Assembly (NCBI GenBank): GCA_035495255.1 | Contig: DATJGD010000039.1 | Span: 54,677 to 118,676, forward strand | Direction: 5' to 3' | Origin: Bacteroidota bacterium | Lineage (GTDB): Bacteria; Bacteroidota; Ignavibacteria; UBA10030; SZUA-254 | Length of the DNA stretch: 64,000 nt | Notes under the pieces: model-generated | Told to the model about the DNA's origin: nothing | Databases searched by the model: none | What the model saw: only the letters and a program-made list of their open reading frames with translations | Translations under genes and position numbers: made by a program | Shown here: in pieces, positions 1-64,000 of the stretch | How the letters are laid out: each line of letters begins with the position of its first letter | Position numbering within the stretch: position 1 is the stretch's first letter

Positions 1-1
1 A

Positions 2-121
2 TACCAGGAGATCGCCGAGACGTTCAGTGTCGATACGACGCCCGGTGTGTTCGAAAAACTCATCGCCATCGATCCTTCGCATCAGCACGATTACGAGGTG
101 GCGAGGGACAGAAGGAAGTAA
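2..121 (+). CDS. C-terminal fragment of an upstream gene (hypothetical); open from the window edge to TAA at 119-121
   Basis: Frame 2 translates without stops from nt 2 (…YQEIAETFSVDTTPGVFEKLIAIDPSHQHDYEVARDRRK*); no start inside the window. Product unknown. Confidence 0.3.
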   Translation, partial: YQEIAETFSVDTTPGVFEKLIAIDPSHQHDYEVARDRRK

Positions 122-349
122 GCTGCAGCATAGCCCAAAAGCGTGCCAAGCGCGTTTTCAATTAGTCCAGCCGTAACCGGGTCGTTTTTACTCGAGCAGA
201 ACAGTTCAAGATTTGCTTACGTCCCTCAAACACGTCTCGAATCACAAACGACGTTAACGTTCGCATTTCGCCTTCTATGAGATCGCAAACCGGGATGGCC
301 TGCCGAAGCCGTACTCGTTCAGGTTCAAAACCGGACAGTGAGGGCTTGC

Positions 350-2434
350 TTAGTCTATGACCTTGATGTCATAGATATGATCGTCGACAAGAATCTTGTC
401 GACGACGTTCATCCCGGATGTCACCTTGCCGATGATCGTGTAACGGCCGTCGAGATGAGGCTGGGGAGACTGGGTGATAAAGAACTGTGATCCTTCGGTA
501 TCTTTGCCGGCGCTCGCGATACCGATGGTACCCGCTTCATATCTTCGCTCGGAAAACTCCGAGCGGAGTGAATATCCCGGCCCGCCGGAACCATCGCCGC
601 GCGGATCACCCCCCTGGATGACAAAGTTCGGCACGACACGGTGAAACGGCAATCCACGGTAGAACCCGCGCTGCGACGCAAGCTTCAGCATGCTCATAAT
701 CGTAAACGGTGCGTCGTCTTTATAGAAATCGCACATGATATCGCCGTGGATGGTTTCAATCTTCACGTGGATGATCGGGGGCAGCGCCTCAAGATACTTG
801 AAATCAAAATCGGTGTACGACGGCTCGTAGCTGTTGAGCATCTGGGTTTTGTACTCATTCCCGGTGATCGCTTTGAGGGCCGCGGCGGCGGCAAGCGCGA
901 CAGAGTAATCAGACGAGCGGACAAGCTGCTGCAAACCGCCGACCGCCCGGACATCTTTGATCTTTCCAAGAGTAGCAGCGATTTCCTGCATCGCTTCAAT
1001 GTCGTCGGGCAGGCGAAGCGTGCTAAGCTTTGCAAGGAGCGGCTCAACGGATCCGGGCCGCGCAAACAGGGAATCACCCAGTATCGATGCGGCGGTGATG
1101 ACCACGGCGACGTCGCTCTCGTCAAGCGCATGAAGCGCCGCATTGTAGGTTGTGCTCACGACCGACGTGTTCCCCGGATTCTTTGTGCTTAAGTCCTGCA
1201 AACCTTCCAGCGCGGATCTCATAAGGGTGGGGTCGTGATCCTGGAGGTAGCCCGACAAGACAGGCGCTGCTTCCGGTGCGCCCGTTGTGCCCAGCGCAAC
1301 AAGCAATTGCGCTTTCAAGAGACGCTGCGGGTAGTCAGCAATGCGGATATGCCGAAACGCGGCCGGGCCCAGAAGTTTCGCAAGGGCGGTCGCGGCCTCC
1401 GCCTGAATCTGCCAGATGGCACCCTCATTTTCGTTCAGTGAGAGGTGCTTCAATGCGGCAAGGACCTCCCTGCGCGCGGGCGTGGAATCATTCAGCTGAA
1501 TTCCCGAATTCCCGATTGAGGTAAGCGCTGTCAGCGCGATGTACCTGTTCCCGGCGCCGAACGACCTCCTGAACATCTTCAGCACCTCTTCCTGGTCATC
1601 GAGTTTGAAATTTGCCAGCGCCTTGAGTGCGTTCACGCGGACCCGCCAGTCACTGTCAAACTCCGCCAGCTTCAGAAGCGGTTCGATTGAACTCTTTTCG
1701 ATCTTTACCTTCCCGAGGAGAGTCGCAACGTTCATGCGTGCGAGCGGGTTCTCATTCCGGTACAACTGGGCGATGTCATCAATTTCCGCGCGCACCTCAG
1801 CCTTGTCGCCGATCCTCATCAATGCATAGACCGCTTCCCATCGTGCGCGGTCCTGAGGCTTGATCTGTTTGATAATATATTCAGTCGCCTCGTGAGCCGT
1901 GACCCCCCGTATCCCAAACCTGGCAATGCTCATGATGAGCGCGCCGGATCGGGGAGCAGCAGATGCGTCGCCAAACCGCGTCACAAGGTCGCGGAGGCCC
2001 GTTTCCGTTCCGAATTTTCCGATTTCTTCGATGAGCCGGTCGGTGGCAGCCGACTTGTCGGCACGCACCCATATGAGATCATGTTCCAGAATCTCCCGGC
2101 TTGGCTTTGAAAGCAAGCCCGCCGTTTGGCCGATCGCGAACGCGGCGGAGAGCTCGATCGCCGGAGTCTCGTTTGCCAATCGTTCAACAAGCAGGGACAT
2201 GACCGAAGTGTCCTGAATGCTTCCATATGCCCGCACCGCCCGTTCACGGACGAGCGGGTCCTTATCGCCCAAAAACTCTATGAGCTTCCCGTCATGAATC
2301 GTCCGCCGATCCTGAAGCTGCATGATATATTCAAGCTTCGCCAGGAGTTCTGCCTTCGTTTTCTTTTCTGCGTCAGTTTGTGCATACAACCAGAGCGGGC
2401 AAAGCAACAGAAGAAGAAGCATGAACGGTTTCAT
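350..2434 (-). CDS. Secreted HEAT-repeat protein fused to a C-terminal cyclophilin-type peptidyl-prolyl cis-trans isomerase
   Basis: Signal peptide MKPFMLLLLLLCPLWLYAQ. About 500 aa of HEAT/PBS-lyase-like repeats. C-terminal cyclophilin domain (…FYRGLPFHRVVPNFVIQGGDPRGDGSGGPGYS…GSQFFIT…). Confidence 0.75.
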   Translation of the reverse strand: MKPFMLLLLLLCPLWLYAQTDAEKKTKAELLAKLEYIMQLQDRRTIHDGKLIEFLGDKDPLVRERAVRAYGSIQDTSVMSLLVERLANETPAIELSAAFAIGQTAGLLSKPSREILEHDLIWVRADKSAATDRLIEEIGKFGTETGLRDLVTRFGDASAAPRSGALIMSIARFGIRGVTAHEATEYIIKQIKPQDRARWEAVYALMRIGDKAEVRAEIDDIAQLYRNENPLARMNVATLLGKVKIEKSSIEPLLKLAEFDSDWRVRVNALKALANFKLDDQEEVLKMFRRSFGAGNRYIALTALTSIGNSGIQLNDSTPARREVLAALKHLSLNENEGAIWQIQAEAATALAKLLGPAAFRHIRIADYPQRLLKAQLLVALGTTGAPEAAPVLSGYLQDHDPTLMRSALEGLQDLSTKNPGNTSVVSTTYNAALHALDESDVAVVITAASILGDSLFARPGSVEPLLAKLSTLRLPDDIEAMQEIAATLGKIKDVRAVGGLQQLVRSSDYSVALAAAAALKAITGNEYKTQMLNSYEPSYTDFDFKYLEALPPIIHVKIETIHGDIMCDFYKDDAPFTIMSMLKLASQRGFYRGLPFHRVVPNFVIQGGDPRGDGSGGPGYSLRSEFSERRYEAGTIGIASAGKDTEGSQFFITQSPQPHLDGRYTIIGKVTSGMNVVDKILVDDHIYDIKVID

Positions 2435-2446
2435 GGTGCCTCCGGA

Positions 2447-3253
2447 TTAGTGGATGTTGATTCCAAATAGATTGCAGGATGCGTTCGTTGTAGCGACGCC
2501 GACTTCTTCGATCGATCTGCCGCTGAGCTCAGAAATTTTTCTCGCGATCAGGGGGATATTCGACGGCTCGTTCCTTTTTCCCCGGTTCGGTACAGGCGTG
2601 AGGTAAGGGCTGTCCGTTTCGAGCATGATATGCTGGATCGGAATCCTCGAGACGACATCGGCCATCGAATTCGGCTTCTGCGGCTTGACGGGAAACGTCA
2701 CCGGCCCCGGTATCGATATATTGAATCCCCAGCCGATGACTTTTTCCGCCATCGCAATATCGCCGGGAAAGCAGTGAAAGACTCCCTTGCGTTTCCCCTG
2801 CCGCCACGATGGTTGCTGCCGGAGCTTTTCTTCGACTATCGCGAGCGTATCTGCCTCAGCCTCCCTGCTATGAATAACGATGGGAAGGTTTCGCCGTTGC
2901 GCGATTTCAATTTGCAGCGCAAAGATTTCCCTCTGTTTCTCCCTGGGAGAATAGTCATAGTGGTAATCGAGCCCGATTTCTCCGATGCCGACAACTTTTG
3001 GGTGTTCGCTCAACCGTTCTATCTCGTTTAATGAAACCGAATCGGCCTTTGCCGCGTCGTGCGGATGGAATCCCACACACGCGTACATCATTTCAAATTG
3101 TTCGGCGAGAGAGATCGATTCGCGGCTTGTCGCCAGATCGGTTCCCGGGTTGACAATGAACTGCACTCCGGCATCGGCCGCCCGTTTGACGACATCGCCC
3201 AAATCGCTCTCGTAGTCTTTGAAAAACAGATGAGCGTGAGAATCGACGAACAT
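2447..3253 (-). CDS. tatD: TatD-family metal-dependent hydrolase (DNase)
   Basis: MFVDSHAHLFFKDYESDL N-terminus and HxH…GEIGLD…H…D TatD motifs; 268 aa. Confidence 0.85.
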   Translation of the reverse strand: MFVDSHAHLFFKDYESDLGDVVKRAADAGVQFIVNPGTDLATSRESISLAEQFEMMYACVGFHPHDAAKADSVSLNEIERLSEHPKVVGIGEIGLDYHYDYSPREKQREIFALQIEIAQRRNLPIVIHSREAEADTLAIVEEKLRQQPSWRQGKRKGVFHCFPGDIAMAEKVIGWGFNISIPGPVTFPVKPQKPNSMADVVSRIPIQHIMLETDSPYLTPVPNRGKRNEPSNIPLIARKISELSGRSIEEVGVATTNASCNLFGINIH

Positions 3254-3259
3254 CGAAGG

Positions 3260-4417
3260 TTATTTCAGGATTGTGCGGATTTTCTCAGCGATATACACGA
3301 CATCGGCCTCCTCGAGCTGAGGATACATCGGAAGCCGCAGAAGCCGCTGATACATGCCATCTGTTACAGGCAGCTGCAGCCCCTTCGTCCCAAGCGAAGC
3401 TTGAGCATAGGGGGACGAATGCAGGGGAACATAGTGAAACGTCGCGCCGATGCCAAACTCTTTAAGCCTGCTCGTCATCATCACCCGTTCCTGTTCGTCC
3501 TTGAGAAGAATGTAAAAAATGTGGTAGTTCGAGTCGCAATGGGAGGGAATTACCGGCAGGCGAAGCTTTCCGGCGCTTTCAAGATCTTTCAGCTCGCGCA
3601 TATAGAGTTCGTGAACGCGTTTGCGCCGGGATTGAATTTCGTCGAGCCTGTCGAATTGATATTTCAATACTGCGGCGAGGATGTCTGAGAGGATGAAGCT
3701 GCTCCCCTCCTCTACCCACGTATACTTATCGATCTCCCCGCGAAGGAAATTAGCCCGGTTCGTCCCCTTCTCCCTGACAATCTCCGCCTTGCGGGCGAGC
3801 TTCTCGTTATTCGTGACGAAGGCGCCCCCTTCTCCGCAGACGTAGTTTTTTGTATCGTGGAAACTGTAAGAACCGATATCACCGATCGTTCCGAGAAATT
3901 TTCCTTTGTACTTCGCATTGACTCCTTGAGCGGCATCTTCGATGACGGAAAAGTTGTGCCGGCGAGCAAGTTCAGAAATCGCGTCCATCTCGGCAGAAAC
4001 GCCCGCATAATGAACAACGATCACCGCCTTCGTTCGTTTCGTGATTCTGCGTTCCAGATCGTTGGGATCAATTGTCGCAGTCGACCCGTCAATCTCGCAG
4101 AAAACGGGTTTGCCGCCGCTCCGTAAAATAGCGTTGGCAGTCGAGACAAAGGTGAAGCTGGGGGTAATGACCTCGTCTCCATCCTGTAGATTGAGCGTCA
4201 TCGTCGCCATTTCAAGCGCGTGGGTGCACGAGGATGTGAGCAGCGCGTGCTTTATTCCAAAAAACTCCCGAAGCTGTTCTTCGACGGTCTTACACATCGG
4301 GCCGTCCCCGCTGAGTTTACCGCGGTCTATGACCTCGCGGATATAGGGGAATACGTCCTCATCGACGTAGGGCTTATTAAACGGGATATTTACTTTGGGA
4401 GCGGCCTGAGAGATCAT
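3260..4417 (-). CDS. DegT/DnrJ/EryC1/StrS-family PLP-dependent sugar aminotransferase (WecE-like)
   Basis: SFHDTKNYVCGEGG PLP-lysine motif; …ITPSFTFVSTANAI…; 385 aa. Stop overlaps the start region of tatD. Confidence 0.85.
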   Translation of the reverse strand: MISQAAPKVNIPFNKPYVDEDVFPYIREVIDRGKLSGDGPMCKTVEEQLREFFGIKHALLTSSCTHALEMATMTLNLQDGDEVITPSFTFVSTANAILRSGGKPVFCEIDGSTATIDPNDLERRITKRTKAVIVVHYAGVSAEMDAISELARRHNFSVIEDAAQGVNAKYKGKFLGTIGDIGSYSFHDTKNYVCGEGGAFVTNNEKLARKAEIVREKGTNRANFLRGEIDKYTWVEEGSSFILSDILAAVLKYQFDRLDEIQSRRKRVHELYMRELKDLESAGKLRLPVIPSHCDSNYHIFYILLKDEQERVMMTSRLKEFGIGATFHYVPLHSSPYAQASLGTKGLQLPVTDGMYQRLLRLPMYPQLEEADVVYIAEKIRTILK

Positions 4418-5622
4418 GAGGGGGTTGAATAATACTGCACTAATTGATTGATCGTTGTCTCCATATCGTGGTGGCTCTCAACGAATTGTCGCGCTGCGCT
4501 GCCATGGCGTTTTCGGAGCCCGGCATCCTGTGCGTAACACTCTACCTGCTTCGCCAGGGCTTTGCTGTCGCCTACCTCGTATAACAACCCGGTGGCACCG
4601 TCAGACACCTGCTCGAGATTCCCCCCGGCATTTGCCGCGACAACCGGGAGTTGCATCGCCATCGCATCCAGCATGACAAGAGAATAAAGCTCATCGCGGC
4701 TCGGGAACACAAAGACATCCATCGCGGAAAGAGTACCGACAACATCTTCCTGAAAACCGGCCATGAGGATCTTGCCGCTCAACGTTGACTGCTCAATGAA
4801 TGAATTGATTTCCTGCAGATAGGCCACGCACCCGGGCTCGTACGGGGATTCGCCGGTCCTGCTCCGGCTCATTCTGGTCGGCTCCCCAACGATGATATAT
4901 TTCACTTTTGACTGCAACGATGGTTCAAGATACGAAAAACTTCTGGCAAAATCGAGAGCACCTTTTCCCGGATCAATCCGAACCATCGTTCCCACGAGAA
5001 GCTCATCCTCCCGGACGCCGTAGTGTCGACGGAGCGCAGACCGGCGCAAAGAATCCGTCCGGTATCGCTCCAGTCTCCTGCCATACGCCAGGTAATGAAT
5101 TTTTTCTTTCGGAACAGGATAGCGCTCCGGTAAGATCGCGTTCAGCCGGTGGGATGATGTGAAGATCGCATTGACACGGCGGTAGATCCAGCGGTGAAGG
5201 ATGTCATTCTTGCTGAAGACTCCCATATAGACACTGAGAAACAGGCGGCAATGACGGTCGTTCCGGAGAGCCATCGACGGAATCCATATGTCCTTATGAA
5301 AATGAACGTGAACAACTTCGATCTTCCGGCGATTGAGAAGCTCATTGACGAATCGTAATGAGGAGAAGCTTACTTTGGAATAATTCGGAAGATGAATACA
5401 CTCTACCCCCCGTTCGAGAAGAAATGCCTCGACCTTCGAGTGAGGTTTACACACCGCAATGCTCGTGCAGCCGGATTTCTGTAACTCGGAAATCAGCGTT
5501 GAGGCGTACAATTCGAGCCCTCCCCAGGATTCGGAAGTGCAAAAGTGAAGCGCTGTCAAGATTTCTGATGCTCTCTGTTCATTATGCTGAACAAAAATAG
5601 GAAAGGCAGGAGTGAGATGCAA
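4414..5622 (-). CDS. Glycosyltransferase family 4 (GT-B, RfaG-like)
   Basis: C-terminal GT4 signature …VFVFPSRDELYSLVMLDAMAMQLPVVAANAGGNLEQV…; overlaps the aminotransferase gene by 4 nt (operon). Confidence 0.8.
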   Translation of the reverse strand: MHLTPAFPIFVQHNEQRASEILTALHFCTSESWGGLELYASTLISELQKSGCTSIAVCKPHSKVEAFLLERGVECIHLPNYSKVSFSSLRFVNELLNRRKIEVVHVHFHKDIWIPSMALRNDRHCRLFLSVYMGVFSKNDILHRWIYRRVNAIFTSSHRLNAILPERYPVPKEKIHYLAYGRRLERYRTDSLRRSALRRHYGVREDELLVGTMVRIDPGKGALDFARSFSYLEPSLQSKVKYIIVGEPTRMSRSRTGESPYEPGCVAYLQEINSFIEQSTLSGKILMAGFQEDVVGTLSAMDVFVFPSRDELYSLVMLDAMAMQLPVVAANAGGNLEQVSDGATGLLYEVGDSKALAKQVECYAQDAGLRKRHGSAARQFVESHHDMETTINQLVQYYSTPS

Positions 5623-5685
5623 TTGTCCTTTTGGATTAAATTGCTATATTACTTCCGTTTTTTCACGGTCACGTTGGAGAATTAA

Positions 5686-7221
5686 ATGAAGAATCTTCTT
5701 ATCTATTTGATCGTCATCGTCGGAGGAGCTGCGGTCCTGGCAATCGAGCTGCTGGGGACAAGAATCCTTGGCCCGTTCTACGGGGTGAGCATCTTTCTCT
5801 GGTCCGCCCTCATTTCTATAACCCTCATCGCGCTGAGCGCCGGCTACTTTATCGGGGGCAAGCTTGCCGACAGGTCAGCTTCGATCGCCCGCCTCTGCAC
5901 GCTCATCGCGATTGCCGGAGTCTGGATTGACGCAGTCCCCTGGCTGAAATACCCCGTCCTCAGCTCCACCGAACAATTCGGATTGCGATGGGCGGTACTT
6001 CTTGCATCGTTCGTGCTCTTTTTTCCCCCGCTCGCTCTTCTCGGGATGGTAAGTCCGTACGCGATCAAGTTGAAAACGAAGGACCTCAGCGAGGTCGGCC
6101 GTTCAGCGGGAAATCTCTACGCCATTTCGACGCTCGCCAGCGTGATCGCCGCGCTCGCAACCGGATTCTATCTTATTCCCAATTTCGGGATTTTCCGCCT
6201 CACCCTTGCGACCGGAGGCCTGCTTATTCTGACAGCGCTCATCGGTTTTGCGCTCGATCGAAAGATTGCCGCAGCAACAGCGGCGACCCTCCTCATTGCG
6301 GCCTCAAGCTTTTTGTTTATCAACTCGTCGTTTGAACATATCGACCCGGCAAAAGGACTTATCGCGATTGAGCAAAGCCCGTATGCCGAGCTCAGAGTCC
6401 TTGACCAGGAAGATTCCCGATATCTCCTGATCGACGGCGGCATCCATACGATCGTCGATACCGCGACGTGGAAATCATATTACCACTACGCGGCGGTGAT
6501 GGATATTCCAAAATACTTTTTTAATAAGCCGGGAAGCATGCTCCTCATCGGGATCGGCGGAGGTTCGCTCGTGAAGCAGTACGCGAAAGATGACTGGAAG
6601 GTTGATGCCGTTGATATCGACCCAAAGGTGATTACGTTCGCGCGAAAATATTTCAATCTCTTCCCTTCCGAAGGGAATGTTATGGAAATGGATGGAAGGA
6701 AGTATCTATCATCGACGAAGAACTACTACGATGTTATCCTTCTCGATGCGTTTGGAAGCAGCGAGATACCGTTTCACCTTGTCACGAAGGAGGTCTTCAG
6801 CCTTATCGCAACGCGGCTCAACAATGATGGAGTGTTTGCACTTAATGTGGAAGCTATCGGATGGGACGATCCGATCGTGAAGACCCTCATCGCCACGATG
6901 AAGCAGGCATTCACAGACGTCATCGCACTTCCGCAGGAGGAGCCGCCGACGAAGCTCGGAAACATCATCCTGATGGCTTCAAAGAAGAAGCTCGTCCCTT
7001 TGCGGGAACCCGAACGAAACGAGTTACTGGACCCGGAATGGCGCTACAGTCCTGCCTATCAGAAAGTGCATGCCTGGGATAACCGGTTTACGACCGATAC
7101 GACCGGAGTTCAGATACTCACGGACGATCTCAACCCGATCGATATCCGGACTGAGCAGATCAATCTTGCAGCGCGGATGGATTTACACAAGTATTTTCAG
7201 AAGACCGGGGTGAGCTGGTAA
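5686..7221 (+). CDS. Membrane-anchored spermidine/spermine-synthase-family protein (polytopic N-terminal domain + class I methyltransferase-fold aminopropyltransferase-like domain)
   Basis: About 6 N-terminal TM helices, then LLIGIGGGSLVKQYAKD…VDAVDIDPKVITFARKYF…YDVILLDAF (spermidine synthase fold). 511 aa. Confidence 0.7.
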   Translation: MKNLLIYLIVIVGGAAVLAIELLGTRILGPFYGVSIFLWSALISITLIALSAGYFIGGKLADRSASIARLCTLIAIAGVWIDAVPWLKYPVLSSTEQFGLRWAVLLASFVLFFPPLALLGMVSPYAIKLKTKDLSEVGRSAGNLYAISTLASVIAALATGFYLIPNFGIFRLTLATGGLLILTALIGFALDRKIAAATAATLLIAASSFLFINSSFEHIDPAKGLIAIEQSPYAELRVLDQEDSRYLLIDGGIHTIVDTATWKSYYHYAAVMDIPKYFFNKPGSMLLIGIGGGSLVKQYAKDDWKVDAVDIDPKVITFARKYFNLFPSEGNVMEMDGRKYLSSTKNYYDVILLDAFGSSEIPFHLVTKEVFSLIATRLNNDGVFALNVEAIGWDDPIVKTLIATMKQAFTDVIALPQEEPPTKLGNIILMASKKKLVPLREPERNELLDPEWRYSPAYQKVHAWDNRFTTDTTGVQILTDDLNPIDIRTEQINLAARMDLHKYFQKTGVSW

Positions 7222-7227
7222 GAAAAA

Positions 7228-7254
7228 GGCCGGCATTGCTCGTGCGCGCCGGCC
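7228..7254 (-). terminator. GC-rich hairpin between convergent genes; rho-independent terminator for the DUF4097 operon (possibly bidirectional)
   Basis: GGCCGGC-13 nt-GCCGGCC, followed on the minus strand by TTTTTCT; 22 nt downstream of the 7276 stop. Confidence 0.5.
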
Positions 7255-7275
7255 CTGTCTTCGGAATCCTTTCTG

Positions 7276-8145
7276 CTACTTCGCAATCCGGATATAAATA
7301 TCCCCGTTAAAATTCTTGAACATCATTTCAGCCCCGCCGCCATTGATCTTTCCCCTCATGCTTTTCTCCAGTACCACGCGGTACGTTCCCCGTTTGCTTC
7401 GCGGAGACGCTTCTGTTTTTGACGAAGGCTTTTCCATCGTGATATCGAAATCGCTGTAGATCTCTCCCTGATCGTTTTTCATCATGAGATTCGCCTTCGC
7501 ATCCGCCGGGAGAGCGACATCAATGTTCCCGTTCAGCGAGCTGAACGACATTGACTTCGCCGCATCAACTTTGTCGAAGACCACAATGATTTCGCCATTG
7601 ATCGCATCGACGACGGCCGAGCCGGAAACATGGTCGATGGTTACCGGTCCATTGACGTTGCTCGCCTCGACGTCGCCGATGACGTGGTCTACCTTGATTT
7701 TCCCGTCGTTGACAGTGTTGAGTTTCATTGACGCGTGTGCCGGCACCTGGACCGTGACGTCGACATTCCGCGATGTGCCGACTAACCCGGTACTCACGCT
7801 GACAGTATTATTATCCTCTTCGACGCTGAGGCCGGTGCTGGTATTCGGAATCCTGTGCAATCCGCGCTTGCCTTTCGACACGCGGTCACCCTTTTCTTCA
7901 TCATCATCTCTATCCCGCCTGTCTTCGTCGTCGGTCTCCGAACGAAGAGACGCTTCGACGATGACATCCTTGCCTGAAGTCCCCTTGACAATAATGCTGC
8001 CATTGAGAATCCCAACCTTTAGAAAGACGGGCCGCGAGGGATCCGTGAGAGGAATCGTGAGCCGGTCAGGCGTCGACGTCTCCTGCGCGTGAGTGATCGC
8101 CATCAGGCTCAACAGTAATATCGAAATCATCAATAGCGTTTTCAT
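7276..8145 (-). CDS. Secreted DUF4097-family (beta-helical 'putative adhesin', LiaF-C-terminal-like) protein with an acidic insert
   Basis: Signal peptide; repeated …VNGPVTIDHVSGSAVVDAINGEIIV… beta-strand repeats typical of DUF4097; acidic stretch ETDDEDRRDRDDDEEKGDR. Confidence 0.6.
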   Translation of the reverse strand: MKTLLMISILLLSLMAITHAQETSTPDRLTIPLTDPSRPVFLKVGILNGSIIVKGTSGKDVIVEASLRSETDDEDRRDRDDDEEKGDRVSKGKRGLHRIPNTSTGLSVEEDNNTVSVSTGLVGTSRNVDVTVQVPAHASMKLNTVNDGKIKVDHVIGDVEASNVNGPVTIDHVSGSAVVDAINGEIIVVFDKVDAAKSMSFSSLNGNIDVALPADAKANLMMKNDQGEIYSDFDITMEKPSSKTEASPRSKRGTYRVVLEKSMRGKINGGGAEMMFKNFNGDIYIRIAK

Positions 8146-8212
8146 CTTTTTCTCCTTTGGTCATCCAATAATTGTAAGTACACTGCGCTGTATCTGAAGG
8201 GCCTGCCCCTCG

Positions 8213-9067
8213 CTACATTTTCCTTCTGATGTAAATATCTCCGTTCAGGGAATCGAAATACATCTCCGGCCCCCCTTTTGCGACACGCACCGCGTACGTA
8301 TCCGCCGACCGGTAGACCTTCCTGTGCCGCTCGCTGTTGTTGCTCACCGGGGATTTTCGTAGTATCGACTCTACTGAAAAATCAGTATACACCTCGCCGT
8401 TGAACGTCTTCAGGACGAGATCGGCGGAAAGGTCATCCGGAAATTCGGTCTCGACTTTGCCGTTCACGGTCGTGAACGTGCATGGCCCGCCCGGGTTGCG
8501 GACAAATGTGGCAACCACGCTCCCGTTGACGGTCGTCGCTTTCCCGAATCCGGCCATATCCAGGACCTCGACCGGCCCGTTCACGTTGTGTACTTCGAAC
8601 TCGCCCTCAATTCCCTTCACATGCACTTCGCCGTGGTTCACCGTCTTAATTTCCATATCAAGTTTGGAAGGCACCTGAAGTTCAAAATCGAAATCGACGT
8701 CGTACCCGTAATAGTTCCACCCGCGGTATTCGACAGATCCGTCGCGCTCTCTCCAGGGAGCATTGACGTAGAGGAGAAGCCTTCCGGGTTCTTCGGAGAT
8801 ATCGAGTGTCACCGATTCCTCCGCCTGCCGGGCCTTCCGTTCCGACTGCGCATGAATTGTCTTCTTAACAACCACCCTGACCTCATCGCCGGACGTCCCG
8901 ACGATGTTGATAGAGCCGTTCATGTTATCGACGAGAAGAAAACGCTTCCCTTCCGAGGGCTTGAGAATATATGACTTCGTAATGTCGGATGATTTCGAGA
9001 TGTCGGTTGATTGGCCGATACTGAACATACTTATACACGCGAACAATATGGTAGCGACGCTCTTCAT
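8213..9067 (-). CDS. Secreted DUF4097-family protein (paralogue of 7276..8145)
   Basis: Signal peptide; same repeat architecture (…VNHGEVHVKGIEGEFEVHNVNGPVEVLDMAG…VNGKVETEFP…). Confidence 0.6.
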   Translation of the reverse strand: MKSVATILFACISMFSIGQSTDISKSSDITKSYILKPSEGKRFLLVDNMNGSINIVGTSGDEVRVVVKKTIHAQSERKARQAEESVTLDISEEPGRLLLYVNAPWRERDGSVEYRGWNYYGYDVDFDFELQVPSKLDMEIKTVNHGEVHVKGIEGEFEVHNVNGPVEVLDMAGFGKATTVNGSVVATFVRNPGGPCTFTTVNGKVETEFPDDLSADLVLKTFNGEVYTDFSVESILRKSPVSNNSERHRKVYRSADTYAVRVAKGGPEMYFDSLNGDIYIRRKM

Positions 9068-9109
9068 AAACGATCTCCTGTTCTTACAGATTGGTGGTCG
9101 ACAAATTTC

Positions 9110-9913
9110 CTAGCTGGCAGCATTGATGCTTTTCTGAATATGATCTTTGACATTCTTGTTCACCAGCGGATCCCGGAGCATGCGTTTCAACACATCCACG
9201 ACATCCCTGTTGTGCGACTGCAGAAGCATATCCATGATCGCGATCTGAACAAGAGGCGAATTCTGCTTCGGCAGCGCTTTGAGGACCTCATCCTGCACCG
9301 GCTGCTGCTTGATCTGTTCCGTGAGCGCATCGAGCGCGGCGAGGCGTACATTGACGTTGGCGTCATACTTCAGAGTGTGCAGGAGCGCGGTAACAACTTC
9401 AGGATCTGTCGAGCCGAGTCCACTGCCCATGCTCACCCCGCGCAGGCGCTCAGAAGCGGATTGCTGCTGCAGGAGGGAGATCGTCAACAGACGGTTCATG
9501 TCCTTCATCTGCGCCTGAAGCTGAACCAGCTGGCTGCCGTCCGCCTGCTCAGTGTGCAAACGATATCCTATCAACCCCCCTGCTACCAGGAGAAGAACTC
9601 CCAGCCCAAACTGGATCACCGGATTACCAAGAAGGAAACGCTCAAGAAAACCAGGGCGCGATTCCTGCGACCGGGCTGTGCGCTCACCCTGCTCATAGGC
9701 GTCGATCATGCTGTGGACATGCGCACGAAGATGTTCACTGGGATGGTGCTCCGGAAGGGCCCCGAGATCCCCCCAGATTTGCTGCAGCGAAGCAAGCTCC
9801 CGCCTGCAATCGGTGCACCCCGCAAGATGCGCTTCGATGTTGCGTGTTTGATAATCGTCGAGCTCGCCGGAGACATAGGCAAGGAGCTGCTCGGTGACAT
9901 GTTGCGTACTCAT
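9110..9913 (-). CDS. Anti-sigma factor: N-terminal zf-HC2 zinc finger, one TM helix, C-terminal HEAT-like repeats
   Basis: …HLAGCTDCRRELASLQQIW… (H-x3-C-x2-C); TM VIQFGLGVLLLVAGGLIGY; C-terminal …VRLAALDALTEQ…LVQIAIMDMLLQ… HEAT-like. Start overlaps the sigma-factor stop by 4 nt (9910-9913). Confidence 0.7.
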   Translation of the reverse strand: MSTQHVTEQLLAYVSGELDDYQTRNIEAHLAGCTDCRRELASLQQIWGDLGALPEHHPSEHLRAHVHSMIDAYEQGERTARSQESRPGFLERFLLGNPVIQFGLGVLLLVAGGLIGYRLHTEQADGSQLVQLQAQMKDMNRLLTISLLQQQSASERLRGVSMGSGLGSTDPEVVTALLHTLKYDANVNVRLAALDALTEQIKQQPVQDEVLKALPKQNSPLVQIAIMDMLLQSHNRDVVDVLKRMLRDPLVNKNVKDHIQKSINAAS

Positions 9914-10611
9914 GACGGTTCCCCCGATAGTTCGTGGAAGATTTTTCGTAGATCGTTCATTGCGCGATGAACCCGGACCTTTACGGCCTCAACCGAACAG
10001 CCGAGCACTTCGGCAATAGTCTCATATTTCATGTCCCGATATCTGCTCAGGATAAGGACCTCACGTTTATCGGGAGAGAGCCGTGCCAGCGCTTCATCCA
10101 GCATGGCGACATTCTGTTTATAGACCAGTGCTTCTCCCGGGTTTGGGTCGCGGGCGGGAACCTCGTGCTGCGCTTCATCGAATTGTTCTTCATTTTTCCA
10201 TCGCTTGGCATGGTCGACCCGGACATTGCGCGCGACGTGGTACATCCAGGCGGTAAAACTTCCGTCGCCCCGGAAGGTGTTCCTGTATTTCAGCATCCGG
10301 AGAAAGACTTCCTGGACGCAGTCCTCGCTTACGGCCGCATCTTTCGTAAGCCGGACATAGTAGTTGTACAATGGTATGTGATGGCGTTCGAACAGCGCGC
10401 CGAGGCTGCTGAACTCCCCATCTCGTACTCTGAGCATGAGTTCCGTATCCGTTGCTGGATTCACGTGCGAATTAAAGGTTCCGTATGATAAACTGAGGAT
10501 TGAAGAAAAGGTTACAGGAATAACGGGAAAGAAGCAAACAGGGGAAAACCCTTCTGCGGAGGGCTCATCGTGCATCACAAGGGAGATGGATCGGTACCCA
10601 AATGGCCACAA
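9910..10611 (-). CDS. ECF (sigma-70 family, group IV) RNA polymerase sigma factor; real start probably the ATG at 10435-10437 (MLRVRDGEF…)
   Basis: Region 2 (…VQEVFLRMLKYRNTFRGDGSFTAWMYHVARNVRVDHAKRW…) and region 4 HTH (…REVLILSRYRDMKYETIAEVLGCSVEAVKVRVHRAMNDLR). The 58 aa upstream of M59 look non-coding. Confidence 0.85.
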   Translation of the reverse strand: MWPFGYRSISLVMHDEPSAEGFSPVCFFPVIPVTFSSILSLSYGTFNSHVNPATDTELMLRVRDGEFSSLGALFERHHIPLYNYYVRLTKDAAVSEDCVQEVFLRMLKYRNTFRGDGSFTAWMYHVARNVRVDHAKRWKNEEQFDEAQHEVPARDPNPGEALVYKQNVAMLDEALARLSPDKREVLILSRYRDMKYETIAEVLGCSVEAVKVRVHRAMNDLRKIFHELSGEPS

Positions 10612-10661
10612 CCCTGCAGATCACCGGAGCCGCAGGGAGTTAGTCCTTCGAAGCCGATAAT

Positions 10662-12413
10662 CTATTGGATGATCGCAGGCAGAATATACCTGGGCACGTA
10701 CACCCTCTGGGCAGTGAAGGTGTTATCGGAGTTATAATTGCCGCCGAAGAATGCAACGGCGAGATCAAGCTCGGGGATCCCCATGGAGATTTGGCCTCCG
10801 TTCCCGGCGGCGAAGTAGGCTCTCAAAGGGTGTCCTTTGTATTGATAATCTTCCAGCCACCAGAGGTAACCATACTTGCGGTTGAACTTCTTCCCCAGGA
10901 GGGAGAGCTCGGATGTTGCACGGTCAGACCATTCCCTGGAATAAATCCGCTTACCGTGCCACACTCCTCCGTTGAGGTGTAGTTGTGCAAGCTTCAGGAA
11001 ATCGCGAAGAAGGAACTTCGCTCCGCCGGTAAACGTAAATTCCTCCTTCGATGGAGCAACAGTTTGATAATACGTTTTCATTCCTAGCGGATCGGTGATG
11101 AGTTTTCGCAGGAGCGTCGCCGTATGCTGATTCGCAGCGCGGGAAACGACTCCCGCAACGAGATTCGCGCCGGTACTGCAGTACACTCCCTTTTCCCCGG
11201 GGTTGCGAACCATATTGAGTTCTAATGTCCATTTATATAAGTCGCCGGTTTGCTCCCACATTTTGTCCTCGTAGCCCGCGGAGTTCTCATCCCCTTCGTC
11301 GCAATCGAATCCTGAGGACATTGTGAGAAGATGCGCCACGGTCATCGCCCTCTTCCGTGGTTCGAGATTCTCCGGAAAATCTCCGCCGTTCATGATCTTA
11401 TAGACAAAATCCTTGTCACTGATCCTGATCCCCGACTGGATCGCAGCTCCCATCATTTCGGATGCAAAACTCTTGCCTGCGGACCGGGTATCGTGAGGTT
11501 TTTCCGCGTTCTCTCCGTGAAAATATTCCTCTAAAACTATTTTTCCGTGACGTGCGATGATGACGGCATGGTCTTCCTGCGCATCGATGGAATCGAACGG
11601 AGTATCAGTCAATACCTGAATGAATTTCTCGATGCTGTCGCGCGAAATGCCGACGTCCGTAAGGGAGGCGGTCTCCCATTCGTCATCCCGCTTGAGAGGT
11701 GGGGCGTAAACATATTTTACGCCCGGACGGCCGCGCGGATAAATGTCTGATGGCCCGTTCTCCGGTATGCGGCTGAAATCATATGTTCCCCCGCGATTCG
11801 GCATGTAGACTGAAAGGACGTCCTCGTCACTGTCGTATCGCCCTTCCGCAAGCATTTCCCCGGGCTTTCCATCTTTGTCCGCCGCGAAAAATTTCACCGA
11901 GGCGCCATCCTGGTTCAGGTGATCGAATCGATACTGCGTATATCCAAAATTATGCTCGGGGTTTCGCAATGTGACTGCAGTGCTCCCATCGCTTTTTCTC
12001 TTGATAATCAGATAAGCACGCTCTACAGTCGGCCACGGTATCACCTCTCCCTGCCAAACGCCGGATGTATTTTTTGTAAGCGTTATCGGACAAGCCCCAA
12101 CACCTTTTTGGTTCCAATATCCTGTAATTCGGGTTCGATTATTATCGAAATAGGCTTTCAACGTATTCTTCTTCACCTCCGCGAAGAGCGACTCGGCGTG
12201 GATGCTGACCGGGACTGAACTGCCTGCAATCTCAGCAGAAAATTCGCGGTTGAGTTGTCTGATAGTAAGAGTCCCCCGGAGATCCGGTCCGAAGAATTTT
12301 TTGGCCTCCCATAAGCCGGTGAGTTCTTTAGGAGTAGGAGGGGTTTGCGAAATGGCAATAGAAAATATTGTTCCAAAGGACAATAAGAACGTAAAAATGC
12401 GTAAGGAGGCCAT
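10662..12413 (-). CDS. Secreted beta-lactamase-fold serine hydrolase with a ~300-aa N-terminal extra domain
   Basis: Signal peptide; S-x-x-K candidate (RSAGKSF); …MSSGFDCDEGD…YCSTGANLVAGVV…; 583 aa. Same strand, 50 nt upstream of the ECF sigma gene. Confidence 0.65.
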   Translation of the reverse strand: MASLRIFTFLLSFGTIFSIAISQTPPTPKELTGLWEAKKFFGPDLRGTLTIRQLNREFSAEIAGSSVPVSIHAESLFAEVKKNTLKAYFDNNRTRITGYWNQKGVGACPITLTKNTSGVWQGEVIPWPTVERAYLIIKRKSDGSTAVTLRNPEHNFGYTQYRFDHLNQDGASVKFFAADKDGKPGEMLAEGRYDSDEDVLSVYMPNRGGTYDFSRIPENGPSDIYPRGRPGVKYVYAPPLKRDDEWETASLTDVGISRDSIEKFIQVLTDTPFDSIDAQEDHAVIIARHGKIVLEEYFHGENAEKPHDTRSAGKSFASEMMGAAIQSGIRISDKDFVYKIMNGGDFPENLEPRKRAMTVAHLLTMSSGFDCDEGDENSAGYEDKMWEQTGDLYKWTLELNMVRNPGEKGVYCSTGANLVAGVVSRAANQHTATLLRKLITDPLGMKTYYQTVAPSKEEFTFTGGAKFLLRDFLKLAQLHLNGGVWHGKRIYSREWSDRATSELSLLGKKFNRKYGYLWWLEDYQYKGHPLRAYFAAGNGGQISMGIPELDLAVAFFGGNYNSDNTFTAQRVYVPRYILPAIIQ

Positions 12414-12506
12414 ATGATCTTCCAGTTGAGTGGTAATTAAGATGGGTGTAAGACGGAGGGAGGGCGGGAAAGGTTTACAGAGGCAAAAGTCGGCTTCGAT
12501 GGAAGC

Positions 12507-13076
12507 CTAATATCTTATCCCAGTATCACGTTGCAACACATCTCCGCTGTTAGCATCGAGGATTAGGTATGGAAAACCGTTTGCGCCTTGAATTTTCCAT
12601 GCTAAGCTATACTTCGATGGTATGTTTGAACCCGGAGTTGTGGCGAAGAATCCGAGCCTGTAGGAAATACACAGGCTATCAAATTCCATGACTTGCCTTG
12701 CTTTTCGTATGGCTTCTGTGTACGTAATCCGAGCATTGTGTGAAAGATTGGGAGGGGATGGAATTCTGTCTGGTGATGAGACACTCCCGTCCCGCTTAGA
12801 CTTGTACAAGCGATACGTATCGGTGAAACTTAATAAACCGTCGAAATATACATTGGCGAAAACACCGACCGTATAGTTGTCGTCAAAAAGCCGAACTACC
12901 TGCAACTGAGGATACTTGGCGAGAGTATCGAGTAGTTCAGGCGCGGTCCGCAAAGGAGTGAGTGAAACAAGATGGTCACGGTCGGTCAGTTCGGTGGTGG
13001 TCGTGCAGATGTTGTTACTGCTGCCGCACGCCATGAAAAGAGCGGAAAGAAGGGGAATGAGTGCGAGCCGGTTCAT
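12507..13076 (-). CDS. Lipoprotein, hypothetical; C-terminal region PepSY-like (weak)
   Basis: Lipobox LSALFMACGSS; C-terminus …ITYTEAIRKARQVM…LAWKIQGANGFPYLILDANSGDVLQRD resembles a PepSY (peptidase propeptide/YpeB) repeat. Confidence 0.45.
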   Translation of the reverse strand: MNRLALIPLLSALFMACGSSNNICTTTTELTDRDHLVSLTPLRTAPELLDTLAKYPQLQVVRLFDDNYTVGVFANVYFDGLLSFTDTYRLYKSKRDGSVSSPDRIPSPPNLSHNARITYTEAIRKARQVMEFDSLCISYRLGFFATTPGSNIPSKYSLAWKIQGANGFPYLILDANSGDVLQRDTGIRY

Positions 13077-13119
13077 GAGCCGTAAATTTCGGCGGGTAAT
13101 TTCAAATAGCCCAGCCGCT

Positions 13120-13899
13120 TCACTTCGCCACGATCAATTTTTTCACCGCTGTAAACTCTCCAACGCGAAGCCTGTAAAAATAGACTCCGCTCGAGAGTCC
13201 ACTTGCATCAAACTGCGCCGAGTAAGGGCCTGTAAGTTGTTTCCCCTCAACAAGGGTCGCCACTTCCCGGCCGATGACATCATACACTTTCAAAGACACA
13301 ATGCTGGAAACAGGTATGTCGAATCGAATATGAGTGACAGGGTTGAATGGATTCGGGAAATTATCATACAACCTGAACGCCGATGGCGTAGCATAGGCTC
13401 CCCCCACATCCGCTACACCCGAATTCGTCATTAAAATAAAGTCTGAGGTATCCGGGCAAGCTCCAAACGTAGCGATGTAAACGCGCATACTCATTTCATT
13501 TGCAGAAATCCTGCACCCTTCAAGCACGAATGCTTCAAGAAAGTTCTCAACGTAATGCGGGGTTTTAAAGCAGCTGTCATTAATGAAATATCCCCCGGTC
13601 CGGATTACATGATGATCAAAATGTCCCATGAGGCAGGGATACGTCGGCGGATCTAATGAGTTGACCCTCAGATAGCCCGTGAAAATAGCCGAATCAAGTC
13701 TCGGGACAGAGCCGGCGGGAACTGAGATGTGGACCTGTAGTGAGTCTCCGGGAGCGTTTGATTCATACCATCCGGGAGCGATCTGCGCGAAAAGAGCAAC
13801 GGGCGCTATCAGCGTTAAGATCGCGATGGTGCAAAATATCCACTCCGAATTTCTCGCAAAGAATACTCCCTCCCGAATCTTCCTTCCTCCTCCATGCAT
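13120..13899 (-). CDS. T9SS (Por) C-terminal sorting-domain cargo protein, function unknown
   Basis: C-terminus …YDNFPNPFNPVTHIRFDIPVSSIVSLKVYDVIGREVATLVEGKQLTGPYSAQFDASGLSSGVYFYRLRV… (T9SS type A CTD); N-terminal signal peptide. Confidence 0.7.
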   Translation of the reverse strand: MHGGGRKIREGVFFARNSEWIFCTIAILTLIAPVALFAQIAPGWYESNAPGDSLQVHISVPAGSVPRLDSAIFTGYLRVNSLDPPTYPCLMGHFDHHVIRTGGYFINDSCFKTPHYVENFLEAFVLEGCRISANEMSMRVYIATFGACPDTSDFILMTNSGVADVGGAYATPSAFRLYDNFPNPFNPVTHIRFDIPVSSIVSLKVYDVIGREVATLVEGKQLTGPYSAQFDASGLSSGVYFYRLRVGEFTAVKKLIVAK

Positions 13900-13934
13900 C
13901 GTACATCCTCCTTAATGTATTATACACCTTCCCC

Positions 13935-14372
13935 CTACTGCTTTGTCGCTGTCCACGTCCCGCCGCCCCCCGACGTGTTGTATGTCCCTCCTCCGCTGCT
14001 GCCGTACATGGTGCCGGTCAACGAACCAACCGGCGAGCCTGCATAATAAATATCTGCGTTCACCGATCCGTTCGAAGAGACCTGGCCTGTCACAGTGAGG
14101 ATGCCGTTTGCTCCCGACAGGGTAGCATCAAATGAGAACCTGCCGTCAGAACCTATGGCGGCATTCTTGCTCCCCGAGAAGGTTCCGCCAAATGTCACCT
14201 GCCAGGTTCCCGCATACGGATTGTTGCCGGATCCGGCCGGATTGTCCTCGGCACAACCCACCATAACGAGCAGTGCAATAATGAACATCCTCATAGGTAA
14301 ACCCCGGTTGATGGAAGCAGTTGTACTTCCGTCACGTCTGATATGCGATGTCATAGCTTCGTCGCGCTCCAT
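13935..14372 (-). CDS. Small Gly/Ser/Thr-rich lipoprotein (paralogue A); probable start MRMFIIALLVMVGCAEDN at ~14294
   Basis: Lipobox LVMVGC; mature part NPYAGTWQVTFGGTFSGS…IGSDGRFSFDATLSG…GTYNTSGGGGTWTATKQ. Confidence 0.55.
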   Translation of the reverse strand: MERDEAMTSHIRRDGSTTASINRGLPMRMFIIALLVMVGCAEDNPAGSGNNPYAGTWQVTFGGTFSGSKNAAIGSDGRFSFDATLSGANGILTVTGQVSSNGSVNADIYYAGSPVGSLTGTMYGSSGGGTYNTSGGGGTWTATKQ

Positions 14373-14746
14373 GTTCCGTTTCCTCCGGCAGAAGAGTAGG
14401 TGCCGTTGCCGCTGCTGGCCGACAGGTTACCTGAAAGGTAGCCGACCGACTGGCCTTGATAGGTAGCGTCCGCGCTCACAGCACCTGTGGCGGAAACCGT
14501 CCCCGTCCAGGTTACCGGCCCGCTTAGCCCGGATGCCGTCGCGCTGAACGAAAATGTACCGTCGGAGCCGATAGTTATCGTTCTGCTGCCGGAAAACGCT
14601 CCCGAGAAACTCACTGTCCAATTGCCCGCATATGGATTTGCGCCGGGGCCGGGTCCTGATGTGTCGTCCTTGCATCCGGCGCACATCGCCACAACCAGGC
14701 ACAATGCCAATGCTCCCAACATTATTTTTCTCATGTGTTCCTCCAT
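14351..14746 (-). CDS. Small Gly/Ser/Thr-rich lipoprotein (paralogue B); probable start MRKIMLGALALCLVVAMCAGC at ~14734
   Basis: About 50% identical to paralogue A: NPYAGNWTVSFSGAFSGS…IGSDGTFSFSATASG…GTYSSAGGNGTWSATKL. Confidence 0.55.
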   Translation of the reverse strand: MEEHMRKIMLGALALCLVVAMCAGCKDDTSGPGPGANPYAGNWTVSFSGAFSGSRTITIGSDGTFSFSATASGLSGPVTWTGTVSATGAVSADATYQGQSVGYLSGNLSASSGNGTYSSAGGNGTWSATKL

Positions 14747-14764
14747 AGAAGAAATGACAATCGC

Positions 14765-15886
14765 CTATTTCAAAAGAACGAGCCGTTTGGTTTCCGTGAA
14801 TGTTCCGGCGGTCATGCGGTAGATATACACACCGCTCGCAGCTCCTGATCCATCCCACTGCGCCGAATATGATCCCGGTGCAAGCTGGCCTGAAACAAGC
14901 GTAGCGACCTGGTTTCCAAGCAGACCATAAATTGAAAGCGAGACATATTCCGAAACGGGGACGCTGAAATTTATTGCTGTAACCGGGTTGAACGGATTGG
15001 GGTAGTTCTGACCGAGCGAAAAAGCCTGAGGGATCACGCCGGGCAGTTCTGTCACCGATACCGCGGTCGGCTCATACCATGAGGTGGCGCTGACGCTGAT
15101 AGAGCCGGTGGATGGCTGGGTCGTGTCTGAAGGGACAACAGTAACTGTCGCTCCCTCCTTCGTCATGAACTCATACGTAATAAGCCTGCCGGTATGGCCA
15201 TTCGTTGTAGTATGCCTGTCAACTTTTACCCGTACTGCCTGGTAGACCGTCGAGCTTGGAAACGTCAGCGAGCCAAAGGCATCGGCCGTGAAATCCGCAA
15301 CCACATGTGCGACCGAAGTGATATTGGAACCTCCGATCGTAAAGTGTGTGGTGTCATCATAGGTCGATGTCCAGCTGGTGCCGCTCGTCAGAGGGAGCTG
15401 CATGAGCACAGCCGGGGGATTGTTGATACTTTTCTGCTGAAACCCTGATGCCTGCTGCACGCCCAGGAACTCAAGCGCCGTCGGACTCAGCTTGTAATAC
15501 GAGTAAATGTCCCCTGCCATCCACGCATGCGTAGCGGTTGGGTAGTTCGAAAAAAATTGAGTGGTGTCCGCCTGAACTGCAACGGACCCCGAACTTATGC
15601 CCAACGCCAGCCCGCTGAAATTCCATGACGTTGCTCCTGCCGAGCCGATGTTCAGCGTGTGTGTGCTCGTATCGGTGTGAGTTGTCGTGGTTTTTCCCGG
15701 CGCCATTGTTGCTGCAACGTCGGTAGACGTTATGTTGATCTGACCGTATAATGGTGCGGCCGCAAGGCAAAGTAGTACAATACAAAGAAACAAGTTTTTC
15801 ATGAGACTCCTGTGGTATACGGTGATTGAGGATGTTTCTGAATCCATTTGGGCGTCCCGGCAGGTGACGTGCTCCCGAACTCGCAA
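14765..15886 (-). CDS. T9SS C-terminal sorting-domain cargo protein, Thr/Ser-rich, function unknown; probable start MKNLFLCIVLL… at ~15802
   Basis: C-terminus …GQNYPNPFNPVTAINFSVPVSEYVSLSIYGLLGNQVATLVSGQLAPGSYSAQWDGSGAASGVYIYRM… (T9SS CTD); signal peptide after M29. Confidence 0.7.
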   Translation of the reverse strand: MRVREHVTCRDAQMDSETSSITVYHRSLMKNLFLCIVLLCLAAAPLYGQINITSTDVAATMAPGKTTTTHTDTSTHTLNIGSAGATSWNFSGLALGISSGSVAVQADTTQFFSNYPTATHAWMAGDIYSYYKLSPTALEFLGVQQASGFQQKSINNPPAVLMQLPLTSGTSWTSTYDDTTHFTIGGSNITSVAHVVADFTADAFGSLTFPSSTVYQAVRVKVDRHTTTNGHTGRLITYEFMTKEGATVTVVPSDTTQPSTGSISVSATSWYEPTAVSVTELPGVIPQAFSLGQNYPNPFNPVTAINFSVPVSEYVSLSIYGLLGNQVATLVSGQLAPGSYSAQWDGSGAASGVYIYRMTAGTFTETKRLVLLK

Positions 15887-15887
15887 C

Positions 15888-16196
15888 CTACTTCGGCTTC
15901 TCCCCCATCGGCGTAATTATTCCGGTTTCTTTGACGATCACCGGATGCCCTTCCAGCTCTCGTGGGATCCTGTTTTCGACGTCGCGGGTTTTCGCCTGAA
16001 CCATGACGACGATGCAAGGCGTATGCTCCTCGTTCTCCCCCACATACACTCCCGTCACACCCGGTATCGACATGAGATGTCCTGTGTGCGCCTCTTTGAC
16101 ATCGTTGATGTTACGCAGAGGTTTGTTCTTCGTGGAAGTGCAGCCGGAGGCTGCGATTCCAAGAAACAGAATGAGAAATAATGCGTTGCAGTTCAA
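15888..16196 (-). CDS. Small lipoprotein P1, homologous to the N-terminal pro-region of the adjacent S1 protease (stand-alone propeptide-like protein)
   Basis: Lipobox GIAASGC; …HLMSIPGVTGVYVGENEEHTPCIVVMVQAKTRDVENRIPRELEGHPVIVKETG… aligns with protease residues ~63-128 and with P2 (17930..18244). Confidence 0.55.
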   Translation of the reverse strand: MNCNALFLILFLGIAASGCTSTKNKPLRNINDVKEAHTGHLMSIPGVTGVYVGENEEHTPCIVVMVQAKTRDVENRIPRELEGHPVIVKETGIITPMGEKPK

Positions 16197-16300
16197 GAGA
16201 ATCCTGGTGATAAATAACGGTTAAGAATTTGCCGTCGTAAACAGCCGATGAGCTGACACTACGATAACAAATAATGTCGTGGATTTCAAGTTTCGGGGGT

Positions 16301-16345
16301 ATAAACAAACATCCCCGATCCATAGGGACCGGGGATGTTGTTTGC
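16301..16345 (-). terminator. Rho-independent terminator downstream of the serine protease gene
   Basis: ACATCCCCG-12 nt loop-CGGGGATGT (10-bp stem) followed on the minus strand by TTTGTTTAT; lies 40-80 nt after the 16382 stop. Confidence 0.6.
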
Positions 16346-16381
16346 AGCTCTGAACAACCTGTTGAGGTACTGCTGAACTTG

Positions 16382-17548
16382 TTACTGTCCCACCATCCCT
16401 GCGCCGCCGCCGACCCAGCTCAATACATCGTTGATCGGGTTGGCAATTGCGTCCGTGCTGCTGCCGGCATACAAGAGGCCGACCGCATGAGGATTCGTGG
16501 AAATGTCCTCTACCATCAGCGAACCTGAATCACCGCTATTGAGGAACTTGCTTCCGGCGTTAGCAACAACGATCTGGCCGCTGAACGTCTTCGTAAATGC
16601 AACACCGCCCGCACATTCGTTGTCGTATTGGACGCTGATCGTTGCGTTGAGTCCGTTTATCGAGCTGCGGCTCAAGCCCGTTGTACGTCCGCTCTTCTTG
16701 ACACCCTGTCCGACGAACGCGCTGACCGTTGTAGCGGAAAGTGTGCCGACTTCGAGGATCGCTCCGTTCGAACTTACCATTCCGGAAATAACCTGAGCAT
16801 AACCTGCGTCAACGTTCGCACCGGGCAAGCTGCCGGAACCCGAAAGCGTCGCGACGTTCTGAGCATTGTTTGCGTTGCAGCTGATATCGACCATACCCGG
16901 CTGAATAACCGGATCGCCTGCCGTCGCAACTCTGCTGTTGCCGCCGGAAACTCTGTCGCCCCAGAACACGTGATAGTTGCTGAGGACGTACTGCGTCGTA
17001 CCGATGTGGATCAAGGAACCGAGCGTACCGCTGCAGCAATAACCGTTGGCGAGATCATAGCGCCATCCGCCTGAAGTGCCAAGCTGGATGGGAGGAGTCT
17101 GCTTTGCTGTGTGGCTCGTTCCGCCGCCGCCGCCGCCAGGACCCTTCATTGCTCTGAATTCACCCGTAACCTTTGCCACGACCGGGATGCCGTCGAGCGC
17201 AGCGGGTATCGATGAAGGAGCACGCAAGCCCTTCACACCGGCCGGAGAATCTTTCAGATAGAGAAAGATAGCAAGCTTGCCGTCGCTGGTCATTCCGGTT
17301 GCGGTACCAACGATATTCTTATCGCTCATGAGACCGGGTGTATATTTGTCCTGCACTGCCATCACCGAGCGCACTGCCGGATCTGCTGTGCTGAGTTTGC
17401 CGAGCGAAGCCTGCTGGTTTGTTGTTACAGGATTCGAGGCGTCTTGCTTTTCGCTGCAACCGGTCCAATACATGACCGAACACAGAGAAATGATCGCAAT
17501 GAGCGATGCCACGATCCACTTTGAACGAAGAAAAGGATTTTTCATCAA
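16382..17548 (-). CDS. Secreted chymotrypsin-fold serine protease of the alpha-lytic protease/streptogrisin (S1E-like) type, with N-terminal pro-region and a Gly6 linker
   Basis: Signal/lipobox (…SLCSVMYWTGCSE); catalytic His …VLSNYHVF…; SGRTTG motif (KKSGRTTGLSRSSINGL, as in alpha-lytic protease CRSGRTTGYQCG); catalytic Ser GDSGSLMV; pro-region ~res 60-130 followed by GPGGGGGGTSH. Confidence 0.75.
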   Translation of the reverse strand: MMKNPFLRSKWIVASLIAIISLCSVMYWTGCSEKQDASNPVTTNQQASLGKLSTADPAVRSVMAVQDKYTPGLMSDKNIVGTATGMTSDGKLAIFLYLKDSPAGVKGLRAPSSIPAALDGIPVVAKVTGEFRAMKGPGGGGGGTSHTAKQTPPIQLGTSGGWRYDLANGYCCSGTLGSLIHIGTTQYVLSNYHVFWGDRVSGGNSRVATAGDPVIQPGMVDISCNANNAQNVATLSGSGSLPGANVDAGYAQVISGMVSSNGAILEVGTLSATTVSAFVGQGVKKSGRTTGLSRSSINGLNATISVQYDNECAGGVAFTKTFSGQIVVANAGSKFLNSGDSGSLMVEDISTNPHAVGLLYAGSSTDAIANPINDVLSWVGGGAGMVGQ

Positions 17549-17885
17549 TCCCTCCTTGGAAGTTTGTGAAATGAAGTTAGTTAGTTAGATACTCTTGAAA
17601 AACCAATTCACAGGGACGAATCCCTGGTGCAGCGGGCGCAAAAAATGGGAAAATACAACGAGTAAGAATACAAAAAAATACCCCTTTTGTCAAGCTTTTT
17701 TTGCGAGAAAACGATTATTTTTGAGCAAACCGGCGCTGAAAACAGCGTTGCCCCACAATTTACCTGCCGGGGTAAATCTATGATATTTTGGGACCTGAAA
17801 TGTGAAGTGAAACACATGGAAGATAAGCCTGGAATTCAGGCTAAAAGCGAGGATAAACGATGCCGTACAGGGAGAGTTACGCGAT

Positions 17886-17907
17886 TTCGAAGGGTTGGGT
17901 GACTCTT
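17886..17907 (-). terminator. Hairpin 23 nt downstream of P2 (weak terminator candidate, no U-tract)
   Basis: TTGGGTGA-6 nt-TCACCCAA perfect 8-bp inverted repeat. Confidence 0.3.
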
Positions 17908-17929
17908 ATCACCCAATGAGGATTAGGTG

Positions 17930-18244
17930 TCACGAGCCCTTCTCGACGATCTCGACCTGCCATGTTTCCAGCATCGAGGGGATCTGCTGCTGGAGTATTG
18001 GCGTCTTCTTTTCGACGAGTACCTTGATACAGGGGTTTCCGTTGCAATCCCCGATCGAGGTCCCCACCACTCCCTGAATCGTCATGAGATGCGGCCGGTT
18101 CTCCTGGAGCACCTCATCAATCGACTTGCTGGTGATGCGATGCTCGGGTTGGGGGTTTCCCTGGCATCCGCCGAGCAGAACGGCGAGCAAAAGAATCACG
18201 AGAATAAATAAAACCGGCTTCGCCAGATGGTGCGCACGGTTCAC
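17930..18244 (-). CDS. Small lipoprotein P2, paralogue of P1; propeptide-like. Start codon overlaps the metG stop.
   Basis: Lipobox LLGGC; …HLMTIQGVVGTSIGDCNGNPCIKVLVEKKTPILQQQIPSMLETWQVEIVEKG…; P1/P2 share the pattern HLM[ST]I.GV.G..[VI]G…PCI.V.V..KT……IP..LE…V.IVE.G. Confidence 0.55.
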   Translation of the reverse strand: MNRAHHLAKPVLFILVILLLAVLLGGCQGNPQPEHRITSKSIDEVLQENRPHLMTIQGVVGTSIGDCNGNPCIKVLVEKKTPILQQQIPSMLETWQVEIVEKGS

Positions 18245-20358
18245 TTCACCACGCTCCCCTCTTCAATGTCATCATCTCCCGTCAGGAACGTCAGCTTCCC
18301 CTCGCTGTTCGACGCGGCGAGAAGCATGCCTTGCGACTCCTGCCCCATGATTTTCGCGGGAGCCAGGTTAGCAACGACGACGATCTTTTTTCCGACGAGG
18401 TCCTCAGGGTTGTAATGCTGCGCAATGCCGGCAACGACCTGCCTGCGTTCGGATCCAAGGGATACCTGGAGTTTCAGAAGTTTATCCGATTTCGGAACCT
18501 TCTCCGCTTCGAGCACTTTCGCAATGCGAAAATCGAGCTTCCGGAAGTCGTCGATCGCGACTTGAGGTTTAAGGTCTGATCCGCCTTTCGCGGGTTCAGG
18601 CATCACTCCCTTGGCGTCAGGTTTCAGGTTTACGGATTCAGGATTTGTCATTGACGTACCGAGGTTGTCGACGTGCTTTTGAATGACATCGTCTTCGATT
18701 TTTGTGAACAAAATCTCCGGTTTACCCAGTGCATGACCGGCGTTCAACCCGAACGAGGATGCGCTCTCCCAGCCTGCGTCCTGAGGAACTCCCGAAAGTC
18801 CGAGCATATTCCAGATCTTTGCGGACGCAAAAGGGATCACCGGCTCCAACAAAATCGCAAGCGCCCGTGCCCCCTGCAGACATGTATTGATCGCGGCGGC
18901 ACATCGCTCAGGATGTTCTTTCAGCGCTTTCCACGGTTCCTGTGCGTCGAAATACTTATTGAGCGATCGTGCAACGTTCATGATCTCCAGTATTCCCTCA
19001 CGGAAGCGATACGCCTCAAATTTTTCCGATGCATTCACGGAAGCTTTATTGATGTCTTCACGGACTTGCGCGTCTTCAGCCGACGCCTTCCCCGCCGCCG
19101 GCACCTTTCCTTCAAAATTCTTGTGCGCGAACGTCAGCGTCCGGTTAACGAAATTGCCGAGGATATCGGCAAGCTCGTTGTTCGTCCGGGCCTGAAAGTC
19201 CTTCCAGTAAAAATCGGCATCGCGCGCTTCGGGCATGTTCATCGCGAGCATGTATCTCAGGGTATCTGCAGGAAACTCCGCAAGGAAGTCATCCACGTCA
19301 ATCCCCCATCCGCGGCTCTTGGAAAACTTCTGTCCCTGAAAATTGAGGAATTCATTTGCCGGCACGTTCTCGGGAAGGATGTACTGCTCTGATTTCCCCG
19401 AATTGTCGTTCCATGCCATAAGAATCGCAGGGAAGACAATGCAGTGAAACACCACGTTGTCCTTGCCGATGAACGCAACATACTTCGTATCCTTGTCCAG
19501 CCAGTATGTCTTCCAGTCGGCCTTATGAGCAGCGGCCCATTCCTTCGTCCCTGAAATGTAACCGAGAACTGCATCGAACCAGACATAGAGAACTTTGTGC
19601 TCAAAACCCTTCAGCGGAATTTTGACGCCCCACTCGAGATCGCGCGTCACTGCCCGGTCCTGTAATCCTTCTTTGAACCATCCGCGGCAATACTGCAAGA
19701 CGTTTTCCTTCCATCCATCCCGTTTATCGGCTGACGCAACGTACTCCTCGAGCCGGGCTCCATAAGCGCCCAAGGGAAAATAGAAATGCGTCGTCTCGCG
19801 GAGGACAGGTGTCTCACCCGTAATTTTGCTCTTGGGGTTGATGAGATCGGTCGGTTCGAGAAAAGTCCCGCACCGCTCACACTGGTCTCCGCGCGCATCC
19901 GGATTGCCGCATTTCGGGCAGGTCCCTTCGACATAGCGGTCCGGCAGGAACATCTTCGCCTTCCCGTCGTACAGCTGCTGCTGGCGTTTTTCCTTAAGAA
20001 TGCCCGCAGACTGAATTTTCAGGAAGAATTCCCGGGCGGTTTCATGATGAAGCGGCAGCGACGTCCGCGAATAATTGTCGAAACTCATTCCAAACTTCTC
20101 AAATGCCGCTTTATTCAGCGCGTGGTACTTGTCCACAACCGCCTGTGGCGTCGTTTTCTCCTGCTCCGCAGTAATGGTAATGGCGACGCCATGCTCGTCG
20201 GAACCGCAGACAAAGACGACATCCCGTTTCATCGAACGCAGGTACCGGACATAGATATCCGACGGAAGATACGCGCCCGCAAGATGGCCTAAATGGATCT
20301 TGCCGTTCGCATAGGGAAGCGCGGCAGTAACGAGATATCGTTTGAAGTTTACTTTCAC
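18241..20358 (-). CDS. metG: Methionine--tRNA ligase with C-terminal EMAP/tRNA-binding domain
   Basis: HIGH motif PYANGKIHLGHL; KMSKS-like FSKSRGWGI; Zn knuckle CPKCGNPDARGDQCERCG; C-terminal …AKIMGQESQGMLLAA…. Confidence 0.95.
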   Translation of the reverse strand: MKVNFKRYLVTAALPYANGKIHLGHLAGAYLPSDIYVRYLRSMKRDVVFVCGSDEHGVAITITAEQEKTTPQAVVDKYHALNKAAFEKFGMSFDNYSRTSLPLHHETAREFFLKIQSAGILKEKRQQQLYDGKAKMFLPDRYVEGTCPKCGNPDARGDQCERCGTFLEPTDLINPKSKITGETPVLRETTHFYFPLGAYGARLEEYVASADKRDGWKENVLQYCRGWFKEGLQDRAVTRDLEWGVKIPLKGFEHKVLYVWFDAVLGYISGTKEWAAAHKADWKTYWLDKDTKYVAFIGKDNVVFHCIVFPAILMAWNDNSGKSEQYILPENVPANEFLNFQGQKFSKSRGWGIDVDDFLAEFPADTLRYMLAMNMPEARDADFYWKDFQARTNNELADILGNFVNRTLTFAHKNFEGKVPAAGKASAEDAQVREDINKASVNASEKFEAYRFREGILEIMNVARSLNKYFDAQEPWKALKEHPERCAAAINTCLQGARALAILLEPVIPFASAKIWNMLGLSGVPQDAGWESASSFGLNAGHALGKPEILFTKIEDDVIQKHVDNLGTSMTNPESVNLKPDAKGVMPEPAKGGSDLKPQVAIDDFRKLDFRIAKVLEAEKVPKSDKLLKLQVSLGSERRQVVAGIAQHYNPEDLVGKKIVVVANLAPAKIMGQESQGMLLAASNSEGKLTFLTGDDDIEEGSVVK

Positions 20359-20378
20359 GGTACGTTAGAGTTTACACA

Positions 20379-21533
20379 TCAGGCTTCGACGCTGAGCGAC
20401 GAACGGCGGTCACGCGTCTGTTCGACGATAACAGCGCGCAATTCCAGCGCAAGTGATATCAGAACGAGCGGAATATACACATTTTTGTCGAGAAGCGAAA
20501 TCGCATATTCAAGCTTCTGAAACGACTGCTGGTAGTCGATCGCGGGATGATGCCGGAGAAATTTCTCCATCGTCTCCGCATTCACAACATCTTCTTTTTT
20601 CAGAATACCCTGGCCGTAGAGCATCGTCTCGCGCAGCCACGACTCCAGCAGTGTCAGCGCGCCCGCTATCTCATTCCGTTCCCGCTCCGCGACAAGCGTA
20701 TCGATTTCGTTGAGGAGCTCATGCGGTGGGCGGTACAGCGCAGACCGGAGGAATGAAACAGCCTCATCGTACCGTTCGCCCAGCTCCGCGTCTTTCAGAT
20801 CAAGCGCCCGGGAATAGCTGCCATTTGCGCATTTTGCGACCAGCTTTGCTTTTTCCGCGGGAAGCGATTCACGCTGTTTGAGCGCGTCGGCAACGTCGCC
20901 GTCGGCGAGGGGTCCGAACCGTACGTGCTGGCACCGTGAAATGATCGTCGGCAGGAGGCTGTCCGGCGAAGAGGTCGTAAGGATCAGCATCGTGTCGTCA
21001 TGCGGTTCTTCGAGCGTCTTGAGAAGCGCGTTCGCCCCCTCATCGGCCAGATAATCGGCATCAAGAACGACAAATACTCTTCTCCCCTTGTCGAACATCG
21101 ACATTGAAGATTCGGTGCGGATGTCCCGGATGCTGTTCACCTTGATGGTGTTGGCTTTCGGGAGAAATATCTTATGGTAAAGATTTTCACTTTTCAGCCG
21201 CAGCTCTTCCTGGATTGAAGCTATATCGTCGTCGGAAAGCTTCACGTACGGGTCATCGCCGTATTTTTCATTCTTGCCGACGGGAAGCGGGAAGACAAGA
21301 TGAAGGTTCGGATGCTGCAGGGACTGCATTTTGAGGCAGCTCGAACAGCGGCCGCAGGCGTCCGGCCCGCTCTGTTCGCAATTTATGACCTTTGCGAGCT
21401 CAATCGCCATCGCCGATTTACCTGTCCCCGCGGCGCCGGAAAACAGATACGCATGGGCCAGCCGGTTGCTCGCGACCGCGGAGCGGAGCACCTGCTTGAT
21501 GCGGGACTGTCCGATGATACTATCCCAACTCAT
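20379..21533 (-). CDS. holB: DNA polymerase III delta-prime subunit (clamp-loader AAA+ protein)
   Basis: Walker A AYLFSGAAGTGKS; Zn module CGRCSSC; SRC motif …TIISRCQHVRF; 384 aa. Confidence 0.8.
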   Translation of the reverse strand: MSWDSIIGQSRIKQVLRSAVASNRLAHAYLFSGAAGTGKSAMAIELAKVINCEQSGPDACGRCSSCLKMQSLQHPNLHLVFPLPVGKNEKYGDDPYVKLSDDDIASIQEELRLKSENLYHKIFLPKANTIKVNSIRDIRTESSMSMFDKGRRVFVVLDADYLADEGANALLKTLEEPHDDTMLILTTSSPDSLLPTIISRCQHVRFGPLADGDVADALKQRESLPAEKAKLVAKCANGSYSRALDLKDAELGERYDEAVSFLRSALYRPPHELLNEIDTLVAERERNEIAGALTLLESWLRETMLYGQGILKKEDVVNAETMEKFLRHHPAIDYQQSFQKLEYAISLLDKNVYIPLVLISLALELRAVIVEQTRDRRSSLSVEA

Positions 21534-21536
21534 ACG

Positions 21537-23912
21537 CTAAAATGCATGGCCGATGCCGATATGGAAGACGGCGTTTGTCAGTGTTTCGCCGAGAAATTGT
21601 TTTTGAAAAATCGTCTGATGCCCGGGGTATTCTTTCGGATCGTAGACACGGAAACCGTAGTCGAGCCGGAACGGGCCGAAAAAGGTCTCGTAGCGGATTC
21701 CTATGCCTGCGGCCATCGCGATCTGCTTCGGCTTGAAATCCGAAATATCTCCCCACACATTTCCAAAGTCAAAAAAGTAGACCGCCCAGAGATTTTCGAG
21801 ATTGATGAATCCGGCCTTTCCGAATCCCCGAAAATGGTGGACGCGCAGCTCGGCGCTTCCTTCCAATATAAAATTTCCTCCGAATTGCAGGAACTCGTCG
21901 GACATCGCGCCGAGATCCCGCGCCTTCCAGCCACGCACGCTGCCGCTTCCCCCCGCAAAAAACCGGCGATTCAGAGGAATGCTTACCGGAAGATAGCGGC
22001 TTTCGCCGTACTTATCCTGGTATCCCCCCTTCATCTTCAGCGCCAGAATATTGAACTTCGTGGATGTCAGATCGTAATACAACCGTTCGAACAGTGTCAC
22101 CTTGTAGTATTGTGTAAACGGCAGGCCTGAGACGAACCCCGGAAACAGCTTCGGAAGGATGCCCGATTCTTCCAGGGAGATGCTGTTGAAAAACCCCGAG
22201 GTCGGAGAAAAGATGTCGTTGGTTTTGTCCCTCTGAAGCGTGAATGTGATAATCGAGTTGAACTGCGGCTGGTTCGCTTCGGAAATCTGCTGCTGGGCAT
22301 TCGGGAATTGCGTCGTATCGACAAGCAGCTCAGGATTAATGCGCTCGAGCGTCCAATCGAAGAATCCATACGTGTACGTCGCGAACCGGTTGCTCAACCC
22401 CATCTTGTTTCTCAGTATCGAGAGGAGAATGTAGGGAGTGAGCTTCTCGGCGCTTATGGAAGAGGTCCATGAACCGCTGAGCGTACGAGTGAATAAATAC
22501 GGCTGGAGGACCTGAAATTCCAGGCTCACCGCCCCAATGACGGTCGTATCGCGCAGCCCCTTTCCCTGAAAGAGCTCCCGGATCGTTTGTGTCCGCCCGC
22601 GCACGCGCGCGGAAAAGGTCCGGGCGTCGCCGAAGAAATTGTGATTCGTGTATCCGAGCCCCAACCCGAGATTAAAGGCGTTGTTTTCATCCGAAGCGAG
22701 GATCTCGGGAGACAGTTCGTTTCTCGGTCTTGGATGAACTGTCACGAGCATCGGAATCGCAGGCGTTGAAGGGCCGGCATGTTCCGCGGTGTGGCCGGTC
22801 CTCGCGGCAATGTCGCCGCTGTCCTTTATCGCACGGGCAGTGCTGTCGACAGCGAAAGATTTCACAGTATCGTTCGAAGCGGCTTTACTACTATCCATTG
22901 CCGCGGACCTCACGCTGTCCCGTGCGGCGGATTTTGTGCTGTCGCTCAGCGTATCCACCGTCGCCGTCTCGAACAGATCGAGCCTGTTAAGATTCGATTC
23001 GCTGCTTGCCATTTTTTCGCGGCTGTAGATGTCGCCCGGCTTAAAATCGAGTTCGCGGACAGCAAGGTTATCGGTGATGTCCTCGCGGGGCGGGTTCACC
23101 CGGACCGCGACCTCTCCGAAGGTGCGCAGCTGGCCCGTGTTGAACACATACTTCAGCATGAAATTATTCGTCGAGGCATAGCGCACCGCCTTCGAGCTGT
23201 CCCGGTCGAGACCGGCAAAGGGGTAACCATTGTTGCCGAGGATCGTGATGACCCGGCTGATTTCGGCGGAAGCTTTGTCGCTCTCGTACGGCATGCCGTG
23301 CTGGAGAATCGGTTCCTTGAATATTTTTTCCGAGATATCCTGCGAGACATTGCTGAGGCCGCGGTAGATGACTGTGTCGATCAACGACCGCTTGTTTTCC
23401 TGTATGGAATAGAAGATATCCACCCTGCGACTGCTCGTATCGACGGTGAATGTATCGGTGATGGCGGTCTGGTAAAATCCCTGCCGCTGGTAAAATTCGG
23501 TGAGACGGACGCGGTCGGCTTCGTGCGTAAAGTTATCGAAGTATTCGGGCTTCGATCCGAGTTTTTCGCCGAATGTCCGGTAGAGAAATTTGGAAAATCC
23601 GCCCGGGGTTTCTTTCAGGATAATGGCGTTCCGCAGAGCATCGCTGTCGAATGTTTCATTCCCCTTGAACTCGATCGCATTGATTTCATAGGTCGAAGGG
23701 GGAAGGTCGGGATGCTGCGCGACGGCGGCGAGGTGAAGAGCAAACACCAGGAACAACAACCGGAGGAGGCCCCCGGCGCGCAGGCGGGCTAGAACAAAAA
23801 AACCCTTCTCAGAAGCGATGAAGAAGGGATTTGTTGAACAATGAAATGCAGCAGCAAGACCATTCGCATCGCGCACCGTTTTCGGGGGATGCGGCAATAG
23901 GTTACGAGACAA
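21537..23912 (-). CDS. bamA: Outer-membrane protein assembly factor BamA/Omp85 (POTRA domains + C-terminal 16-strand barrel) with a low-complexity repeat insertion
   Basis: POTRA-like repeats; barrel ending …VFHIGIGHAF; insert res ~318-375 (DSTKSAARDSVRSAAMDSSKAASNDTVKSFAVDSTARAIKDSGD). True start uncertain (signal peptide h-region LLRLLFLVFALHLAAVAQ; possible non-ATG start). Confidence 0.85.
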   Translation of the reverse strand: MSRNLLPHPPKTVRDANGLAAAFHCSTNPFFIASEKGFFVLARLRAGGLLRLLFLVFALHLAAVAQHPDLPPSTYEINAIEFKGNETFDSDALRNAIILKETPGGFSKFLYRTFGEKLGSKPEYFDNFTHEADRVRLTEFYQRQGFYQTAITDTFTVDTSSRRVDIFYSIQENKRSLIDTVIYRGLSNVSQDISEKIFKEPILQHGMPYESDKASAEISRVITILGNNGYPFAGLDRDSSKAVRYASTNNFMLKYVFNTGQLRTFGEVAVRVNPPREDITDNLAVRELDFKPGDIYSREKMASSESNLNRLDLFETATVDTLSDSTKSAARDSVRSAAMDSSKAASNDTVKSFAVDSTARAIKDSGDIAARTGHTAEHAGPSTPAIPMLVTVHPRPRNELSPEILASDENNAFNLGLGLGYTNHNFFGDARTFSARVRGRTQTIRELFQGKGLRDTTVIGAVSLEFQVLQPYLFTRTLSGSWTSSISAEKLTPYILLSILRNKMGLSNRFATYTYGFFDWTLERINPELLVDTTQFPNAQQQISEANQPQFNSIITFTLQRDKTNDIFSPTSGFFNSISLEESGILPKLFPGFVSGLPFTQYYKVTLFERLYYDLTSTKFNILALKMKGGYQDKYGESRYLPVSIPLNRRFFAGGSGSVRGWKARDLGAMSDEFLQFGGNFILEGSAELRVHHFRGFGKAGFINLENLWAVYFFDFGNVWGDISDFKPKQIAMAAGIGIRYETFFGPFRLDYGFRVYDPKEYPGHQTIFQKQFLGETLTNAVFHIGIGHAF
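22788..22961 (-). repeat. Tandem, imperfect ~21-nt coding repeats inside bamA (D-S-x-K/R-S/A-A heptads)
   Basis: Repeated …gctgtcg/gctgtcc… units on the plus strand; encode the low-complexity insert between the POTRA region and the barrel. Confidence 0.6.
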
Positions 23913-23923
23913 GATGATGACGA

Positions 23924-24148
23924 TTAATATTCACTTTCATCTTCGAAAAAGAAATCTCCATCCGTCGGATAATCGGGCCAGATGTCTTCCATACTCTCAT
24001 AGGGCTCTTCGGCGTCTTCAAGTTCCTGAAGATTATCCACAACCTCAACGGGGGCACCCGTCCGAATGGCATAATCGATGAGCTCCTCCTTCGTTGCAGG
24101 CCATGGAGCATCGTCGAGATAGGAAGCAAGCTCCATCGTCCAGATCAT
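23924..24148 (-). CDS. Small acidic protein, DUF2795-like
   Basis: 74 aa, …ELASYLDDAPWPATKEELIDYAIRTGAPVEVVDNLQEL… then acidic tail; directly upstream of bamA on the same strand. Confidence 0.45.
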   Translation of the reverse strand: MIWTMELASYLDDAPWPATKEELIDYAIRTGAPVEVVDNLQELEDAEEPYESMEDIWPDYPTDGDFFFEDESEY

Positions 24149-24245
24149 AGTATATTCCTCATCTTGGTATTACTTAAACGAATAACGGAATCCATGCTCG
24201 AAAAGTTCTCCGATAGAAATAGAAATACAGGGAGATAAAAGGTGA

Positions 24246-25253
24246 TTAACGGGACGCGAGGCCGCTGCGGTAGTCTTTCGGGTTAAGATCATCAAAGAAG
24301 AAGTCGACGGGATTCTTGCACAAGCCTTTGTACCGCACTTCATAATGCAGATGCGGTCCGCTGACAAGGCCTGTCTTACCGCTCTTCGCGATAAGATCTC
24401 CGCGCCGGACCCGCTGCCCCTCGTGAACAAGAACTTTCGATAGGTGCGCATACAGCGTCTGATAATCATACCCGTGATCGATGACGACCATGGTGCCGTA
24501 TCCGCCGCCGCTCTGGCCGGCCATAGTGATAACGCCGTCTCCCGAGGCGTACACCGGCGTGCCGACGTCGTTGATAATATCCAATCCTTCATGTGTTTTG
24601 AATATTCCCAGCACCGGATGCATCCGCAATCCGAACCCGTTCGTAGAGTAAAAACCATCCATCGGTTTCAGGGCCGGCAGGGCTGAAAAATAACCTTTAT
24701 TGAACTCATACTTGTTGACGATCTCCGCGTAGCTCTGCTGCTGGACCTTGATCTCTCCGTTGAGCTTCTGGAGCGCCGAAAGGGTCGACTGAAGCACCCC
24801 GGCTTCCTCAGCTGAACTGAGGTTAAACTCGGGCTGCTGGACCGCGCCGCCGGTACCGGCAGAAGTGATATCCTTGCCAATCTGAGGAAGATCGACGACG
24901 AGGCGCAAATGGTTTCCGTCGGTCCCAAGTTTATCGACCGACGAGTTGAGATCCTCAATCTTTGATTTCAGGCCGGCGAGCTGCTGCTGGAGCAATTCGT
25001 TATCGTGCGTGAGCGCCTGGACACGGTCATAGCCGAGGCCGAGGGGATCATGCGCAAAACGGTTAATGGAAAGTACTCCCGTCAGAATGAGGACGACGGC
25101 GACGATAATAGAAATGGCGATCTTGAGGCGAATCCATTTCACCTCGGAGAGCTGCATCCGATCGTCGGCGCGATAATATTTGGGACGTTTGATAATCAAT
25201 GGGATAGAATGATACAAGTAAATATTGCCTTGAAAACCCGCTCGAAGGTACAA
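24246..25253 (-). CDS. M23-family metalloendopeptidase (murein DD-endopeptidase-like) with TM anchor and coiled coil; probable start MQLSEVKWIRL at ~25157
   Basis: HEGLDI…; …GQSGGGYGTMVVIDHGYDYQTLYAHLSKVLVHEGQRVRRGDLIAKSGKTGLVSGPHLHYEVRYKG (HxxxD / HxH M23 motifs). Confidence 0.8.
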   Translation of the reverse strand: MYLRAGFQGNIYLYHSIPLIIKRPKYYRADDRMQLSEVKWIRLKIAISIIVAVVLILTGVLSINRFAHDPLGLGYDRVQALTHDNELLQQQLAGLKSKIEDLNSSVDKLGTDGNHLRLVVDLPQIGKDITSAGTGGAVQQPEFNLSSAEEAGVLQSTLSALQKLNGEIKVQQQSYAEIVNKYEFNKGYFSALPALKPMDGFYSTNGFGLRMHPVLGIFKTHEGLDIINDVGTPVYASGDGVITMAGQSGGGYGTMVVIDHGYDYQTLYAHLSKVLVHEGQRVRRGDLIAKSGKTGLVSGPHLHYEVRYKGLCKNPVDFFFDDLNPKDYRSGLASR

Positions 25254-25340
25254 TTTACCTGTTAAATGATTGGCTCAAAAGTAAACAAATTTTAGCTTTT
25301 TGTCAAGAGATTTTTTTGGAGCGGTGACAGGTGCGGTTTC

Positions 25341-26354
25341 TCACTCGAAGTCGTGCTCAAAATAGTCGATGGCGCGCTCGCCAATGTGCTTGCTCTTTTC
25401 CGATATAACAGCCTCAAGGCGCTTGGTAAACTCTTTTGCCGCGTCATATCCGTAATGTTTGAGCAGATAATTAAGCGCGATGACTTCGCAGATCACTGTA
25501 ACGTTCTTGCCCGGAAAGATCGGCAACTGAACATGGGGGATCTGCACATCAAGGATGCCGATACCTTCATCATCGAGCCCCGTCCGGGTGTAATCCTCGT
25601 CAGGATGCCATTCCATAAGCTCGACGACGAGCTCGACGCGTTTCTGAAACCTGATGGCGCGGATGCCGAACATACTCCGGACGTCGATCAGTCCCAGACC
25701 GCGGATTTCCATGAAGTGCTTTACCAGGTCGGTACCCGCACCCATGAGAATGCCTTCCCCCTTGCGGGTAATCATAACGACGTCGTCGGCAACGAGCCGG
25801 TGGCCGCGCTCGACGAGGTCAAGGGCGATCTCGCTCTTGCCGATTCCCGACCGCCCTGTGAGCAGAAGGCCGACACCGTAGACATCGACAAAGGAACCGT
25901 GAACGACAGTTTGCGGAGAGAACTGATCGTCAAGAAAATCACTGAGAATGTAGATGAATTTCGTCGTCTCGAACGACGACTGAAAGAGGGGAATCTTCCT
26001 CTCCCTGGCGATCCGCAGGAGCGTTTCGTCGACCGGGTTATCGTTCGTTATGAAGACGCATGGAATATCGAACTGGAAGACCGTCTCGAGAGAACGTGTG
26101 CGTTGTTCCTGATCGAGATGTTCGAGATACCGCATTTCGGTGTTCCCGAAAATCTGAATCCGGTCGTAGCGGAACAACTGCACATAGCCGGCGAGCGCGA
26201 GCCCGGGACGGTGAATGTTCTTGTCGTTGATCTCCTTCGAAAATCCCGCGTCGCCCGTCAACGAGGTGAGCTTCAGGCGCGCCTTGTTCGATTCGAAGAG
26301 AAACCCGAGCGTAATGCTCCCCTTCCTCGTCTCCTTTGTCTTCTTGATCGTCAT
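25341..26354 (-). CDS. hprK: HPr kinase/phosphorylase
   Basis: P-loop GVGLLLTGRSGIGKSEIALDLVERGHRLVADD; 337 aa; overlaps hpf by 4 nt. Confidence 0.9.
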   Translation of the reverse strand: MTIKKTKETRKGSITLGFLFESNKARLKLTSLTGDAGFSKEINDKNIHRPGLALAGYVQLFRYDRIQIFGNTEMRYLEHLDQEQRTRSLETVFQFDIPCVFITNDNPVDETLLRIARERKIPLFQSSFETTKFIYILSDFLDDQFSPQTVVHGSFVDVYGVGLLLTGRSGIGKSEIALDLVERGHRLVADDVVMITRKGEGILMGAGTDLVKHFMEIRGLGLIDVRSMFGIRAIRFQKRVELVVELMEWHPDEDYTRTGLDDEGIGILDVQIPHVQLPIFPGKNVTVICEVIALNYLLKHYGYDAAKEFTKRLEAVISEKSKHIGERAIDYFEHDFE

Positions 26355-26710
26355 TCATTCTCTCCGGAGACCTCTTCCGCCGCGCCTTCTTTCACTTTTC
26401 GCAGCGTTTTTCTGTTCTTCAAATGGATCTTCGTTTTGTATTTTTCGAGCTGGCGCTCGATCTTCCCCAGGGCGAGGTCGATAGACTTGGCGAATTCTTC
26501 CGAACGTTCCTTCGCCGCAAGCACGGCGCCATGGACATGAAGGTTGATTTCGACAACTTTGACGCTCTGCGAGGAGCGTTCGTAGCTCAGGATAACATCG
26601 GTTCGAAGAATCCCGTCATAGTATTTTCCAAGCTTTTTCACAGATGCAATCGCGTCGTCGCGCACTTCTTTCCGGGCCCTGAATTTTCTTGCGGTGACAT
26701 GGATTTCCAT
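26351..26710 (-). CDS. hpf: Ribosome hibernation-promoting factor (RaiA/HPF family, short form)
   Basis: MEIHVTARKFRARKEVRDDAIASVKKLGKYYDGILRTDVILSYE… S30AE-family fold; 119 aa. Confidence 0.85.
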   Translation of the reverse strand: MEIHVTARKFRARKEVRDDAIASVKKLGKYYDGILRTDVILSYERSSQSVKVVEINLHVHGAVLAAKERSEEFAKSIDLALGKIERQLEKYKTKIHLKNRKTLRKVKEGAAEEVSGENE

Positions 26711-26728
26711 ACTGATGCTCCTTTCTCA

Positions 26729-27634
26729 TTAAGACTTCGGGTGAGCCTGATTGTATATACGTTTCAGCCGGTCTACTGTTACGTGCGTGTACAGCTGAGT
26801 TGTCGACAAACTTTCGTGGCCGAGGAGCTCCTTTACGGCACGGACATCGGCGCCCCGGTTGAGCAAGTGTGTCGCAAATGTATGTCGCAGGACGTGCGGG
26901 CTTCGTTGTTCCAGGTCCGATACCAATGAAATGTACTTCTTCACTATAAGATAGACTCCCTTCGCATACATGCGCCTGCCATGGCCGGTCAGGAGCACAG
27001 CCGGAACATCCTTTGGCGGGGTCGACGTCGTCACCATCTCTCCCCGCCTGCTGCACCAGGCAATATACGCATCTTTCGCTTTTTTCCCCAGCGGGACGAT
27101 GCGATGCTTCCTCCCCTTGCCGAGTACTTTCAGCGTGCCGTGGCGAACGTCGATATCCCCGAGATCAAGCTGAATGAGTTCGCCGAGCCTGATGCCGGTG
27201 CCATAGAGGAGTTCCAGGATGAGTTTGTCGCGAAGCCCCCCGATTGTCGCCACATCCGGCAGTGCCATCATGGTGTCAACGGAGGATTCTCCCAGGAATA
27301 CCGGTAATTTCTTTGGAAGGCGCGGGGAAACAACGTTAACAACAGGATTACGCTCGAGGTGCTTGTTCCGGACGAGATACTTGAAGTAGGACCGGACCGC
27401 CGATAGTTTTCTTGCGATGCTTTTCTTGCTCAGCTGATGATCGAGAAGATCGCCGAGAAACAGCCGTATCGTCAGCTGGTCGACGTTGCTCAGATCGACC
27501 GAAGCGCTCTGATAATGACGTTCGAGAAAACCGGAGAACTGCGAAAGGTCATCCTCATAGGAGGCAATGGTGTGCGGGGAATACTGACGTTCCTTTTGAA
27601 GGTGACGCAGATATGACCGTAGATGATCGTCCAT
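26729..27634 (-). CDS. Tyrosine site-specific recombinase, XerC/XerD type
   Basis: C-terminal catalytic box …SPHVLRHTFATHLLNRGADVRAVKELLGHESLSTTQLYTHV (R…HxxR…Y). Confidence 0.85.
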   Translation of the reverse strand: MDDHLRSYLRHLQKERQYSPHTIASYEDDLSQFSGFLERHYQSASVDLSNVDQLTIRLFLGDLLDHQLSKKSIARKLSAVRSYFKYLVRNKHLERNPVVNVVSPRLPKKLPVFLGESSVDTMMALPDVATIGGLRDKLILELLYGTGIRLGELIQLDLGDIDVRHGTLKVLGKGRKHRIVPLGKKAKDAYIAWCSRRGEMVTTSTPPKDVPAVLLTGHGRRMYAKGVYLIVKKYISLVSDLEQRSPHVLRHTFATHLLNRGADVRAVKELLGHESLSTTQLYTHVTVDRLKRIYNQAHPKS

Positions 27635-27639
27635 TCCGG

Positions 27640-29958
27640 TCAGGCGACCGCCGAAGCCTGTTCTTCTTTCTCAACCTCTGCTTTACACGCGGGACATTTG
27701 AGATATTCGCCCCGCTTTTGTGAATATTTCTGAACCATGTAGGGCGAACCGCAGGTGTCGCACACCTGGTTGACGGGTTTGTCCCACGAGGCGAAATCGC
27801 ATTCCGGATACCGTGAGCAGCCGTAAAATGTCCGCTTGCGTTTCGTCTTCCGTTCGATGAGATCCCCCTCCTTGCATTTCGGGCATTTGATTCCCATCGA
27901 GATCGGCTTCGTATTTTTGCAGTTCGGATAATTTGAGCAGCCGAGGAACGTGCCGAAGCGGCTTGAACGCACAAGCATGTCGCCGCCGCAAAGATCGCAT
28001 TTCATTCCGGCGAGATGCTGATGTTTTTCCTGGTCCTCGGGAAGCGGCTTCGTGTTCTTGCAGGCGGGATACCCGCTGCACGCCATGAACCGTCCGTTCC
28101 GTCCCCACTTGATGACCATCGGTTTGCCGCACAGCTCACATGGCTGTTCGGTGATTTCCTGAAGCGACTTCTTAATTTCCGTGGCGATTTTTGAAACCTT
28201 CTCCAGCGACCGGCTGAACGGGATATAGAAATCGTCCATAACCTTTCTGTACTCCTGCTTGCCGCTCGCGATCGTGTCGAGCTCTTCTTCCATCTGGGCG
28301 GTGAACTTCACGCTGAACACTTCCGGAAAATTGGAGGTCAGCATCTTGTTGACTTCCATTCCGAGGTCCATTGCGTAGAGCCTCCGCTCGCGCTGTTCTA
28401 CATATTTCCGGTCCATGATCGTCCCCACGATCATCGCATAGGTACTCGGACGGCCGATGCCCAGTGCTTCGAGCGTCTTGACAAGGCTGCTCTCGGTGTA
28501 GCGCGGCGGCGGGGAGGTTTCATGGGCATGCTGCACGGTGCTTTGCAGCGCCAGGCTCTGCCCGGGCGCGGCGTCCGAAGGAAGCTTATCGGTCGCCTCA
28601 TCGCCGTCGGGCTCAGGCTGCTCATCCTCTTCCTCTTCGTACGCCTGGAGAAAACCTCGGAAGAGATGCCGGGAGGCAGTCGCCTTAAATACGTAGGACC
28701 CGCCTTCGACAAGAACAGTCGTAGACTCCAATACCGCCGCTTCCATCTGGCTCGCGATAAACCTCTTCCAGATGAGCTCGTAGAGGCGGAAAAGATCTTT
28801 ATCGAGATACTTCTTCACCGCTGCCGGGTGATGCTTGGTTGCGGTGGGCCGGATCGCCTCGTGAGCATCCTGTGAAGTCTTCTTCTTTTTGTATTGATGA
28901 GGATGCTTGGGGACGTACTCTTTGCCGTAGTTCTCAAAAATGTATTCCCGGGCGGCGGTCACTGCGTCGTCGCTCAACCGCGTCGAATCCGTACGCATGT
29001 ACGTGATGAGGCCGACGAGCCCCTCGCTTCCGATTTCCTGTCCTTCGTAAAGTTTCTGTGCAAGCATCATCGTACGCTTAGCCGAGAAGCCGAGCTTGCG
29101 CGAGGCTTCCTGCTGCAACGTACTCGTAATGAACGGCGCGTAGGGATTTCGCTTCGATTCCCTCTTCTGAACATCGGCGACGGAGAATGATTGCTTTTTT
29201 ATCTTTTCAAGGTGCTTCTGCGCTTCCGCTTCTGAAGGGATGTACGTGAATTTATCCCGGGTCCCTTTGTGCTGCAATTCGGCCAGGGTTTCCTTGGAAG
29301 GCACGAAGAGCTCCTGCGAGTCTATCTTATGGAGCTTCGCATAAAACGATTCTTTATTGCGGGTAGAAAACTCGCCGATAATGGTCCAGTATCCCGTCGG
29401 TACGAACGCCCGGATTTGCTGCTCCCGTTCGGAGATAAGGCGAAGCGCGACAGACTGGACGCGGCCTGCCGAAAGGCCGTAAAAGAAGGTCTTCCAGACA
29501 AGGGGGGTCACTTTATAGCCGACGATCCTGTCCATGACGCGGCGGGCACGCTGGGCGGAGACGAGGTTTTCGTCGAGCTTCTGCGGCTGTTCCATGGCTT
29601 CGGTGACGCCGCGCTCGGTAATTTCGTGGAAAAGTACGCGAAAAATATTGCTGTTGTCATCGGAAATTTCCTCGGCAATGTCGGCCGCAATGGCTTCACC
29701 CTCGCGGTCCGGATCGGTCGCGATGAATACTTTGTCCGCTTTCTTCGCCGCATCGCGCAGCTTGTCGACGACCTCTTCTTTTCCTTCGATCATGTGAAAC
29801 GTCGGTTCGTACCCGTTCTCCACATCAACTCCCAACGAACTCTTGGGAAGATTTTTGATGTGGCCTACCGACGCATGAACGACGTAATCTTTTCCGAGAT
29901 ACTTATTGATTGTCTTCGCCTTCGCGGGCGATTCAACGATAATTAACGATTTTTCCAT
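27640..29958 (-). CDS. topA: DNA topoisomerase I with C-terminal C4 zinc ribbons
   Basis: TOPRIM N-terminus MEKSLIIVESPAKAKTINKYLG…; …IATDPDREGEAIA…; catalytic region …GLITYMRTDSTRLS…; three C-terminal CxxC…CxxC zinc fingers. Confidence 0.95.
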   Translation of the reverse strand: MEKSLIIVESPAKAKTINKYLGKDYVVHASVGHIKNLPKSSLGVDVENGYEPTFHMIEGKEEVVDKLRDAAKKADKVFIATDPDREGEAIAADIAEEISDDNSNIFRVLFHEITERGVTEAMEQPQKLDENLVSAQRARRVMDRIVGYKVTPLVWKTFFYGLSAGRVQSVALRLISEREQQIRAFVPTGYWTIIGEFSTRNKESFYAKLHKIDSQELFVPSKETLAELQHKGTRDKFTYIPSEAEAQKHLEKIKKQSFSVADVQKRESKRNPYAPFITSTLQQEASRKLGFSAKRTMMLAQKLYEGQEIGSEGLVGLITYMRTDSTRLSDDAVTAAREYIFENYGKEYVPKHPHQYKKKKTSQDAHEAIRPTATKHHPAAVKKYLDKDLFRLYELIWKRFIASQMEAAVLESTTVLVEGGSYVFKATASRHLFRGFLQAYEEEEDEQPEPDGDEATDKLPSDAAPGQSLALQSTVQHAHETSPPPRYTESSLVKTLEALGIGRPSTYAMIVGTIMDRKYVEQRERRLYAMDLGMEVNKMLTSNFPEVFSVKFTAQMEEELDTIASGKQEYRKVMDDFYIPFSRSLEKVSKIATEIKKSLQEITEQPCELCGKPMVIKWGRNGRFMACSGYPACKNTKPLPEDQEKHQHLAGMKCDLCGGDMLVRSSRFGTFLGCSNYPNCKNTKPISMGIKCPKCKEGDLIERKTKRKRTFYGCSRYPECDFASWDKPVNQVCDTCGSPYMVQKYSQKRGEYLKCPACKAEVEKEEQASAVA

Positions 29959-30002
29959 CGATTCAAAGTTAAATTAATCAATTCCCACCGTAAACTATGG
30001 TA

Positions 30003-30422
30003 TCAGTCCAACAAAAGCAAGTATCGGTCTTCGAGACGTGACATGCGTTTCTTGTTGCGCTCCGTGGAATCGTCATATCCAAGGAGGTGAAGAGCTCCAT
30101 GAATCACGAGCCTCGCGAGCTCGGCCTTGTAGGTCGCCTTGAACTTCCGCGCCTGCCGGCGCGCCTGGTCGATGTTGACATACACCTCCCCTTCGAGCGG
30201 TTCGCCGGGATTATGAAGCGGGAATGAGAGCACATCTGTCGTGTAATTATGCCGCAGATATGTCGCGTTGAGCTCAACCATGCGCTTATCATTCACAAAG
30301 ATAACGCTGCACTTTGCCGTGCGGGTTCCTTCGCGGGCAAAGACGCTTTGCGCTAACTTCCTGAAAACCGAATTTTGGACTTTGTATCTGGGGTGAGTGT
30401 TGAAGACCGATACCAGCGTCAT
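30003..30422 (-). CDS. ybeY: rRNA maturation endoribonuclease YbeY
   Basis: HGALHLLGYDD metal-binding motif; 139 aa. Confidence 0.9.
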   Translation of the reverse strand: MTLVSVFNTHPRYKVQNSVFRKLAQSVFAREGTRTAKCSVIFVNDKRMVELNATYLRHNYTTDVLSFPLHNPGEPLEGEVYVNIDQARRQARKFKATYKAELARLVIHGALHLLGYDDSTERNKKRMSRLEDRYLLLLD

Positions 30423-30883
30423 CGCCTCGATTTTTTTGCCTTCACAGTTCGCTCAGGGAGCAGAGTCTCCGTCAACGAGAGCGCGATCCCCGAGAGCATG
30501 ACCTCCGGCCCCAGGCGCGTGAAATCGCCCGAGAGCATTGCGCGGTCAACGTTCGCATACAAGGAGCATCCTCCCTCTTTTTCTATAATAAGCCCTGAGA
30601 GCATGCCCTCATGCTCTCCGATAAACGTCACTTCGTTGAGCATCGAACTCACGACGAACCCGGAGCAGAAATGGAGCTGAAGGTGCGTGCTCGGCGTATA
30701 CACCGAAACGAGGTTTCCTCTGCGGTTTCCGATCGCGATATTGGGATAGATTTCCACGGCAAGCTTCCGGTGCTCACCGTCGTTCCGGATTTCATACCGG
30801 ATATTGTTCCCCTTCTGCTTGGCCGGAACACCGAGTATTTTGCTGAGTTTCTTAAAGTCGCGCGAGGTAAATACAAATGACAT
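30419..30883 (-). CDS. Hypothetical protein co-transcribed with ybeY/topA
   Basis: 154 aa, no recognisable motifs; 4-nt overlap with ybeY. Confidence 0.4.
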   Translation of the reverse strand: MSFVFTSRDFKKLSKILGVPAKQKGNNIRYEIRNDGEHRKLAVEIYPNIAIGNRRGNLVSVYTPSTHLQLHFCSGFVVSSMLNEVTFIGEHEGMLSGLIIEKEGGCSLYANVDRAMLSGDFTRLGPEVMLSGIALSLTETLLPERTVKAKKSRR

Positions 30884-30906
30884 CAGATGCCTTTCAATGA
30901 AACAAT

Positions 30907-30950
30907 AAAAAAACCCCGACTGTCTTCCTGCTGCAGGTCAACATTCGGGG
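30907..30950 (-). terminator. Rho-independent terminator of the cold-shock gene
   Basis: Minus strand: CCCCGA…(loop)…TCGGGG followed by TTTTTTTATTG; 25 nt after the csp stop. Confidence 0.65.
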
Positions 30951-30974
30951 AGGAAGTATGTGCCTCATCGGCAG

Positions 30975-31214
30975 TTACTTCGGCAGCACCATGACATTCA
31001 GGGCTTGCAGGCCGCGCTTGCCCTCCGTCAGGTCGAACGATACTGCCATACCCTCTTTGAGGGTCTTAAATTCGTTCTCAGTCTTAATCGCGGTGTAGTG
31101 TACAAAAATATCTCCTGCGACACCGTTCTCCACGGGTAAAATAAAGCCATAACCCTTCTTGCTGTCAAACCATTTTACTTTTCCAGTTGCCATGCGGGTA
31201 CGTCCCCTCCTCAA
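30975..31214 (-). CDS. Cold-shock protein (CspA family); true start MATGKVKWF at 31193
   Basis: RNP-1/RNP-2 motifs KGYGFI and VHYTAI; 72 aa from MATGKV. Confidence 0.9.
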
Positions 31215-31398
31215 GAATTATTGCGACAATTGAACTGAATTGGAATTCGATTTCAAAGCCAGGACATGCTGATGAATGATGGGCCATCAGATGACATCAA
31301 GAGTTTTGTGTTGTACCGCCGAAAACACTGTCGGAAATATACTACTTCATCCCCATCATTGTCAAGTGTTTTGGCAGAAAACAGGGCGTTGCTCCCCG

Positions 31399-32295
31399 CT
31401 AAATCTCGATCGCCATCCCTTCGACGGCCGCCGTGCATTCAAATTCATAATGGCGGTTTCGAATCTCGTTTTGACACTTTTTCAGAATATCGTCGACTTT
31501 TTCATCATTGTGCGCAGGGTCGTGGTGAAAGAGCACCAGCTTTTTCACTTGCCCTTCAGCGGCAACCTTGAGCGTGAACAGGTAATGGGAATGCCCCCAT
31601 CCTACCCTGTTGACATATTCCTCCGGGGTATACGTGGCGTCATGAATGAGAACGTCGGCCCCGCGGACGAAATCAAAGATCCGCTGGTTCGGATCTCCTT
31701 TGAGAACGGTATACTTCTCGATGATCGTCTTCTCGACGTTCCGCATGGCTTCGGCGACACGCCGGTCGAACGGCTCGTTGTCGCTGATGTAGACAAGCGA
31801 TTTTCCCCCCTGGGTGATCCTGTAGCCGATCGCGAACGTCGGATGATTGAGATAGATTGTCTGCACGGTGGCGTCGGACACTTCGAAACATTCTTCCTGG
31901 ACTTTCCGGAATTTGAGATTGGCTTTCAGCTCGTTCAGCTGAATGGGAAAATAGATCTTGTTCATCTGGTCGGAGATCATTTTCTGAAGCGAAACCTTCT
32001 CGGTCTCCCCTCCGACGATCGTAAACTCATTCCCGGAGATGAACGCAGGCTTGAAAAACGGGAATCCCTGGATGTGGTCCCAGTGCGGATGGGAGATGAG
32101 GATGTGCGCTTTGAATGATTCGCCGCTCTCGATGAGCGCCTCGCCGAGATTTCTGATCCCGGTGCCGGCGTCGAGGATAATAAGTTCGTCGTTGGAAAGC
32201 CTCAGCTCGATGCAGGGGGTGTTGCCGCCGTACCGGACGGTCTCTTTCCCGGGGGTGGAAATAGAGCCCCGCGTTCCCCAAAACTTCAGTCGCAT
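31399..32295 (-). CDS. MBL-fold metallo-hydrolase
   Basis: HxHxDH motif …HILISHPHWDHIQGFPFF…; N-terminus MRLKFWGTRGS…LDAGTG. Confidence 0.75.
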   Translation of the reverse strand: MRLKFWGTRGSISTPGKETVRYGGNTPCIELRLSNDELIILDAGTGIRNLGEALIESGESFKAHILISHPHWDHIQGFPFFKPAFISGNEFTIVGGETEKVSLQKMISDQMNKIYFPIQLNELKANLKFRKVQEECFEVSDATVQTIYLNHPTFAIGYRITQGGKSLVYISDNEPFDRRVAEAMRNVEKTIIEKYTVLKGDPNQRIFDFVRGADVLIHDATYTPEEYVNRVGWGHSHYLFTLKVAAEGQVKKLVLFHHDPAHNDEKVDDILKKCQNEIRNRHYEFECTAAVEGMAIEI

Positions 32296-32302
32296 ATGCC
32301 GG

Positions 32303-32818
32303 TCACGAGCTATGATCTCTGTACGTTTTCACATAGTCGACATAATTTTGCGCGGACTCCTCGAGCATGGTTCGTTCCTGTTGCGTCAGAGGCCGCACAA
32401 CTTTCGCAGGAACACCGGCGACGAGAACCCCTTCCGGCACGACAGTATTATTGAGCACCACTGCGCCTGCGGCAACGAGAGTATAGGAATTAATTTTTGC
32501 ATTATCAAGGACGATCGCCCCCATGCCGATGAGGCACGTATCGCCGATCGTGCAGGCGTGCGCAATGGCGCCGTGGCCCATGGTGACATTGTTCCCGATG
32601 TGCAGCGGAAATTGTTTATGGCGGACATGAAGCAGACAGCCATCCTGGATGTTCGTCCGTTCTCCGATCCTGATGGTATTGACGTCCCCGCGGATCACGG
32701 CATTATACCAGATGCTCGAGTCCTTGCCGATCTCCACGTCTCCGATGATCTGCGCGCTCTCGACCGCGAACACCGTCGGATGAAGTTTGGGGCTGATTCC
32801 CCGGTAGGCATGGATCAC
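32303..32818 (-). CDS. Gamma-class carbonic anhydrase-family / hexapeptide-repeat (LbH) protein
   Basis: Left-handed beta-helix hexapeptide repeats (…IGDVEIGKDSSIWYNAVIRGDVNTIRIGERTNIQDGCLLH…). Confidence 0.8.
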   Translation of the reverse strand: MIHAYRGISPKLHPTVFAVESAQIIGDVEIGKDSSIWYNAVIRGDVNTIRIGERTNIQDGCLLHVRHKQFPLHIGNNVTMGHGAIAHACTIGDTCLIGMGAIVLDNAKINSYTLVAAGAVVLNNTVVPEGVLVAGVPAKVVRPLTQQERTMLEESAQNYVDYVKTYRDHSS

Positions 32819-33690
32819 TTGCCTGCCTCAACGTATCGGGGAGGGTTCCAGTTCGCGCGTTTCCATTTCATAAGCTCAATGCGAATGTTCCCGATGACCA
32901 CTTTCATCTTCGCAACGATGGGCACCCGCGCCGCATCGTTGCTGAACCATCCTTCAAAGGCGCCGCTCAGTCCGAGAATGCCGACAAAGCCGGCTTCGCC
33001 TTCGAAATGCACCACGTCGATCGGGTACTTGACGGCGTCGATCTCCTCCTTCGATCTGTCCCCCTTGAAGTCGATCGTCGCGACTCCTTTTTTCTCGTTG
33101 ACGATCGTGGGGATGTTCATTTTCTTTTTTGAAAAGAGATGTACGCGGGCGAGATAGAAGAGTGAGAGTCCGTCCTGATCGAGCGTATCGATGTTCAGCG
33201 TATCCCGATTATTCACGCGTTTGGCCTCCCAATCACCATGCTCGATGTACAATTTGTGCCTGGGGTATGTGTACGTGTACTGGTAATAGTCCCACTTCTT
33301 GTCCTCTTTGTGCCGGCTGAGGAACCACGTCGAATACATCTTCTGATGAATGGTGTCTTCATAGATGGCGTGGACATTGACGAGGGGAACACCCTTGTAC
33401 GAATCGATGTGGGCGGCCGCCTTGTAGTACGTCGTACCGTTCCGCACATCCTTTCCTACGAGGACGATGCGAACCTGGCCGGCGTCGAACGAAGCGTAGC
33501 TGACATTATAGGTAAGCTCTTCGCCGACCTGAAAGACTGAATCAGGTGCGGCGAAGGAAAAAGTCTTTGTTTCTGAGGTGGTCACCAGCCGGTCAGTCGC
33601 GGGACGGAACGCCCCGAGGAAGAGGACCGACATCCATGCCAAGGCGATGACTGCGAATACAGGCAAGGATGGGGTGCGCAGTATCGACAT
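32815..33690 (-). CDS. Secreted hypothetical protein (DUF3108-like)
   Basis: Signal peptide; beta-rich; no catalytic motifs recognised. 291 aa. Confidence 0.4.
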   Translation of the reverse strand: MSILRTPSLPVFAVIALAWMSVLFLGAFRPATDRLVTTSETKTFSFAAPDSVFQVGEELTYNVSYASFDAGQVRIVLVGKDVRNGTTYYKAAAHIDSYKGVPLVNVHAIYEDTIHQKMYSTWFLSRHKEDKKWDYYQYTYTYPRHKLYIEHGDWEAKRVNNRDTLNIDTLDQDGLSLFYLARVHLFSKKKMNIPTIVNEKKGVATIDFKGDRSKEEIDAVKYPIDVVHFEGEAGFVGILGLSGAFEGWFSNDAARVPIVAKMKVVIGNIRIELMKWKRANWNPPRYVEAGK

Positions 33691-33711
33691 CAGCCGGCAG
33701 TGATGTTGAGC

Positions 33712-35391
33712 TTAACGGAGTCCGGCGATCTTCTCTGCTTCCGGGAAAAGCTGCAACGCTTTCTGAAATTGGACATCGTCGGAACGCATGATGAGGTACC
33801 ATCCGTCGTTGCCGTACAGATCCCGCGCGATTTCAGCTTTGATGCGTGACTTCACGTAGGACTTATCTTTGTCGAACTCGTCGTCCTTCACCGTTATCCC
33901 CTTCTTCTTCGCCAGTTCGGTGAATTCCTTCAACATATCGTCGTTGACAGAGACACTGGAGAGGAACTTCGGCATGTCCTTTTCGTAATCTTTGCGCAGC
34001 TGCTTGCTGTTCCGGTCCATGTAGGAAGTCTTGTATTCGGTGAACACGCCCTTGCTGAGGAGCTGAACGACAAGAGGCGACGCTTTTTCCGACTTCACGA
34101 TATAATCGGGAGTGATCCCGCCGCCGCCGTACACTTTTCGGCCGGCCGCCGTCTTGAAGACAGGCCGCGTCGAATCCTTCTCTTCTTTATGCTGGTAGTT
34201 CTCACCCTCTTCCTCTTCGAGCTCGCCCGGCGCTTTACGATAGTCGTCAAAACTCGTTCCGTACGGGCGCTGTATCAGGCGGCCTGTCGGAGTGTAATAC
34301 CGCGCGATGGTGAGACGCACCGCCGACTTATCCGACAACGTGAACTGACGCTGCACGAGTCCTTTGCCGTACGTCGTTTCGCCGACGATGAGCCCGCGAT
34401 CCCAGTCCTGAATCGCGCCGGAAACGATCTCGCTGGCGGAAGCGGATCCGTGATTCACGAGAACGATGAGAGTAACGTTTTCAAATTTTCCGCCTTTGCT
34501 GACATACGCTTCATTGAAATCGGAGCGTCGTCCCATCGTATAGACGACCTTCTTTCCCTGCGGCAAGAGCTCATCGGCCATCATGAACGCCTGCTCAAGA
34601 TATCCGCCGGGATTGTTCCGCAGATCGACGATCAATCGTTTCATTCCCTCCGCACGCAATTTCGTGAGGGCTGTGACAAATTCCTCGTGCGTCGTCGCAG
34701 AGAACCGGTTGACGCTGACATAGCCGATATTCTTATCGACCATGAACGAAGCGTCGACGCTGAAGAGCGGTATCTTATCTCTGGTGATGTCGAAATCTGT
34801 GAGATTTTTGTCGCCGGGACGGTAGATGGAAACTTTCACGTGCGTCCCTTTTGGCCCGCGCAGCTTCTTGGGGACCATTTCCCGGGTGATGCCTATGGCT
34901 GAAGTGTCGTTAATTTTCAAAATTTTGTCTCCGGCAAGGATCCCAAGGCGCTCGCTTGGCCCGCCGGGGACGGGGGACATGACGATGAGCGTATCGTTCT
35001 GAACGTCGAATTCGACTCCGATACCCTCAAAACTTCCTTCAAAGCGTTCCGCCTCCACCGCAGTCTGCGGCGGCGTGAGATAGACAGAGTGAGGATCGAG
35101 ATTATTCAACAGGCCGGTGATCGCACCTTCGACGAGCTTGGAGGTGTTGACCGTATCGACATAATACTTATCGGTGAGACTCAGGACATCCTGGAACTTC
35201 TTGAGCTGATCGTAGATATTATCTGCAGAAATGACATCATTGACACGCATTCCGAGGAGCAGCGCAACGGCAATGACAACGGACATCGTGACGGCGGAAA
35301 ATCGCTTTTTCATAAGAACCTCGTTCAAATTTGCTTTCAAAATGATATCCAAAAAACGTGTTAAAGTCAAATGTTTTATGCCGCAGATCAA
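33712..35391 (-). CDS. Carboxyl-terminal processing protease (S41 family) with PDZ domain; probable start MKKRFSAV at ~35313
   Basis: PDZ (…GILAGDKILKINDT…); S41 core …LIVDLRNNPGGYL…GSASASEIVSGAIQD…GETTYGKGLVQ…. Confidence 0.85.
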   Translation of the reverse strand: MICGIKHLTLTRFLDIILKANLNEVLMKKRFSAVTMSVVIAVALLLGMRVNDVISADNIYDQLKKFQDVLSLTDKYYVDTVNTSKLVEGAITGLLNNLDPHSVYLTPPQTAVEAERFEGSFEGIGVEFDVQNDTLIVMSPVPGGPSERLGILAGDKILKINDTSAIGITREMVPKKLRGPKGTHVKVSIYRPGDKNLTDFDITRDKIPLFSVDASFMVDKNIGYVSVNRFSATTHEEFVTALTKLRAEGMKRLIVDLRNNPGGYLEQAFMMADELLPQGKKVVYTMGRRSDFNEAYVSKGGKFENVTLIVLVNHGSASASEIVSGAIQDWDRGLIVGETTYGKGLVQRQFTLSDKSAVRLTIARYYTPTGRLIQRPYGTSFDDYRKAPGELEEEEGENYQHKEEKDSTRPVFKTAAGRKVYGGGGITPDYIVKSEKASPLVVQLLSKGVFTEYKTSYMDRNSKQLRKDYEKDMPKFLSSVSVNDDMLKEFTELAKKKGITVKDDEFDKDKSYVKSRIKAEIARDLYGNDGWYLIMRSDDVQFQKALQLFPEAEKIAGLR

Positions 35392-35392
35392 C

Positions 35393-36199
35393 TCATCGGA
35401 TCGGCATCCATCGCCTTGACAGCGACCGTTTCAGGAACAAGACGCAGATCGCGTTCGCGAACCACAATGCGCTCACCCGCAGATACCCGTACGCCCGGTA
35501 TCGGCGGGGGGACTCATATAATAGTAACGTTTTTACGAATGCGATGTTCCCCATCCGCCTCAGTCGCAGGAAGAACTCATAATCCTCGCCTGCCACAACG
35601 GCATCGTTATAACCTCCGGAGCGCTCAAACACCGATTTTCGGAGAACATGGCATTCTCCTCTTCCCATGCCCATGCCGATCATATTGAGAACATGGCAGT
35701 ACCAGTTAAAACTCCTGTGGAATAATCTGTCGGGGAGGGTCTCTTCTTCAGGATTGACAAGGACAGGGCACGTTGCGGCAGCGACTGCGGGGTCGGCGAC
35801 GGATTCTGCCATGACCGCGATAAACCGTGCGGGTTCAACCAGGCGGACGTCGGCGTTCAAAAACATAACAATTTCCCCGCGCGCCGCCATTGCCCCCGCG
35901 TTCCGCCCGGCCGCAATAGTCTGTTCTTTGTCGGAGACGATGACAAGGTCGGCAAGAGGACGGGCCAGGGCGGCAGTCGCGTCGGTGCTCCCTCCGTCGC
36001 TCACGATGAGCTCAGCGCCGCAGCGTTCACGCAACTCGGGGCAAAACTGGCGAAGAGTCTGCTCAATGTACCTCTCTTCCTGAAAGGTCGGCACGATAAT
36101 ACTGATGCGCGGGGACTTCATAGAGTGGCGGTGTTCCTTCGGGCCTCCGCAAAGATCGTTGAGGTTGGTACGCGGTGCCCCTCCCTGTTGACTGTACAA
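35393..36199 (-). CDS. Glycosyltransferase family 2; probable start MKSPRISIIVPTF at ~36121
   Basis: ISIIVPTFQEERYIEQTL…SDGGSTD… GT-A DxD-type fold. Confidence 0.75.
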   Translation of the reverse strand: MYSQQGGAPRTNLNDLCGGPKEHRHSMKSPRISIIVPTFQEERYIEQTLRQFCPELRERCGAELIVSDGGSTDATAALARPLADLVIVSDKEQTIAAGRNAGAMAARGEIVMFLNADVRLVEPARFIAVMAESVADPAVAAATCPVLVNPEEETLPDRLFHRSFNWYCHVLNMIGMGMGRGECHVLRKSVFERSGGYNDAVVAGEDYEFFLRLRRMGNIAFVKTLLLYESPRRYRAYGYLRVSALWFANAICVLFLKRSLSRRWMPIR

Positions 36200-36221
36200 C
36201 TCAGGATATGGCCGTCAACTC

Positions 36222-37016
36222 TTATGGCTGTTGACTACCCGAGCAACCTCCCGGAGGGGGCGGACAGGAAGGTCCCCTTCCGCAGAGATAGCAGATATGC
36301 CCGATGACAGTGAAGTCTTTCGGCGACGCGACGATGTAGCCGAGACGGTCGTACACGTTTAACGACGATTCAACGACGAAGCCTTCGGGATCGGAACACA
36401 CGATGTTGTAGTCGCAGATGCGCTCGTCGGGATAGGTGTAATTCATCTCGTTCGGATGCGCGACGTAGATGCTGTCATCCGTTTTCAAATCCCATATCGC
36501 GTCCACGGTGAACCGCTGTCCCGGGAGGAGCAGCATTCTTCCGCTGTGGATGAGATCGCGGGAGGTAAAATTCTGCAGCGTGAGATACATCGTCCGGAAC
36601 CGGTCGGGTTTTCGCTTCCACCAGATGCGCAGGGAACCTTTGATGTCGACCGAGTCCTGAAATACTTCGTCGAAAATATTCTCCCCTGTGAGCTGAATAT
36701 GGACCGCCTGATGTCCGGGAGGAGCCTGCCGGTCGTTCAGCTGCTCGACTTTGGAAACGTACAGCGACAGAATGTTCGTCGGCGCTACGTAGACCGGAAG
36801 TTTCTCATTGCACGAGAGGCTGAGAAATCCGGCCACTGCCGGAATCGCAAAAAGGGCACGGCGTAAATATTTTTTTATCGTCATTGGCATTGTGGTAACC
36901 TTAAAGTTCATATCGCATCCCGACAGAAACGCGGCGAGGTTCATAATACGCAGAAGGATCGCCCAGCTGGCCGCCGATTCTTCCGTTGGCGTCGGACCAT
37001 TTGGCGTTCTCGGCAT
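36222..37016 (-). CDS. Lipoprotein, hypothetical; probable start MPMTIKKYL… at ~36890; Cys/Pro-rich C-terminus
   Basis: Lipobox GFLSLSC; C-terminus …ICYLCGRGPSCPPPPGGCSGSQQP; immediately downstream of the TonB-dependent receptor. Confidence 0.45.
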   Translation of the reverse strand: MPRTPNGPTPTEESAASWAILLRIMNLAAFLSGCDMNFKVTTMPMTIKKYLRRALFAIPAVAGFLSLSCNEKLPVYVAPTNILSLYVSKVEQLNDRQAPPGHQAVHIQLTGENIFDEVFQDSVDIKGSLRIWWKRKPDRFRTMYLTLQNFTSRDLIHSGRMLLLPGQRFTVDAIWDLKTDDSIYVAHPNEMNYTYPDERICDYNIVCSDPEGFVVESSLNVYDRLGYIVASPKDFTVIGHICYLCGRGPSCPPPPGGCSGSQQP

Positions 37017-39420
37017 TGAAGAGGTTCCGGATATCCCAGTACATTGACAATGCCGTGAAGTTTCCGAACGTAAATTTCTTCGTGAATTTCACATTCATCG
37101 TGCTGTTGCTCGGCAGGCGGGCATTGTTGGGGAGAAACACGAGCGTCGTGTCTTCCGCCGTGAAGCCGTCTTTCGTCGGGAAGTATGTATACGGCCTTCC
37201 GGAATTGTAGCTCCATACGACGTTCGCGCCAATTTCAAACGGCAAGACGACGTCCACGACAGCTTTGAGTGTATGCAACTGGTCCCAGCTCAACGGATAG
37301 GGCTGATTGGCAACCTGGAATCCCCACTGCTGAACGTTGATCCCCTGGTTCACGTAGTCGCTGACCCCTTCCGTCCGCATGAGTGAATACGAGAGCGAAC
37401 CTGTCAGCCAATCGCTGTGGTGGCGGCTGAAGACAAGTTCCAGGCCCTCGGCATTCGCAAACGCATTGTTGACGTACTCCGCGAATCCATAGTCGCCGGC
37501 GAGCCGGGCCTTCGAGGGGAGAAACGTTTTCGAATCAATCTGGTCGATAAATTCTTTCTTAAAGTAGGTCGCGCTGATGAGATGCTGTTCATCGATGCCG
37601 AACTTGATCCCCACTTCCCACGCGTGCGTACGTTCGGGTTTGAGATCGGGATTGCCGACCAGCACGCTCACCCCGCTGCGAAGCTGCTGCGGATTGATGC
37701 CGGAGTAGAGATAATCGAACAAGGGAAACTGGAAGTAATGCCCGTAGCTCATGGTGAGGAGAATATTCCATGCAAGCGGGAACGACAAGCCCATGCGTGG
37801 GCTCAGCTGCTGTTTCAATGTCGCCGGGACAAAGCGCGTAATCTGCGACTGATACTGGCCCGCCGAGCTGTCCGGCTGGACATATTCTACGACAGGGCGC
37901 GCGCTCCGCGGATCCATGAAATCCCAGCGGACGCCGAGATTCACCACCGCGCCGTCTTTGTCGACTTCGAGTTTTTCCTGGAGATATGAGCTTCCCGTCC
38001 TCGGGTAATAGTGATACGCCGAGCTGTAATTCAGCAGCGGCTCATCGGGGAGAATCTTGCCGAAATATGTACGCTGCGGCTCATACTTCACGACATCCGA
38101 AAAAATATCGTACTGGTTAACCTCGAATCCGAACTTGATGATGTTATGCTGGTTCGGCTGGATGTCGAAATCGGTCTTTGCCGTGTAAATATTCTGCCGT
38201 GTATCGGCCCAATACGAACGGCTTCCCCGTACGACGTACTGCAGGAAGAAATCGTATTCGTACGGCACAAGGGAGATGTCTTCCTTGTTGTCGCCGATCT
38301 TGGATTCCAGAAAATAGTGGCTCAGGTTGAACGTGTAGTGGACGATGTCGGAGATCGTGTGCGAGAAGATCGCGCTCGTCCGGAACGAGTTCTTCGAACG
38401 CTTCGGCAGGCCGTCGAGGTTAAAACGCCAGCTGAATTCATAATCCCGGAATGACTTCAGCGAAAACACTTCCGACAGTGCGAGCCGCATCTTGGAGTTC
38501 ACCGTGAAGTCCAGCTTTCCGATGCCGCTGACATCTTTTGAGATCGGGGATGAAAAGAAATTGTCGAGATCCTGCCAGTAGCGGGTGTCGTTGTACCCCA
38601 GCGTCGCTGCGGCAAAATAATGAAGCTTTTCCTTGACGATCGGCCCGGAGAGCGTCAGTTCTGCCTCTGTGGATTTATTGTTCTGCGTGCTAAGGCTTCC
38701 CCCGATCCAGTTGTCCTTCTCCACTCTCAGGCTTCCCGTTGCCTTGTCGCTTCCCCGTTTCGTCACGATATTGACGACGCCGGAGAGCGCGTTTCCATAC
38801 TCGGCTTCGAACCCGCCGGACTGGATTGAAAATTCTGTGATTGAGCTCTTCGGCAGTCCGCCGCCTGCGCCTCCGCCGACCACGTCCTGGAGCGGCAAGC
38901 CGTCGACCAAATAGACCACTTCGGACGATTTCCCGCCGCGCACGTTTCCTTCCGCAGTCACGCTGGGAAACAGCGCGAGGAGATCCTGAACGTCGCGGAT
39001 CGGGAGTTTCTCGACCTGCTGAGAACTGACGGAGAACTGTGTACTCGTCACATCCCGCTCGATCGCCGGACGCTCCGCCGTAACCTGAATCTCCGAAAGT
39101 TCAACCGATGACTGCGCCAGTTCGATCTCGAGTTTCGTTCTGAGATCGGGCCGGACGGTCACTTTTTTATACAGCATCGGCTGATAGCCGACATTGGTGA
39201 AGCGGAGATCGTAGACGCCCGCTTCGACATTGCTGATGATAAAATACCCTTCGGCGTTGGTCGCCGCACCCTGCGACGTCCCGACGAGGATAACGCTCAC
39301 ACCGATGAGCGGTTCTTTGGATTCCTTATCGACAACCTTCCCCTCAATTATCCCGGCAGTACCGGCGAACAACGATGACATCGATATCAGGACAAGCACA
39401 CACGTTACCAACAGACGCAT
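36901..39420 (-). CDS. TonB-dependent outer-membrane receptor with N-terminal carboxypeptidase-regulatory-like (CarbopepD_reg) domain
   Basis: Signal peptide; CarbopepD_reg (GIIEGKVVDKESKEPLIGVSVILVGTSQGAATNAEGYFII…); plug and 22-strand barrel ending …RVSVGMRYEL. Confidence 0.85.
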   Translation of the reverse strand: MRLLVTCVLVLISMSSLFAGTAGIIEGKVVDKESKEPLIGVSVILVGTSQGAATNAEGYFIISNVEAGVYDLRFTNVGYQPMLYKKVTVRPDLRTKLEIELAQSSVELSEIQVTAERPAIERDVTSTQFSVSSQQVEKLPIRDVQDLLALFPSVTAEGNVRGGKSSEVVYLVDGLPLQDVVGGGAGGGLPKSSITEFSIQSGGFEAEYGNALSGVVNIVTKRGSDKATGSLRVEKDNWIGGSLSTQNNKSTEAELTLSGPIVKEKLHYFAAATLGYNDTRYWQDLDNFFSSPISKDVSGIGKLDFTVNSKMRLALSEVFSLKSFRDYEFSWRFNLDGLPKRSKNSFRTSAIFSHTISDIVHYTFNLSHYFLESKIGDNKEDISLVPYEYDFFLQYVVRGSRSYWADTRQNIYTAKTDFDIQPNQHNIIKFGFEVNQYDIFSDVVKYEPQRTYFGKILPDEPLLNYSSAYHYYPRTGSSYLQEKLEVDKDGAVVNLGVRWDFMDPRSARPVVEYVQPDSSAGQYQSQITRFVPATLKQQLSPRMGLSFPLAWNILLTMSYGHYFQFPLFDYLYSGINPQQLRSGVSVLVGNPDLKPERTHAWEVGIKFGIDEQHLISATYFKKEFIDQIDSKTFLPSKARLAGDYGFAEYVNNAFANAEGLELVFSRHHSDWLTGSLSYSLMRTEGVSDYVNQGINVQQWGFQVANQPYPLSWDQLHTLKAVVDVVLPFEIGANVVWSYNSGRPYTYFPTKDGFTAEDTTLVFLPNNARLPSNSTMNVKFTKKFTFGNFTALSMYWDIRNLFNAENAKWSDANGRIGGQLGDPSAYYEPRRVSVGMRYEL

Positions 39421-39422
39421 AC

Positions 39423-40982
39423 TTACTGCTCCGGTTTCATTTGTGGAAAGAAAAGGACATCTCGTATCGAATCTTGATTCGTAAACAACATCGTCAGGCG
39501 GTCGATCCCTATGCCGAGCCCGGCGGTTGGCGGCATGCCGTACTCGAGGGCACGGATAAAATCTTCGTCCAATACCTGAGCCTCCTCGTCTCCTCCTGCG
39601 CGCAGCTTCATCTGCTCTTCGAACCGCCGCCGCTGATCGATGGGATCATTGAGCTCGCTGAACGCGTTGCACAGTTCGTGCCCGTTGACAATCGCCTCAA
39701 ACCGTTCGACAAGCCCCTCTTCGCTCCGGTGCTGCTTCGCAAGCGGGGACATCTCGAGCGGATAGTCCGTAATAAACGTCGGCTGGATCAGTTTCGGCTC
39801 GACATGCTCGCTGAAGATCTCGTCGATGATCGTTCCGGCGCCGGCGCCCGGCTCCACATCGCAATGAAGCTCCTTCGCGATCTTCCGGAGGTCCGCGAGG
39901 GATTTCCCCCTGAGATCCTTTCCGGTATATTCGCGGATGGCGTCAAACATCGTGATGCGCTTCCATGGAGGAGTGAAATCTATTTCATTTTCGCCGACCA
40001 CCCATTTCGTCGTTCCGTTCACTTCCTTCGCCGCGGTGGCGATGAGGTCTTCTACCATTTCCATCATCCAACGGTAGTCTTTGTACGCGACGTACACTTC
40101 GAGCATCGTGAACTCGGGGTTGTGAGATTTATCCATTCCCTCGTTCCGGAAATCCTTGGCAAATTCATAGACGCCGTCGTAGCCGCCGACGATGAGGCGT
40201 TTGAGATAGAGTTCGTCTGCGATGCGAAGAAATAATTCGACATCGAGCGCGTTATGGTGAGTCGTAAAAGGACGGGCGAAGGCGCCGCCGTAGAGCGGCT
40301 GCAAGATCGGTGTTTCGACTTCCAGATATCCCCTTGCGTCGAAGTACTTTCTCACAGATTGAATAAGCTTTGCCCGCTTGACAAAAACTTCCCTGACGCC
40401 GGAGTTAACGACAAGATCGACGTAGCGCTGGCGGTAGCGAAGCTCTTTGTCGGCAAAGGGATCGAACAGCGTCTTATTGCCGTTCTCATCTGTTTTTTCC
40501 TTGACAACCGGCAGAGGGCGAAGAGATTTTGATAAGAGCTCAACCCGGCGGGCGTGTACTGAAACTTCTCCCATCCGTGTCTTAAAGACAAACCCCTCGA
40601 CGCCGACAATATCGCCGATATCGAGAAGCTTGAACGCGTCGTACATCTCTCCGAGATCGTCTTTCTTGAGGTAAATCTGGATTCTTCCCTGCGAGTCCTG
40701 AAGATGGCAAAACGACGCCTTCCCCATAGCGCGTATCGACATAATCCGGCCGGCGACAGAAACGTTTCGCTCAGTCCCCTCTGCATAATTTCCCAGGATA
40801 TCACTTGAAAAATCGGTGCGGTCAAAGCTGTGGGGGTACGGATTTATCCCGCGCTGACGAAGCTGCTCCAGCTCCTCACGCCGGCGAAGCATGAGTTCGT
40901 TAAGCTCTTCTTGAGTTGATGTTTCAGAATCGGGAGAAGGCAAATCTGCCTTTTGTGCAACTTTTTGGTGATGAACTTCCAT
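39423..40982 (-). CDS. lysS: Lysine--tRNA ligase (class II)
   Basis: OB anticodon-binding N-domain; class II motifs …[18 protein letters not shown]… and …[15 protein letters not shown]…. Confidence 0.95.
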
Positions 40983-41124
40983 TGAAAATAGCTAAGGGCG
41001 GAAACTTTGGTCTAAAATGATAGCAAAAATGGGCTTAATATGCAAGAACCAAAACAAAAAGCCCCCTCCCGGGTCCATTTCCCGAGAGAGAGCTCGTTAT
41101 GCGGTTGTTTCTGCTGCTGTTAAG

Positions 41125-42225
41125 TTAATCTATGTTGAAAAGGCTTGCCCGAATATCGCGCTTGATGTCGATAAGTTTCTCTTTCAGTTCGCGCTTGAAA
41201 TTCTGCAAATCTTCCTTGAACTGATGGATCTTCGGTACCGCGCGCCCCGGGGAGACATTCCAGTTGAACTGGTGAACGTAGGCGTGAGGAGCCGGAATAC
41301 CCATCATCATACCATTGTACGAAGTGTCGTCGTCATCTTCATCCTCGTCCCCATCCCTATCACCGGAATCGTGTTCGATATGCCAGGTGAGTGTCACCGA
41401 CTTCCCTTTGCGTATGACATCGCACTTCGCGTCTTTATTATCCTGGTTGCTCAGAGCATCGTGAAGGTCGTCGAGATCGCGTATACGGTCACCGTTCACT
41501 TTGGTCAGAACATCCCCGGCCTTGAACCCTGCTTTTTCGGCACTGCTTCCTTTTTCCACACTGGCGACGAGCATGCCTCCGTTATCAGGAACATCGAAAT
41601 ATTCCGATAATTGTTTCGTCATGCTCTGCAAATCGAGGCCGTTGGTCTCATCGTTGAAGAAGAAATGACCGTCCCCATGCATCCTCGGGATCATGGGCGC
41701 CCGCGGAGCTCTCGGTGAGCGCGGTATCCGTGGAATCGTCATGCGCCAGCTGTTGCCGGATCCGTTTCCAAAGCCGTTGCCAAAGCCATTGCCGAACCCA
41801 TTCCCAAATCCGTAGGCATAGACATCAGGATCATTTGATCTGCCGATCTTTGCGGTGAGCGTCTTTTTATCCGCTCCCCGCACGATGTCGACTTTTACTT
41901 CAGTCTTCGGTTTGATTTTCGAAACCGCATTTGTGAGATCGGCGCCATCCTCAATGGACTTTCCGTCCACCTTTACAATCACATCTCCCTCTTTAATCCC
42001 CGCCTCTTCGGCCGGGCTGTCCTCGATGACGTCGCTGACATATGCCCCTTCACTAACGGTGAGCTTTTCTTTTTCTTTGAGCCGCTTGGTGACATCCTGG
42101 ATCTCGACGCCAAGCCAGCCCTTCTTGCCCGAGTTGAGCGACATGACGCGCGTCTGCGCGCATCCGTAGGCGACGGCAAGCAACACGATCCCGGTCACAA
42201 GCAGCAAAATTCTTGGGTATTTCAT
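41125..42225 (-). CDS. Secreted tandem-PDZ protein with low-complexity linker
   Basis: Signal peptide; PDZ1 (…GWLGVEIQDV…GIKEGDVIVKVDG…); (GFGN)4 and (R-x-P-R) repeats; PDZ2 (…KAGFKAGDVLTKVNG…); acidic tail. No protease domain. Confidence 0.7.
   Translation of the reverse strand: MKYPRILLLVTGIVLLAVAYGCAQTRVMSLNSGKKGWLGVEIQDVTKRLKEKEKLTVSEGAYVSDVIEDSPAEEAGIKEGDVIVKVDGKSIEDGADLTNAVSKIKPKTEVKVDIVRGADKKTLTAKIGRSNDPDVYAYGFGNGFGNGFGNGFGNGSGNSWRMTIPRIPRSPRAPRAPMIPRMHGDGHFFFNDETNGLDLQSMTKQLSEYFDVPDNGGMLVASVEKGSSAEKAGFKAGDVLTKVNGDRIRDLDDLHDALSNQDNKDAKCDVIRKGKSVTLTWHIEHDSGDRDGDEDEDDDDTSYNGMMMGIPAPHAYVHQFNWNVSPGRAVPKIHQFKEDLQNFKRELKEKLIDIKRDIRASLFNID
41758..41811 (-). repeat. Tandem 12-nt coding repeat encoding (GFGN)4-GSGN in the PDZ protein
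   Basis: Plus strand ccaaagccgttgccaaagccattgccgaacccattcccaaatcc. Confidence 0.7.
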
Positions 42226-42346
42226 TACTCTCTCTCCTCTGAAGAATGGATAATTGGACTTTATTCTGAGTATTAGACTCAGCAGCCGTGAAATAGGTTG
42301 ACGAAATCCCGCTCCCGGTGTTGTTAAATAGTGTTAAACGGGGGCA

Positions 42347-42811
42347 TTACATGAGGCGCAGATGCTTCATGCCATCCTCACCCCGGACTATCGAATTGTG
42401 CACGATCCGGAGCGCTTCCCGCTGGCCGTGCCAGGTGAGGGTGCGAAGCGCATCGTCCAGGCTGCACCATTTGTATTCGTCGTGTTCACCGGAAAGTTTC
42501 GGTTCACTGCCGGCGGGGACCTGGGCGGCGAACATGGGATCCAGGTTCACCGAATCATACTCCGGATCGTAGAACGAATTGATGTACGGGAGGGCCCAAA
42601 ACGCCTTCGGCTGGAAGCCGGTCTCCTCCCGGAGCTCCCGTAGCGCGGTAACTTTTGCCGGCTCGTTGCTGTCGATCGTACCGCTGACAAACTGCCAGAT
42701 ATTGGGATAAATCTTTTCGTCTTTCGACCGGTGGAGCATAAGGTACAATGCGCGGTCGCCTTCGAATTTGAAAATGCAGACTTCGACAAATTTGGAGATG
42801 ATGGATGGCAT
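42347..42811 (-). CDS. NUDIX hydrolase
   Basis: Nudix box GTIDSNEPAKVTALRELREETG. Confidence 0.8.
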   Translation of the reverse strand: MPSIISKFVEVCIFKFEGDRALYLMLHRSKDEKIYPNIWQFVSGTIDSNEPAKVTALRELREETGFQPKAFWALPYINSFYDPEYDSVNLDPMFAAQVPAGSEPKLSGEHDEYKWCSLDDALRTLTWHGQREALRIVHNSIVRGEDGMKHLRLM

Positions 42812-42881
42812 GAATAGGGTGAGTGGGCGAGTGGGTCGTGGTTGCGAGTAATTGTTATTGGTTCATAGTTTGAGGCCCCGG

Positions 42882-43439
42882 CTATTTTGTTGGTGCCGGA
42901 TTGATAATGTAGATTCGATCCTGGGCTGATGCGATCCCCGCCAGGCCTCCGAGAAATCCGCCGGCGGTTGCTCCGGCAGCGGCGCCGATAAGCACGTGCA
43001 AATTATGATCCTCTCCGGCTGTTACCTTGCCTCCGATGCTCGCCCCGATGACGCCTCCGAGTGCACCGCCGATCAAAAAGCCTGCAATCCCGCCGGACAA
43101 TCTATTCGGTCCTTTCGAGATCGCACGAATCGTCGAAACATGCGCCCGGGACAAATTGCTCCCGGCTGGGTCTGTCCAAAAAAGAGTGTCTTGCCGGAGG
43201 GAAACGTTCTTCGCCGCAACGGTTCTATCATTCTGAAAAAGTATCGACACGTCTTCGTCCCGCACTTGAGTATTAAAATCGTCATACGAGAGCGCTCCCG
43301 GCCCGCGGGCACTCGTCACTGTGGAGGTCGAGCTGCATCCCCAGAGAATGATGCAACCGGTAAAAACAACGATAGTCCTGATGGGATTTTTTTTCATGCA
43401 GTTATCATCTCCAATTCTTCTTGCTTGAGATCCCGCCAT
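42882..43439 (-). CDS. Glycine-zipper lipoprotein, hypothetical; probable start MKKNPIRTIV… at ~43397
   Basis: Lipobox WGCSS; C-terminal Gly-zipper …GGIAGFLIGGALGGVIGASIGG…GAAAGATAGGFLGGLAGIASA. Confidence 0.5.
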   Translation of the reverse strand: MAGSQARRIGDDNCMKKNPIRTIVVFTGCIILWGCSSTSTVTSARGPGALSYDDFNTQVRDEDVSILFQNDRTVAAKNVSLRQDTLFWTDPAGSNLSRAHVSTIRAISKGPNRLSGGIAGFLIGGALGGVIGASIGGKVTAGEDHNLHVLIGAAAGATAGGFLGGLAGIASAQDRIYIINPAPTK

Positions 43440-44134
43440 TCCCCCGGCTTCAGGCCACTCACCCTGAAGCTGCCGATGGCAATTCGTTTCAGAGAGACTA
43501 TAGTGTAGCCAAAATGCTCAAACATTCTCCTCACCTGGCGGTTCTTCCCTTCATGAATCGTGATTTCCAGATTTTTCCCGTGAACATTTTTCACTTTTGC
43601 CGGTTGGTAATATTCCTCGTCAACTCTCATTCCCTTCTCCATGATCGCGATATCATCGGGGGTAGCGGCTTCATCGAGTTCAACGGCGTACGTTTTGGAA
43701 ATTTTGGATTTCGGATTCGTCAGCAGCTCGCCGAATCGGTGATCGTTCGTGAGGATTAAAAGCCCCGTGGTCTCCCTATCAAGCCGGCCAACAGGGAAGA
43801 CCCATTTACCAATGTCGCCAAGGACGTCATAGACAGTCATTCTCCCCTTCTCATCCGAGCGGGTCGTAAGTACGCCGGCAGGTTTGTTCATGACGATGTA
43901 GCGATCTTGCTTCTTGCCGAGCGATTGTCCTTCAATCGCGATTTTATCATGCGAAAGCGAACATCTCTTGGCAATCGATCGAACGATCTCCCCGTTAAGC
44001 CTTACCTTGCCTTCGAGCACCAACTCTTCGGCCTGCTTCCGGGAACAGTATCCGAGTTTTGAAATGGCGCGGGCGATGCTGACATCGCGGCTGATATGTC
44101 GAGGGGTCTTTGTCATGGGATAAAAAAAGCCCAA
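43394..44134 (-). CDS. rRNA pseudouridine synthase, RsuA/RluB family (S4 domain + catalytic domain); probable start MTKTPRHIS at ~44116
   Basis: S4 domain (…RISRDVSIARAISKLGYCSRKQAEELV…); catalytic Asp motif VGRLDRETTGLLILTND. Confidence 0.85.
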   Translation of the reverse strand: MGFFYPMTKTPRHISRDVSIARAISKLGYCSRKQAEELVLEGKVRLNGEIVRSIAKRCSLSHDKIAIEGQSLGKKQDRYIVMNKPAGVLTTRSDEKGRMTVYDVLGDIGKWVFPVGRLDRETTGLLILTNDHRFGELLTNPKSKISKTYAVELDEAATPDDIAIMEKGMRVDEEYYQPAKVKNVHGKNLEITIHEGKNRQVRRMFEHFGYTIVSLKRIAIGSFRVSGLKPGEWRDLKQEELEMITA

Positions 44135-44176
44135 CCTTTGTGAGATTGAGCTTTAGTATACACGATGAAGAGACTC

Positions 44177-45325
44177 TTATGCCAGGACCGCATCCGTTTG
44201 TGTAAACAACAGATGGTCATGGTAATAGTGCATCAAGAGGAACGAAAGGACGACCACATAGTAACACTGGTCAAAATTGAACCCGAGCGCGTGCCGGTTG
44301 AGCAGGAGGACGGCGATCATGGCAACTGCACCCAGCGCGCATGCGACATTAAAGAAGTAGAATTTCCAGGTTTTTCCTTCGAGCGACATATTCCGGATGA
44401 GGGGTGTGCTGATTCCCTCCTTTTGCTGCCGGACTCTATTAATGTAGTACGTCAGGCCAAGATACTGGAACGAATGCCAGGTGTTGAAGCCCTGGAACGC
44501 CACGTCAAGCTCGTGGTACGCCGGAATAAAGAATGAAACGACAATCGTCAACCCCATAAGCAAGGCTTTGGGATAGTGCAGCTCGCCTCTCTGATATTCC
44601 CTGTACGTCCTGGCGATCCAAAGGGTGAGCGAAATGCCGAAGATCATCACAACAAGAAGGAAAATTCCCCAGCCGAGGTTCGGATTCGCCTGAATCGTCA
44701 AGGCTTCGGGGAACATGATCTTGTTCTGGCCTATGCTGAAGTTGTCGTTCACCATTCTCCAGACGCCGATAGGATAGAGTGATGAAAAAACAACGACATA
44801 GTCGAGTATCCGCGAAGGCAGTGAGATCGGCTTGACGCTCTTCAGGTTGTAGCAGTCGATAATGTAGGCCATCTGGTGAAGGATGTGAACCGACGCCCAG
44901 AAGAAAAAGAGGGTGATGAGCAGCTGGAAATTTATGAATCCGAGCCAAATGACAAAAAATGGCAGAACCAGCGAGCCAAGGAGGAAGAACAGATGTTTCT
45001 TTCTGAAATCGCCGTCAAGGAACGTCCGGGTATACGTCGAGTACATGTGCGGCCCGCCGATGAAAAGGGCGATCATGCCGTTCACAGTGTTCCGGCTGAC
45101 ATCGAGGACATCGCTCGGTGTAACGCCAAAAGTGGTGGCAATGGCGTTGATGCTCAGCAGATACTTGAAGACCTCGTAGGCGCCAAATGGCAGCAGCACC
45201 AGAACGGCGCTGAGGCTGATAAACGTAAGATCCCATGTTCGGTTGTTGAGCCAAAGGTTCTCGGACACTTCGTTCGAACGTGAACCAAGGGCAACAGAGT
45301 ATGTAGAGTTCATCGTTTCCTCCAC
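44177..45325 (-). CDS. Polytopic membrane protein, hypothetical (His-containing motifs)
   Basis: About 10 predicted TM helices; …ASVHILHQMAY… and …NTWHSFQYLGL…; 382 aa. Confidence 0.4.
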   Translation of the reverse strand: MEETMNSTYSVALGSRSNEVSENLWLNNRTWDLTFISLSAVLVLLPFGAYEVFKYLLSINAIATTFGVTPSDVLDVSRNTVNGMIALFIGGPHMYSTYTRTFLDGDFRKKHLFFLLGSLVLPFFVIWLGFINFQLLITLFFFWASVHILHQMAYIIDCYNLKSVKPISLPSRILDYVVVFSSLYPIGVWRMVNDNFSIGQNKIMFPEALTIQANPNLGWGIFLLVVMIFGISLTLWIARTYREYQRGELHYPKALLMGLTIVVSFFIPAYHELDVAFQGFNTWHSFQYLGLTYYINRVRQQKEGISTPLIRNMSLEGKTWKFYFFNVACALGAVAMIAVLLLNRHALGFNFDQCYYVVVLSFLLMHYYHDHLLFTQTDAVLA

Positions 45326-45485
45326 AATTCTGAGTTGAATTCGTGAATTTGGATAGCAATCTCCGGTAAAGTTGTTACAAAAATACGCCTTTTCCCGTAA
45401 AAAGTCAAGGACTTTGCCGTTTTCCCCTCAATTTTGGTAATTCCGAGCCTCACTGCACCCCTACCGGTGTGTCAGCCTTCTTTCC

Positions 45486-47372
45486 TCATTTCAGCCCGCC
45501 ATACATCCGGTCTATAATATCCTTGTACTTTTCATTAATGACCTTGCGCCTCACCTTCAATGTCGGCGTAAGCTCCCCCTCTTCAATTGTAAAAGGGTTA
45601 CTTAATAGAGTGAACTTCCGCACTCGTTCGTAACTCGGCAGGTCCTGTTGGAGCAGGTTTATTTCCAGGTCGAACAGCTTAATGACATCGGGCTTTTCAA
45701 TAAGCTCCTGCCGGGCTGACAGGGGAACATGATTGAGCTTCGCAAAGTCTTTCAACACATCAAAATCGGGGACGATCAGCGCGGTCAGATACAAACGTCC
45801 GTCACCGATGAGGACAAATTGGTCGATGTATTTGCTCTGGAGAAAATGGCTTTCGATGGGCTGGGGGGCGATATTCTTTCCACCTGAGGTTACAAACAGA
45901 TGCTTTTTGCGATCGGTAATATGTAAGAAACCCTCTTCATCGAACATCCCGATGTCTCCTGTATGAAGCCAGCGGTCTTCATCGATCGCTTCACGCGTCG
46001 CGGCCTCATCATTCCAATAACCCTGCATAATATTGGGCCCGCGGGCGAGAATCTCTCCGTCGGGGGCGATCTTCACTTCGACTCTGGCAATCGGTTTTCC
46101 AACGGTCCCAAACTTGTAATCATCGAGCCGGTTCACAGAGATAACGGGAGAACTTTCCGTTAACCCATATCCCTCGATCACCTGCAGGCCGATCGCTTCG
46201 AAGAACTCTCCGTACTCCCTCGGGAGGGCTGCGCCCCCCGAGACAAGAAATCGAACCTTTCCTCCCGTTCGCTCTTTAAGTTTACGAAACACAAGTCGTT
46301 CCGCGATCGACCGCTGGATCGACAGTTGTGGGAGCGTGCGCCCTTCGCGTTTGGCGCGGGCGTATTTCCGGCCGGTATTGACCGCCCAGTAGAATACTCT
46401 CCTGTTGAGAGGTGTCTCGGCATCAACCTGTTTATGGATTCTATTATAGATTCGTTCGTAAAAGCGGGGAACGCCGGTGAGAATCGTGGGCCTTATTTCG
46501 GCCAGATTTTCCCTCACCGTATCGATGCTCTCGGCGTAGGCAATGGTAGCGCCACATGAAACCGCCGTGTAATATCCCCCCATCCGCTCAAAGGAATGGC
46601 AGAGAGGAAGAAAGGACAAGAGCGTATCATCATGTGAAAAAGGAAGGCATTCCAGCGCGCCCATGATGTTGCTTACCAGATTGTCATGGCTCAGCATCAC
46701 CCCTTTCGGATTTCCCGTCGTACCCGAAGTATAGATAAGTGTCAACAAATCCTGAGGTTGGGTTTTGAAGGCGGCCTCCAGAAGAGGAGAGCGCTCATCT
46801 TTATGCTGTGCTTCTCCCATCTTGATAACGGCGGAGAATTTTCTGACCCGGCTGTCTTCGGCGGTTCCCTTGTCATTCATGACGATGATGCCCTGAAGCG
46901 ACGGAACCTCTGCGGCGATCTTCAGGAGTTTATTCAGCTGCATCTGGTTCGAAACGACGGCAAATTTCACGCCCGCATCGTTGAAAATATATTCGATTTG
47001 TTTCGGCGTGAACGTAGGATAGAGAGGAACATTGATAGCTCCCAGGCACATCATCCCCATGTCGGCGACAACCCATTCCGGTCGGTTCTCCGAGATGAGC
47101 CCAACCATGTCTCCCTTCTTCACCCCGATCCCTGAAAGCCCGAGGGCAAACCGTTCTACGGTAGAGCGGACATTCCGGAAACTAATTCCTTTATAAATTC
47201 CTTCCACCTTATGCATAAGGAGCGGCCGCGATTCGTGCTGGAACCGGCATGTGACCTTATCGAACATCTCGATGATCGTTGAAAATTCTACTGCGGAACC
47301 CACCGTGCCAAAAAATATTTTTTGATTGAAAAATGTCTCCCCTGAACCGAGAGATGGGATTGTAACTGACAA
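45486..47372 (-). CDS. Long-chain-fatty-acid--CoA ligase (AMP-binding superfamily); true start possibly internal (MFDKV… ~47267)
   Basis: AMP-binding motif LIYTSGTTGNPKGVMLSHDNL; …YGLTESSP…; 628 aa. Confidence 0.85.
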   Translation of the reverse strand: MSVTIPSLGSGETFFNQKIFFGTVGSAVEFSTIIEMFDKVTCRFQHESRPLLMHKVEGIYKGISFRNVRSTVERFALGLSGIGVKKGDMVGLISENRPEWVVADMGMMCLGAINVPLYPTFTPKQIEYIFNDAGVKFAVVSNQMQLNKLLKIAAEVPSLQGIIVMNDKGTAEDSRVRKFSAVIKMGEAQHKDERSPLLEAAFKTQPQDLLTLIYTSGTTGNPKGVMLSHDNLVSNIMGALECLPFSHDDTLLSFLPLCHSFERMGGYYTAVSCGATIAYAESIDTVRENLAEIRPTILTGVPRFYERIYNRIHKQVDAETPLNRRVFYWAVNTGRKYARAKREGRTLPQLSIQRSIAERLVFRKLKERTGGKVRFLVSGGAALPREYGEFFEAIGLQVIEGYGLTESSPVISVNRLDDYKFGTVGKPIARVEVKIAPDGEILARGPNIMQGYWNDEAATREAIDEDRWLHTGDIGMFDEEGFLHITDRKKHLFVTSGGKNIAPQPIESHFLQSKYIDQFVLIGDGRLYLTALIVPDFDVLKDFAKLNHVPLSARQELIEKPDVIKLFDLEINLLQQDLPSYERVRKFTLLSNPFTIEEGELTPTLKVRRKVINEKYKDIIDRMYGGLK

Positions 47373-47410
47373 TTATAGCTGACTCGCGGGTCAAAAGCAA
47401 AACAAGCCCA

Positions 47411-47437
47411 TTGTCGAAAATGATTCATTTTCGACAA
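47411..47437. promoter_or_regulatory. Perfect 27-nt palindrome (13-1-13) in the divergent fadD-like/nrdJ intergenic region; candidate operator
   Basis: TTGTCGAAAATGA-T-TCATTTTCGACAA; core ATGAnTCAT resembles TetR/FadR-type fatty-acid operators; 40-150 nt upstream of the acyl-CoA ligase start. Confidence 0.4.
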
Positions 47438-47563
47438 TTATGAAGAGGACTTTTGACTGCAGTCACACTTGCGAATTTGAGTAGATTTTGAGGATTCTGT
47501 CAAGCAAAATATTTTCTTAAGTCCTGTAGAATCATGCGTCAGAAATTTTTAATGAAATATCCC

Positions 47564-47592
47564 TTGACTTCTTCTCCTCAAGTGTATATATT
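47564..47592 (+). promoter_or_regulatory. Sigma-70-like promoter candidate for nrdJ
   Basis: TTGACT-17 nt-TATATT; would give a ~240-nt 5' leader. Confidence 0.3.
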
Positions 47593-47842
47593 CCAACCCA
47601 ATACCGACGAACCTTGGGGGCTCTGTCGGCCGGGAATTCGTAGTCTACCCTTTCTGAGATAATACTGAATATAGAGGAAGTATTAGTGTCGGGACAACAA
47701 CGGGTACGTCATCCTTTTCAATTCCCCTCAACCAGGAAATCACAAGTGTGTTTCAATTTTTTCTCAGGCATTCCATTTCCGGAATCGGCCTGACGATCAA
47801 TCCACAATTTTATCATCACAAGTTTAGAGGAGACTGTTGTAC

Positions 47843-50617
47843 ATGGCAAACCCAGAAATGACAATGCTCGGCGGACGGGATGAGCGGGAGACAATCTCTG
47901 TCGGCATACCTGTTCCCACACCACAACCCGTAGCAGCGAAACGCGGACTCCAGTTCCGCCGTTACTACACAACCCCGGGTGTGCACCCCTTCGATACGAT
48001 CGAATGGGAAAAGCGAACAGCGATCATCAGCAACGAAAAGGGGGAAACGATTTTTGAGCAGAAGGATGTGGAGGTTCCGAAGTCCTGGTCGATGACGGCA
48101 ACCAACATTGTCGTTTCGAAATACTTTCATGGCAGGCTCGGTTCGACCGAACGCGAAAGCAGCGTGCGGCAGCTGGTCGAACGCGTCGCGAAGACGATCA
48201 CAGGCTGGGGCTACAAATCCAATTACTTCGCCTCGGAACAGGATGCGGAAACATTTTACATGGAGCTGGTATTCCTCCTGGTGAACCAGTACATGGCGTT
48301 CAACAGCCCGGTGTGGTTCAACGTCGGCATTGAAGAGAAACCGCAGTGCTCGGCTTGCTTCATCAACTCGGTCGAGGACACCATGGACTCGATCCTCGAG
48401 CTCGCGCGCACGGAAGGACGCCTCTTCAAGTGGGGTTCGGGGACAGGTTCGAACTTATCGACGCTCCGTTCATCGCGTGAAGGACTCTCCGGAGGCGGTA
48501 CGGCATCAGGCCCGGTCTCGTTCATGAAGGGCTACGACGCATTCGCCGGAGTCATCAAGTCCGGCGGAAAAACACGCCGCGCGGCGAAGATGGTAATCCT
48601 CAACGCAGAACATCCGGATATCATGGATTTCATCCGCTGCAAATCGGACGAAGAGAAGAAAGCCTGGACGCTCATTGATTCCGGCTACGACGGCGGCTTT
48701 AACGTGCCCGGCGGAGCGTACGATTCAGTGTTTTATCAGAATGCGAACCATTCCGTACGCGTCAACGATGAGTTCATGCGCGCCGTGGTCGACGACAAAT
48801 CGTGGACAACCAAGGCGGTCCGCGGCGGACAGGTGATGGATACGTACCGTGCCCGCGACATCATGAAGAACATGGCAGACTCGGCATGGATCTGCGGCGA
48901 CCCGGGGGTGCAATTTCATACGACGATCAACAACTGGCATACGTCTTCGAATACTGCGCCGATCAACTCCTCCAATCCGTGCAGCGAGTATATGTTTTTG
49001 GACGATACAGCATGCAACCTTGCTTCACTTAACCTGATGAAATTCCGTGCACCCGACGGCGAGTTCGATATTGAATCATTCTGCCACGCGGTGAGCATTA
49101 CCATCACGGCACAGGAGATCGAGGTAGATAACGCGAGCTACCCGACGCCGAGGATTGCCCAAAACAGTTATGACTATCGCCCGCTTGGGCTCGGCTATGC
49201 GAACCTCGGCGCGCTCCTCATGACACGCGGCCTTGCCTATGACAGCGACGAGGGCCGCTCCTACTCGGCAGCCGTCACCGCGCTCATGTGCGGCCAGGCA
49301 TACAAACAGTCGGCGCTCATCTCTAAGGAAATTGGTCCGTTCAAGGGATTCCCGAAAAACAAAGAGCCGATGCTCAAAGTCATGAAGATGCACGGGCTCG
49401 CGGCCGATAGGATTGAAGATAAGCATGTTCCCAGCGATCTCTTGACATCCGCGCGCAAAGTGTGGGATGACGCCTATGCCATCGGACGCGAATATGGATT
49501 CCGCAACTCTCAGGCGACAGTGCTCGCTCCCACAGGGACGATCGGGTTCATGATGGATTGCGATACCACAGGCGTCGAGCCCGATATCGCCCTCGTCAAA
49601 TACAAGAAGCTCGTGGGCGGCGGTTTATTGAAAATCGTCAATACCACCGTCCCCATCGCGCTCAAAAAACTCGGCTACATCGACGAGCAGATCGAGCACA
49701 TCGTGGCGTACATCGACAAGAACGACACGATCGAGGGCGCACCGCACCTGCGTGAAGAGCATCTCCCGGTCTTTGACTGCGCGTTCAAGGCGGCGAAGGG
49801 CGTCCGCACCATTCATTACATGGGACATGTCAAGATGATGTCCGCGGTGCAGCCCTACATCTCCGGCGCGATCTCAAAAACTGTGAATATGCCGACCAAT
49901 GTGACGTCGGAAGACATTGCCAGCACGTATGTCGAAGCCTGGCGTTTAGGATTGAAGGCGATTGCGATTTACCGTGACGGGTGTAAGCGGACACAGCCTC
50001 TGAACACAAGCCTCGATGAGCTCACGACAACGGCGAAGAAGAAAATTGTCCTGCGCCGCCGTCTGCCCGATGAGCGGAACGCTTTGACGCACAAGTTCTC
50101 GATTGCCGGGCACGAGGGATACATTACCGTAGGCCTGTACGAAGACAATACTCCCGGTGAAATATTCATTACGATGTCGAAAGAAGGCTCCACGATCTCC
50201 GGATTGATGGACGCGTTTGCGACATCTATTTCAATGGCGCTCCAGTATGGAGTGCCTCTCCGGGTCCTGGTCGAGAAATTTCAGCATATGCGGTTTGAAC
50301 CGAGCGGTTTTACCGGTAACAAGGATGTGCCAATCGCGAAATCCGTGCTCGATTACATCTTCCGGTGGCTTGGAAAGAAGTTCCTTCCTCCCGACGAGCA
50401 GCCCAAAGCGGCGGAAGAGAATACAGACACAACAGCTGTGAGCGCCGCCGGCACGATTGTCAAGACCAGCATTTCCTCGTCAATGGAAAGCACGGAGAAA
50501 GAGGTCTACAAGATGCAGGCAGACGCTCCCCCCTGCCATTCCTGCGGAAGCATCATGGTCCGCAGCGGCACGTGCTATAAGTGCGTGAACTGCGGAGAGA
50601 CATCGGGGTGTTCCTGA
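47843..50617 (+). CDS. nrdJ: Class II (adenosylcobalamin-dependent) ribonucleoside-diphosphate reductase
   Basis: ATP-cone-less class II RNR; …SNPCSEYMFLDDTACNLASLNL… (NPC[GS]E thiyl-radical loop); C-terminal Zn ribbon CHSCGS…CYKCVNCG. RBS AGAGGAG 8 nt upstream of ATG 47843 (ORF track starts at TTG 47837). Confidence 0.9.
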   Translation: MANPEMTMLGGRDERETISVGIPVPTPQPVAAKRGLQFRRYYTTPGVHPFDTIEWEKRTAIISNEKGETIFEQKDVEVPKSWSMTATNIVVSKYFHGRLGSTERESSVRQLVERVAKTITGWGYKSNYFASEQDAETFYMELVFLLVNQYMAFNSPVWFNVGIEEKPQCSACFINSVEDTMDSILELARTEGRLFKWGSGTGSNLSTLRSSREGLSGGGTASGPVSFMKGYDAFAGVIKSGGKTRRAAKMVILNAEHPDIMDFIRCKSDEEKKAWTLIDSGYDGGFNVPGGAYDSVFYQNANHSVRVNDEFMRAVVDDKSWTTKAVRGGQVMDTYRARDIMKNMADSAWICGDPGVQFHTTINNWHTSSNTAPINSSNPCSEYMFLDDTACNLASLNLMKFRAPDGEFDIESFCHAVSITITAQEIEVDNASYPTPRIAQNSYDYRPLGLGYANLGALLMTRGLAYDSDEGRSYSAAVTALMCGQAYKQSALISKEIGPFKGFPKNKEPMLKVMKMHGLAADRIEDKHVPSDLLTSARKVWDDAYAIGREYGFRNSQATVLAPTGTIGFMMDCDTTGVEPDIALVKYKKLVGGGLLKIVNTTVPIALKKLGYIDEQIEHIVAYIDKNDTIEGAPHLREEHLPVFDCAFKAAKGVRTIHYMGHVKMMSAVQPYISGAISKTVNMPTNVTSEDIASTYVEAWRLGLKAIAIYRDGCKRTQPLNTSLDELTTTAKKKIVLRRRLPDERNALTHKFSIAGHEGYITVGLYEDNTPGEIFITMSKEGSTISGLMDAFATSISMALQYGVPLRVLVEKFQHMRFEPSGFTGNKDVPIAKSVLDYIFRWLGKKFLPPDEQPKAAEENTDTTAVSAAGTIVKTSISSSMESTEKEVYKMQADAPPCHSCGSIMVRSGTCYKCVNCGETSGCS

Positions 50618-50731
50618 TCCGCAGGCCAGTGTAACTGAGCAGAATCACCAAGCAGCCCGTCCTGGTACACGCCGGGATGGGCTGTGTCGTTCTTAGGCTG
50701 AAAGTAATTCATTAGATTTCGTGGAGGCGAA

Positions 50732-50923
50732 ATGAATCTCTTACCAAAGCAGTACGATCAAATCTCAGATATCCTCAAAGAAACGAGCTCCGTCATCCTG
50801 GGAGGGCTAATCATAGGAACGCTTCTCTCTGAACATCCAGGTTTTCCGCTTGTAACATTAGGAATACTTCTTTATCTTATTTGTGCAGTATCTGCGGTCC
50901 ATTTAAAGAGATCAGGAGAATGA
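50732..50923 (+). CDS. Small two-TM membrane protein, hypothetical
   Basis: 63 aa, …SSVILGGLIIGTLLSEHPGFPLVTLGILLYLICAVSAV…; 114 nt after nrdJ. Confidence 0.4.
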   Translation: MNLLPKQYDQISDILKETSSVILGGLIIGTLLSEHPGFPLVTLGILLYLICAVSAVHLKRSGE

Positions 50924-50925
50924 AC

Positions 50926-51027
50926 ATGGAAGGCGTTATTTATATAGCGGCGATGGTCGCGTTGTTTGCACTCGTGACAGTTGCCCTTACGTGGAAACAA
51001 ACCCATCGTAAGGATTCAGGCAAATAG
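50926..51027 (+). CDS. Unannotated 33-aa single-TM peptide, translationally coupled to 50732..50923
   Basis: ATG 2 nt after the upstream TGA; AGGAGA RBS inside the upstream ORF; MEGVIYIAAMVALFALVTVALTWKQTHRKDSGK*. Below the 60-aa ORF-track cutoff. Confidence 0.3.
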   Translation: MEGVIYIAAMVALFALVTVALTWKQTHRKDSGK

Positions 51028-51172
51028 GTGTACATTTCAGAAAGAAATCTTCCTGGTACCCTTTTAATCTAATTATCCAAATTCCCGTTCTCCATTACTC
51101 TCTTCTGCTCTCTCTCTGTCGCCGTCGGTATCGCCCTCCCTTGCCGCTTTCCGTATTAAGGACACTCAAGCC

Positions 51173-51787
51173 ATGACCGAATCAAATCCCAATGCACGCT
51201 TAGAGGCCTTTTCCGACGGGGTATTCGCCATTGCGCTCACACTCTTGATTATCGACGTCAGGCTCCCTTCGAATGTGAGCATTAAAAGCACAGCTGAGTT
51301 CTGGGGCGCTCTTCTGCGCATCACCCCGCTGATCTTCGCGTTCGTGCTGAGCTTCGGCATCATCCTCATCACGTGGGTAAATCACCACAATAGTTTTAAG
51401 CTGTTAAACAAGTCCTGCTCCGCATTTATTTATGCGAACGGGCTCCTGTTGCTCGCGGTCGCGGTTGTGCCGTTCCCGACAGCCTTGCTGGGTCAGTATC
51501 TTCTTACCGAATATGCCGCCCCCGCGGTCATACTCTATGATTCCGCAATAGCGCTGCTGGCCCTTGGATGGATCTTCATGACCCGCGCCGCATTGAAATA
51601 CAAGCTGGGAAAGAGCGAGAAGGCGGTAGCGATTATCCGGGAGAACAGCAGGTACGCGTTCATCGCATTCCCGGCATACGTTTGTTTTGCAATCATTGCG
51701 ATCTGGTTTCCCCTTGCCGTCGCCCTTGTCATTACAGCCATCTGGATCTTTTGGTTAGTCTTAGGAATCAAACTTAAGCATGAATAA
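51173..51787 (+). CDS. TMEM175/DUF1211-family potassium-channel homologue
   Basis: Signature TM1 RLEAFSDGVFAIALTLLIIDV (cf. family motif RxxxFSDGVFAIAxTLLVLE); 6 TM, 204 aa. Confidence 0.75.
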   Translation: MTESNPNARLEAFSDGVFAIALTLLIIDVRLPSNVSIKSTAEFWGALLRITPLIFAFVLSFGIILITWVNHHNSFKLLNKSCSAFIYANGLLLLAVAVVPFPTALLGQYLLTEYAAPAVILYDSAIALLALGWIFMTRAALKYKLGKSEKAVAIIRENSRYAFIAFPAYVCFAIIAIWFPLAVALVITAIWIFWLVLGIKLKHE

Positions 51788-51790
51788 AGA

Positions 51791-52360
51791 ATGAATATCT
51801 TTGATAATAACGTCGGCCTCTATTTTTACAGCGCGGTTCTCCAGGCGAATACGGCGCTCATCGCCTTCGCGGCGGTGTTCGCAGTCTTTCGTTTTCAGGC
51901 AATTGTCGAGAGCCTGCACCATAAAGATTCAGAGATCACATCGCTCATTGAATATTTTTTCGCGCGGATCCCGATGGAAGCACCGGATGAAATCCGGTTT
52001 CATTTCACTCACCTCACCACGCTGCGGCATGCGCTTGAGGAGATCCTGGCTAATCCTTCTTATAATCCACCGTATAAAGAGTCAGTTCAGAAGCTCTCCG
52101 ACGACACGCATCTTGAAGTTCTGTTCGTGGAACGAACTCACCTGCTCCAAAAGCAGCGCCAGCTGAAGGCGCTCTTCAGGCTGCCCCTGATTTCAGTTCT
52201 CATCGTCATTGTCATGTCATTATGCTTGCTGCCATTATCGAACTATTTCCACAACTATTTGGCTCAATGGGAATATGTGCCGATCGCCGCGACGATTTTG
52301 ACGAATATCTGGTCGCTCGTCATCAACGTGCAGTTCGTGTTTAGGACCATTAACGAGTGA
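51791..52360 (+). CDS. Hypothetical membrane protein (1 N-terminal + 2 C-terminal TM helices)
   Basis: Starts 4 nt after the TMEM175 stop; no motifs recognised. Confidence 0.4.
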   Translation: MNIFDNNVGLYFYSAVLQANTALIAFAAVFAVFRFQAIVESLHHKDSEITSLIEYFFARIPMEAPDEIRFHFTHLTTLRHALEEILANPSYNPPYKESVQKLSDDTHLEVLFVERTHLLQKQRQLKALFRLPLISVLIVIVMSLCLLPLSNYFHNYLAQWEYVPIAATILTNIWSLVINVQFVFRTINE

Positions 52361-52373
52361 ACGCCGATCCCTC

Positions 52374-52754
52374 ATGCCCTCCTCAAAGGCTCCTCTTCCC
52401 GTTACTCTTCTCGCCTGGCTCTTCATCCTTGTCGGTGTCGTCGGGATCGGCTACCACTCAACCGAGCTGAATCTCCACGACCCGTTTGCGGACGGGCATC
52501 TGGTACTCGGACTGCTTGTCCGCCTGCTCGCGATTATCGGAGGAGTGCTGCTCTTGAGAAAAGTCTTCTGGGCGCGCTGGATTCTTATTCTCTGGACACT
52601 GTACCATGTTGTGCTGAGTGCGACGCATAGCGTGCCGCAACTCGTTCTCCATTGTGTTGTCATGATTGTTGTGACGTATATACTTCTCCGCCCGGCAAGT
52701 GCAGCGTACTTCAAGGAATTGACGAGCCAACAGCAAAACGAGCACACGCTGTAG
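52374..52754 (+). CDS. Hypothetical 4-TM membrane protein
   Basis: 126 aa; hydrophobic segments LLAWLFILVGVVGIGY, LVLGLLVRLLAIIGGVLLL, WILILWTLYHVVL, LVLHCVVMIVVTYILL. Confidence 0.4.
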   Translation: MPSSKAPLPVTLLAWLFILVGVVGIGYHSTELNLHDPFADGHLVLGLLVRLLAIIGGVLLLRKVFWARWILILWTLYHVVLSATHSVPQLVLHCVVMIVVTYILLRPASAAYFKELTSQQQNEHTL

Positions 52755-52868
52755 TTCGTGCATGCCATCCTCGCCTGCCTCGCTTCCCGCGTTCAATCCG
52801 CCCGGCGTACTTGCACTTCGCGGCCCCTTTAATTATCATGTCGAAAGGATGAATACCACATCGACAGT

Positions 52869-53258
52869 ATGGCGGAGATAAACGATCTTCACACCCCCGA
52901 ACGTCCGGTTGCAGGATACGTGGCGGTGCAAATCATTACCCTTATCGCCTCGATCATTGCCATTATTTGGGGCGTTGCACTCGCATTCGCGGTCGCGTTC
53001 CCGGGCCCTAGCGGCGAGTGGGCGGCAATGGGAATCTTCTTCGCGTATATCGTAAATTTCCCGGTTGGCGCCATCACACTGGCGCTCGCTCTGGTACTTC
53101 GACGCGGGAGCCCGAAGCTTCGCCGGTTCTGCATCATTACAGCGACCATTGCGCTTCTCATACCCCTTTTGGTACATGCTATCGACCGCTACAACACCCG
53201 GTGGAAATATAAAATCGTAAGCTGTCCGGACACCGCGCTTCCCAGGAATTTTGGTTGA
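52869..53258 (+). CDS. Hypothetical 3-4-TM membrane protein
   Basis: 129 aa; overlaps the GNAT gene start by 8 nt. Confidence 0.4.
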   Translation: MAEINDLHTPERPVAGYVAVQIITLIASIIAIIWGVALAFAVAFPGPSGEWAAMGIFFAYIVNFPVGAITLALALVLRRGSPKLRRFCIITATIALLIPLLVHAIDRYNTRWKYKIVSCPDTALPRNFG

Positions 53259-53697
53259 ACTGATGGCCCTCACCGTCAAGCGGGTGCGCGCATTTGATCC
53301 GATGCTTCTCCAACAACTCTTTTCGGAATCAGGCTCAACAACCATTTCACCGAACCCCGCCTTTTTCGAGGACCGAAAGAACATCCTCCTCGTCGCATAT
53401 GAAGGACTCCGCCCGTGCGGATTCCTCTGCGGATACCTGCTGACGAGTCTGCGTGTACAATCTCCGAAACTGTTTCTTTATTCGATCGATGTCGCGCCCG
53501 AGTACCGGCGCAGGGGAGCAGGAACCCTCCTCATATCGGAGTTGACATCCATCGCCCGGGATAATTCGTGCAGCGAAATATTTGTTCTTTCCAACAAGAG
53601 TAACAACGCGGCAGTCCGGCTCTATGAACGCACCGGCGGAAGGCCGGAAAACCCCGATGATGTGATGTTCGTGTACCGGCTTGAACAGAGTGCATAG
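53251..53697 (+). CDS. GNAT-family N-acetyltransferase
   Basis: Acetyl-CoA-binding motif …VAPEYRRRGAGTLLISEL…NNAAVRLYERTGG. Confidence 0.75.
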   Translation: MVELMALTVKRVRAFDPMLLQQLFSESGSTTISPNPAFFEDRKNILLVAYEGLRPCGFLCGYLLTSLRVQSPKLFLYSIDVAPEYRRRGAGTLLISELTSIARDNSCSEIFVLSNKSNNAAVRLYERTGGRPENPDDVMFVYRLEQSA

Positions 53698-53828
53698 AGA
53701 GCGAGGGCAGGCGGATATTGGAAGACGCGGGAATGGAATGGAAATGTTTCACTGGAGACATACGGGAGGTGAATGTGGATGTGGATTTGGAGTTCGAGTT
53801 CGTATTCCGTATAATTTGCCATCGAGTA

Positions 53829-53855
53829 GGGCGATGGATGCCCAATGACTCCTAC
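53829..53855 (+). ncRNA. Candidate degenerate fluoride riboswitch (crcB-motif-like) element in the crcB leader
   Basis: GGGCGAUGGAUGCCC then AAUGACUCCUAC directly upstream of the RBS/ATG of crcB. Matches the 5' (GGCGAUGG…) and 3' (…AUGAnUCCUAC) conserved blocks of the crcB motif but lacks the internal stem. TATAAT box at 53808-53813. Confidence 0.35.
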
Positions 53856-53869
53856 TGAAAAGGGGAACC

Positions 53870-54262
53870 TTGAAGATGCAGCAAATCTTGTACATCGCCG
53901 CCGGCGGTTCGCTCGGGGCTGTCGCCCGCTACGGCATGGCGGCATATGTTTATCGAATGAGCGCCGGGTCATTTCCCTGGGGAACACTCGTTATCAATCT
54001 TACCGGCTCATTCGTCATCGGAGTTCTTGCGGAACTCTTCGACAACCTCATCGTTCCCTCGATGTGGCGAAGCTTCCTTACCATCGGTTTTCTCGGCGCG
54101 TACACAACGTTTTCTACGTTCACGCTCGAGACGGTCAATCTCATCCACGACGGGGAATTTCGCCTTGCGGCAGGAAATATCCTTGCGAGCAACATCGCCG
54201 GGATACTCCTGGTGCTGTTCGGCATGTATTGCTCCAAATTCATTCTTCGGGCGGCGGCCTGA
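53870..54262 (+). CDS. crcB: Fluoride ion channel Fluc/CrcB
   Basis: 130 aa, 4 TM; …GGSLGAVARY…GTLVINLTGSFVIG…TFSTF… CrcB signature. Confidence 0.85.
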   Translation: MKMQQILYIAAGGSLGAVARYGMAAYVYRMSAGSFPWGTLVINLTGSFVIGVLAELFDNLIVPSMWRSFLTIGFLGAYTTFSTFTLETVNLIHDGEFRLAAGNILASNIAGILLVLFGMYCSKFILRAAA

Positions 54263-54266
54263 GCGC

Positions 54267-54623
54267 ATGAAACTGCCTGAAGACGCCCTTCTCCTTCGCG
54301 TATTCATCGGTGAGTCGGATCGCCATAACGGAAAGCCGCTCTACGAGCAGATTGTCCTGAGAGCGAGGGAGCTGAACCTTGCGGGCGCGACCGTCCTGAG
54401 GGGAATCATGGGCTTCGGCGCCGACAGCCGGATTCACACGGCGAAACTCCTGGAACTGTCGATTGATTTGCCGATCGTCATCGAGATTGTCGATACCGAA
54501 GAGAACATTGATAAACTTCTCCCATTCCTCGATGAAACAGTGACCGAAGGCCTGGTGACACTGGAACGGATGCGCGTTATTGCGTACAGGCATAGCGGAA
54601 ACAAGACAACGTCCACACGATAG
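54267..54623 (+). CDS. DUF190 (PII-like fold) protein, commonly co-encoded with crcB
   Basis: MKLPEDALLLRVFIGESDRHNGKPLYEQIV…GATVLRGIMGFG; starts 5 nt after the crcB stop. Confidence 0.7.
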   Translation: MKLPEDALLLRVFIGESDRHNGKPLYEQIVLRARELNLAGATVLRGIMGFGADSRIHTAKLLELSIDLPIVIEIVDTEENIDKLLPFLDETVTEGLVTLERMRVIAYRHSGNKTTSTR

Positions 54624-54635
54624 CAAAAGGAACCC

Positions 54636-55103
54636 ATGCAATCGAAAGCGAAAACCCCAAAAGAGTACGTCGACTCGCTGCCGGAAGAGCGGAAGAAGGC
54701 GATTTCCGAACTTAGGAAAGTTATCAAAAAGAATCTTCCGAAAGGCTTCGTGGAAGAAATGAGCTACGGAATGCTTGGGTATGTGGTACCTCATTCTCTA
54801 TACCCTCCCGGATACCATTGCAATCCTGAGCTGCCGCTGCCGTTTATGAACATCGCGTCGCAAAAAAACTTCATCTCCGTGTACCATATGGGCGTCTATG
54901 CCGACAAGGCGACGGCGAAGTGGCTTATGACAGAGTACACGAAGCGTACCGGAAAGAAAGTAGACTCCGGAAAAAGCTGCCTGCGGTTTAAGAAGCCCGG
55001 CGATATCCCCTACGAGCTTATCGGAGAGCTTGCTTCACGGATAACGCCGAAGCAATGGATAGCCGCCTATGAAAAACTGTACAAAGGAAAATCGAAGTCG
55101 TGA
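54636..55103 (+). CDS. DUF1801 (YdhG-like) domain protein
   Basis: …KTPKEYVDSLPEERKKAISELRKVIKKNLPKGFVEEMSYGMLGY…. Confidence 0.6.
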   Translation: MQSKAKTPKEYVDSLPEERKKAISELRKVIKKNLPKGFVEEMSYGMLGYVVPHSLYPPGYHCNPELPLPFMNIASQKNFISVYHMGVYADKATAKWLMTEYTKRTGKKVDSGKSCLRFKKPGDIPYELIGELASRITPKQWIAAYEKLYKGKSKS

Positions 55104-55176
55104 ATACTCAATGCCGACGGGCCGCCTTCAGCAGTTATCTTAATTCATCATCTACCCACATCACAGGAGACGCACT

Positions 55177-55737
55177 ATGGTAGAACTATCCGCACTCTGG
55201 CTCCCCATTCTTCTTTCCGGGGTGTTCGTATTCTTTGCCAGCTTTGTCCTTCACATGTTATTGCCGTTCCATAAAGGGGATTATCTGAAAGCCCCGAACG
55301 AGGACCGGGTCATGGACTCGATCCGCGCACTCGAGCTTCCCCCCGGCGATTATATGATGCCGAAGGCCTGCGATAGGAAAGAGATGAAATCGGCCGAGTT
55401 CGACGCGAAGATGAAAAAAGGGCCCGTGATGATGTTTACCGTGTTCCCCTCAGGTCCTATCTCTATGGGCTCCAGCCTTGCGCAATGGTTTGTGTATTGC
55501 GTGATCGTAGGAATCTTCGCCGCCTATGTCTCCGGCCGCGCGCTTCCGGTTGGCGTCGACTATCTTCATGTCTTCCGGTTTGCAGGCGTAAGCGCATTCA
55601 TGTGTTACTCTGTTGCGCTGTGGCAGAATTCGATCTGGTACAAACGGTCGTGGATGACAACATTTAAGCTGACGATCGACGGGCTCGTCTATGCCCTGCT
55701 TACTGCCGGGGTGTTTGGCTGGCTCTGGCCCCGTTGA
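55177..55737 (+). CDS. Hypothetical membrane protein
   Basis: 186 aa; 1 N-terminal and ~3 C-terminal TM helices; no motifs recognised. Confidence 0.4.
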
Positions 55738-55780
55738 GCCTGAGATTCCCTGCCGCGATATCCGTGAGTCTCTCCGAGGA

Positions 55781-55820
55781 GATGCAACGTTGATCAAGAG
55801 TGGCAATGTTGCATTTCCTC
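55781..55820 (+). terminator. Hairpin downstream of 55177..55737 (weak terminator candidate)
   Basis: ATGCAACGTTG-11 nt-CAATGTTGCAT (10/11 bp) followed by TTTCCTCC. Confidence 0.3.
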
Positions 55821-55873
55821 CAGATTTAGCGAAATAAGCCTTTCTGTATCCCCGGAATTAGGACATTTCCCCA

Positions 55874-55902
55874 TTGACAAGGCGATGAATTAATAGTACA
55901 TT
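55874..55902 (+). promoter_or_regulatory. Sigma-70-like promoter candidate for the giant T9SS adhesin gene
   Basis: TTGACA-17 nt-TACATT, ~70 nt upstream of ATG 55975. Confidence 0.3.
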
Positions 55903-55929
55903 TCTGTGTCTTACCTGAAGCATTCTTGA

Positions 55930-58900
55930 TTGCGGGGGCATCGTTGGATTCAACGTTCGCTGAAAGGCAGTACGATGAAAAAATTAAAATCGATCCTCAA
56001 TTGCAACCGTCTCGGTTTGCTCGTCATTGCAACATGTCTGGCATCGTCTCTCCTTTTCCCGCAAACGGTAAAATACCGGATCCCGGTGACTGTCACAGAC
56101 AGCGGTATCGTCATATTCTCGCAACGACTCGATGCCGGATTGCACCCCAGCGCGTCCGTATGTATCGACACGATAACCCTTACCGGATTCACCGATCATT
56201 GGAGCGAAAACGACAGCAGCTCGGTACGTGAGATCGAGGGTCCCCCACCCACTCCGGCAACGGATATACGTTTCACATCTTCGTGCATAATACAACCATA
56301 CCTTCAGGACATCCGTCATTTTACAGATACGAACCAGGTTGACACCCTCAAGTTCAGGGTCACCCTCGATGCTACCCACGGCGAAGATTCTGTCGCCGTG
56401 AAATTCCGCTGGCCTCACGTTCTCTCTGAATATGCCGACTCAGTAATTCTTGCAAAGTCAACCGGCGCTGAGCGCTTCAGAATCAATATGACGACCCAGG
56501 ATTCGTTCAGTGTCAGTCACTCGATTAACGCCAACGGAACCTCCTTCGGCACAGTATTGATTATTATCAAAGGGCCTAAAGTCCCGCCGCCACCCCCACC
56601 CCCGGTCACACCGGTCTTTCCGTCGATGGGCGAAGAAGATGTCCCACTGAGTCCGACATTTACATGGAATGCCGCTCCTCAGGCGTACTTCTACAAGTTC
56701 CAGCTTGCGACAGATTCGCTCTTCACAACAATAATTTCATCCAGCGTACCCTCCGGGACATCTGCATCGGTGAGTGGCCTGCAGCAAAACAAGACCTATT
56801 ACTGGCGCGTCCTCGTGAGTAATCCGTATGGGTTCAGCTATTACCAAAATCCGGTTTTGCGGTTCAAAACCCTTATTCTTTTACCGGGTGTGCCGCCACT
56901 CCTATCGCCTGCTGATAATGCAACAGGCATCCCCACATCCGGGACGACGTTGCAATGGGGAACGGCTTTATCCTCCTCTCCGGTAACCTATCACGTCCAA
57001 CTCTCCACCGACCAGAATTTTCTTTCAAATATCGTTGCTGAGGATTCTACACTTTCCGGATTGACTTTTCCGACCCCCGCTTTACAGAATTGCCTTACGT
57101 ATTACTGGCGCGTCCGGGCGAAAAACTCAACCGGTCCAGGCGCTTATTCGGCGGCACGATCGTTCAGAGTGGTGCTCTCAGCAACATCGGTTCCGGTCCC
57201 GCTTTCTCCGCTCAATGGAGCCACCGGAGTGGATCCTTCTCCGGTGCTGCACTGGTCTGTGGATTCGTGTTCTATAGGGTATCATCTTCAGGTTTCACGA
57301 GATGCCGCCTTCACCATGGTATTCATCGATCAGATTTTTTCACTTCCTCAATTGGCCATCGGCCCGTTGGGCCAGGACAGTGTTTATTACTGGAGAGTGA
57401 ACTCTATGAACACGATCGACACGAGCGCGTATAGTGCCGTCGATTCTTTCAAGACCAAACTCCTCCCGGCGGCGGCCCCGGTTCTCGTTTCTCCGGTGAA
57501 CGGAGACTCACTGGTACCGGCTTCAGCAAATATCGTTTGGCATCGCGTGAAGTATGCCACCCGTTATCACCTGCAAATTGCGAACAATCCGTTTTTTGTC
57601 TCACCGTTCGAAAACGACTCGACACTGACGGACACAATGAAAGCGGAGCTTTTGGTTAGCTGCGTCAAATATTTCTACCGGGTGAGAGCGATTAATGATT
57701 CAGGTTCGGCAGGATTCAACAGCGCAGGCGGCAACTTCAGCGTCCTGCACCTTCCCGATGCCCCGGCAGGCGCATCACCTCCGAACGGTTCTCTCGGGAT
57801 TCCTTCGAACACGACGCTCATCTGGACGAGCGATGATTGTGCACGGGCGTTCCGGGTTCAGCTCTCGGGTGACGCCCAATTCACGCAGCTCAGGATCAAT
57901 CAAATGATCGTTGGTATACACTCGCTTGCAATCGGACCCCTTGGATCAGACAGCATGTTCTATTGGAGAATCAAATCCATCAACGCTGTCGACTCAAGCC
58001 AGTTCAGCCTTGTGGATTCGTTCCGGACAACCGGCACCATCAGCGGCATCAAATGGAATGATCTTAATTTTGATGGAATCAGGGATTCGAGCGAACCAGG
58101 GTTAGGAGGCTGGACGATTGAAATCCATGCCGATTCCTGCAGTGGCCCTCTCGTCGCTTCTGATACGACATCGGGCAACGGACAATATACGATCGAACTT
58201 CCGCCCGGCACGTATGGTGTGAAGGAAGTCCTCAAGCCGGGCTACGGCCAATCATATCCGGGCGGTAATTGCTATACCGTCTCGGTCCTTCACAACGTCA
58301 CCAACGTGAACTTCGGAAATTATCTGAAGAACAGTGTCAGCGGTACGACATACCGGGACGCGAACAACAACGGCATCCGCGACAGTGCGGAATCGACGGT
58401 CGACGGATTTGTCATCCGTCTCACCGCGGATAGCGCTCACGGGTACGCCGTCGATTCCGTCGTTAGCGCAAATGGCGGATCGTTCAGCTTTACCGATCTC
58501 TCGCCCGGAACGTACACACTCACGGAGCGCCCCGCCACGGGCTGGACAATCTCCGTGCCGTCCGGCGGAACCTACACCATACCGCTGCTTACGGGGATGT
58601 ATCTCACGGGCAAAGATTTCGGAGATTATTATCTCGGCGACGATTCAACGTATCGAACATGGACGTACGCACAGCTCAGTGCCGATACGGAGAAAAAGCC
58701 GATCAAGGCGCCACGGCCAGGTAAGACGATTCATGTTCCAAACAGCGCAAACCTGGTACGCGATTTGATGAAAACAGACCTCGTGACATTGCCGGTCGGC
58801 TTACCGAACATCCAGATCCCCGGGACCAGAAAAATCAAAGGTTATCTCTACCCCAAGCGACAGGGTGACGTCTTCACAACGTTTAATACGAGGGGTATAA

Positions 58901-59727
58901 AGCATGGCCAATTCGTATTTCCGCCTGCGGGTCCGGGACCGATAGATTTCAACAATAAGCTCAAGAGAATTTATGGGAAAAAAGCTAATCTCACTGCAAA
59001 AGTCCACGATAATATTTTAATGGCGGAGCTCTTGACATTAAAGATCAACCTTGCCGCGAGTAGCCAGCACCGAACGAACCCCGGTTTGGGAAACCTGGAA
59101 TACTATGGCCCAAATAGGATCCAGGGGAGACCATTGATGACCGTTGCAGAGATCGCCAGCTACGGCGATTCCATTATGACAAACTGGGAATCGGTAGATC
59201 CGTCCGCATATCCACAATTGTTTACTATTGTTCATGCGATCAATGGAGCGTTTACGACTCCTACCACTGGCGATACTGCCGCGAATGGCGGATGGTTTAC
59301 AGGAGGCGGACGGCTCAAATGGGTCTCCCCTGTCAAGGTACAGTCTACGGGTATCCTGCAGCAGGCAAAGCAGGGCGTCCGAAATCATCCCCAGGCGCCC
59401 CCGGAGCCTTTTGCAGAAATTCCCGATTATTTTGATCTTGCTCAGAACTATCCTAATCCGTTTAATCCGGTAACGACGATACGGTTCAACCTTGCGGTGC
59501 AATCATTCGTCACGTTGAAAATATACAACGTCATCGGGCAAGAAGTGGCCACGCTGTACGATAACGAGTTGATCGATGCAAGCGAAGGTGAAATCGAATT
59601 CGACGGCACGCATCTTGCCTCCGGAATGTACTTCTATCGTTTGACTGCCACCGGCATCGATGAGGAGAGCGGCCAATCCTCCGCTCAGACGTTTACCAGC
59701 GTCAGGAAAATGCTCCTTATCAAATAA
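55930..59727 (+). CDS. Giant T9SS-secreted adhesin-like protein: 5 FN3-like repeats + 2 SdrD-B/Cna-B-like domains + T9SS C-terminal sorting domain; probable start MKKLKSILN… at 55975
   Basis: Five ~95-aa repeats (P.L.SP.NG…L.W……Y.[LV]Q.S.D..F……YYWRV.A.N); two …NDLNFDGIRDS…GW.I…G.Y.F..L.PGTY… domains; C-terminus …AQNYPNPFNPVTTIRFNLAVQSFVTLKIYNVIGQEVATLY…GMYFYRL…. Confidence 0.8.
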   Translation: MRGHRWIQRSLKGSTMKKLKSILNCNRLGLLVIATCLASSLLFPQTVKYRIPVTVTDSGIVIFSQRLDAGLHPSASVCIDTITLTGFTDHWSENDSSSVREIEGPPPTPATDIRFTSSCIIQPYLQDIRHFTDTNQVDTLKFRVTLDATHGEDSVAVKFRWPHVLSEYADSVILAKSTGAERFRINMTTQDSFSVSHSINANGTSFGTVLIIIKGPKVPPPPPPPVTPVFPSMGEEDVPLSPTFTWNAAPQAYFYKFQLATDSLFTTIISSSVPSGTSASVSGLQQNKTYYWRVLVSNPYGFSYYQNPVLRFKTLILLPGVPPLLSPADNATGIPTSGTTLQWGTALSSSPVTYHVQLSTDQNFLSNIVAEDSTLSGLTFPTPALQNCLTYYWRVRAKNSTGPGAYSAARSFRVVLSATSVPVPLSPLNGATGVDPSPVLHWSVDSCSIGYHLQVSRDAAFTMVFIDQIFSLPQLAIGPLGQDSVYYWRVNSMNTIDTSAYSAVDSFKTKLLPAAAPVLVSPVNGDSLVPASANIVWHRVKYATRYHLQIANNPFFVSPFENDSTLTDTMKAELLVSCVKYFYRVRAINDSGSAGFNSAGGNFSVLHLPDAPAGASPPNGSLGIPSNTTLIWTSDDCARAFRVQLSGDAQFTQLRINQMIVGIHSLAIGPLGSDSMFYWRIKSINAVDSSQFSLVDSFRTTGTISGIKWNDLNFDGIRDSSEPGLGGWTIEIHADSCSGPLVASDTTSGNGQYTIELPPGTYGVKEVLKPGYGQSYPGGNCYTVSVLHNVTNVNFGNYLKNSVSGTTYRDANNNGIRDSAESTVDGFVIRLTADSAHGYAVDSVVSANGGSFSFTDLSPGTYTLTERPATGWTISVPSGGTYTIPLLTGMYLTGKDFGDYYLGDDSTYRTWTYAQLSADTEKKPIKAPRPGKTIHVPNSANLVRDLMKTDLVTLPVGLPNIQIPGTRKIKGYLYPKRQGDVFTTFNTRGIKHGQFVFPPAGPGPIDFNNKLKRIYGKKANLTAKVHDNILMAELLTLKINLAASSQHRTNPGLGNLEYYGPNRIQGRPLMTVAEIASYGDSIMTNWESVDPSAYPQLFTIVHAINGAFTTPTTGDTAANGGWFTGGGRLKWVSPVKVQSTGILQQAKQGVRNHPQAPPEPFAEIPDYFDLAQNYPNPFNPVTTIRFNLAVQSFVTLKIYNVIGQEVATLYDNELIDASEGEIEFDGTHLASGMYFYRLTATGIDEESGQSSAQTFTSVRKMLLIK

Positions 59728-59758
59728 TGTCATCTGGCCCCAGCCAGGGATTCAGCGA

Positions 59759-59793
59759 TAAAGCCGATTTCTCAATGAGGAATCGGCTTTTTG
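59759..59793 (+). terminator. Rho-independent terminator of the giant adhesin gene
   Basis: AAAGCCGATT-loop-AATCGGCTTT followed by TTTGC. Confidence 0.65.
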
Positions 59794-59877
59794 CTAATCT
59801 ATCGTATCGCCTTCCGCCTGCGTGATTGCCCTTTTCCCCTATTTTTGTTATACTATTAAAGATTCATCCTTTCTTCA

Positions 59878-60414
59878 ATGCGCTTCACCTATTTCTACAT
59901 ACTCATCATCCTGATCTTTATTTCGGGCTGCTCGTCCTCGCACCAGGATGCACCAACAAGGTCTCAGTCCCAGGATCCGGTCGCACAGGACCAACCGGTC
60001 CAGGAATCGGAACCCCTGGCACCCGTGCCCGATCTTTTATCCGAAGCACGCCAGTGGACTCCCCAGTTCATTCCAACCGGATTTGCATCAGGCATCATGC
60101 TGGAATTTACAGGACTTAAAGCCAACGCGAAGCTCAACGCCAGATATTCCGGGATCGAGCTTGCGCGGATGAGACCCGACAGCTCCCTTCCGCCGGTGTT
60201 GAAACTCACGTCGACCATTAATGATTTGCGGCAGGCTTTTTTTAAGGTCCGGCCCGGGCTCTATCTCGTTCGGCAGACCAGGGCATGGGCGGAGCAGACT
60301 GTCGTCAAAGAAGTAGAAGTGCGCGATGGAAGCTATTCGGTCGTCATGTTTGACGTCCTCAACCCGCGCGCTCCCAAGTCTCAGACTCTGACCGACTCTA
60401 ACTCTACCAGGTAA
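59878..60414 (+). CDS. Lipoprotein, hypothetical
   Basis: Lipobox LIFISGCSSS; Pro/Gln-rich linker then a ~120-aa domain; no motifs recognised. Confidence 0.45.
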   Translation: MRFTYFYILIILIFISGCSSSHQDAPTRSQSQDPVAQDQPVQESEPLAPVPDLLSEARQWTPQFIPTGFASGIMLEFTGLKANAKLNARYSGIELARMRPDSSLPPVLKLTSTINDLRQAFFKVRPGLYLVRQTRAWAEQTVVKEVEVRDGSYSVVMFDVLNPRAPKSQTLTDSNSTR

Positions 60415-60425
60415 ACGTCAGCCCG

Positions 60426-61286
60426 ATGAACGCCGCGCGCACTGCTGTTCTCCTCATATTGTTGTGGTGTACCTCGTCGTCCGTCCGCGCGGATGCCGTT
60501 CGGTGGCTCATCGATGTCGACGATGCGAAGCGGCAGGCATTTGCGGATCACAAGCTCATCCTCATGCTCTTCGAGTACGCGTCGTTTGACCGAAGCGCCA
60601 AAATGACTTCGGAAGTCTGGAATCAGGATACCATCATCGGCCTCTCGCGGAATTTTGTCTGCTTGCGGGTGGATCTCGAACAGATGGAGGCCAGCAGAAA
60701 TATCCTTCTCAAGGATAAGAACCAAAAGCTCATCGTACGATACCGGGTTACCAGCGTTCCTGTGGCAGTCATTATCGATGCCACGGGCAATCTTCTCCTG
60801 ACGTTTAACGATGAGAACTCCCTCCGGGAGATCATCGGTCTTCTCCATTCGGTTCCGACAGATCTCAACAACCTCTACGCTATCCTTCAATCACTTGACC
60901 GGGACAAGGACAATGTCAGGCTGAAGATTGCAGCCGGCGACGAATACCAGAACCTGCACATCTCTCATCTCAGTAATTCATATTATGAGGAGGTTGAAGA
61001 CGAAGATACGGTGAAAAATCATCCTCTACTGTCCGAACGCATTCGTTCGTCCAGGGCAGTGAACCTTGATCGCATGGGGAAATCGGGAGAGGCGATTGAC
61101 ATCTTTGAGCGCCTCGTTGACGAGCAGCCGCCCAGCGAGAATCGCCCCTTTCAGTTGTACATGCTGACGAAACTCTATGCGAAGCGTCTAAAGGAAATCC
61201 GCGCGCGTGATTACTACAATATTCTCAGGAAAGATTATCCACAGAGTGAATTTACCCTCAAAGCGTGGGAAGTGTTGAAGGACTAA
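60426..61286 (+). CDS. Secreted thioredoxin-fold protein lacking the CxxC active site, with C-terminal TPR-like region
   Basis: Signal peptide; thioredoxin-7/DUF255-like …HKLILMLFEYASFDRSAKMTSEVWNQ…NFVCLRVD…YRVTSVPVAVIIDATGN… with ASFDRS where WCxxCK is expected; C-terminal TPR-like helices. Confidence 0.5.
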   Translation: MNAARTAVLLILLWCTSSSVRADAVRWLIDVDDAKRQAFADHKLILMLFEYASFDRSAKMTSEVWNQDTIIGLSRNFVCLRVDLEQMEASRNILLKDKNQKLIVRYRVTSVPVAVIIDATGNLLLTFNDENSLREIIGLLHSVPTDLNNLYAILQSLDRDKDNVRLKIAAGDEYQNLHISHLSNSYYEEVEDEDTVKNHPLLSERIRSSRAVNLDRMGKSGEAIDIFERLVDEQPPSENRPFQLYMLTKLYAKRLKEIRARDYYNILRKDYPQSEFTLKAWEVLKD

Positions 61287-61395
61287 TCGCTATTCATTCC
61301 CGGCACGACTAATCCTTTTAGCCAGATTATCGGTCTAATACACGGGATGCCGGAACTATTTTTATTACCTCAATGTAGTAGAGTAATTAGAATTC

Positions 61396-62442
61396 ATGAA
61401 AAAGAGCACAATAGGTATTATCGCGGTCGGTTTACTCCTTCTGGCCGCAGTCGCCTGGAAGATTGTCGGCACAGCAGGGACCGGCGACACCCGACGCCAG
61501 AACTCCCCTCTCGTCCAGGTTGAACCTCCTGTCCAGCAGACCATCGTCAATACGCTGAGGTTCAACGGCGACGTCCTGCCGATCAAGCAGGCGAACATCT
61601 TTTCGAAGGTCAACGGGAATCTCGAACACATTTACAGCGACATGGGGGCGTTCGTTCACGAGAATCAGACGCTCGCGCTCATCGACACGACGGTGCTTGC
61701 CCAGACCTTCCAGGAGAAGTCTGCCACATATACCAATACGACGCTCGCCTTCAACCGCGCGAATGAGCTGTTTGGAAAGAATCTTATTTCCAAACAGGAG
61801 TATGACAACTCGGAAGCCGCGATGAAAGTGGCGAAGGCGACGTACGAGTCCGCGAAAACTCAGCTTGATTATTCCCGCATCATCGCGCCATTCACCGGAT
61901 ATGTTACGAAACGGTATCTCGACCCCGGGGCGCTCGTGACTTCGAACAATTCCACGCTTTTTACGCTGATGGATCTTGAGTCTATGAAAATCATCATCAA
62001 TGTGCTGGAAAAAGATATTCCGAGTATTACCATCGGCAAGAAAGCGGTCATCACGGTCGATGCATTCCCTCAGAAAGAATTTACCGGAACAATCACCCGC
62101 TACAGCCAGGCGATTGATCTTTCGACGAGGACTATGGCTGTGGAAATCGATATCCCCAACACGGACCACCAGCTCAAGCCCGGGATGTTCGCGAACGTAA
62201 CGGTCATCGTGAATGAAAAGCCAAACGCGCTGACGGTCCCCACGACGTCGCTACTCAAAGATGACAAGGGTAGCTTCATTTATGTCGTCGACAGCAGCAA
62301 GGCGCGACGGCGAAATATTACGCTCGGCGTCGAACAAAACGGCCGGACTGAAATCGTCTCCGGCATCCGCGGGGGCGAGAAGCTCGTCACGACCGGGCAG
62401 CAGTTTGTGCGCGACGGCGGACAAGTGACCATCCAGCAGTAG
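61396..62442 (+). CDS. RND efflux periplasmic adaptor (membrane fusion protein, HlyD family)
   Basis: N-terminal TM; coiled-coil hairpin; …YSRIIAPFTGYVTKRYLDPGALV… and C-terminal beta-barrel/MP domains typical of MFPs. Confidence 0.85.
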   Translation: MKKSTIGIIAVGLLLLAAVAWKIVGTAGTGDTRRQNSPLVQVEPPVQQTIVNTLRFNGDVLPIKQANIFSKVNGNLEHIYSDMGAFVHENQTLALIDTTVLAQTFQEKSATYTNTTLAFNRANELFGKNLISKQEYDNSEAAMKVAKATYESAKTQLDYSRIIAPFTGYVTKRYLDPGALVTSNNSTLFTLMDLESMKIIINVLEKDIPSITIGKKAVITVDAFPQKEFTGTITRYSQAIDLSTRTMAVEIDIPNTDHQLKPGMFANVTVIVNEKPNALTVPTTSLLKDDKGSFIYVVDSSKARRRNITLGVEQNGRTEIVSGIRGGEKLVTTGQQFVRDGGQVTIQQ

Positions 62443-62453
62443 ACGCCTCCCTA

Positions 62454-64000
62454 TGTGGCTTACCCGGCTCGCGCTCCGTTATCCGATATCGACGTTTCTC
62501 TTTGCCTGTACAATCGTTGTTCTTGGCTTCGTTTCATTCCAACAGCTTCCGGTAGACCTTCTTCCGAATATTACCGTTCCCGTTGTAACGACAATTACGT
62601 TTTACTCGGGCGCCGGGCCGCTCGATATGGAACAGTCGGTAACGGTGTTCGTGGAACGCGGGGTAAGCTCCGTTAATGACGTCAGCTACGTCCAATCAAC
62701 GACCCGCGAGGGGGTTTCGCAGGTCCGCATCAATTTTAACTGGGACGCAAATCTCGACGTCGGCATGGTGGACGTCGTTCAGCGGGTGAACCGGATTCTC
62801 AACCAGCTGCCAACCGGAGTTTCGCAGCCCATCGTATTACGGTTCGATATCACCAATCTTCCCGTGTGCAATATTGCCGTTTCGGGGGACATGGATGAAC
62901 GGGATCTGTACGATCTCGCCTTCAACACGATCGAGCCCCAGATCGAGCACGTCAACGGCGTCGCCTCCGCCCAGGTACTGGGAGGCCGCATCCGCGAAAT
63001 TCATGTCACCATCGACCGGGACCGCATCCAGGCCCTCCAGCTGCCGATTGCCACGGTCCTCACCGCAGTGGCAAATTCCAATCTTATCATCCCTTCGGGA
63101 GATTTAAAGACGGGGAAATTCGACTACTCGCTGAAAACGGAAAGCCGGTTTAATGTCGTCAAGCCGATTGAGGACGTTGTTGTTCGGTCTGTGAACGGCG
63201 TCGCCATCAGGGTCAAGGATGTGGCGAACGTCGAAGACAGCTACCAGGAGCAGTCCGAGCTCATTCGCATCAACGGGAAACCGGGATTGACGATGCGGGT
63301 GCAGAAGCTCGCCAGCGCCAACACCATCGATGTGGTCGATAATGTCATGAAGGCGATTCCGAGGCTCACCGGCGTTCCGGAGAACGTTCAAATGACGATC
63401 TCCTTCGATCAGTCGATGTACATCAAGCAGACGATTTCCGGGCTGCAGCGCGAAGGATTTCTCGGTGCGGTCCTTGCGATGATCATTATCATGTTCTTCC
63501 TGAGAAATATGCGGGGAACGCTGATTATTCTTGTCGCCATCCCGCTCTCTATTCTCCTGGCCTTTATTTGGTTCCGCTTTGGCAATGTTACGCTGAATAT
63601 TATGACGTTTGGCGGGCTTGCGCTCGCGGTCGGCCGTCTTGTCGATGATTCTATCGTAGAGCTGGAGGCGATCTCACGCCATTACAACGAACGGAAGCCG
63701 AATCAATCCAAACTTGAAGCTACGCTTGAGGCGGCGAAAGAGGTCGCATCGCCGATCTTTGTTTCCACGCTCACGACGGTCATTGTCTTCCTGCCGATCG
63801 TCTTCCTGACGGGCATCGCGAAGCTGTTGTTCATACCCCTCACCATCACGATTACAGTAGCGCTGTTCGGTTCGTTCCTTGTCTCCCGGACGGTGACGCC
63901 GCTCATGTGCCTGAAGTATTTGCCTCCGGAAAAACTCATAGATCGCACGTCATCAAAGTTTTCCGACAGGATGCGTGTTCGGTCAACTGATGTTATTGAT
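62454..64000 (+). CDS. RND efflux pump inner-membrane permease (AcrB/CzcA family), 3'-truncated by the window edge
   Basis: ATG 62454, 11 nt after the MFP stop; MWLTRLALRYPISTFLFACTIVVLGFVSFQQLPVDLLPNITVPVV…; open to the window end; not in the ORF track (no stop). Confidence 0.85.

Follow-up and report, generated by a model that had tools for sequence, protein, structure and literature searches.

In E. coli, the periplasmic protein RseB binds the ectodomain of the anti-sigma factor RseA, the cytoplasmic N-domain of which binds sigma, and the sigmaE regulon is large. Beta-helices of the Toastrack (DUF4097) type are found in the envelope stress signaling of Lia-type systems (LiaF/LiaG in B. subtilis, VraT in S. 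aureus, LiaX in Enterococcus, and YvlB). The same gene neighborhood as the one studied here was described in silico by Ravi et al. (2024, mSystems, PMC11237479, Supplemental Text S2.4 and Table S4). It comprises an ECF sigma factor, an anti-sigma factor with a zf-HC2 domain, a transmembrane (TM) helix, and extracellular HEAT repeats, and either a single Toastrack protein or a pair of them, hydrophobic at the N terminus. The same authors independently proposed a Lia-like, membrane stress signaling role for this neighborhood (PMC11237479).

In gene order and domain composition, the locus in the window (the 64-kb stretch of DNA analyzed here) matches that neighborhood and is a further case of a sigma/anti-sigma/Toastrack arrangement already known in silico. 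The initial annotation had remarked that this is not a textbook arrangement; we agree, yet it is widespread (1,448 clusters at 50% identity and an E value of ≤1e-30). To the earlier description we add the promoter, evidence of autoregulation, a revised start for the sigma gene, signal peptide evidence, and the lack of a second promoter site in the window and in ~0.9 Mb of flanks. We propose, with a probability of roughly 60%, that the locus is a cell envelope signaling cassette of four genes, built around an ECF sigma/anti-sigma pair and under positive autoregulation.

Gene products of the cassette

All five open reading frames (ORFs) of the initial annotation were recovered at its coordinates, co-directional and on the minus strand. 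Its reading of the locus as a compact module, in which an ECF sigma/anti-sigma pair is accompanied by two exported DUF4097 (Toastrack) proteins, is supported, while its inclusion of a beta-lactamase-fold hydrolase as a fifth operon gene is not. The conserved unit is four genes (ECF sigma, anti-sigma, and the Toastrack genes T1 and T2), not five.

The ECF (group IV) sigma factor (positions 9910 to 10464, minus strand; 184 amino acids, GTG start) has the domain composition of its class, with sigma2 and sigma4 only (Sigma70_r2, 4e-15; Sigma70_r4_2, 3e-16) and without sigma1.1 or sigma3. It scored 102.4 bits against TIGR02937 (sigma70-ECF; cutoff, 42.9), and its nearest solved relatives are SigL, AlgU, SigE, SigW, and RpoE. 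Neither of the starts previously offered, 10437 and a TTG at 10611, is the best choice. The orthologues back GTG 10464: most of them use the same codon, GTG, and in-frame stops are absent from sigma codons 1 to 9 in 77 of 77 and present just upstream in 29 of the 77. The TTG at 10611, which sits upstream of the promoter described below, was rejected as a start. With GTG 10464 as the start, the gap between the hydrolase and sigma genes is therefore 197 nucleotides (nt) and not short.

The adjacent gene (positions 9110 to 9913, minus strand) encodes a single-pass anti-sigma factor with a zinc-binding domain, a TM helix at residues ~98 to 124, a conserved juxtamembrane helix, and ~3.5 HEAT-like repeats (residues 153 to 266). 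The expected domains were recovered above their Pfam cutoffs (zf-HC2, 34.7 bits versus 22.2; HEAT_2, 30.7 bits versus 27.7). The N-terminal helical domain carries the HxxxCxxC motif and fourth zinc ligand typical of class I anti-sigma (ZAS) domains; among the predicted ligands, H29, C33, and C36 (HxxxCxxC) do not vary, and conservation at H5 is 90% or higher. The family profile matches the anti-sigma domains of DdvA, ChrR, RsiW, and RslA. An AF2 model (pLDDT, 75) is all-helical, with four N-terminal helices and a HEAT-like solenoid (PBS-lyase type, HEAT_2) of seven helices over residues 153 to 266, and its best Foldseek matches are alphaRep/HEAT-like repeat proteins and CpcE/F (root mean square deviation, ~3.2 Å; ~124 alignment columns). 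The annotated combination of zf-HC2, one TM helix, and a HEAT-like ectodomain is confirmed. The predicted topology places the ChrR/RsiW-like zinc-binding domain in the cytoplasm and, beyond the single TM helix, the HEAT-like solenoid outside. The most conserved stretch of the protein is extracytoplasmic (SLLQQQSASERLxGV, DPNVNVRLAALDAL), a peak that would fit a functional outer interface. Binding and inhibition of the cognate sigma factor are putative functions, on which the ATGA-coupled gene pair and its conserved adjacency bear.

T1 (positions 8213 to 9067, minus strand; 284 amino acids) and T2 (positions 7276 to 8145, minus strand; 289 amino acids) are paralogous (29% identity; E value, 2e-30), and T1-type orthologues occupy the T1 position in 66 of 80 loci. 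DUF4097 had been annotated in both proteins, although neither reaches the Pfam gathering score for PF13349: T1, which has weak DUF4097 and LiaX matches, scored 16.9 bits versus the cutoff of 22.9, and T2 had no Pfam match. T2 does have weak LiaG and LiaX NCBIfam matches (6e-10 and 9e-10), and most T2 orthologues carry PF13349. Furthermore, the AF2 model of T2 (pLDDT, 89.4; pTM, 0.81) has the Toastrack fold, with 4QRK as the best PDB match in Foldseek (E value, 1.7e-8), followed by 3PET and 4OPW, all Toastrack "putative adhesin" structures; T1 is linked to this fold by its paralogy with T2. Homology and fold, rather than the Pfam threshold, thus confirm the assignment to DUF4097. The highly acidic insert noted in T2 is real, with 12 D/E among 29 residues (approximately residues 66 to 94). 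It forms a predicted disordered loop, and the corresponding loop of the orthologues varies in length and keeps its acidic composition, not its sequence.

Signal peptides of the T2 family have a median length of 23 amino acids, a positively charged n-region, and a longest uncharged run of 18 residues (median), with A, G, or S at −1 in 104 of 111 and Q at +1 in 106 of 111 (AxA|Q). T1 orthologues across phyla have N-terminal hydrophobic signal sequences of the same type. Cleavable Sec signal peptides would deliver both proteins to the periplasm or envelope, and T1 and T2 are thus best viewed as old Toastrack paralogues, predicted to be exported and extracytoplasmic rather than intracellular.

The gene upstream of the sigma gene (positions 10662 to 12413, minus strand) encodes a serine hydrolase of the beta-lactamase fold that has a signal peptide. 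PF00144 (Beta-lactamase) matched residues 283 to 556 (5e-23, 82 bits), and the same search assigned no domain to the N-terminal ~280 amino acids. Fold and an SxxK motif (SAGK in the translation) place the protein with class C beta-lactamases and PBP-like proteins, while the best NCBIfam equivalog scored 77 bits versus a cutoff of 800. This gene is only a lineage-specific neighbor, outside the conserved module.

Gene order, terminator, and promoter

The order sigma, anti-sigma, T1, T2, with orthology of T1 and T2, is strongly conserved: 66 of the 80 species genomes, which span several phyla (Ignavibacteriota/Bacteroidota, Acidobacteriota, and others), have it. The cassette is common among uncultured soil and sediment bacteria. 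Six annotated distant loci also have this order, and their flanks are wholly different and mutually unrelated. Some loci have a single Toastrack gene (L043, L049, L064, and L073, as well as L085, L123, L133, and others), and the T1/T2 pair is therefore not obligatory. The 4-nt overlaps or short gaps of the initial annotation apply within the cassette: the sigma and anti-sigma genes overlap by ATGA, 42 nt separate anti-sigma from T1, 67 nt separate T1 from T2, and both gaps contain a Shine-Dalgarno sequence. They do not apply to the 197 nt between the hydrolase and sigma genes. Across loci, the sigma and anti-sigma genes overlap by a median of 4 nt, and the two junctions that follow have median gaps of ~14 and ~17 nt. 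The operon ends, as annotated, in an intrinsic terminator (positions 7220 to 7256, minus strand), a GC hairpin at 7256 to 7226 followed by UUUUUCUU, with a folding energy of −19.6 to −21.8 kcal/mol (z score, −2.7 versus shuffled sequences).

In the gap downstream of the hydrolase gene and before the sigma gene, an ECF-type promoter was detected (positions 10482 to 10519, minus strand), with TGTAACC as the −35 element (10516 to 10510) and CAGTTTA as the −10 element (10495 to 10489). The initial annotation had pointed to the regions upstream of TTG 10611 and of the hydrolase gene for sigma-dependent promoters; the site found is downstream of TTG 10611, and no motif match was detected upstream of the hydrolase gene. 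In 69 of 77 loci, the motif, TGTAACCTTTT-N10-CRGTWT, precedes the orthologous sigma gene, and its distance from the start of that gene is fixed. With AAC in the −35 element, GT in a short −10 element, and a position in front of the sigma gene itself, the promoter has the marks of ECF autoregulation. In a 90%-identical relative, the promoter sequence is 100% conserved, whereas the spacer between it and the hydrolase stop codon is poorly conserved and has many indels. We infer that the cassette's own sigma factor recognizes this promoter, which is predicted to drive the four cassette genes together, up to the terminator, as one compact unit.

The promoter scored 34.5 bits with the position weight matrix, and the runner-up in the 64-kb window scored 10.2 bits, the level of shuffled sequences; the window contains no second site. 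Likewise, the motif occurs once per locus in 890 kb (~0.9 Mb) of flanks. In a metagenome scan for exact matches to the 18 specified bases, 54 of 80 matches lay directly upstream of an orthologous cassette, and the remaining matches had no recurrent gene in common. Within the window, the short flanks, and this exact-pattern metagenome scan, the putative regulon is limited to the cassette's own operon; weaker sigma-dependent promoters may be present elsewhere in the genomes.

Proposed mechanism and alternative explanations

In the autoregulated cassette that we propose, the sigma factor would be sequestered by the anti-sigma domain in the resting state. An envelope signal at the HEAT ectodomain would lead to its release, probably by regulated proteolysis as in RsiW or RseA (the cassette itself contains no site-1 protease gene), and the freed sigma factor would transcribe its own operon. 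T1 and T2 could act at the HEAT ectodomain as partners or feedback regulators, in an RseB-like or LiaF-like manner, and/or constitute the main envelope output. A more specific version, which we regard as unlikely, is a closed periplasmic loop in which exported T1 and T2 dock on the HEAT ectodomain and the sigma factor recognizes its own promoter only. In this case, T1 and T2 would serve as co-sensor as well as sole effector; for example, the acidic loop could capture cationic agents or metals, titrating the pair off the anti-sigma factor.

It is possible, and can be put forward tentatively, that T1 and T2 are instead effectors only, for example envelope-protective or ligand-sequestering via the acidic loop, with no feedback on the anti-sigma factor and with the HEAT domain sensing something else. 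The sole detectable sigma-type promoter in the window, flanks, and metagenome scan is that of this operon; should the same apply to the whole genome, T1 and T2 would be the only non-regulatory products. A loop kept in composition rather than in sequence is also as expected of a charge-based binder, and the solved relatives carry deposition labels such as putative adhesin, pectinase, or lipid-binding protein. However, regulatory partnerships between Toastrack domains and envelope stress sensors are recurrent (e.g., LiaF, VraT, LiaX, and YvlB), the outputs of ECF systems usually differ from lineage to lineage, and the HEAT-type anti-sigma factor is strictly co-inherited with the Toastrack genes across phyla, which suggests a physical partnership. 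An improbable explanation is a cytoplasmic redox/thiol (ZAS) sensor, in which oxidation of the HxxxCxxC zinc site frees the sigma factor, as in RsrA or RslA, and the ectodomain and Toastracks are accessory. The invariant or nearly invariant H5, H29, C33, and C36, a weak RsrA NCBIfam match (1e-4), and redox genes (AhpC, GSH peroxidase, DsbA) near some loci are consistent with it. In proteolysis-controlled anti-sigma factors such as RsiW, however, ZAS motifs are structural. Moreover, conservation peaks in the extracytoplasmic half of the protein, the redox neighbors are not conserved among loci, and a TM helix and ectodomain are needless for soluble ZAS sensors.

That the hydrolase is co-transcribed with the module and a functional part of it, for example in a SigP/RsiP-like beta-lactam response, is highly improbable. 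The genes are co-directional, and no strong terminator was scored in the 197-nt spacer, so read-through from the hydrolase gene may occur. However, a conserved GC hairpin at 10637 to 10612 is a candidate terminator of that gene, and the hydrolase gene is itself upstream of the conserved promoter, from which a spacer of many indels separates it. Adjacency is retained only in 80 to 90%-identical relatives (L172, L173): no hydrolase homologue was found in the flanks (up to 6 to 7 kb on each side) of 84 distant loci, and the six annotated loci have other neighbors. Very doubtful as well is a sub-membrane scaffold, in which N-terminally anchored T1 and T2 with cytoplasmic beta-helices build signaling complexes at the inner leaflet. 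This is the published general Toastrack model of Ravi et al., who use a TM+Toastrack notation for this neighborhood. However, the T2 N termini are canonical cleavable Sec signals (~94% A/G/S at −1, with Q at +1), predicting export; T1 orthologues have a similar N terminus; and even an uncleaved N-in anchor would still put the domain outside.

Comparison with known systems

The rpoE-rseA-rseB-rseC operon of E. coli resembles the putative cassette in layout only, as an autoregulated ECF sigma operon with a single-pass anti-sigma gene next and then a gene for a periplasmic protein. RseA and the zinc-binding/HEAT anti-sigma factor, like RseB and the Toastrack proteins, are related in neither sequence nor fold, and no RseA_N/RseA_C or MucB_RseB domain was matched by Pfam in the cassette. 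The anti-sigma factor shares the HxxxCxxC zinc motif and an upstream His with those of the sigmaW-RsiW (B. subtilis), sigmaE-ChrR (R. sphaeroides), and SigL-RslA (M. tuberculosis) pairs. ChrR, RsiW, and RslA (3HUG chain B) were matched by the family profile, and RsiW is likewise a single-pass membrane protein. However, ChrR ends in a cupin and RsiW in a short ectodomain that PrsW cleaves, in contrast to the HEAT-like solenoid found here, and the operons of RsiW, ChrR, and RslA have no exported Toastrack gene pair.

Lia-type systems operate together with two-component systems and effectors of the PspA kind, whereas the cassette has no LiaI-LiaF-TM (TM4), histidine kinase (HisKA), response regulator, or PspA gene. 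The LiaG and LiaX NCBIfam scores (38.7 and 37.9) fall well short of the cutoffs of 285 and 350, respectively. The JCSG "putative adhesin" structures 4QRK, 3PET, 4OPW, and 3LJY share the DUF4097/DUF2807 Toastrack fold at an identity of only ~10% and TM-scores of 0.2 to 0.5. They have no known sigma/anti-sigma context, and the extra acidic loop is a feature of T2.

The description of Ravi et al. (PMC11237479) differs in being purely in silico and without a promoter, and its fourth component is a DUF2089 protein; none (ZnR-HTH-SHOCT-like) was found in the nine window ORFs scanned or in the Pfam lists of the six annotated loci. The targets that those authors expect are "a wide range of genes"; in our analysis, the operon's own promoter is the sole one detected. 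Furthermore, in their view the Toastrack N terminus anchors the protein in the membrane and the domain is mostly intracellular; the N termini at the present locus instead resemble cleavable signal peptides.

Gene content, promoter and boundaries of the cassette

The initial annotation listed five reverse-strand open reading frames, all of which lie where it placed them except for the start of the sigma gene. They encode a beta-lactamase-fold hydrolase (10662-12413), a sigma factor (9910-10464), an anti-sigma factor (9110-9913) and two Toastrack (DUF4097) paralogues, T1 (8213-9067) and T2 (7276-8145). The sigma factor contains Sigma70_r2 and r4_2 domains and exceeds the cutoff of the extracytoplasmic function (ECF) superfamily model TIGR02937, and the anti-sigma factor contains zf-HC2 and HEAT_2, each above its cutoff. 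The DUF4097 assignment did not hold at the Pfam threshold (16.9 bits for T1, under the 22.9 cutoff; no Pfam match for T2) but was recovered by homology and fold. T1 and T2 are paralogous (29% identity, E 2e-30), PF13349 is present in most T2 orthologues, and T2 is similar to LiaG and LiaX (NCBIfam, ~1e-9). The AlphaFold model of T2 is confident (pLDDT 89.4, pTM 0.81), and among PDB structures it best matches the Toastrack "putative adhesin" 4QRK (E 1.7e-8), with 3PET and 4OPW next. The acidic insert noted earlier in T2 is real and is kept across orthologues as an acidic loop of varying length. PADLOC returned zero matches, and an anti-phage defence role for the cassette was therefore rejected.

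The motif TGTAACCTTTT-N10-C(A/G)GT(T/A)T precedes the sigma gene in 69 of 77 non-redundant loci, and its distance from the start codon hardly varies. With its AAC-containing -35 and short GT-containing -10 elements, it resembles an ECF promoter. The copy at 10519-10482 (-) scored 34.5 bits, while the runner-up in the 64 kb reached 10.2 bits, which is shuffle level; the 64-kb motif scan thus detected no further copies marking regulon members in the window. In the flanks of 84 loci, 890 kb in total (L-numbers denote cassette loci in other genomes or metagenomes), the motif occurred once per locus, bar one weak extra in L069. Exact metagenome matches to the promoter pattern (18 specified bases) lay directly upstream of an orthologous cassette in 54 of 80 cases; the other 26 had no recurrent gene downstream and were often within ORFs. 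When compared with a 90%-identical relative, the region from ~20 nt upstream of the -35 through the sigma start was 100% conserved, whereas the spacer directly 3' of the hydrolase stop codon was riddled with indels. A second AACCTT element (GGAACCTTTAAT, 10484-10473 [-]), 30 nt downstream of the real -35 and within the predicted 5' leader, was rejected as an alternative -35 because no CRGT follows at the correct spacing. It is not kept in the 80%-identical loci L173 and L174.

The sigma start had been placed at 10437 or 10611, and neither position was retained. TTG 10611 is ruled out because the promoter falls within that extension, and orthologue comparison made ATG 10437 less likely than GTG 10464, which we favor as the predicted start. 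GTG is the most frequent codon at this position among orthologues, and the TD..LM residues that follow it are conserved. In-frame stops occur in codons 1 to 9 in none of the 77 loci and just upstream of the GTG position in 29 of them. Gene callers often pick the ATG nine codons downstream.

The 4-nt sigma/anti-sigma overlap (ATGA) and the short gaps described in the initial annotation are present, with a Shine-Dalgarno sequence in each of the two gaps. No internal promoter or terminator was found between the four cassette genes. The GC hairpin with U-tract after T2 was likewise confirmed (dG about -20 kcal/mol, z -2.7). A sigma-70 promoter/terminator scanner gave background-level output and missed this terminator because the hairpin falls outside its stem-loop criteria, and Rfam yielded no credible structured RNA in the region. 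Convergent with T2, the gene at 5686-7221 (+) encodes a multi-TM product that contains a spermidine-synthase-like domain. The stop codon of this gene (7219-7221) shares nucleotides with the T2 terminator's U-tract, and the one hairpin may therefore act for both. Two long antisense ORFs opposite the anti-sigma gene and T2 (9011-9970 [+], 319 amino acids; 7484-8092 [+], 202 amino acids) are best read as shadow ORFs.

Conservation of the cassette and position of the hydrolase

Distant anti-sigma homologues (37 to 48% identity) were traced to their contigs, and all of these carried the order sigma, anti-sigma (zf-HC2 plus HEAT), Toastrack, Toastrack. The flanks of the traced loci were mutually unrelated, comprising AhpC, an acetyltransferase, a proton antiporter subunit, a MarR/ABC exporter and housekeeping genes. 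When each species was represented by one genome, 338 of the genomes scanned contained a relative. Among the best 80 loci, all four genes were co-directional in 66, in agreement with the gene order proposed earlier, and most of the others were interrupted by contig ends. Median junctions in this set were a 4-nt overlap between sigma and anti-sigma and gaps of ~14 and ~17 nt elsewhere. T1-type and T2-type orthologues hold a fixed order in the same loci, and the duplication is therefore old. Hosts belong to Ignavibacteriota/Bacteroidota and Acidobacteriota (Bryobacteraceae, Terriglobia), plus scattered others, and an exhaustive profile search (E ≤ 1e-30) returned at least 1,448 clusters at 50% identity.

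A single, T2-like Toastrack follows the anti-sigma gene in four genomes of the best 80 (L043, L049, L064 and L073) and in six metagenome loci (L085, L123, L133, L138, L139 and L150). This sub-lineage is a natural variant that could reveal whether the pair is required. Some 5 kb downstream of the cassette, several Ignavibacteria-type loci (L176, at 11299-12819, and L009, L018, L021, L058 and L071) encode a further ECF sigma factor, whose gene in L176, which is annotated, is followed by another zf-HC2 anti-sigma gene.

The initial annotation counted the hydrolase as the first gene of a five-gene operon. It does adjoin the cassette here and in contigs with an 80 to 90%-identical anti-sigma factor, but beyond these closest relatives no hydrolase homologue was found in the flanks, up to 6 to 7 kb on each side. 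The adjacency in close relatives is ordinary short-range synteny. As both synteny and the position of the promoter contradict the five-gene operon, it was rejected, and we consider it very improbable. The hydrolase has a beta-lactamase-fold domain at residues 283-556 (Pfam, 5e-23); the top named relative of this C-terminal half is a 3-succinylated cholic acid synthase model (77 bits versus a cutoff of 800), and residues 1-280 were assigned to no family in Pfam or NCBIfam. A GC hairpin (CCCTGCGG..CTGCAGGG, 10612-10637 [-]) in the spacer 3' of its stop codon is kept in the 90%-identical locus L172 despite the indels around it. It lacks a clean U-tract and may be the hydrolase terminator. Further upstream, the tandem paralogous genes 13935-14372 (-) and 14351-14746 (-) (47% identity, E 2e-37) encode small, Gly/Ser/Thr-rich products with lipoprotein-like N termini (..GC) and no assigned family. 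The product of 13120-13899 (-) carries at its C terminus a sorting domain for type IX secretion (Por_Secre_tail, 2.9e-10), which fits a Bacteroidota/Ignavibacteria-type host.

Topology of the anti-sigma factor and Toastrack proteins

The AlphaFold model of the anti-sigma factor (pLDDT 75) consists of helices only. Four of these lie at the N terminus and are followed by a long TM helix (98-124), a juxtamembrane helix and a run of seven short ones that structurally match alphaRep/HEAT-like repeat proteins. Positive charge is greater N-terminal of the single TM helix, and the N-terminal domain must meet the cytoplasmic sigma factor; the HEAT-like solenoid is therefore predicted to be extracytoplasmic, as was likewise concluded by Ravi et al. 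(2024, mSystems, PMC11237479). Searches with the family profile also hit the anti-sigma domains of ChrR, RsiW, RslA and DdvA. In the orthologue comparison H29, C33 and C36 never vary and H5 almost never does, and these residues make up the ChrR-type zinc site. The most conserved parts of the protein are the extracytoplasmic motifs SLLQQQSASERLxGV and DPNVNVRLAALDAL, and the conserved surface of the ectodomain carries SLLQQQSASERL / NVNVRLAALDAL.

In a survey of the segment ahead of the mature part in 111 T2-family proteins, this segment had a median of 23 residues with an uncharged run of median 18. The n-region was positively charged in 106, A/G/S occupied position -1 in 104, and Gln occupied +1 in 106, the pattern of a canonical Sec signal peptide that is predicted to be cleaved. 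The N termini of T1 orthologues are of like kind, in some with a Cys near the cleavage region. With cleavage at AxA|Q, the mature proteins would start near residue 20 in T1 and at Q21 in T2. From these signal-type N termini, both Toastrack proteins are predicted to be exported. Type IX secretion or adhesin export of T1 and T2 was rejected, as there was no Por_Secre_tail match and the family extends to Acidobacteriota.

Proposed signaling role and comparison with known systems

Comparative analysis shows a tight four-gene unit with its own predicted promoter and terminator, inherited as a block, in which a Zn-binding anti-sigma domain is joined to an outer HEAT domain and accompanied by two exported Toastrack paralogues. 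The envelope-signaling ECF module proposed earlier thus stands in these four genes, without the hydrolase. The anti-sigma domain would hold the sigma factor until an ectodomain signal frees it, most likely via regulated proteolysis as in RsiW or RseA, and the freed sigma factor would then amplify its own operon. The Toastrack pair could act as partner or feedback regulators at the ectodomain, as the principal output, or as both. Three observations suggest that the HEAT ectodomain may physically associate with T1 and T2: the extracytoplasmic motifs exceed the rest of the anti-sigma factor in conservation, HEAT-type anti-sigma and Toastrack genes are strictly co-inherited, and Toastrack domains are regulatory in Lia-type systems.

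That T1 and T2 are purely an output of the sigma factor is the strongest of the rival explanations, though we regard it as unlikely. Redox sensing by the anti-sigma factor through a cytoplasmic ZAS domain, to which the zinc-site residues would lend themselves, appears improbable. An intracellular Toastrack scaffold would agree with the assumption that these domains function beneath the membrane, but it is contradicted by the cleavable-type signal peptides of T1 and T2 and we give it very little credence. If Toastrack proteins do act at the HEAT ectodomain, this would be a new mode of ECF anti-sigma control and would revise that assumption.

The role of exported Toastrack proteins at a HEAT-type anti-sigma ectodomain is a well-defined question in a large family from abundant yet little-studied soil, sediment and groundwater phyla (Ignavibacteriota, Acidobacteriota). 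For testing, the analysis supplies precise gene boundaries, a sharp promoter suited to reporter use, and a clear topology prediction that places the Toastrack proteins and HEAT domain outside the cytoplasm. As the literature names a cultured cassette host, Emticicia oligotrophica, experiments are feasible; our literature search found no experimental work on the family.

The arrangement had been called not textbook. It is unusual in that sense but common in nature, and was already cataloged by Ravi et al. (Suppl. Text S2.4 and Table S4), who proposed a Lia-like signaling role. The main text of the ECF classification of Casas-Pastor et al. (2021) mentions neither HEAT nor DUF4097. Our analysis differs from that of Ravi et al. 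in defining the promoter and in reading the Toastrack N termini as cleavable signal peptides, which would place the domain outside the cytoplasm, rather than as membrane anchors. Furthermore, their DUF2089 partner was not found among the loci and ORFs scanned, and the DNA examined gave no sign of a wide regulon. Since the domains that define the Rse and Lia systems are missing from the cassette, its relation to them is one of analogy, not membership: the layout is similar to that of rpoE-rseABC, and the anti-sigma domains of ChrR and RsiW resemble its own.

Follow-up and report, generated by a model that had tools for sequence, protein, structure and literature searches.

A probable lineage-specific patchwork of genes for small membrane proteins, including a TMEM175 homologue, downstream of nrdJ in a Bacteroidota genome

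Do the small membrane-protein genes that surround a bacterial TMEM175 channel gene encode partners of the channel? This question is raised by a run of six ORFs that follows nrdJ in the 64,000-nt stretch of DNA analyzed here (the window), in which the third ORF encodes a TMEM175 homologue. The physiological role of bacterial TMEM175 is unknown (PMC7176437), and a conserved set of partners would have offered a useful handle on it; none was seen here. Based on the gene content, the spacers and the relatives described below, we regard the region, with a probability of roughly 0.72, as a lineage-specific patchwork of membrane-protein genes that lie on one strand and evolve independently, and not as a dedicated TMEM175 module. 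The features concerned are as follows.

47843..50617, + strand: nrdJ, class II (B12-dependent) ribonucleotide reductase (NCBIfam NF005122, 1442 bits), outside the run
50652..50685, + strand: stem-loop 3' of the nrdJ stop codon, with a 15-bp stem in which 9 pairs are G-C
50732..50923, + strand: ORF1, 63 aa, 2 TM segments, GGAGG 5 nt before the ATG
50926..51027, + strand: ORF2, 33 aa, 1 TM segment, with a basic tail at the C terminus and AGGAGA 6 nt upstream
51028..51172, + strand: CT-rich spacer of 145 nt between ORF2 and the TMEM175 gene
51173..51787, + strand: ORF3, TMEM175 (DUF1211) cation channel homologue, 204 aa, 6 TM segments (Pfam PF06736)
51791..52360, + strand: ORF4, 189 aa, with one TM helix at the N terminus, then about 90 residues of soluble, helical character, then a pair of TM helices at the C terminus
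52374..52754, + strand: ORF5, 126 aa, 3 TM segments by hydropathy scan
52755..52868, + strand: spacer of 114 nt between ORF5 and ORF6, at which the related contig L017 has an extra gene for a 315-aa PD40-repeat protein
52869..53258, + strand: ORF6, 129 aa, 3 TM segments by hydropathy scan, with a conserved FPGPSGEWAA loop
53263..53697, + strand: GNAT acetyltransferase gene, from its probable start (Pfam Acetyltransf_1, E-value = 1e-15)
53870-54262, + strand: crcB, preceded by a spacer of 172 nt (Pfam CRCB, E-value = 9e-29)
54267-54623, + strand: DUF190 gene (Pfam DUF190, E-value = 1e-40)

As described in the initial annotation, six ORFs of 63, 33, 204, 189, 126 and 129 aa lie in a row on the + strand, and all of them carry TM segments predicted by a hydropathy scan (2, 1, 6, 3, 3 and 3, from ORF1 to ORF6). 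They can be regarded as real genes, beyond chance ORFs, because each has homologues or is under purifying selection, the dN/dS values across the small ORFs compared being 0.04-0.18. The five non-channel proteins (ORF1, ORF2, ORF4, ORF5 and ORF6) were correctly described as having no recognizable family, since none gave a significant match in Pfam, NCBIfam, PADLOC or PHROGs; the hits of these ORFs to WTF, PGA2, DUF6069 and LmuC in the same collections were sub-threshold noise.

The run had further been described as operon-like downstream of nrdJ, with spacers of 4-14 nt and implied co-expression with the channel. Short spacers do separate ORF3 from ORF4 (3 nt) and ORF4 from ORF5 (13 nt), and spacers of the same operon type lie between ORF1 and ORF2 (2 nt) and before the GNAT gene (4 nt), but the run is broken by 145 nt between ORF2 and ORF3 and by 114 nt between ORF5 and ORF6. 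These two breaks and the hairpin after nrdJ argue against a single operon downstream of nrdJ. Co-transcription is plausible for ORF3-ORF4-ORF5. The hairpin at 50652-50685 is strong (dG = -32.7 kcal/mol, z = -5.3, none of 200 shuffles being equally stable) and its U-tail (GUCGUUCUUA) is weak; it probably serves as an intrinsic terminator or marks the transcript end between nrdJ and ORF1, and the run thus probably lies outside the nrdJ transcript. The start of nrdJ itself is likely the ATG at 47843 (MANPEM...), which matches the relative L020. The region downstream of nrdJ was different in every relative inspected, and at 80 metagenome loci with nrdJ C-termini of 57-78% identity, ORF1 to ORF6, GNAT and CrcB were all missing downstream.

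The 145-nt spacer (51028..51172) probably represents a transcription-unit boundary or a promoter region; it showed no stable fold (-12.2 kcal/mol) and no Rfam match. Scans for sigma-70 promoters and for terminators gave counts not above the shuffle expectation, and an ad-hoc search for TAnnTTTG, which we take to be the Bacteroidetes-type -7 element, revealed no convincing promoter. Rfam searches of the whole window at the gathering threshold, and of 47.2-55.3 kb at E <= 1, detected nothing relevant and, in particular, neither a cobalamin nor a fluoride riboswitch.

The identification of the third gene as TMEM175/DUF1211 is well founded. ORF3 matches the entire Pfam PF06736 profile (positions 1-88 of 88) with 81.7 bits, the cutoff being 25 (E-value = 5.3e-23), and CmTMEM175 (5VRE) over residues 3-188 (E-value = 4.7e-30), and its six hydrophobic segments in 204 aa constitute the single-repeat bacterial architecture (CmTMEM175 has 203 aa). 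The signature motif RLEAFSDGVFAIALTLLIIDV occupies residues 9-29, and the key pore and scaffold residues R9, F13-S14-D15, A19, I20, T23, W68 and H71 are all kept. At the sequence level, ORF3 is thus a full-length, single-repeat TMEM175 homologue, and it has already been named 'TMEM175 family protein' by NCBI (HTK81816.1). Its product would most likely form a homotetramer of 6-TM subunits whose TM1 helices line a K+-selective leak pore; the hydrophobic gate would be I20 and the selectivity layer T23, and such a channel would most likely influence the membrane potential.

If the small proteins were channel partners, their genes might be expected to accompany TMEM175 elsewhere. Conservation of the neighborhood around TMEM175 was not found beyond close relatives. 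The order TMEM175-ORF4-ORF5-ORF6-GNAT is kept on a near-identical contig (L012), ORF4-ORF5-(PD40)-ORF6-GNAT-CrcB-DUF190 in about 80% identical DNA (L017), and ORF4-ORF5-ORF6 on a JGI contig of 1741 bp; overall, the contigs that keep the order (L012, L017, L019 and the JGI contigs of 1741 and 1001 bp) all belong to this lineage or a close relative of it. The population occurs in soils, for example in JGI 3300033412 and 3300045391. Comparison of the TMEM175, ORF4 and nrdJ neighborhoods revealed no conserved gene order across distinct lineages. The three closest genomic relatives of the channel (53-61% identity) have entirely different flanks, and a small sample of TMEM175 relatives from three genomes and four plasmids (26-61% identity) has other neighbors throughout. 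The small membrane proteins encoded next to the genomic TMEM175 relatives are unrelated to ORF4, ORF5, ORF6 or one another, and an all-against-all BLASTP comparison of the small neighbors of TMEM175 and ORF4 homologues detected no relationships.

These data bear on the possibility that TMEM175-ORF4-ORF5 is a lineage-specific unit, in which ORF4 and/or ORF5 are recently recruited auxiliary, regulatory or assembly subunits. The three genes lie on the same strand with spacers of 3 and 13 nt, so that ORF4 and ORF5 are likely co-expressed with the channel and a lineage-specific functional link is possible; their order is kept in L012, and that of ORF4-ORF5-ORF6 on the 1741-bp contig. Purifying selection on ORF4 is very strong (dN/dS = 0.04), and a specific intramembrane contact is suggested by its first TM helix, which is almost invariant in the family alignment. 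However, no TMEM175 gene adjoins any of the ORF4 homologues that were inspected outside the clade, an ORF4- or ORF5-like neighbor occurs at none of the seven other TMEM175 loci, and the characterized bacterial TMEM175 channels conduct as homotetramers without partners (PMC7176437). We therefore consider such a unit quite unlikely, and the narrower idea that ORF4, possibly with ORF5, has been recruited in this lineage as an auxiliary or regulatory TMEM175 subunit highly improbable; if true, ORF4 would be the first known partner protein of a prokaryotic TMEM175. With adjacency limited to close relatives, the small proteins would probably have no physical or functional partnership with the channel.

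The eight homologues found for ORF4 define, as judged from their alignment and surroundings, a rare and strongly constrained membrane-protein family that is mobile between unrelated genomic contexts. Relatives at 44-54% identity occur in five or six such contexts, among them with SIR2_2, HerA and DUF2130 (L004-L007), beside Mu-like phage genes with a glucosaminidase gene two genes downstream (L010/L011), near an IS110 transposase gene (L013), and beside PDDEXK/SNase/UDG/GIY-YIG genes (L016). From these contexts, and from the variability of the region downstream of nrdJ, ORF4 could be read as a mobile accessory gene of phages or defense islands (holin-like, superinfection-exclusion or an abortive-infection membrane effector, for example) that is a chance neighbor of TMEM175, with the stretch from nrdJ to crcB forming a variable island. 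This reading seems unlikely to us. ORF4 had no match in PHROGs and only LmuC (E-value = 0.03) in PADLOC; TBLASTN detected it in none of the 50,697 phage records and 72,556 plasmids, and neither IMG/VR nor a BFVD fold search gave a match. Within 50.6-53.7 kb, neither an integrase or transposase nor a repeat boundary was found, the genes from ORF1 to that of a 186-aa protein contain no mobility family in Pfam or NCBIfam, and the GC content of 50.6-53.7 kb is only mildly lower. The specific candidates of a phage holin and a known defense-system protein were rejected for lack of support in PHROGs, PADLOC and phage genomes.

ORF5 and ORF6 are restricted to the lineage, with four homologues (77-100% identity) and five homologues (42-97% identity), respectively. 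Both are about 79% identical to their L017 counterparts (dN/dS = 0.18 and 0.16), whereas ORF4 is 94% identical to its counterpart there (dN/dS = 0.04), and these unequal rates point to independent constraints on the neighboring genes. The two proteins were rejected as paralogues (hhalign probability of 0.2%). Residues 65-83 of ORF5 are a possible fourth TM segment. The AF2 model of ORF6 has four helices, with a confidence (pLDDT 55) too low for a fold search. The assignment of ORF6 to DUF6069 (Pfam PF19545) was rejected, since the score of 16.5 bits is below the cutoff of 27.2 (E-value = 0.009). Around the 114-nt spacer, the DNA similarity to L017 ends at 52711 and restarts at 52914. ORF6 had been reported to overlap the GNAT gene by 8 nt, which needs an unlikely TTG start at 53251. 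The resulting 148-aa protein is not found in the protein collection, the L012 gene call starts at the equivalent of the ATG at 53263, and the L017 homologue has 144 aa; GNAT thus probably starts at the ATG at 53263, leaving a 4-nt spacer.

Farther downstream, crcB and the DUF190 gene are 90% and 94% identical to their L017 counterparts, and they are the usual fluoride-channel pair. Since 11 genes lie on the same strand from 50732 to 55737 and include two channel families, and since the order from ORF4 to DUF190 is kept in L017, the whole run with TMEM175, GNAT, CrcB and DUF190 might be viewed as one ion-stress (K+/F-) regulon. However, with spacers of 145, 114 and 172 nt the genes look more like separate units, no fluoride riboswitch or other Rfam element was detected, and crcB is not in the vicinity of TMEM175 relatives at other loci, so that we give this regulon very little credence.

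At the other end of the run, ORF1 and ORF2 have a history of their own. An exhaustive search found six cluster representatives of ORF1, all of 63-66 aa and matching at full length with 31-98% identity, and their alignment has gaps at the C-terminal end only; the sources are mostly Ignavibacteriota-labelled MAGs. Distant homologues of ORF1 are MBI5216213.1 (HY960_10715), MBS4029646.1 (KGZ58_13545) and MBI3194671.1 (HYZ34_09435). Comparison of ORF1 with the relative L100 gave a dN/dS of 0.16. ORF2 starts 2 nt past the ORF1 stop codon, and its Shine-Dalgarno motif lies inside the end of ORF1. The two genes look translationally coupled, as had been noted, because a 62%-identical relative keeps both the junction from stop codon to ATG and the GGAG Shine-Dalgarno motif. 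In L100, MEGVILIGALVVL... begins 2 nt past the stop codon of the ORF1 homologue, and on a JGI contig the exact 33-aa ORF2 product has been called, in a layout of a 63-aa gene, a 33-aa gene and a partial 125-aa gene. Elsewhere, the pair follows a GIY-YIG gene and not nrdJ. By these comparisons, ORF1-ORF2 is a bicistronic small-protein pair that is conserved independently in Ignavibacteriota-type MAGs. In the source MAG, ORF1 was left uncalled by NCBI; the recognition of a pair missed there, yet conserved in relatives, is a minor gain of this analysis, and the definition of the ORF4 family is a second.

In short, the patchwork that we favor would sit between a terminated nrdJ and the GNAT/crcB-DUF190 block and would probably comprise three units: the conserved, translationally coupled tiny membrane proteins ORF1-ORF2; TMEM175-ORF4-ORF5, joined by the 3- and 13-nt spacers and co-transcribed; and ORF6-GNAT. 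Within it, ORF3 is a routine TMEM175 homologue amid lineage-specific hypothetical membrane proteins.

In comparison with known systems, ORF1-ORF2 resembles translationally coupled gene pairs for small membrane proteins in its 2-nt gap, in the Shine-Dalgarno motif at the end of the upstream ORF and in the kept junction. It differs from such pairs in that it belongs to no small-protein family described in Pfam, NCBIfam, PADLOC or PHROGs, and in that no larger complex is encoded alongside in a conserved manner. The crcB-DUF190 genes lack a fluoride riboswitch upstream in the Rfam searches, and no evidence ties them to TMEM175; in having both Pfam families and a 4-nt spacer, however, they are like the fluoride-resistance gene pair. 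ORF3 is known here from its sequence and does not differ in it from CmTMEM175 (PDB 5VRE) and MtTMEM175 (PDB 6HD8): the length class, the 6 TM segments, the single repeat, the RxxxFSD motif on TM1, the gate Ile, the selectivity Thr and the TM2 Trp/His pair are all shared, and the residues from R9 to H71 listed above have the spacing of R24, F28-S29-D30, A34, L35, T38, W74 and H77 in MtTMEM175 (PMC7176437).

All six of the small + strand ORFs listed by the initial annotation at 50.7–53.3 kb, downstream of nrdJ, are present, and hydrophobic segments were found in every one.

Small membrane-protein genes downstream of nrdJ (hydrophobic segments from a Kyte-Doolittle scan)
ORF1: 50732-50923, + strand, 63 aa, two hydrophobic segments
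ORF2: 50926-51027, + strand, 33 aa, one hydrophobic segment
ORF3: 51173-51787, + strand, 204 aa, six hydrophobic segments
ORF4: 51791-52360, + strand, 189 aa, three hydrophobic segments
ORF5: 52374-52754, + strand, 126 aa, three hydrophobic segments
ORF6: 52869-53258, + strand, 129 aa, three hydrophobic segments

Read by eye, ORF5 may have a fourth segment at residues 65-83, and ORF6 has four helices in a low-confidence structure model (pLDDT 55, unreliable). Beyond ORF6, the + strand carries genes for a GNAT acetyltransferase, CrcB, DUF190 and DUF1801 proteins and a 186-aa membrane protein. The NCBI entries of the source MAG list ORF3 as HTK81816.1 ('TMEM175 family protein') and ORF4-6 as VL633_05955 to VL633_05965, annotated as hypothetical; ORF1 and ORF2 have no entry for this MAG in the protein collection. 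The window also encodes (55930-59727) a 1265-aa protein in which segments of about 90 aa recur many times; by eye, its C-terminal segment (…PNPFNPVTTIRFNL…) looks like a type IX secretion sorting domain.

ORF3 scores 81.7 bits against Pfam PF06736 (cutoff 25), and its residues 3-188 align to the crystallised Chamaesiphon TMEM175 (5VRE; E = 4.7e-30), the alignments to human and Marivirga TMEM175 being weaker. Judged by the roles given for MtTMEM175 (PMC7176437), ORF3 retains R9, the F13-S14-D15 motif, A19, the selectivity threonine T23 and the TM2 pair W68/H71, with I20 at the gate position (L35 in Mt, I23 in Cm). This upholds the assignment to TMEM175: ORF3 is a regular family member, which by inference would form a tetrameric K+-selective leak channel. 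It adds one more protein to a known family and already carries that annotation, and the function of prokaryotic TMEM175 has been described as unclear (PMC7176437). In an uncultured Bacteroidetes MAG (L003, 6001-6616), a TMEM175 homologue is split into ORFs of 75 and 121 aa, owing either to a frameshift that makes it a pseudogene or to faulty assembly.

For the other five proteins, Pfam, NCBIfam, PADLOC and PHROGs gave nothing significant, in agreement with the earlier statement that they lack recognisable motifs; they are uncharacterised, narrow families. ORF5 and ORF6 were considered as paralogues, and are not related to each other. All six ORFs are real genes. Homologues were found for ORF4 (eight, 44-99% identity), ORF5 (four, 77-100%) and ORF6 (five, 42-97%), and an exhaustive HMMER search for ORF1 gave six cluster representatives of 63-66 aa (31-98% identity) that align without internal gaps, three of the clusters including members from MAGs labelled Ignavibacteriae/Ignavibacteriales. 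The dN/dS values (Nei-Gojobori) against L017, a relative about 80% identical in DNA, were 0.04, 0.18 and 0.16 for ORF4, ORF5 and ORF6, and 0.13, 0.07 and 0.03 for the flanking GNAT, CrcB and DUF190 genes; ORF1, compared with another relative (L100, ORF1 62% identical), gave 0.16. ORF2 has a Shine-Dalgarno motif (AGGAGA) 6 nt 5' of its start, and the gene calls of a JGI contig include an identical 33-aa gene in the same layout, 63-aa, 33-aa, partial 125-aa. The pair junction is kept in L100, where, just as in the window, the frame MEGVILIGALVVL... begins 2 nt past the stop of ORF1. On the simplest reading ORF1-ORF2 is a conserved, translationally coupled pair, probably missed by annotation though conserved.

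Spacers of 4-14 nt had been proposed from the channel gene onward; because those measured are 2, 145, 3, 13 and 114 nt in order from ORF1 to ORF6, two junctions (ORF2-ORF3 and ORF5-ORF6) lie far from this range. Co-expression with the channel is likely for ORF4 and ORF5, whose spacing makes co-transcription of TMEM175-ORF4-ORF5 likely. An 8-nt overlap of ORF6 with the GNAT gene would require a TTG start, whereas the gene calls of relatives point to ATG 53263: the call on the near-identical contig L012 begins at the equivalent position, the L017 homologue has 144 aa, and a 148-aa version was not found in the protein collection. On the upstream side, nrdJ probably terminates its own transcript at a strong stem-loop (50652-50685; 15 pairs, dG -32.7 kcal/mol, z -5.3), which none of 200 shuffles equalled in stability. 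Rfam gave no family at gathering score in the whole window and nothing relevant at E <= 1 in 47.2-55.3 kb. The nrdJ leader (47373-47842, about 470 nt of intergenic DNA) has a sigma-70-like promoter match at 47564-47592 (10/12) and matches no Rfam family, the cobalamin riboswitch included.

The gene order of the run is retained only in L012 (99.8% identical in DNA), L019, two JGI contigs of sample 3300045391, and L017 (77-84% identical in DNA). L017 reads ORF4-ORF5-PD40-ORF6-GNAT-CrcB-DUF190-DUF1801, the 315-aa PD40-repeat gene (821-1768), whose product looks like a signal-peptide protein, lying exactly at the 114-nt ORF5/ORF6 spacer (window 52755-52868). The window nowhere carries this gene, and the difference is an indel polymorphism, by insertion or deletion; the ORF5/ORF6 junction is therefore a breakpoint even within the clade.

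Beyond the immediate lineage, the conserved neighbourhood that the initial annotation had named as its test is absent, since the relatives of TMEM175, ORF4 and nrdJ that were inspected all have different surroundings. Among 185,579 species genomes, the three closest TMEM175 relatives (53-61% identity) are flanked by unrelated genes, among them, to judge from their translations, those for an isoprenylcysteine-methyltransferase-like membrane protein, a geranylgeranyl-reductase-like flavoprotein and an AsmA-like protein, and the small membrane proteins adjoining them resemble neither ORF4-6 nor each other. Four annotated plasmid TMEM175 loci (Deinococcus, Acidisarcina, Hymenobacter and Nostoc) differ from the window and mutually. 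In 80 metagenome loci with an nrdJ C-terminus 57-78% identical, flanks of up to 7 kb downstream contained none of ORF1-6, GNAT or CrcB, and the three closest nrdJ loci have quite different genes downstream; the ORF1-ORF2 pair was found again after a GIY-YIG gene, not nrdJ. The ORF4 family (186-206 aa, 3 TM, first helix almost invariant: LYFYSAVLQANTALIAFAAVF) has no match in PADLOC, PHROGs, phages or plasmids. Its contexts are very different and often mobile or defence-type: after SIR2_2, HerA and DUF2130 genes (L004-L007), adjoining Mu-like phage genes, with a glucosaminidase gene two genes downstream (L010/L011), near an IS110 transposase (L013-L015), beside PDDEXK/SNase/UDG/GIY-YIG genes (L016), or with unrelated genes on either side (L008). 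None of these homologues (44-54% identity) has a TMEM175 gene nearby. A lineage-specific functional link of TMEM175 with ORF4 and/or ORF5 would fit their likely co-transcription, which alone does not establish partnership, and few TMEM175 neighbourhoods were sampled; with the relatives arranged as they are, we regard such a link as improbable. The run is most simply read as an accreted cluster of independent genes: besides the ORF1-ORF2 pair, it would hold a TMEM175 channel that stands alone, the membrane protein ORF4, which is rare, under strong constraint and apparently mobile, and the polytopic proteins ORF5 and ORF6, both restricted to the lineage. What bacterial TMEM175 does is not made more testable by this locus.

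Downstream of the run, crcB-DUF190 is a familiar fluoride module. In the window it is preceded by a 172-nt spacer (53698-53869) with a 14-pair hairpin at 53777-53807, and Rfam found no fluoride riboswitch upstream even at E <= 1. The pair has the same genes as the known module and lacks a detectable riboswitch, which in many phyla is unusual for these two genes.

Follow-up and report, generated by a model that had tools for sequence, protein, structure and literature searches.

The window, by which we mean the whole 64-kb stretch of DNA analyzed, carries a series of plus-strand genes in the order GNAT acetyltransferase (53251–53697), crcB, DUF190, DUF1801, and a 186-aa membrane protein, with a 178-nt spacer separating the GNAT gene from crcB. 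The crcB gene (53876–54262, plus strand) encodes a 128-aa Fluc fluoride channel that matches PF02537 (CRCB) with an E value of 8e-29 and 100.4 bits against a cut-off of 32.9. In a 39-sequence alignment, with the window protein among them, all 23 of 23 invariant columns are present, including the GAYTTFST motif. A preliminary description had set the crcB start codon at 53870; that position reads TTG, and the ATG lies at 53876, a start backed by the relatives (128 aa, beginning MQQ...). The DUF190 gene follows at 54267–54623 (plus strand) and matches PF02641 (E 1e-40, 138 bits, cut-off 23.4). It accompanies crcB throughout this clade, adjacent to it in every close relative examined, and the fetched loci bear out both the pairing and its association with the riboswitch; a literature search combining DUF190 and fluoride returned nothing relevant. 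The gene pair is an ordinary crcB–DUF190 fluoride module. Farther downstream, the gene table of an identical contig lists a 1265-aa secreted protein (55930–59727) with repeated fn3/Ig-like and SdrD_B domains and a C-terminal Por_Secre_tail (type IX secretion), features in keeping with the FCB group or Bacteroidota.

The element of interest lies on the plus strand at 53829–53855, just 5′ of the crcB ribosome-binding site. Its sequence, GGGCGATGGATGCCC (53829–53843) adjoined by AATGACTCCTAC (53844–53855), is exactly as claimed. The first part corresponds to the 5′ part of a fluoride aptamer and contains the P1 hairpin GGGC-GAUGGAU-GCCC. The second (AAUGACUCCUAC, 53844–53855) corresponds to the aptamer's 3′ tail, with the 3′ strand of the pseudoknot, the linchpin A and U, and a CUCCU anti-Shine–Dalgarno sequence. 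The element thus occupies the 5′ leader of a fluoride-resistance gene, 20 nt 5′ of the crcB ATG. A Shine–Dalgarno-like, purine-rich AAGGGGA (53860–53866, plus strand) follows 9–10 nt 5′ of the ATG, at the spot where relatives have AAAGGA. On the same strand, a TATAAT box (53810–53815) lies 13 nt 5′ of the element, and TTGGAG (53787–53792), a candidate −35 element matching three of six consensus positions, lies 17 nt 5′ of the box. This TTGgag-17-TATAAT arrangement (53787–53815) is a plausible promoter; a sigma-70 consensus scan of 53500–54700 called no promoter. No known regulator site was found in the crcB leader.

Kept and lost features of the fluoride riboswitch

The covariance search of the leader with Rfam RF01734, suggested earlier as a check, was run with permissive settings on 53650–53950. 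It aligned both ends of the model to 53821–53861 (plus strand), with 20 internal positions skipped, and reached 12.9 bits where the gathering score is 34 (E 0.44 for 301 nt and all 4227 families). We also made a custom covariance model, R1, from alignment A2, which comprises 37 intact aptamers located 5′ of crcB homologues. It matched the leader over 53826–53859 (plus strand, whole extent) at 13.2 bits (E 1.7e-4 in 601 nt), compared with 30–70 bits for intact aptamers. Across the whole 64-kb window, Rfam at gathering thresholds returned no riboswitch and R1 returned the 13.2-bit match alone, so no full canonical riboswitch had been overlooked. Among other RNA families, a search of 53650–53950 at Rfam E ≤ 10 returned one meaningless lncRNA match. 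For this one family, the resemblance of the leader to the fluoride riboswitch is statistically real, beyond chance, yet far below the level of family membership.

Three of seven testable RF01734 features are found in the leader (P1, tail, and location), and it falls short in the other four (score, pseudoknot, linker with P3, and junction UG). The P1 stem, GGGC/GCCC (GGCG/CGCC in the family), has 4 bp (−7.2 kcal/mol) and encloses a loop with GAUGG; this loop has 7 nt where the family has 8, and next to the aptamers of relatives it is 3 nt shorter. The conserved tail, AUGACUCCUAC at 53845–53855, follows the AUGAYUCCUAC consensus and keeps both the A and the U of the linchpin pair described for the tail of the fluoride riboswitch (PMC8752731). 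The parts kept are thus the most conserved blocks, GGCGAUGG and AUGACUCCUAC, plus the P1 helix, which may mean that decay is recent or that some selection still acts.

The losses concern the interior of the aptamer. Model positions 14–16 of R1, the G-U-U half of the pseudoknot 5′ strand, are deleted, and the window pseudoknot is GGA/UCC, three of the six pairs formed by GGnGyU with GrCnCC. Covariation of this pairing is visible among the A2 aptamers, and the six-base-pair pseudoknot has been described as required for fluoride binding (PMC11077080). Model positions 21–40 are also deleted. These 20 positions make up the linker, in which A-CCG is conserved, and all of the P3 hairpin; 37 of 37 intact A2 aptamers have them, and the window element has none. 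The UG that precedes AUGA (T48 and G49, the CUGAUGA junction) is invariant in A2 and reads CA in the window; in the Thermotoga petrophila structure, the backbone of this UG reportedly helps form the fluoride pocket. Three of the 13 invariant A2 columns are therefore missing (G14, T48, and G49), together with the nearly invariant linker bases A25, C27, and G28. On these points—both conserved blocks with a stem that forms, a missing internal hairpin in the RF01734 and R1 alignments alike, and a loop/3′ pseudoknot of approximately 3 bp—our results agree with the preliminary description.

Leaders of related crcB loci

We fetched 172 crcB loci, approximately 65 of which have aptamer matches, and obtained close relatives from a metagenome scan and exact-protein look-ups. 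A protein search returned many 128-aa CrcB homologues at 55–71% identity to the window protein, some from "Bacteroidota bacterium" MAGs, and one at 98%, with none between 71% and 98%. A protein-alignment scan of genome contigs gave, among the matches listed, distant relatives alone (≤50% identity). The 98% homologue (L161/L162) comes from the same strain as the window; its leader is identical base for base, and 3.2 kb of the two sequences differ by 16 substitutions and one 27-nt in-frame indel. Because the element is known elsewhere in L161/L162 alone, neither conservation nor covariation can be judged from its recurrence there.

The differences between these two sequences are unevenly placed. 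Twelve of the 16 substitutions cluster at 54079–54255 of the window (575–751 of L161), in the 3′ half of crcB, with none in the 574 nt upstream, a distribution that looks like a recombination tract rather than uniform divergence. The 27-nt stretch (54583–54609) lies in frame at the DUF190 C terminus (…YRHSGNKTT…) and is missing in L161; DUF190 has 118 aa in the window, 109 aa in L161, and 110–114 aa in relatives.

Intact aptamers that pass the Rfam threshold (38–62 bits) stand upstream of crcB in eight loci (L163, L166, L169, L081, L082, L083, L085, and L086), all among the closest crcB–DUF190 relatives (CrcB identity 50–71%). In the first six, which are the closest, the aptamer ends 17–20 nt 5′ of the same AAAGGA-N-ATG; in L085 and L086, the full aptamer lies 5′ of crcB with a longer gap. 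The leader of L163 (71% CrcB identity) reads ACGGGCGATGGAGTTCGCCCCGGACCGGCTCGAAGAGTATCGAGTCTGATGACTCCTACCCACAGAAAGGA…ATG and provides the closest comparison. Its aptamer begins with the same 10 nt as the window element, GGGCGATGGA, also the aptamer start in the relatives, and the two share the tail ATGACTCCTAC, giving 10 + 11 identical bases. Between these blocks the window has TGCCCA (6 nt) whereas L163 has 36 nt. The window element is therefore homologous to the intact riboswitch and has lost approximately 30 nt. In an MAFFT alignment of whole leaders, the window sequence slid.

Four relatives fail the Rfam threshold, each differently. L164 (2131–2193; 20.7 bits with R1) is full length and keeps P3, with substitutions in GAUGG and in the tail (GGATGATGTAG…CTGAAAACTTTTAT). 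L168 (1428–1484; 10.9 bits) has lost GAUGG and CCUAC by point substitutions, L172 retains a tail-like trace and no more (about 600–660), and the 44-nt spacer of L171 (409–452) contains nothing aptamer-like. The window leader resembles the decayed leaders L164/L165, L168, and L172 in gene pair, position, and sub-threshold score. L164 and L168 are nevertheless full-length sequences with the P3 region whose damage consists of point substitutions in GAUGG and/or the tail, whereas an internal deletion of approximately 30 nt is found in the window alone.

A neighbor-joining tree of CrcB, based on one 128-aa protein and without support values, places the window as sister to the canonical L163, pairs L164 with L172, and sets L168 and L171 beside the canonical L081 and L166. 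Decayed lineages are thus scattered among intact ones, so decay has been repeated, and the pattern implies at least three independent riboswitch decays in the clade. The losses differ from one another in the type of damage, a picture typical of relaxed selection and not of a newly designed function. On the same tree, the window CrcB forms the longest terminal branch of its clade, yet it keeps all alignment-invariant positions.

Among the 172 loci, no other aptamer alignment lacks P3. In the real aptamers among them, at least 31 nt separate the 5′ block from the 3′ block, compared with 13 nt in the window. Three loci of intermediate score, L041, L018, and L138, carry full-length variants whose pseudoknot is GAGGCU/AGCCUC. 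One further locus, L022 from Candidatus Formimonas warabiya, carries two near-identical fluoride riboswitches on the same strand (1252–1317 and 2287–2351), approximately 1 kb apart, one before crcB and one after.

Proposed translational control and the state of the window element

The sister loci have no terminator after their aptamers, and the tail lies 10–15 nt from the Shine–Dalgarno sequence. In the predicted folds of L163, L082, and L083, CUGAUGACUCCU pairs with the Shine–Dalgarno region, and blocking the tail in the folding calculation lifts the probability that this region is unpaired from 0.28–0.37 to 0.57–0.67; the effect was obtained in three of six relatives modeled, the other three being uninformative. 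In these models, the sister loci would fit the known translational type of fluoride riboswitch, of which the examples from Pseudomonas syringae and Burkholderia pseudomallei have been used as translational controls (PMC12667848). The likeness consists of a tail near the Shine–Dalgarno sequence, pairing between the two, and no terminator. The window keeps the tail–Shine–Dalgarno geometry; it differs in its broken sensing domain, so that any such pairing would be ligand-independent. Its tail CUCCU can pair with the Shine–Dalgarno AGGGG (5 bp, −4.6 kcal/mol), and a lineage-specific AGUAGG (53825–53830) can instead pair with CCUACU. The predicted accessibility of the Shine–Dalgarno sequence is 0.23–0.36 under three assumed 5′ ends, values that do not tell these pairing states apart.

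We think it likely, on comparative grounds, that the element at 53829–53855 is what remains of a fluoride riboswitch and has ceased to sense fluoride. The preliminary description had left a choice between a minimal or degenerate fluoride-responsive element and a decayed riboswitch replaced by another control, and decay is the reading that is well supported: intact, Rfam-passing aptamers occupy the homologous position in relatives, and the window copy lacks approximately 30 nt that include the defining features. In the mechanism we envisage, the ancestor would have been a translational ON switch. Without fluoride, its 3′ tail (…UGAUGACUCCU…) would have paired with the Shine–Dalgarno region; with fluoride, the tail would have been locked in a six-base-pair pseudoknot with the P1 loop, freeing the ribosome-binding site. 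The window lineage would have lost approximately 30 nt, or had them displaced: the linker and P3 hairpin, the UG that precedes AUGA, and one half (the 3′ one) of the pseudoknot strand. What is left, a 4-bp P1 hairpin joined straight to the tail, presumably cannot build the fluoride/Mg2+ pocket, and fluoride would for that reason no longer be sensed. Fluoride would then most likely have no control over the crcB–DUF190 pair, whose transcription may depend on the TATAAT box at 53810; we would guess that expression is constitutive and moderate.

With RF01734, the window element shares its position in the crcB 5′ leader, its strand, the 5′ block GGGCGAUGGA with P1, the 3′ block AUGACUCCUAC that contains the linchpin A and U, and common descent with the intact copies of its sisters. 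It differs in lacking P3, the linker, three of the six pseudoknot pairs, and the invariant UG, and in scoring 12.9 rather than 34 bits. It is accordingly a relic of RF01734, not a member of the family: an element of familiar type that has decayed, not a new system. If the relic reading is right, annotation pipelines are correct in rejecting the window copy, and the case cautions that a leader is not a riboswitch just because short consensus words of one occur at the expected place. The clade, one of uncultured Bacteroidota-like bacteria, would have lost its fluoride switch at least three times in different ways, by internal deletion, by point substitutions, and by complete loss, which suggests that these bacteria readily tolerate a fluoride exporter expressed constitutively. 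These leaders form a small natural series of riboswitch pseudogenization, of modest evolutionary interest, that opens no long-standing question.

Working-sensor readings and the upstream partial match

An alternative to a vestigial riboswitch is a working sensor without P3, formed either by the truncated element alone or by that element with an upstream GGAGUU strand; from the sequence comparisons, we regard such a sensor in either form as improbable. If it existed, P1, a short pseudoknot, and the tail would suffice for encapsulation of fluoride and Mg2+.

The first form is a minimal aptamer in which the 27-nt element, P1 hairpin plus tail, binds fluoride/Mg2+ through the 3-bp pseudoknot and controls the Shine–Dalgarno sequence. 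The element does retain its P1 stem, the linchpin A and U, and the two blocks that are most conserved; its CUCCU is still able to pair with AGGGG; and it stands exactly where intact switches stand with respect to crcB. It nevertheless scores 21 bits under the Rfam threshold, lacks half of a pseudoknot that fluoride binding is said to require (PMC11077080), has the invariant UG replaced, and has no independent second case in 172 loci, with its blocks 13 nt apart rather than at least 31. The kinds of damage in sister lineages are moreover unrelated to one another, as neutral decay predicts. We judge a minimal aptamer very unlikely, and the suggestion of a minimal fluoride-responsive element, made before the relatives were compared, is not upheld: in addition to its low score, three of the six pseudoknot pairs, P3, the linker, and the UG are gone.

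The second form draws on sequence upstream of the TATAAT box. The partial match reported there is present as TGGAGTTCG (53788–53796, plus strand) and equals aptamer positions 6–15 of the relatives (the pseudoknot 5′ strand); it starts 41 nt before GGGC, leaving a 32-nt gap rather than the 35 nt first given. A second word, TCGAGT (53822–53827, plus strand), lies directly 5′ of the P1 remnant and equals the 3′ strand of a clade-specific P3 helix, found in the context …TCGAGTCTGAT… in L163, L081, L082, L083, and L164. The two words follow each other as in the aptamer of the relatives, spaced 39 vs. 36 nt, and collinear 8-mer and 6-mer words of this kind arose in 0.7% of shuffles (p ~0.007, post hoc). 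Local-alignment shuffles of the upstream part gave p values of 0.002–0.08, likewise post hoc. Searches with nhmmer gave E values of 0.4–1.2 (6.8 vs. 4.2 bits after artificial excision), and the covariance model with filters off returned isolated 7-nt local matches of 1.8 bits.

A split or rearranged working aptamer at approximately 53783–53855 would join the upstream GGAGUU (53789–53794) to GACUCC (53847–53852) in a 6-bp pseudoknot, with a CCAUC/GAUGG or GUUCGA/UCGAGU helix in place of P3. The full complementarity of these strands, including the usual U-G pair, and the aptamer-like order and spacing of TGGAGTTCG and TCGAGT speak for it. The covariance model, however, sees 7-nt local matches alone; no P1 helix surrounds the upstream GGAGUU; and the GAU of the invariant GAUGG reads UUU there. 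The nhmmer signal is weak, the 9-mer sits within a degenerate hexamer repeat and a hairpin of its own, and the shuffle statistics were designed after the data had been seen. Were transcription to start 3′ of the TATAAT box, the upstream part would lie outside the mRNA. A working split aptamer thus appears highly unlikely, on a par with the minimal one.

For a riboswitch that is a relic, the same words may bear on how it broke. The upstream UGGAGUUCG is a weakly supported candidate for another fragment of the ancestral aptamer, and TGGAGTTCG may be ancestral debris or a chance match. The position of TCGAGT directly 5′ of the P1 remnant hints at rearrangement rather than simple deletion; together with the order and spacing of the two words, it suggests that the ancestral aptamer may span approximately 53783–53855, interrupted between P3 and the tail by an inserted copy of the P1 module (AGGGCGATGGATGCCCA). 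In either history, deletion or rearrangement, the aptamer is noncanonical and broken.

The upstream part has a structure of its own. Positions 53765–53807 form a degenerate hexamer repeat (GGAGGT, GAATGT, GGATGT, GGATTT, GGAGTT, CGAGTT, CGTATT), called by TRF as GGATGT × 4.5 over 53765–53791, with TGGAGTTCG at its end. A hairpin at 53777–53807 (13 bp, −9.5 kcal/mol) contains TGGAGTTCG and is specific to the plus strand because six of its pairs are G-U. A terminator scan flagged this hairpin, which we rejected as a terminator because it is G-U rich and has no U tract.

Least probable of all is a chance resemblance, in which a leader with no relation to the fluoride riboswitch happens to contain two short consensus-like words—a reading that can point to the E value of 0.44 over all Rfam families and to a similar 12-mer, GGGCGATGGATG, that occurs apparently by chance on the minus strand in the GNAT gene—but within the one family in question the match is significant (E 1.7e-4 in 601 nt), it has the same place, orientation, and distance to the Shine–Dalgarno sequence and ATG as the relatives' intact aptamer, and it shares 10 + 11 bases with L163, so that position and synteny have effectively refuted it already.

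The 12-mer in the GNAT gene forms a perfect 12-nt inverted repeat with the leader (GGGCGATGGATG/CATCCATCGCCC; 53546–53557 on the minus strand and 53829–53840 on the plus strand), its arms 271 nt apart, one in GNAT coding sequence and the other in the riboswitch remnant. A gapped alignment extends it weakly to ACTCC and GGG (score 28, p ~0.001 by shuffles, post hoc). The arms could pair if GNAT and crcB were cotranscribed; the repeat is probably due to chance.
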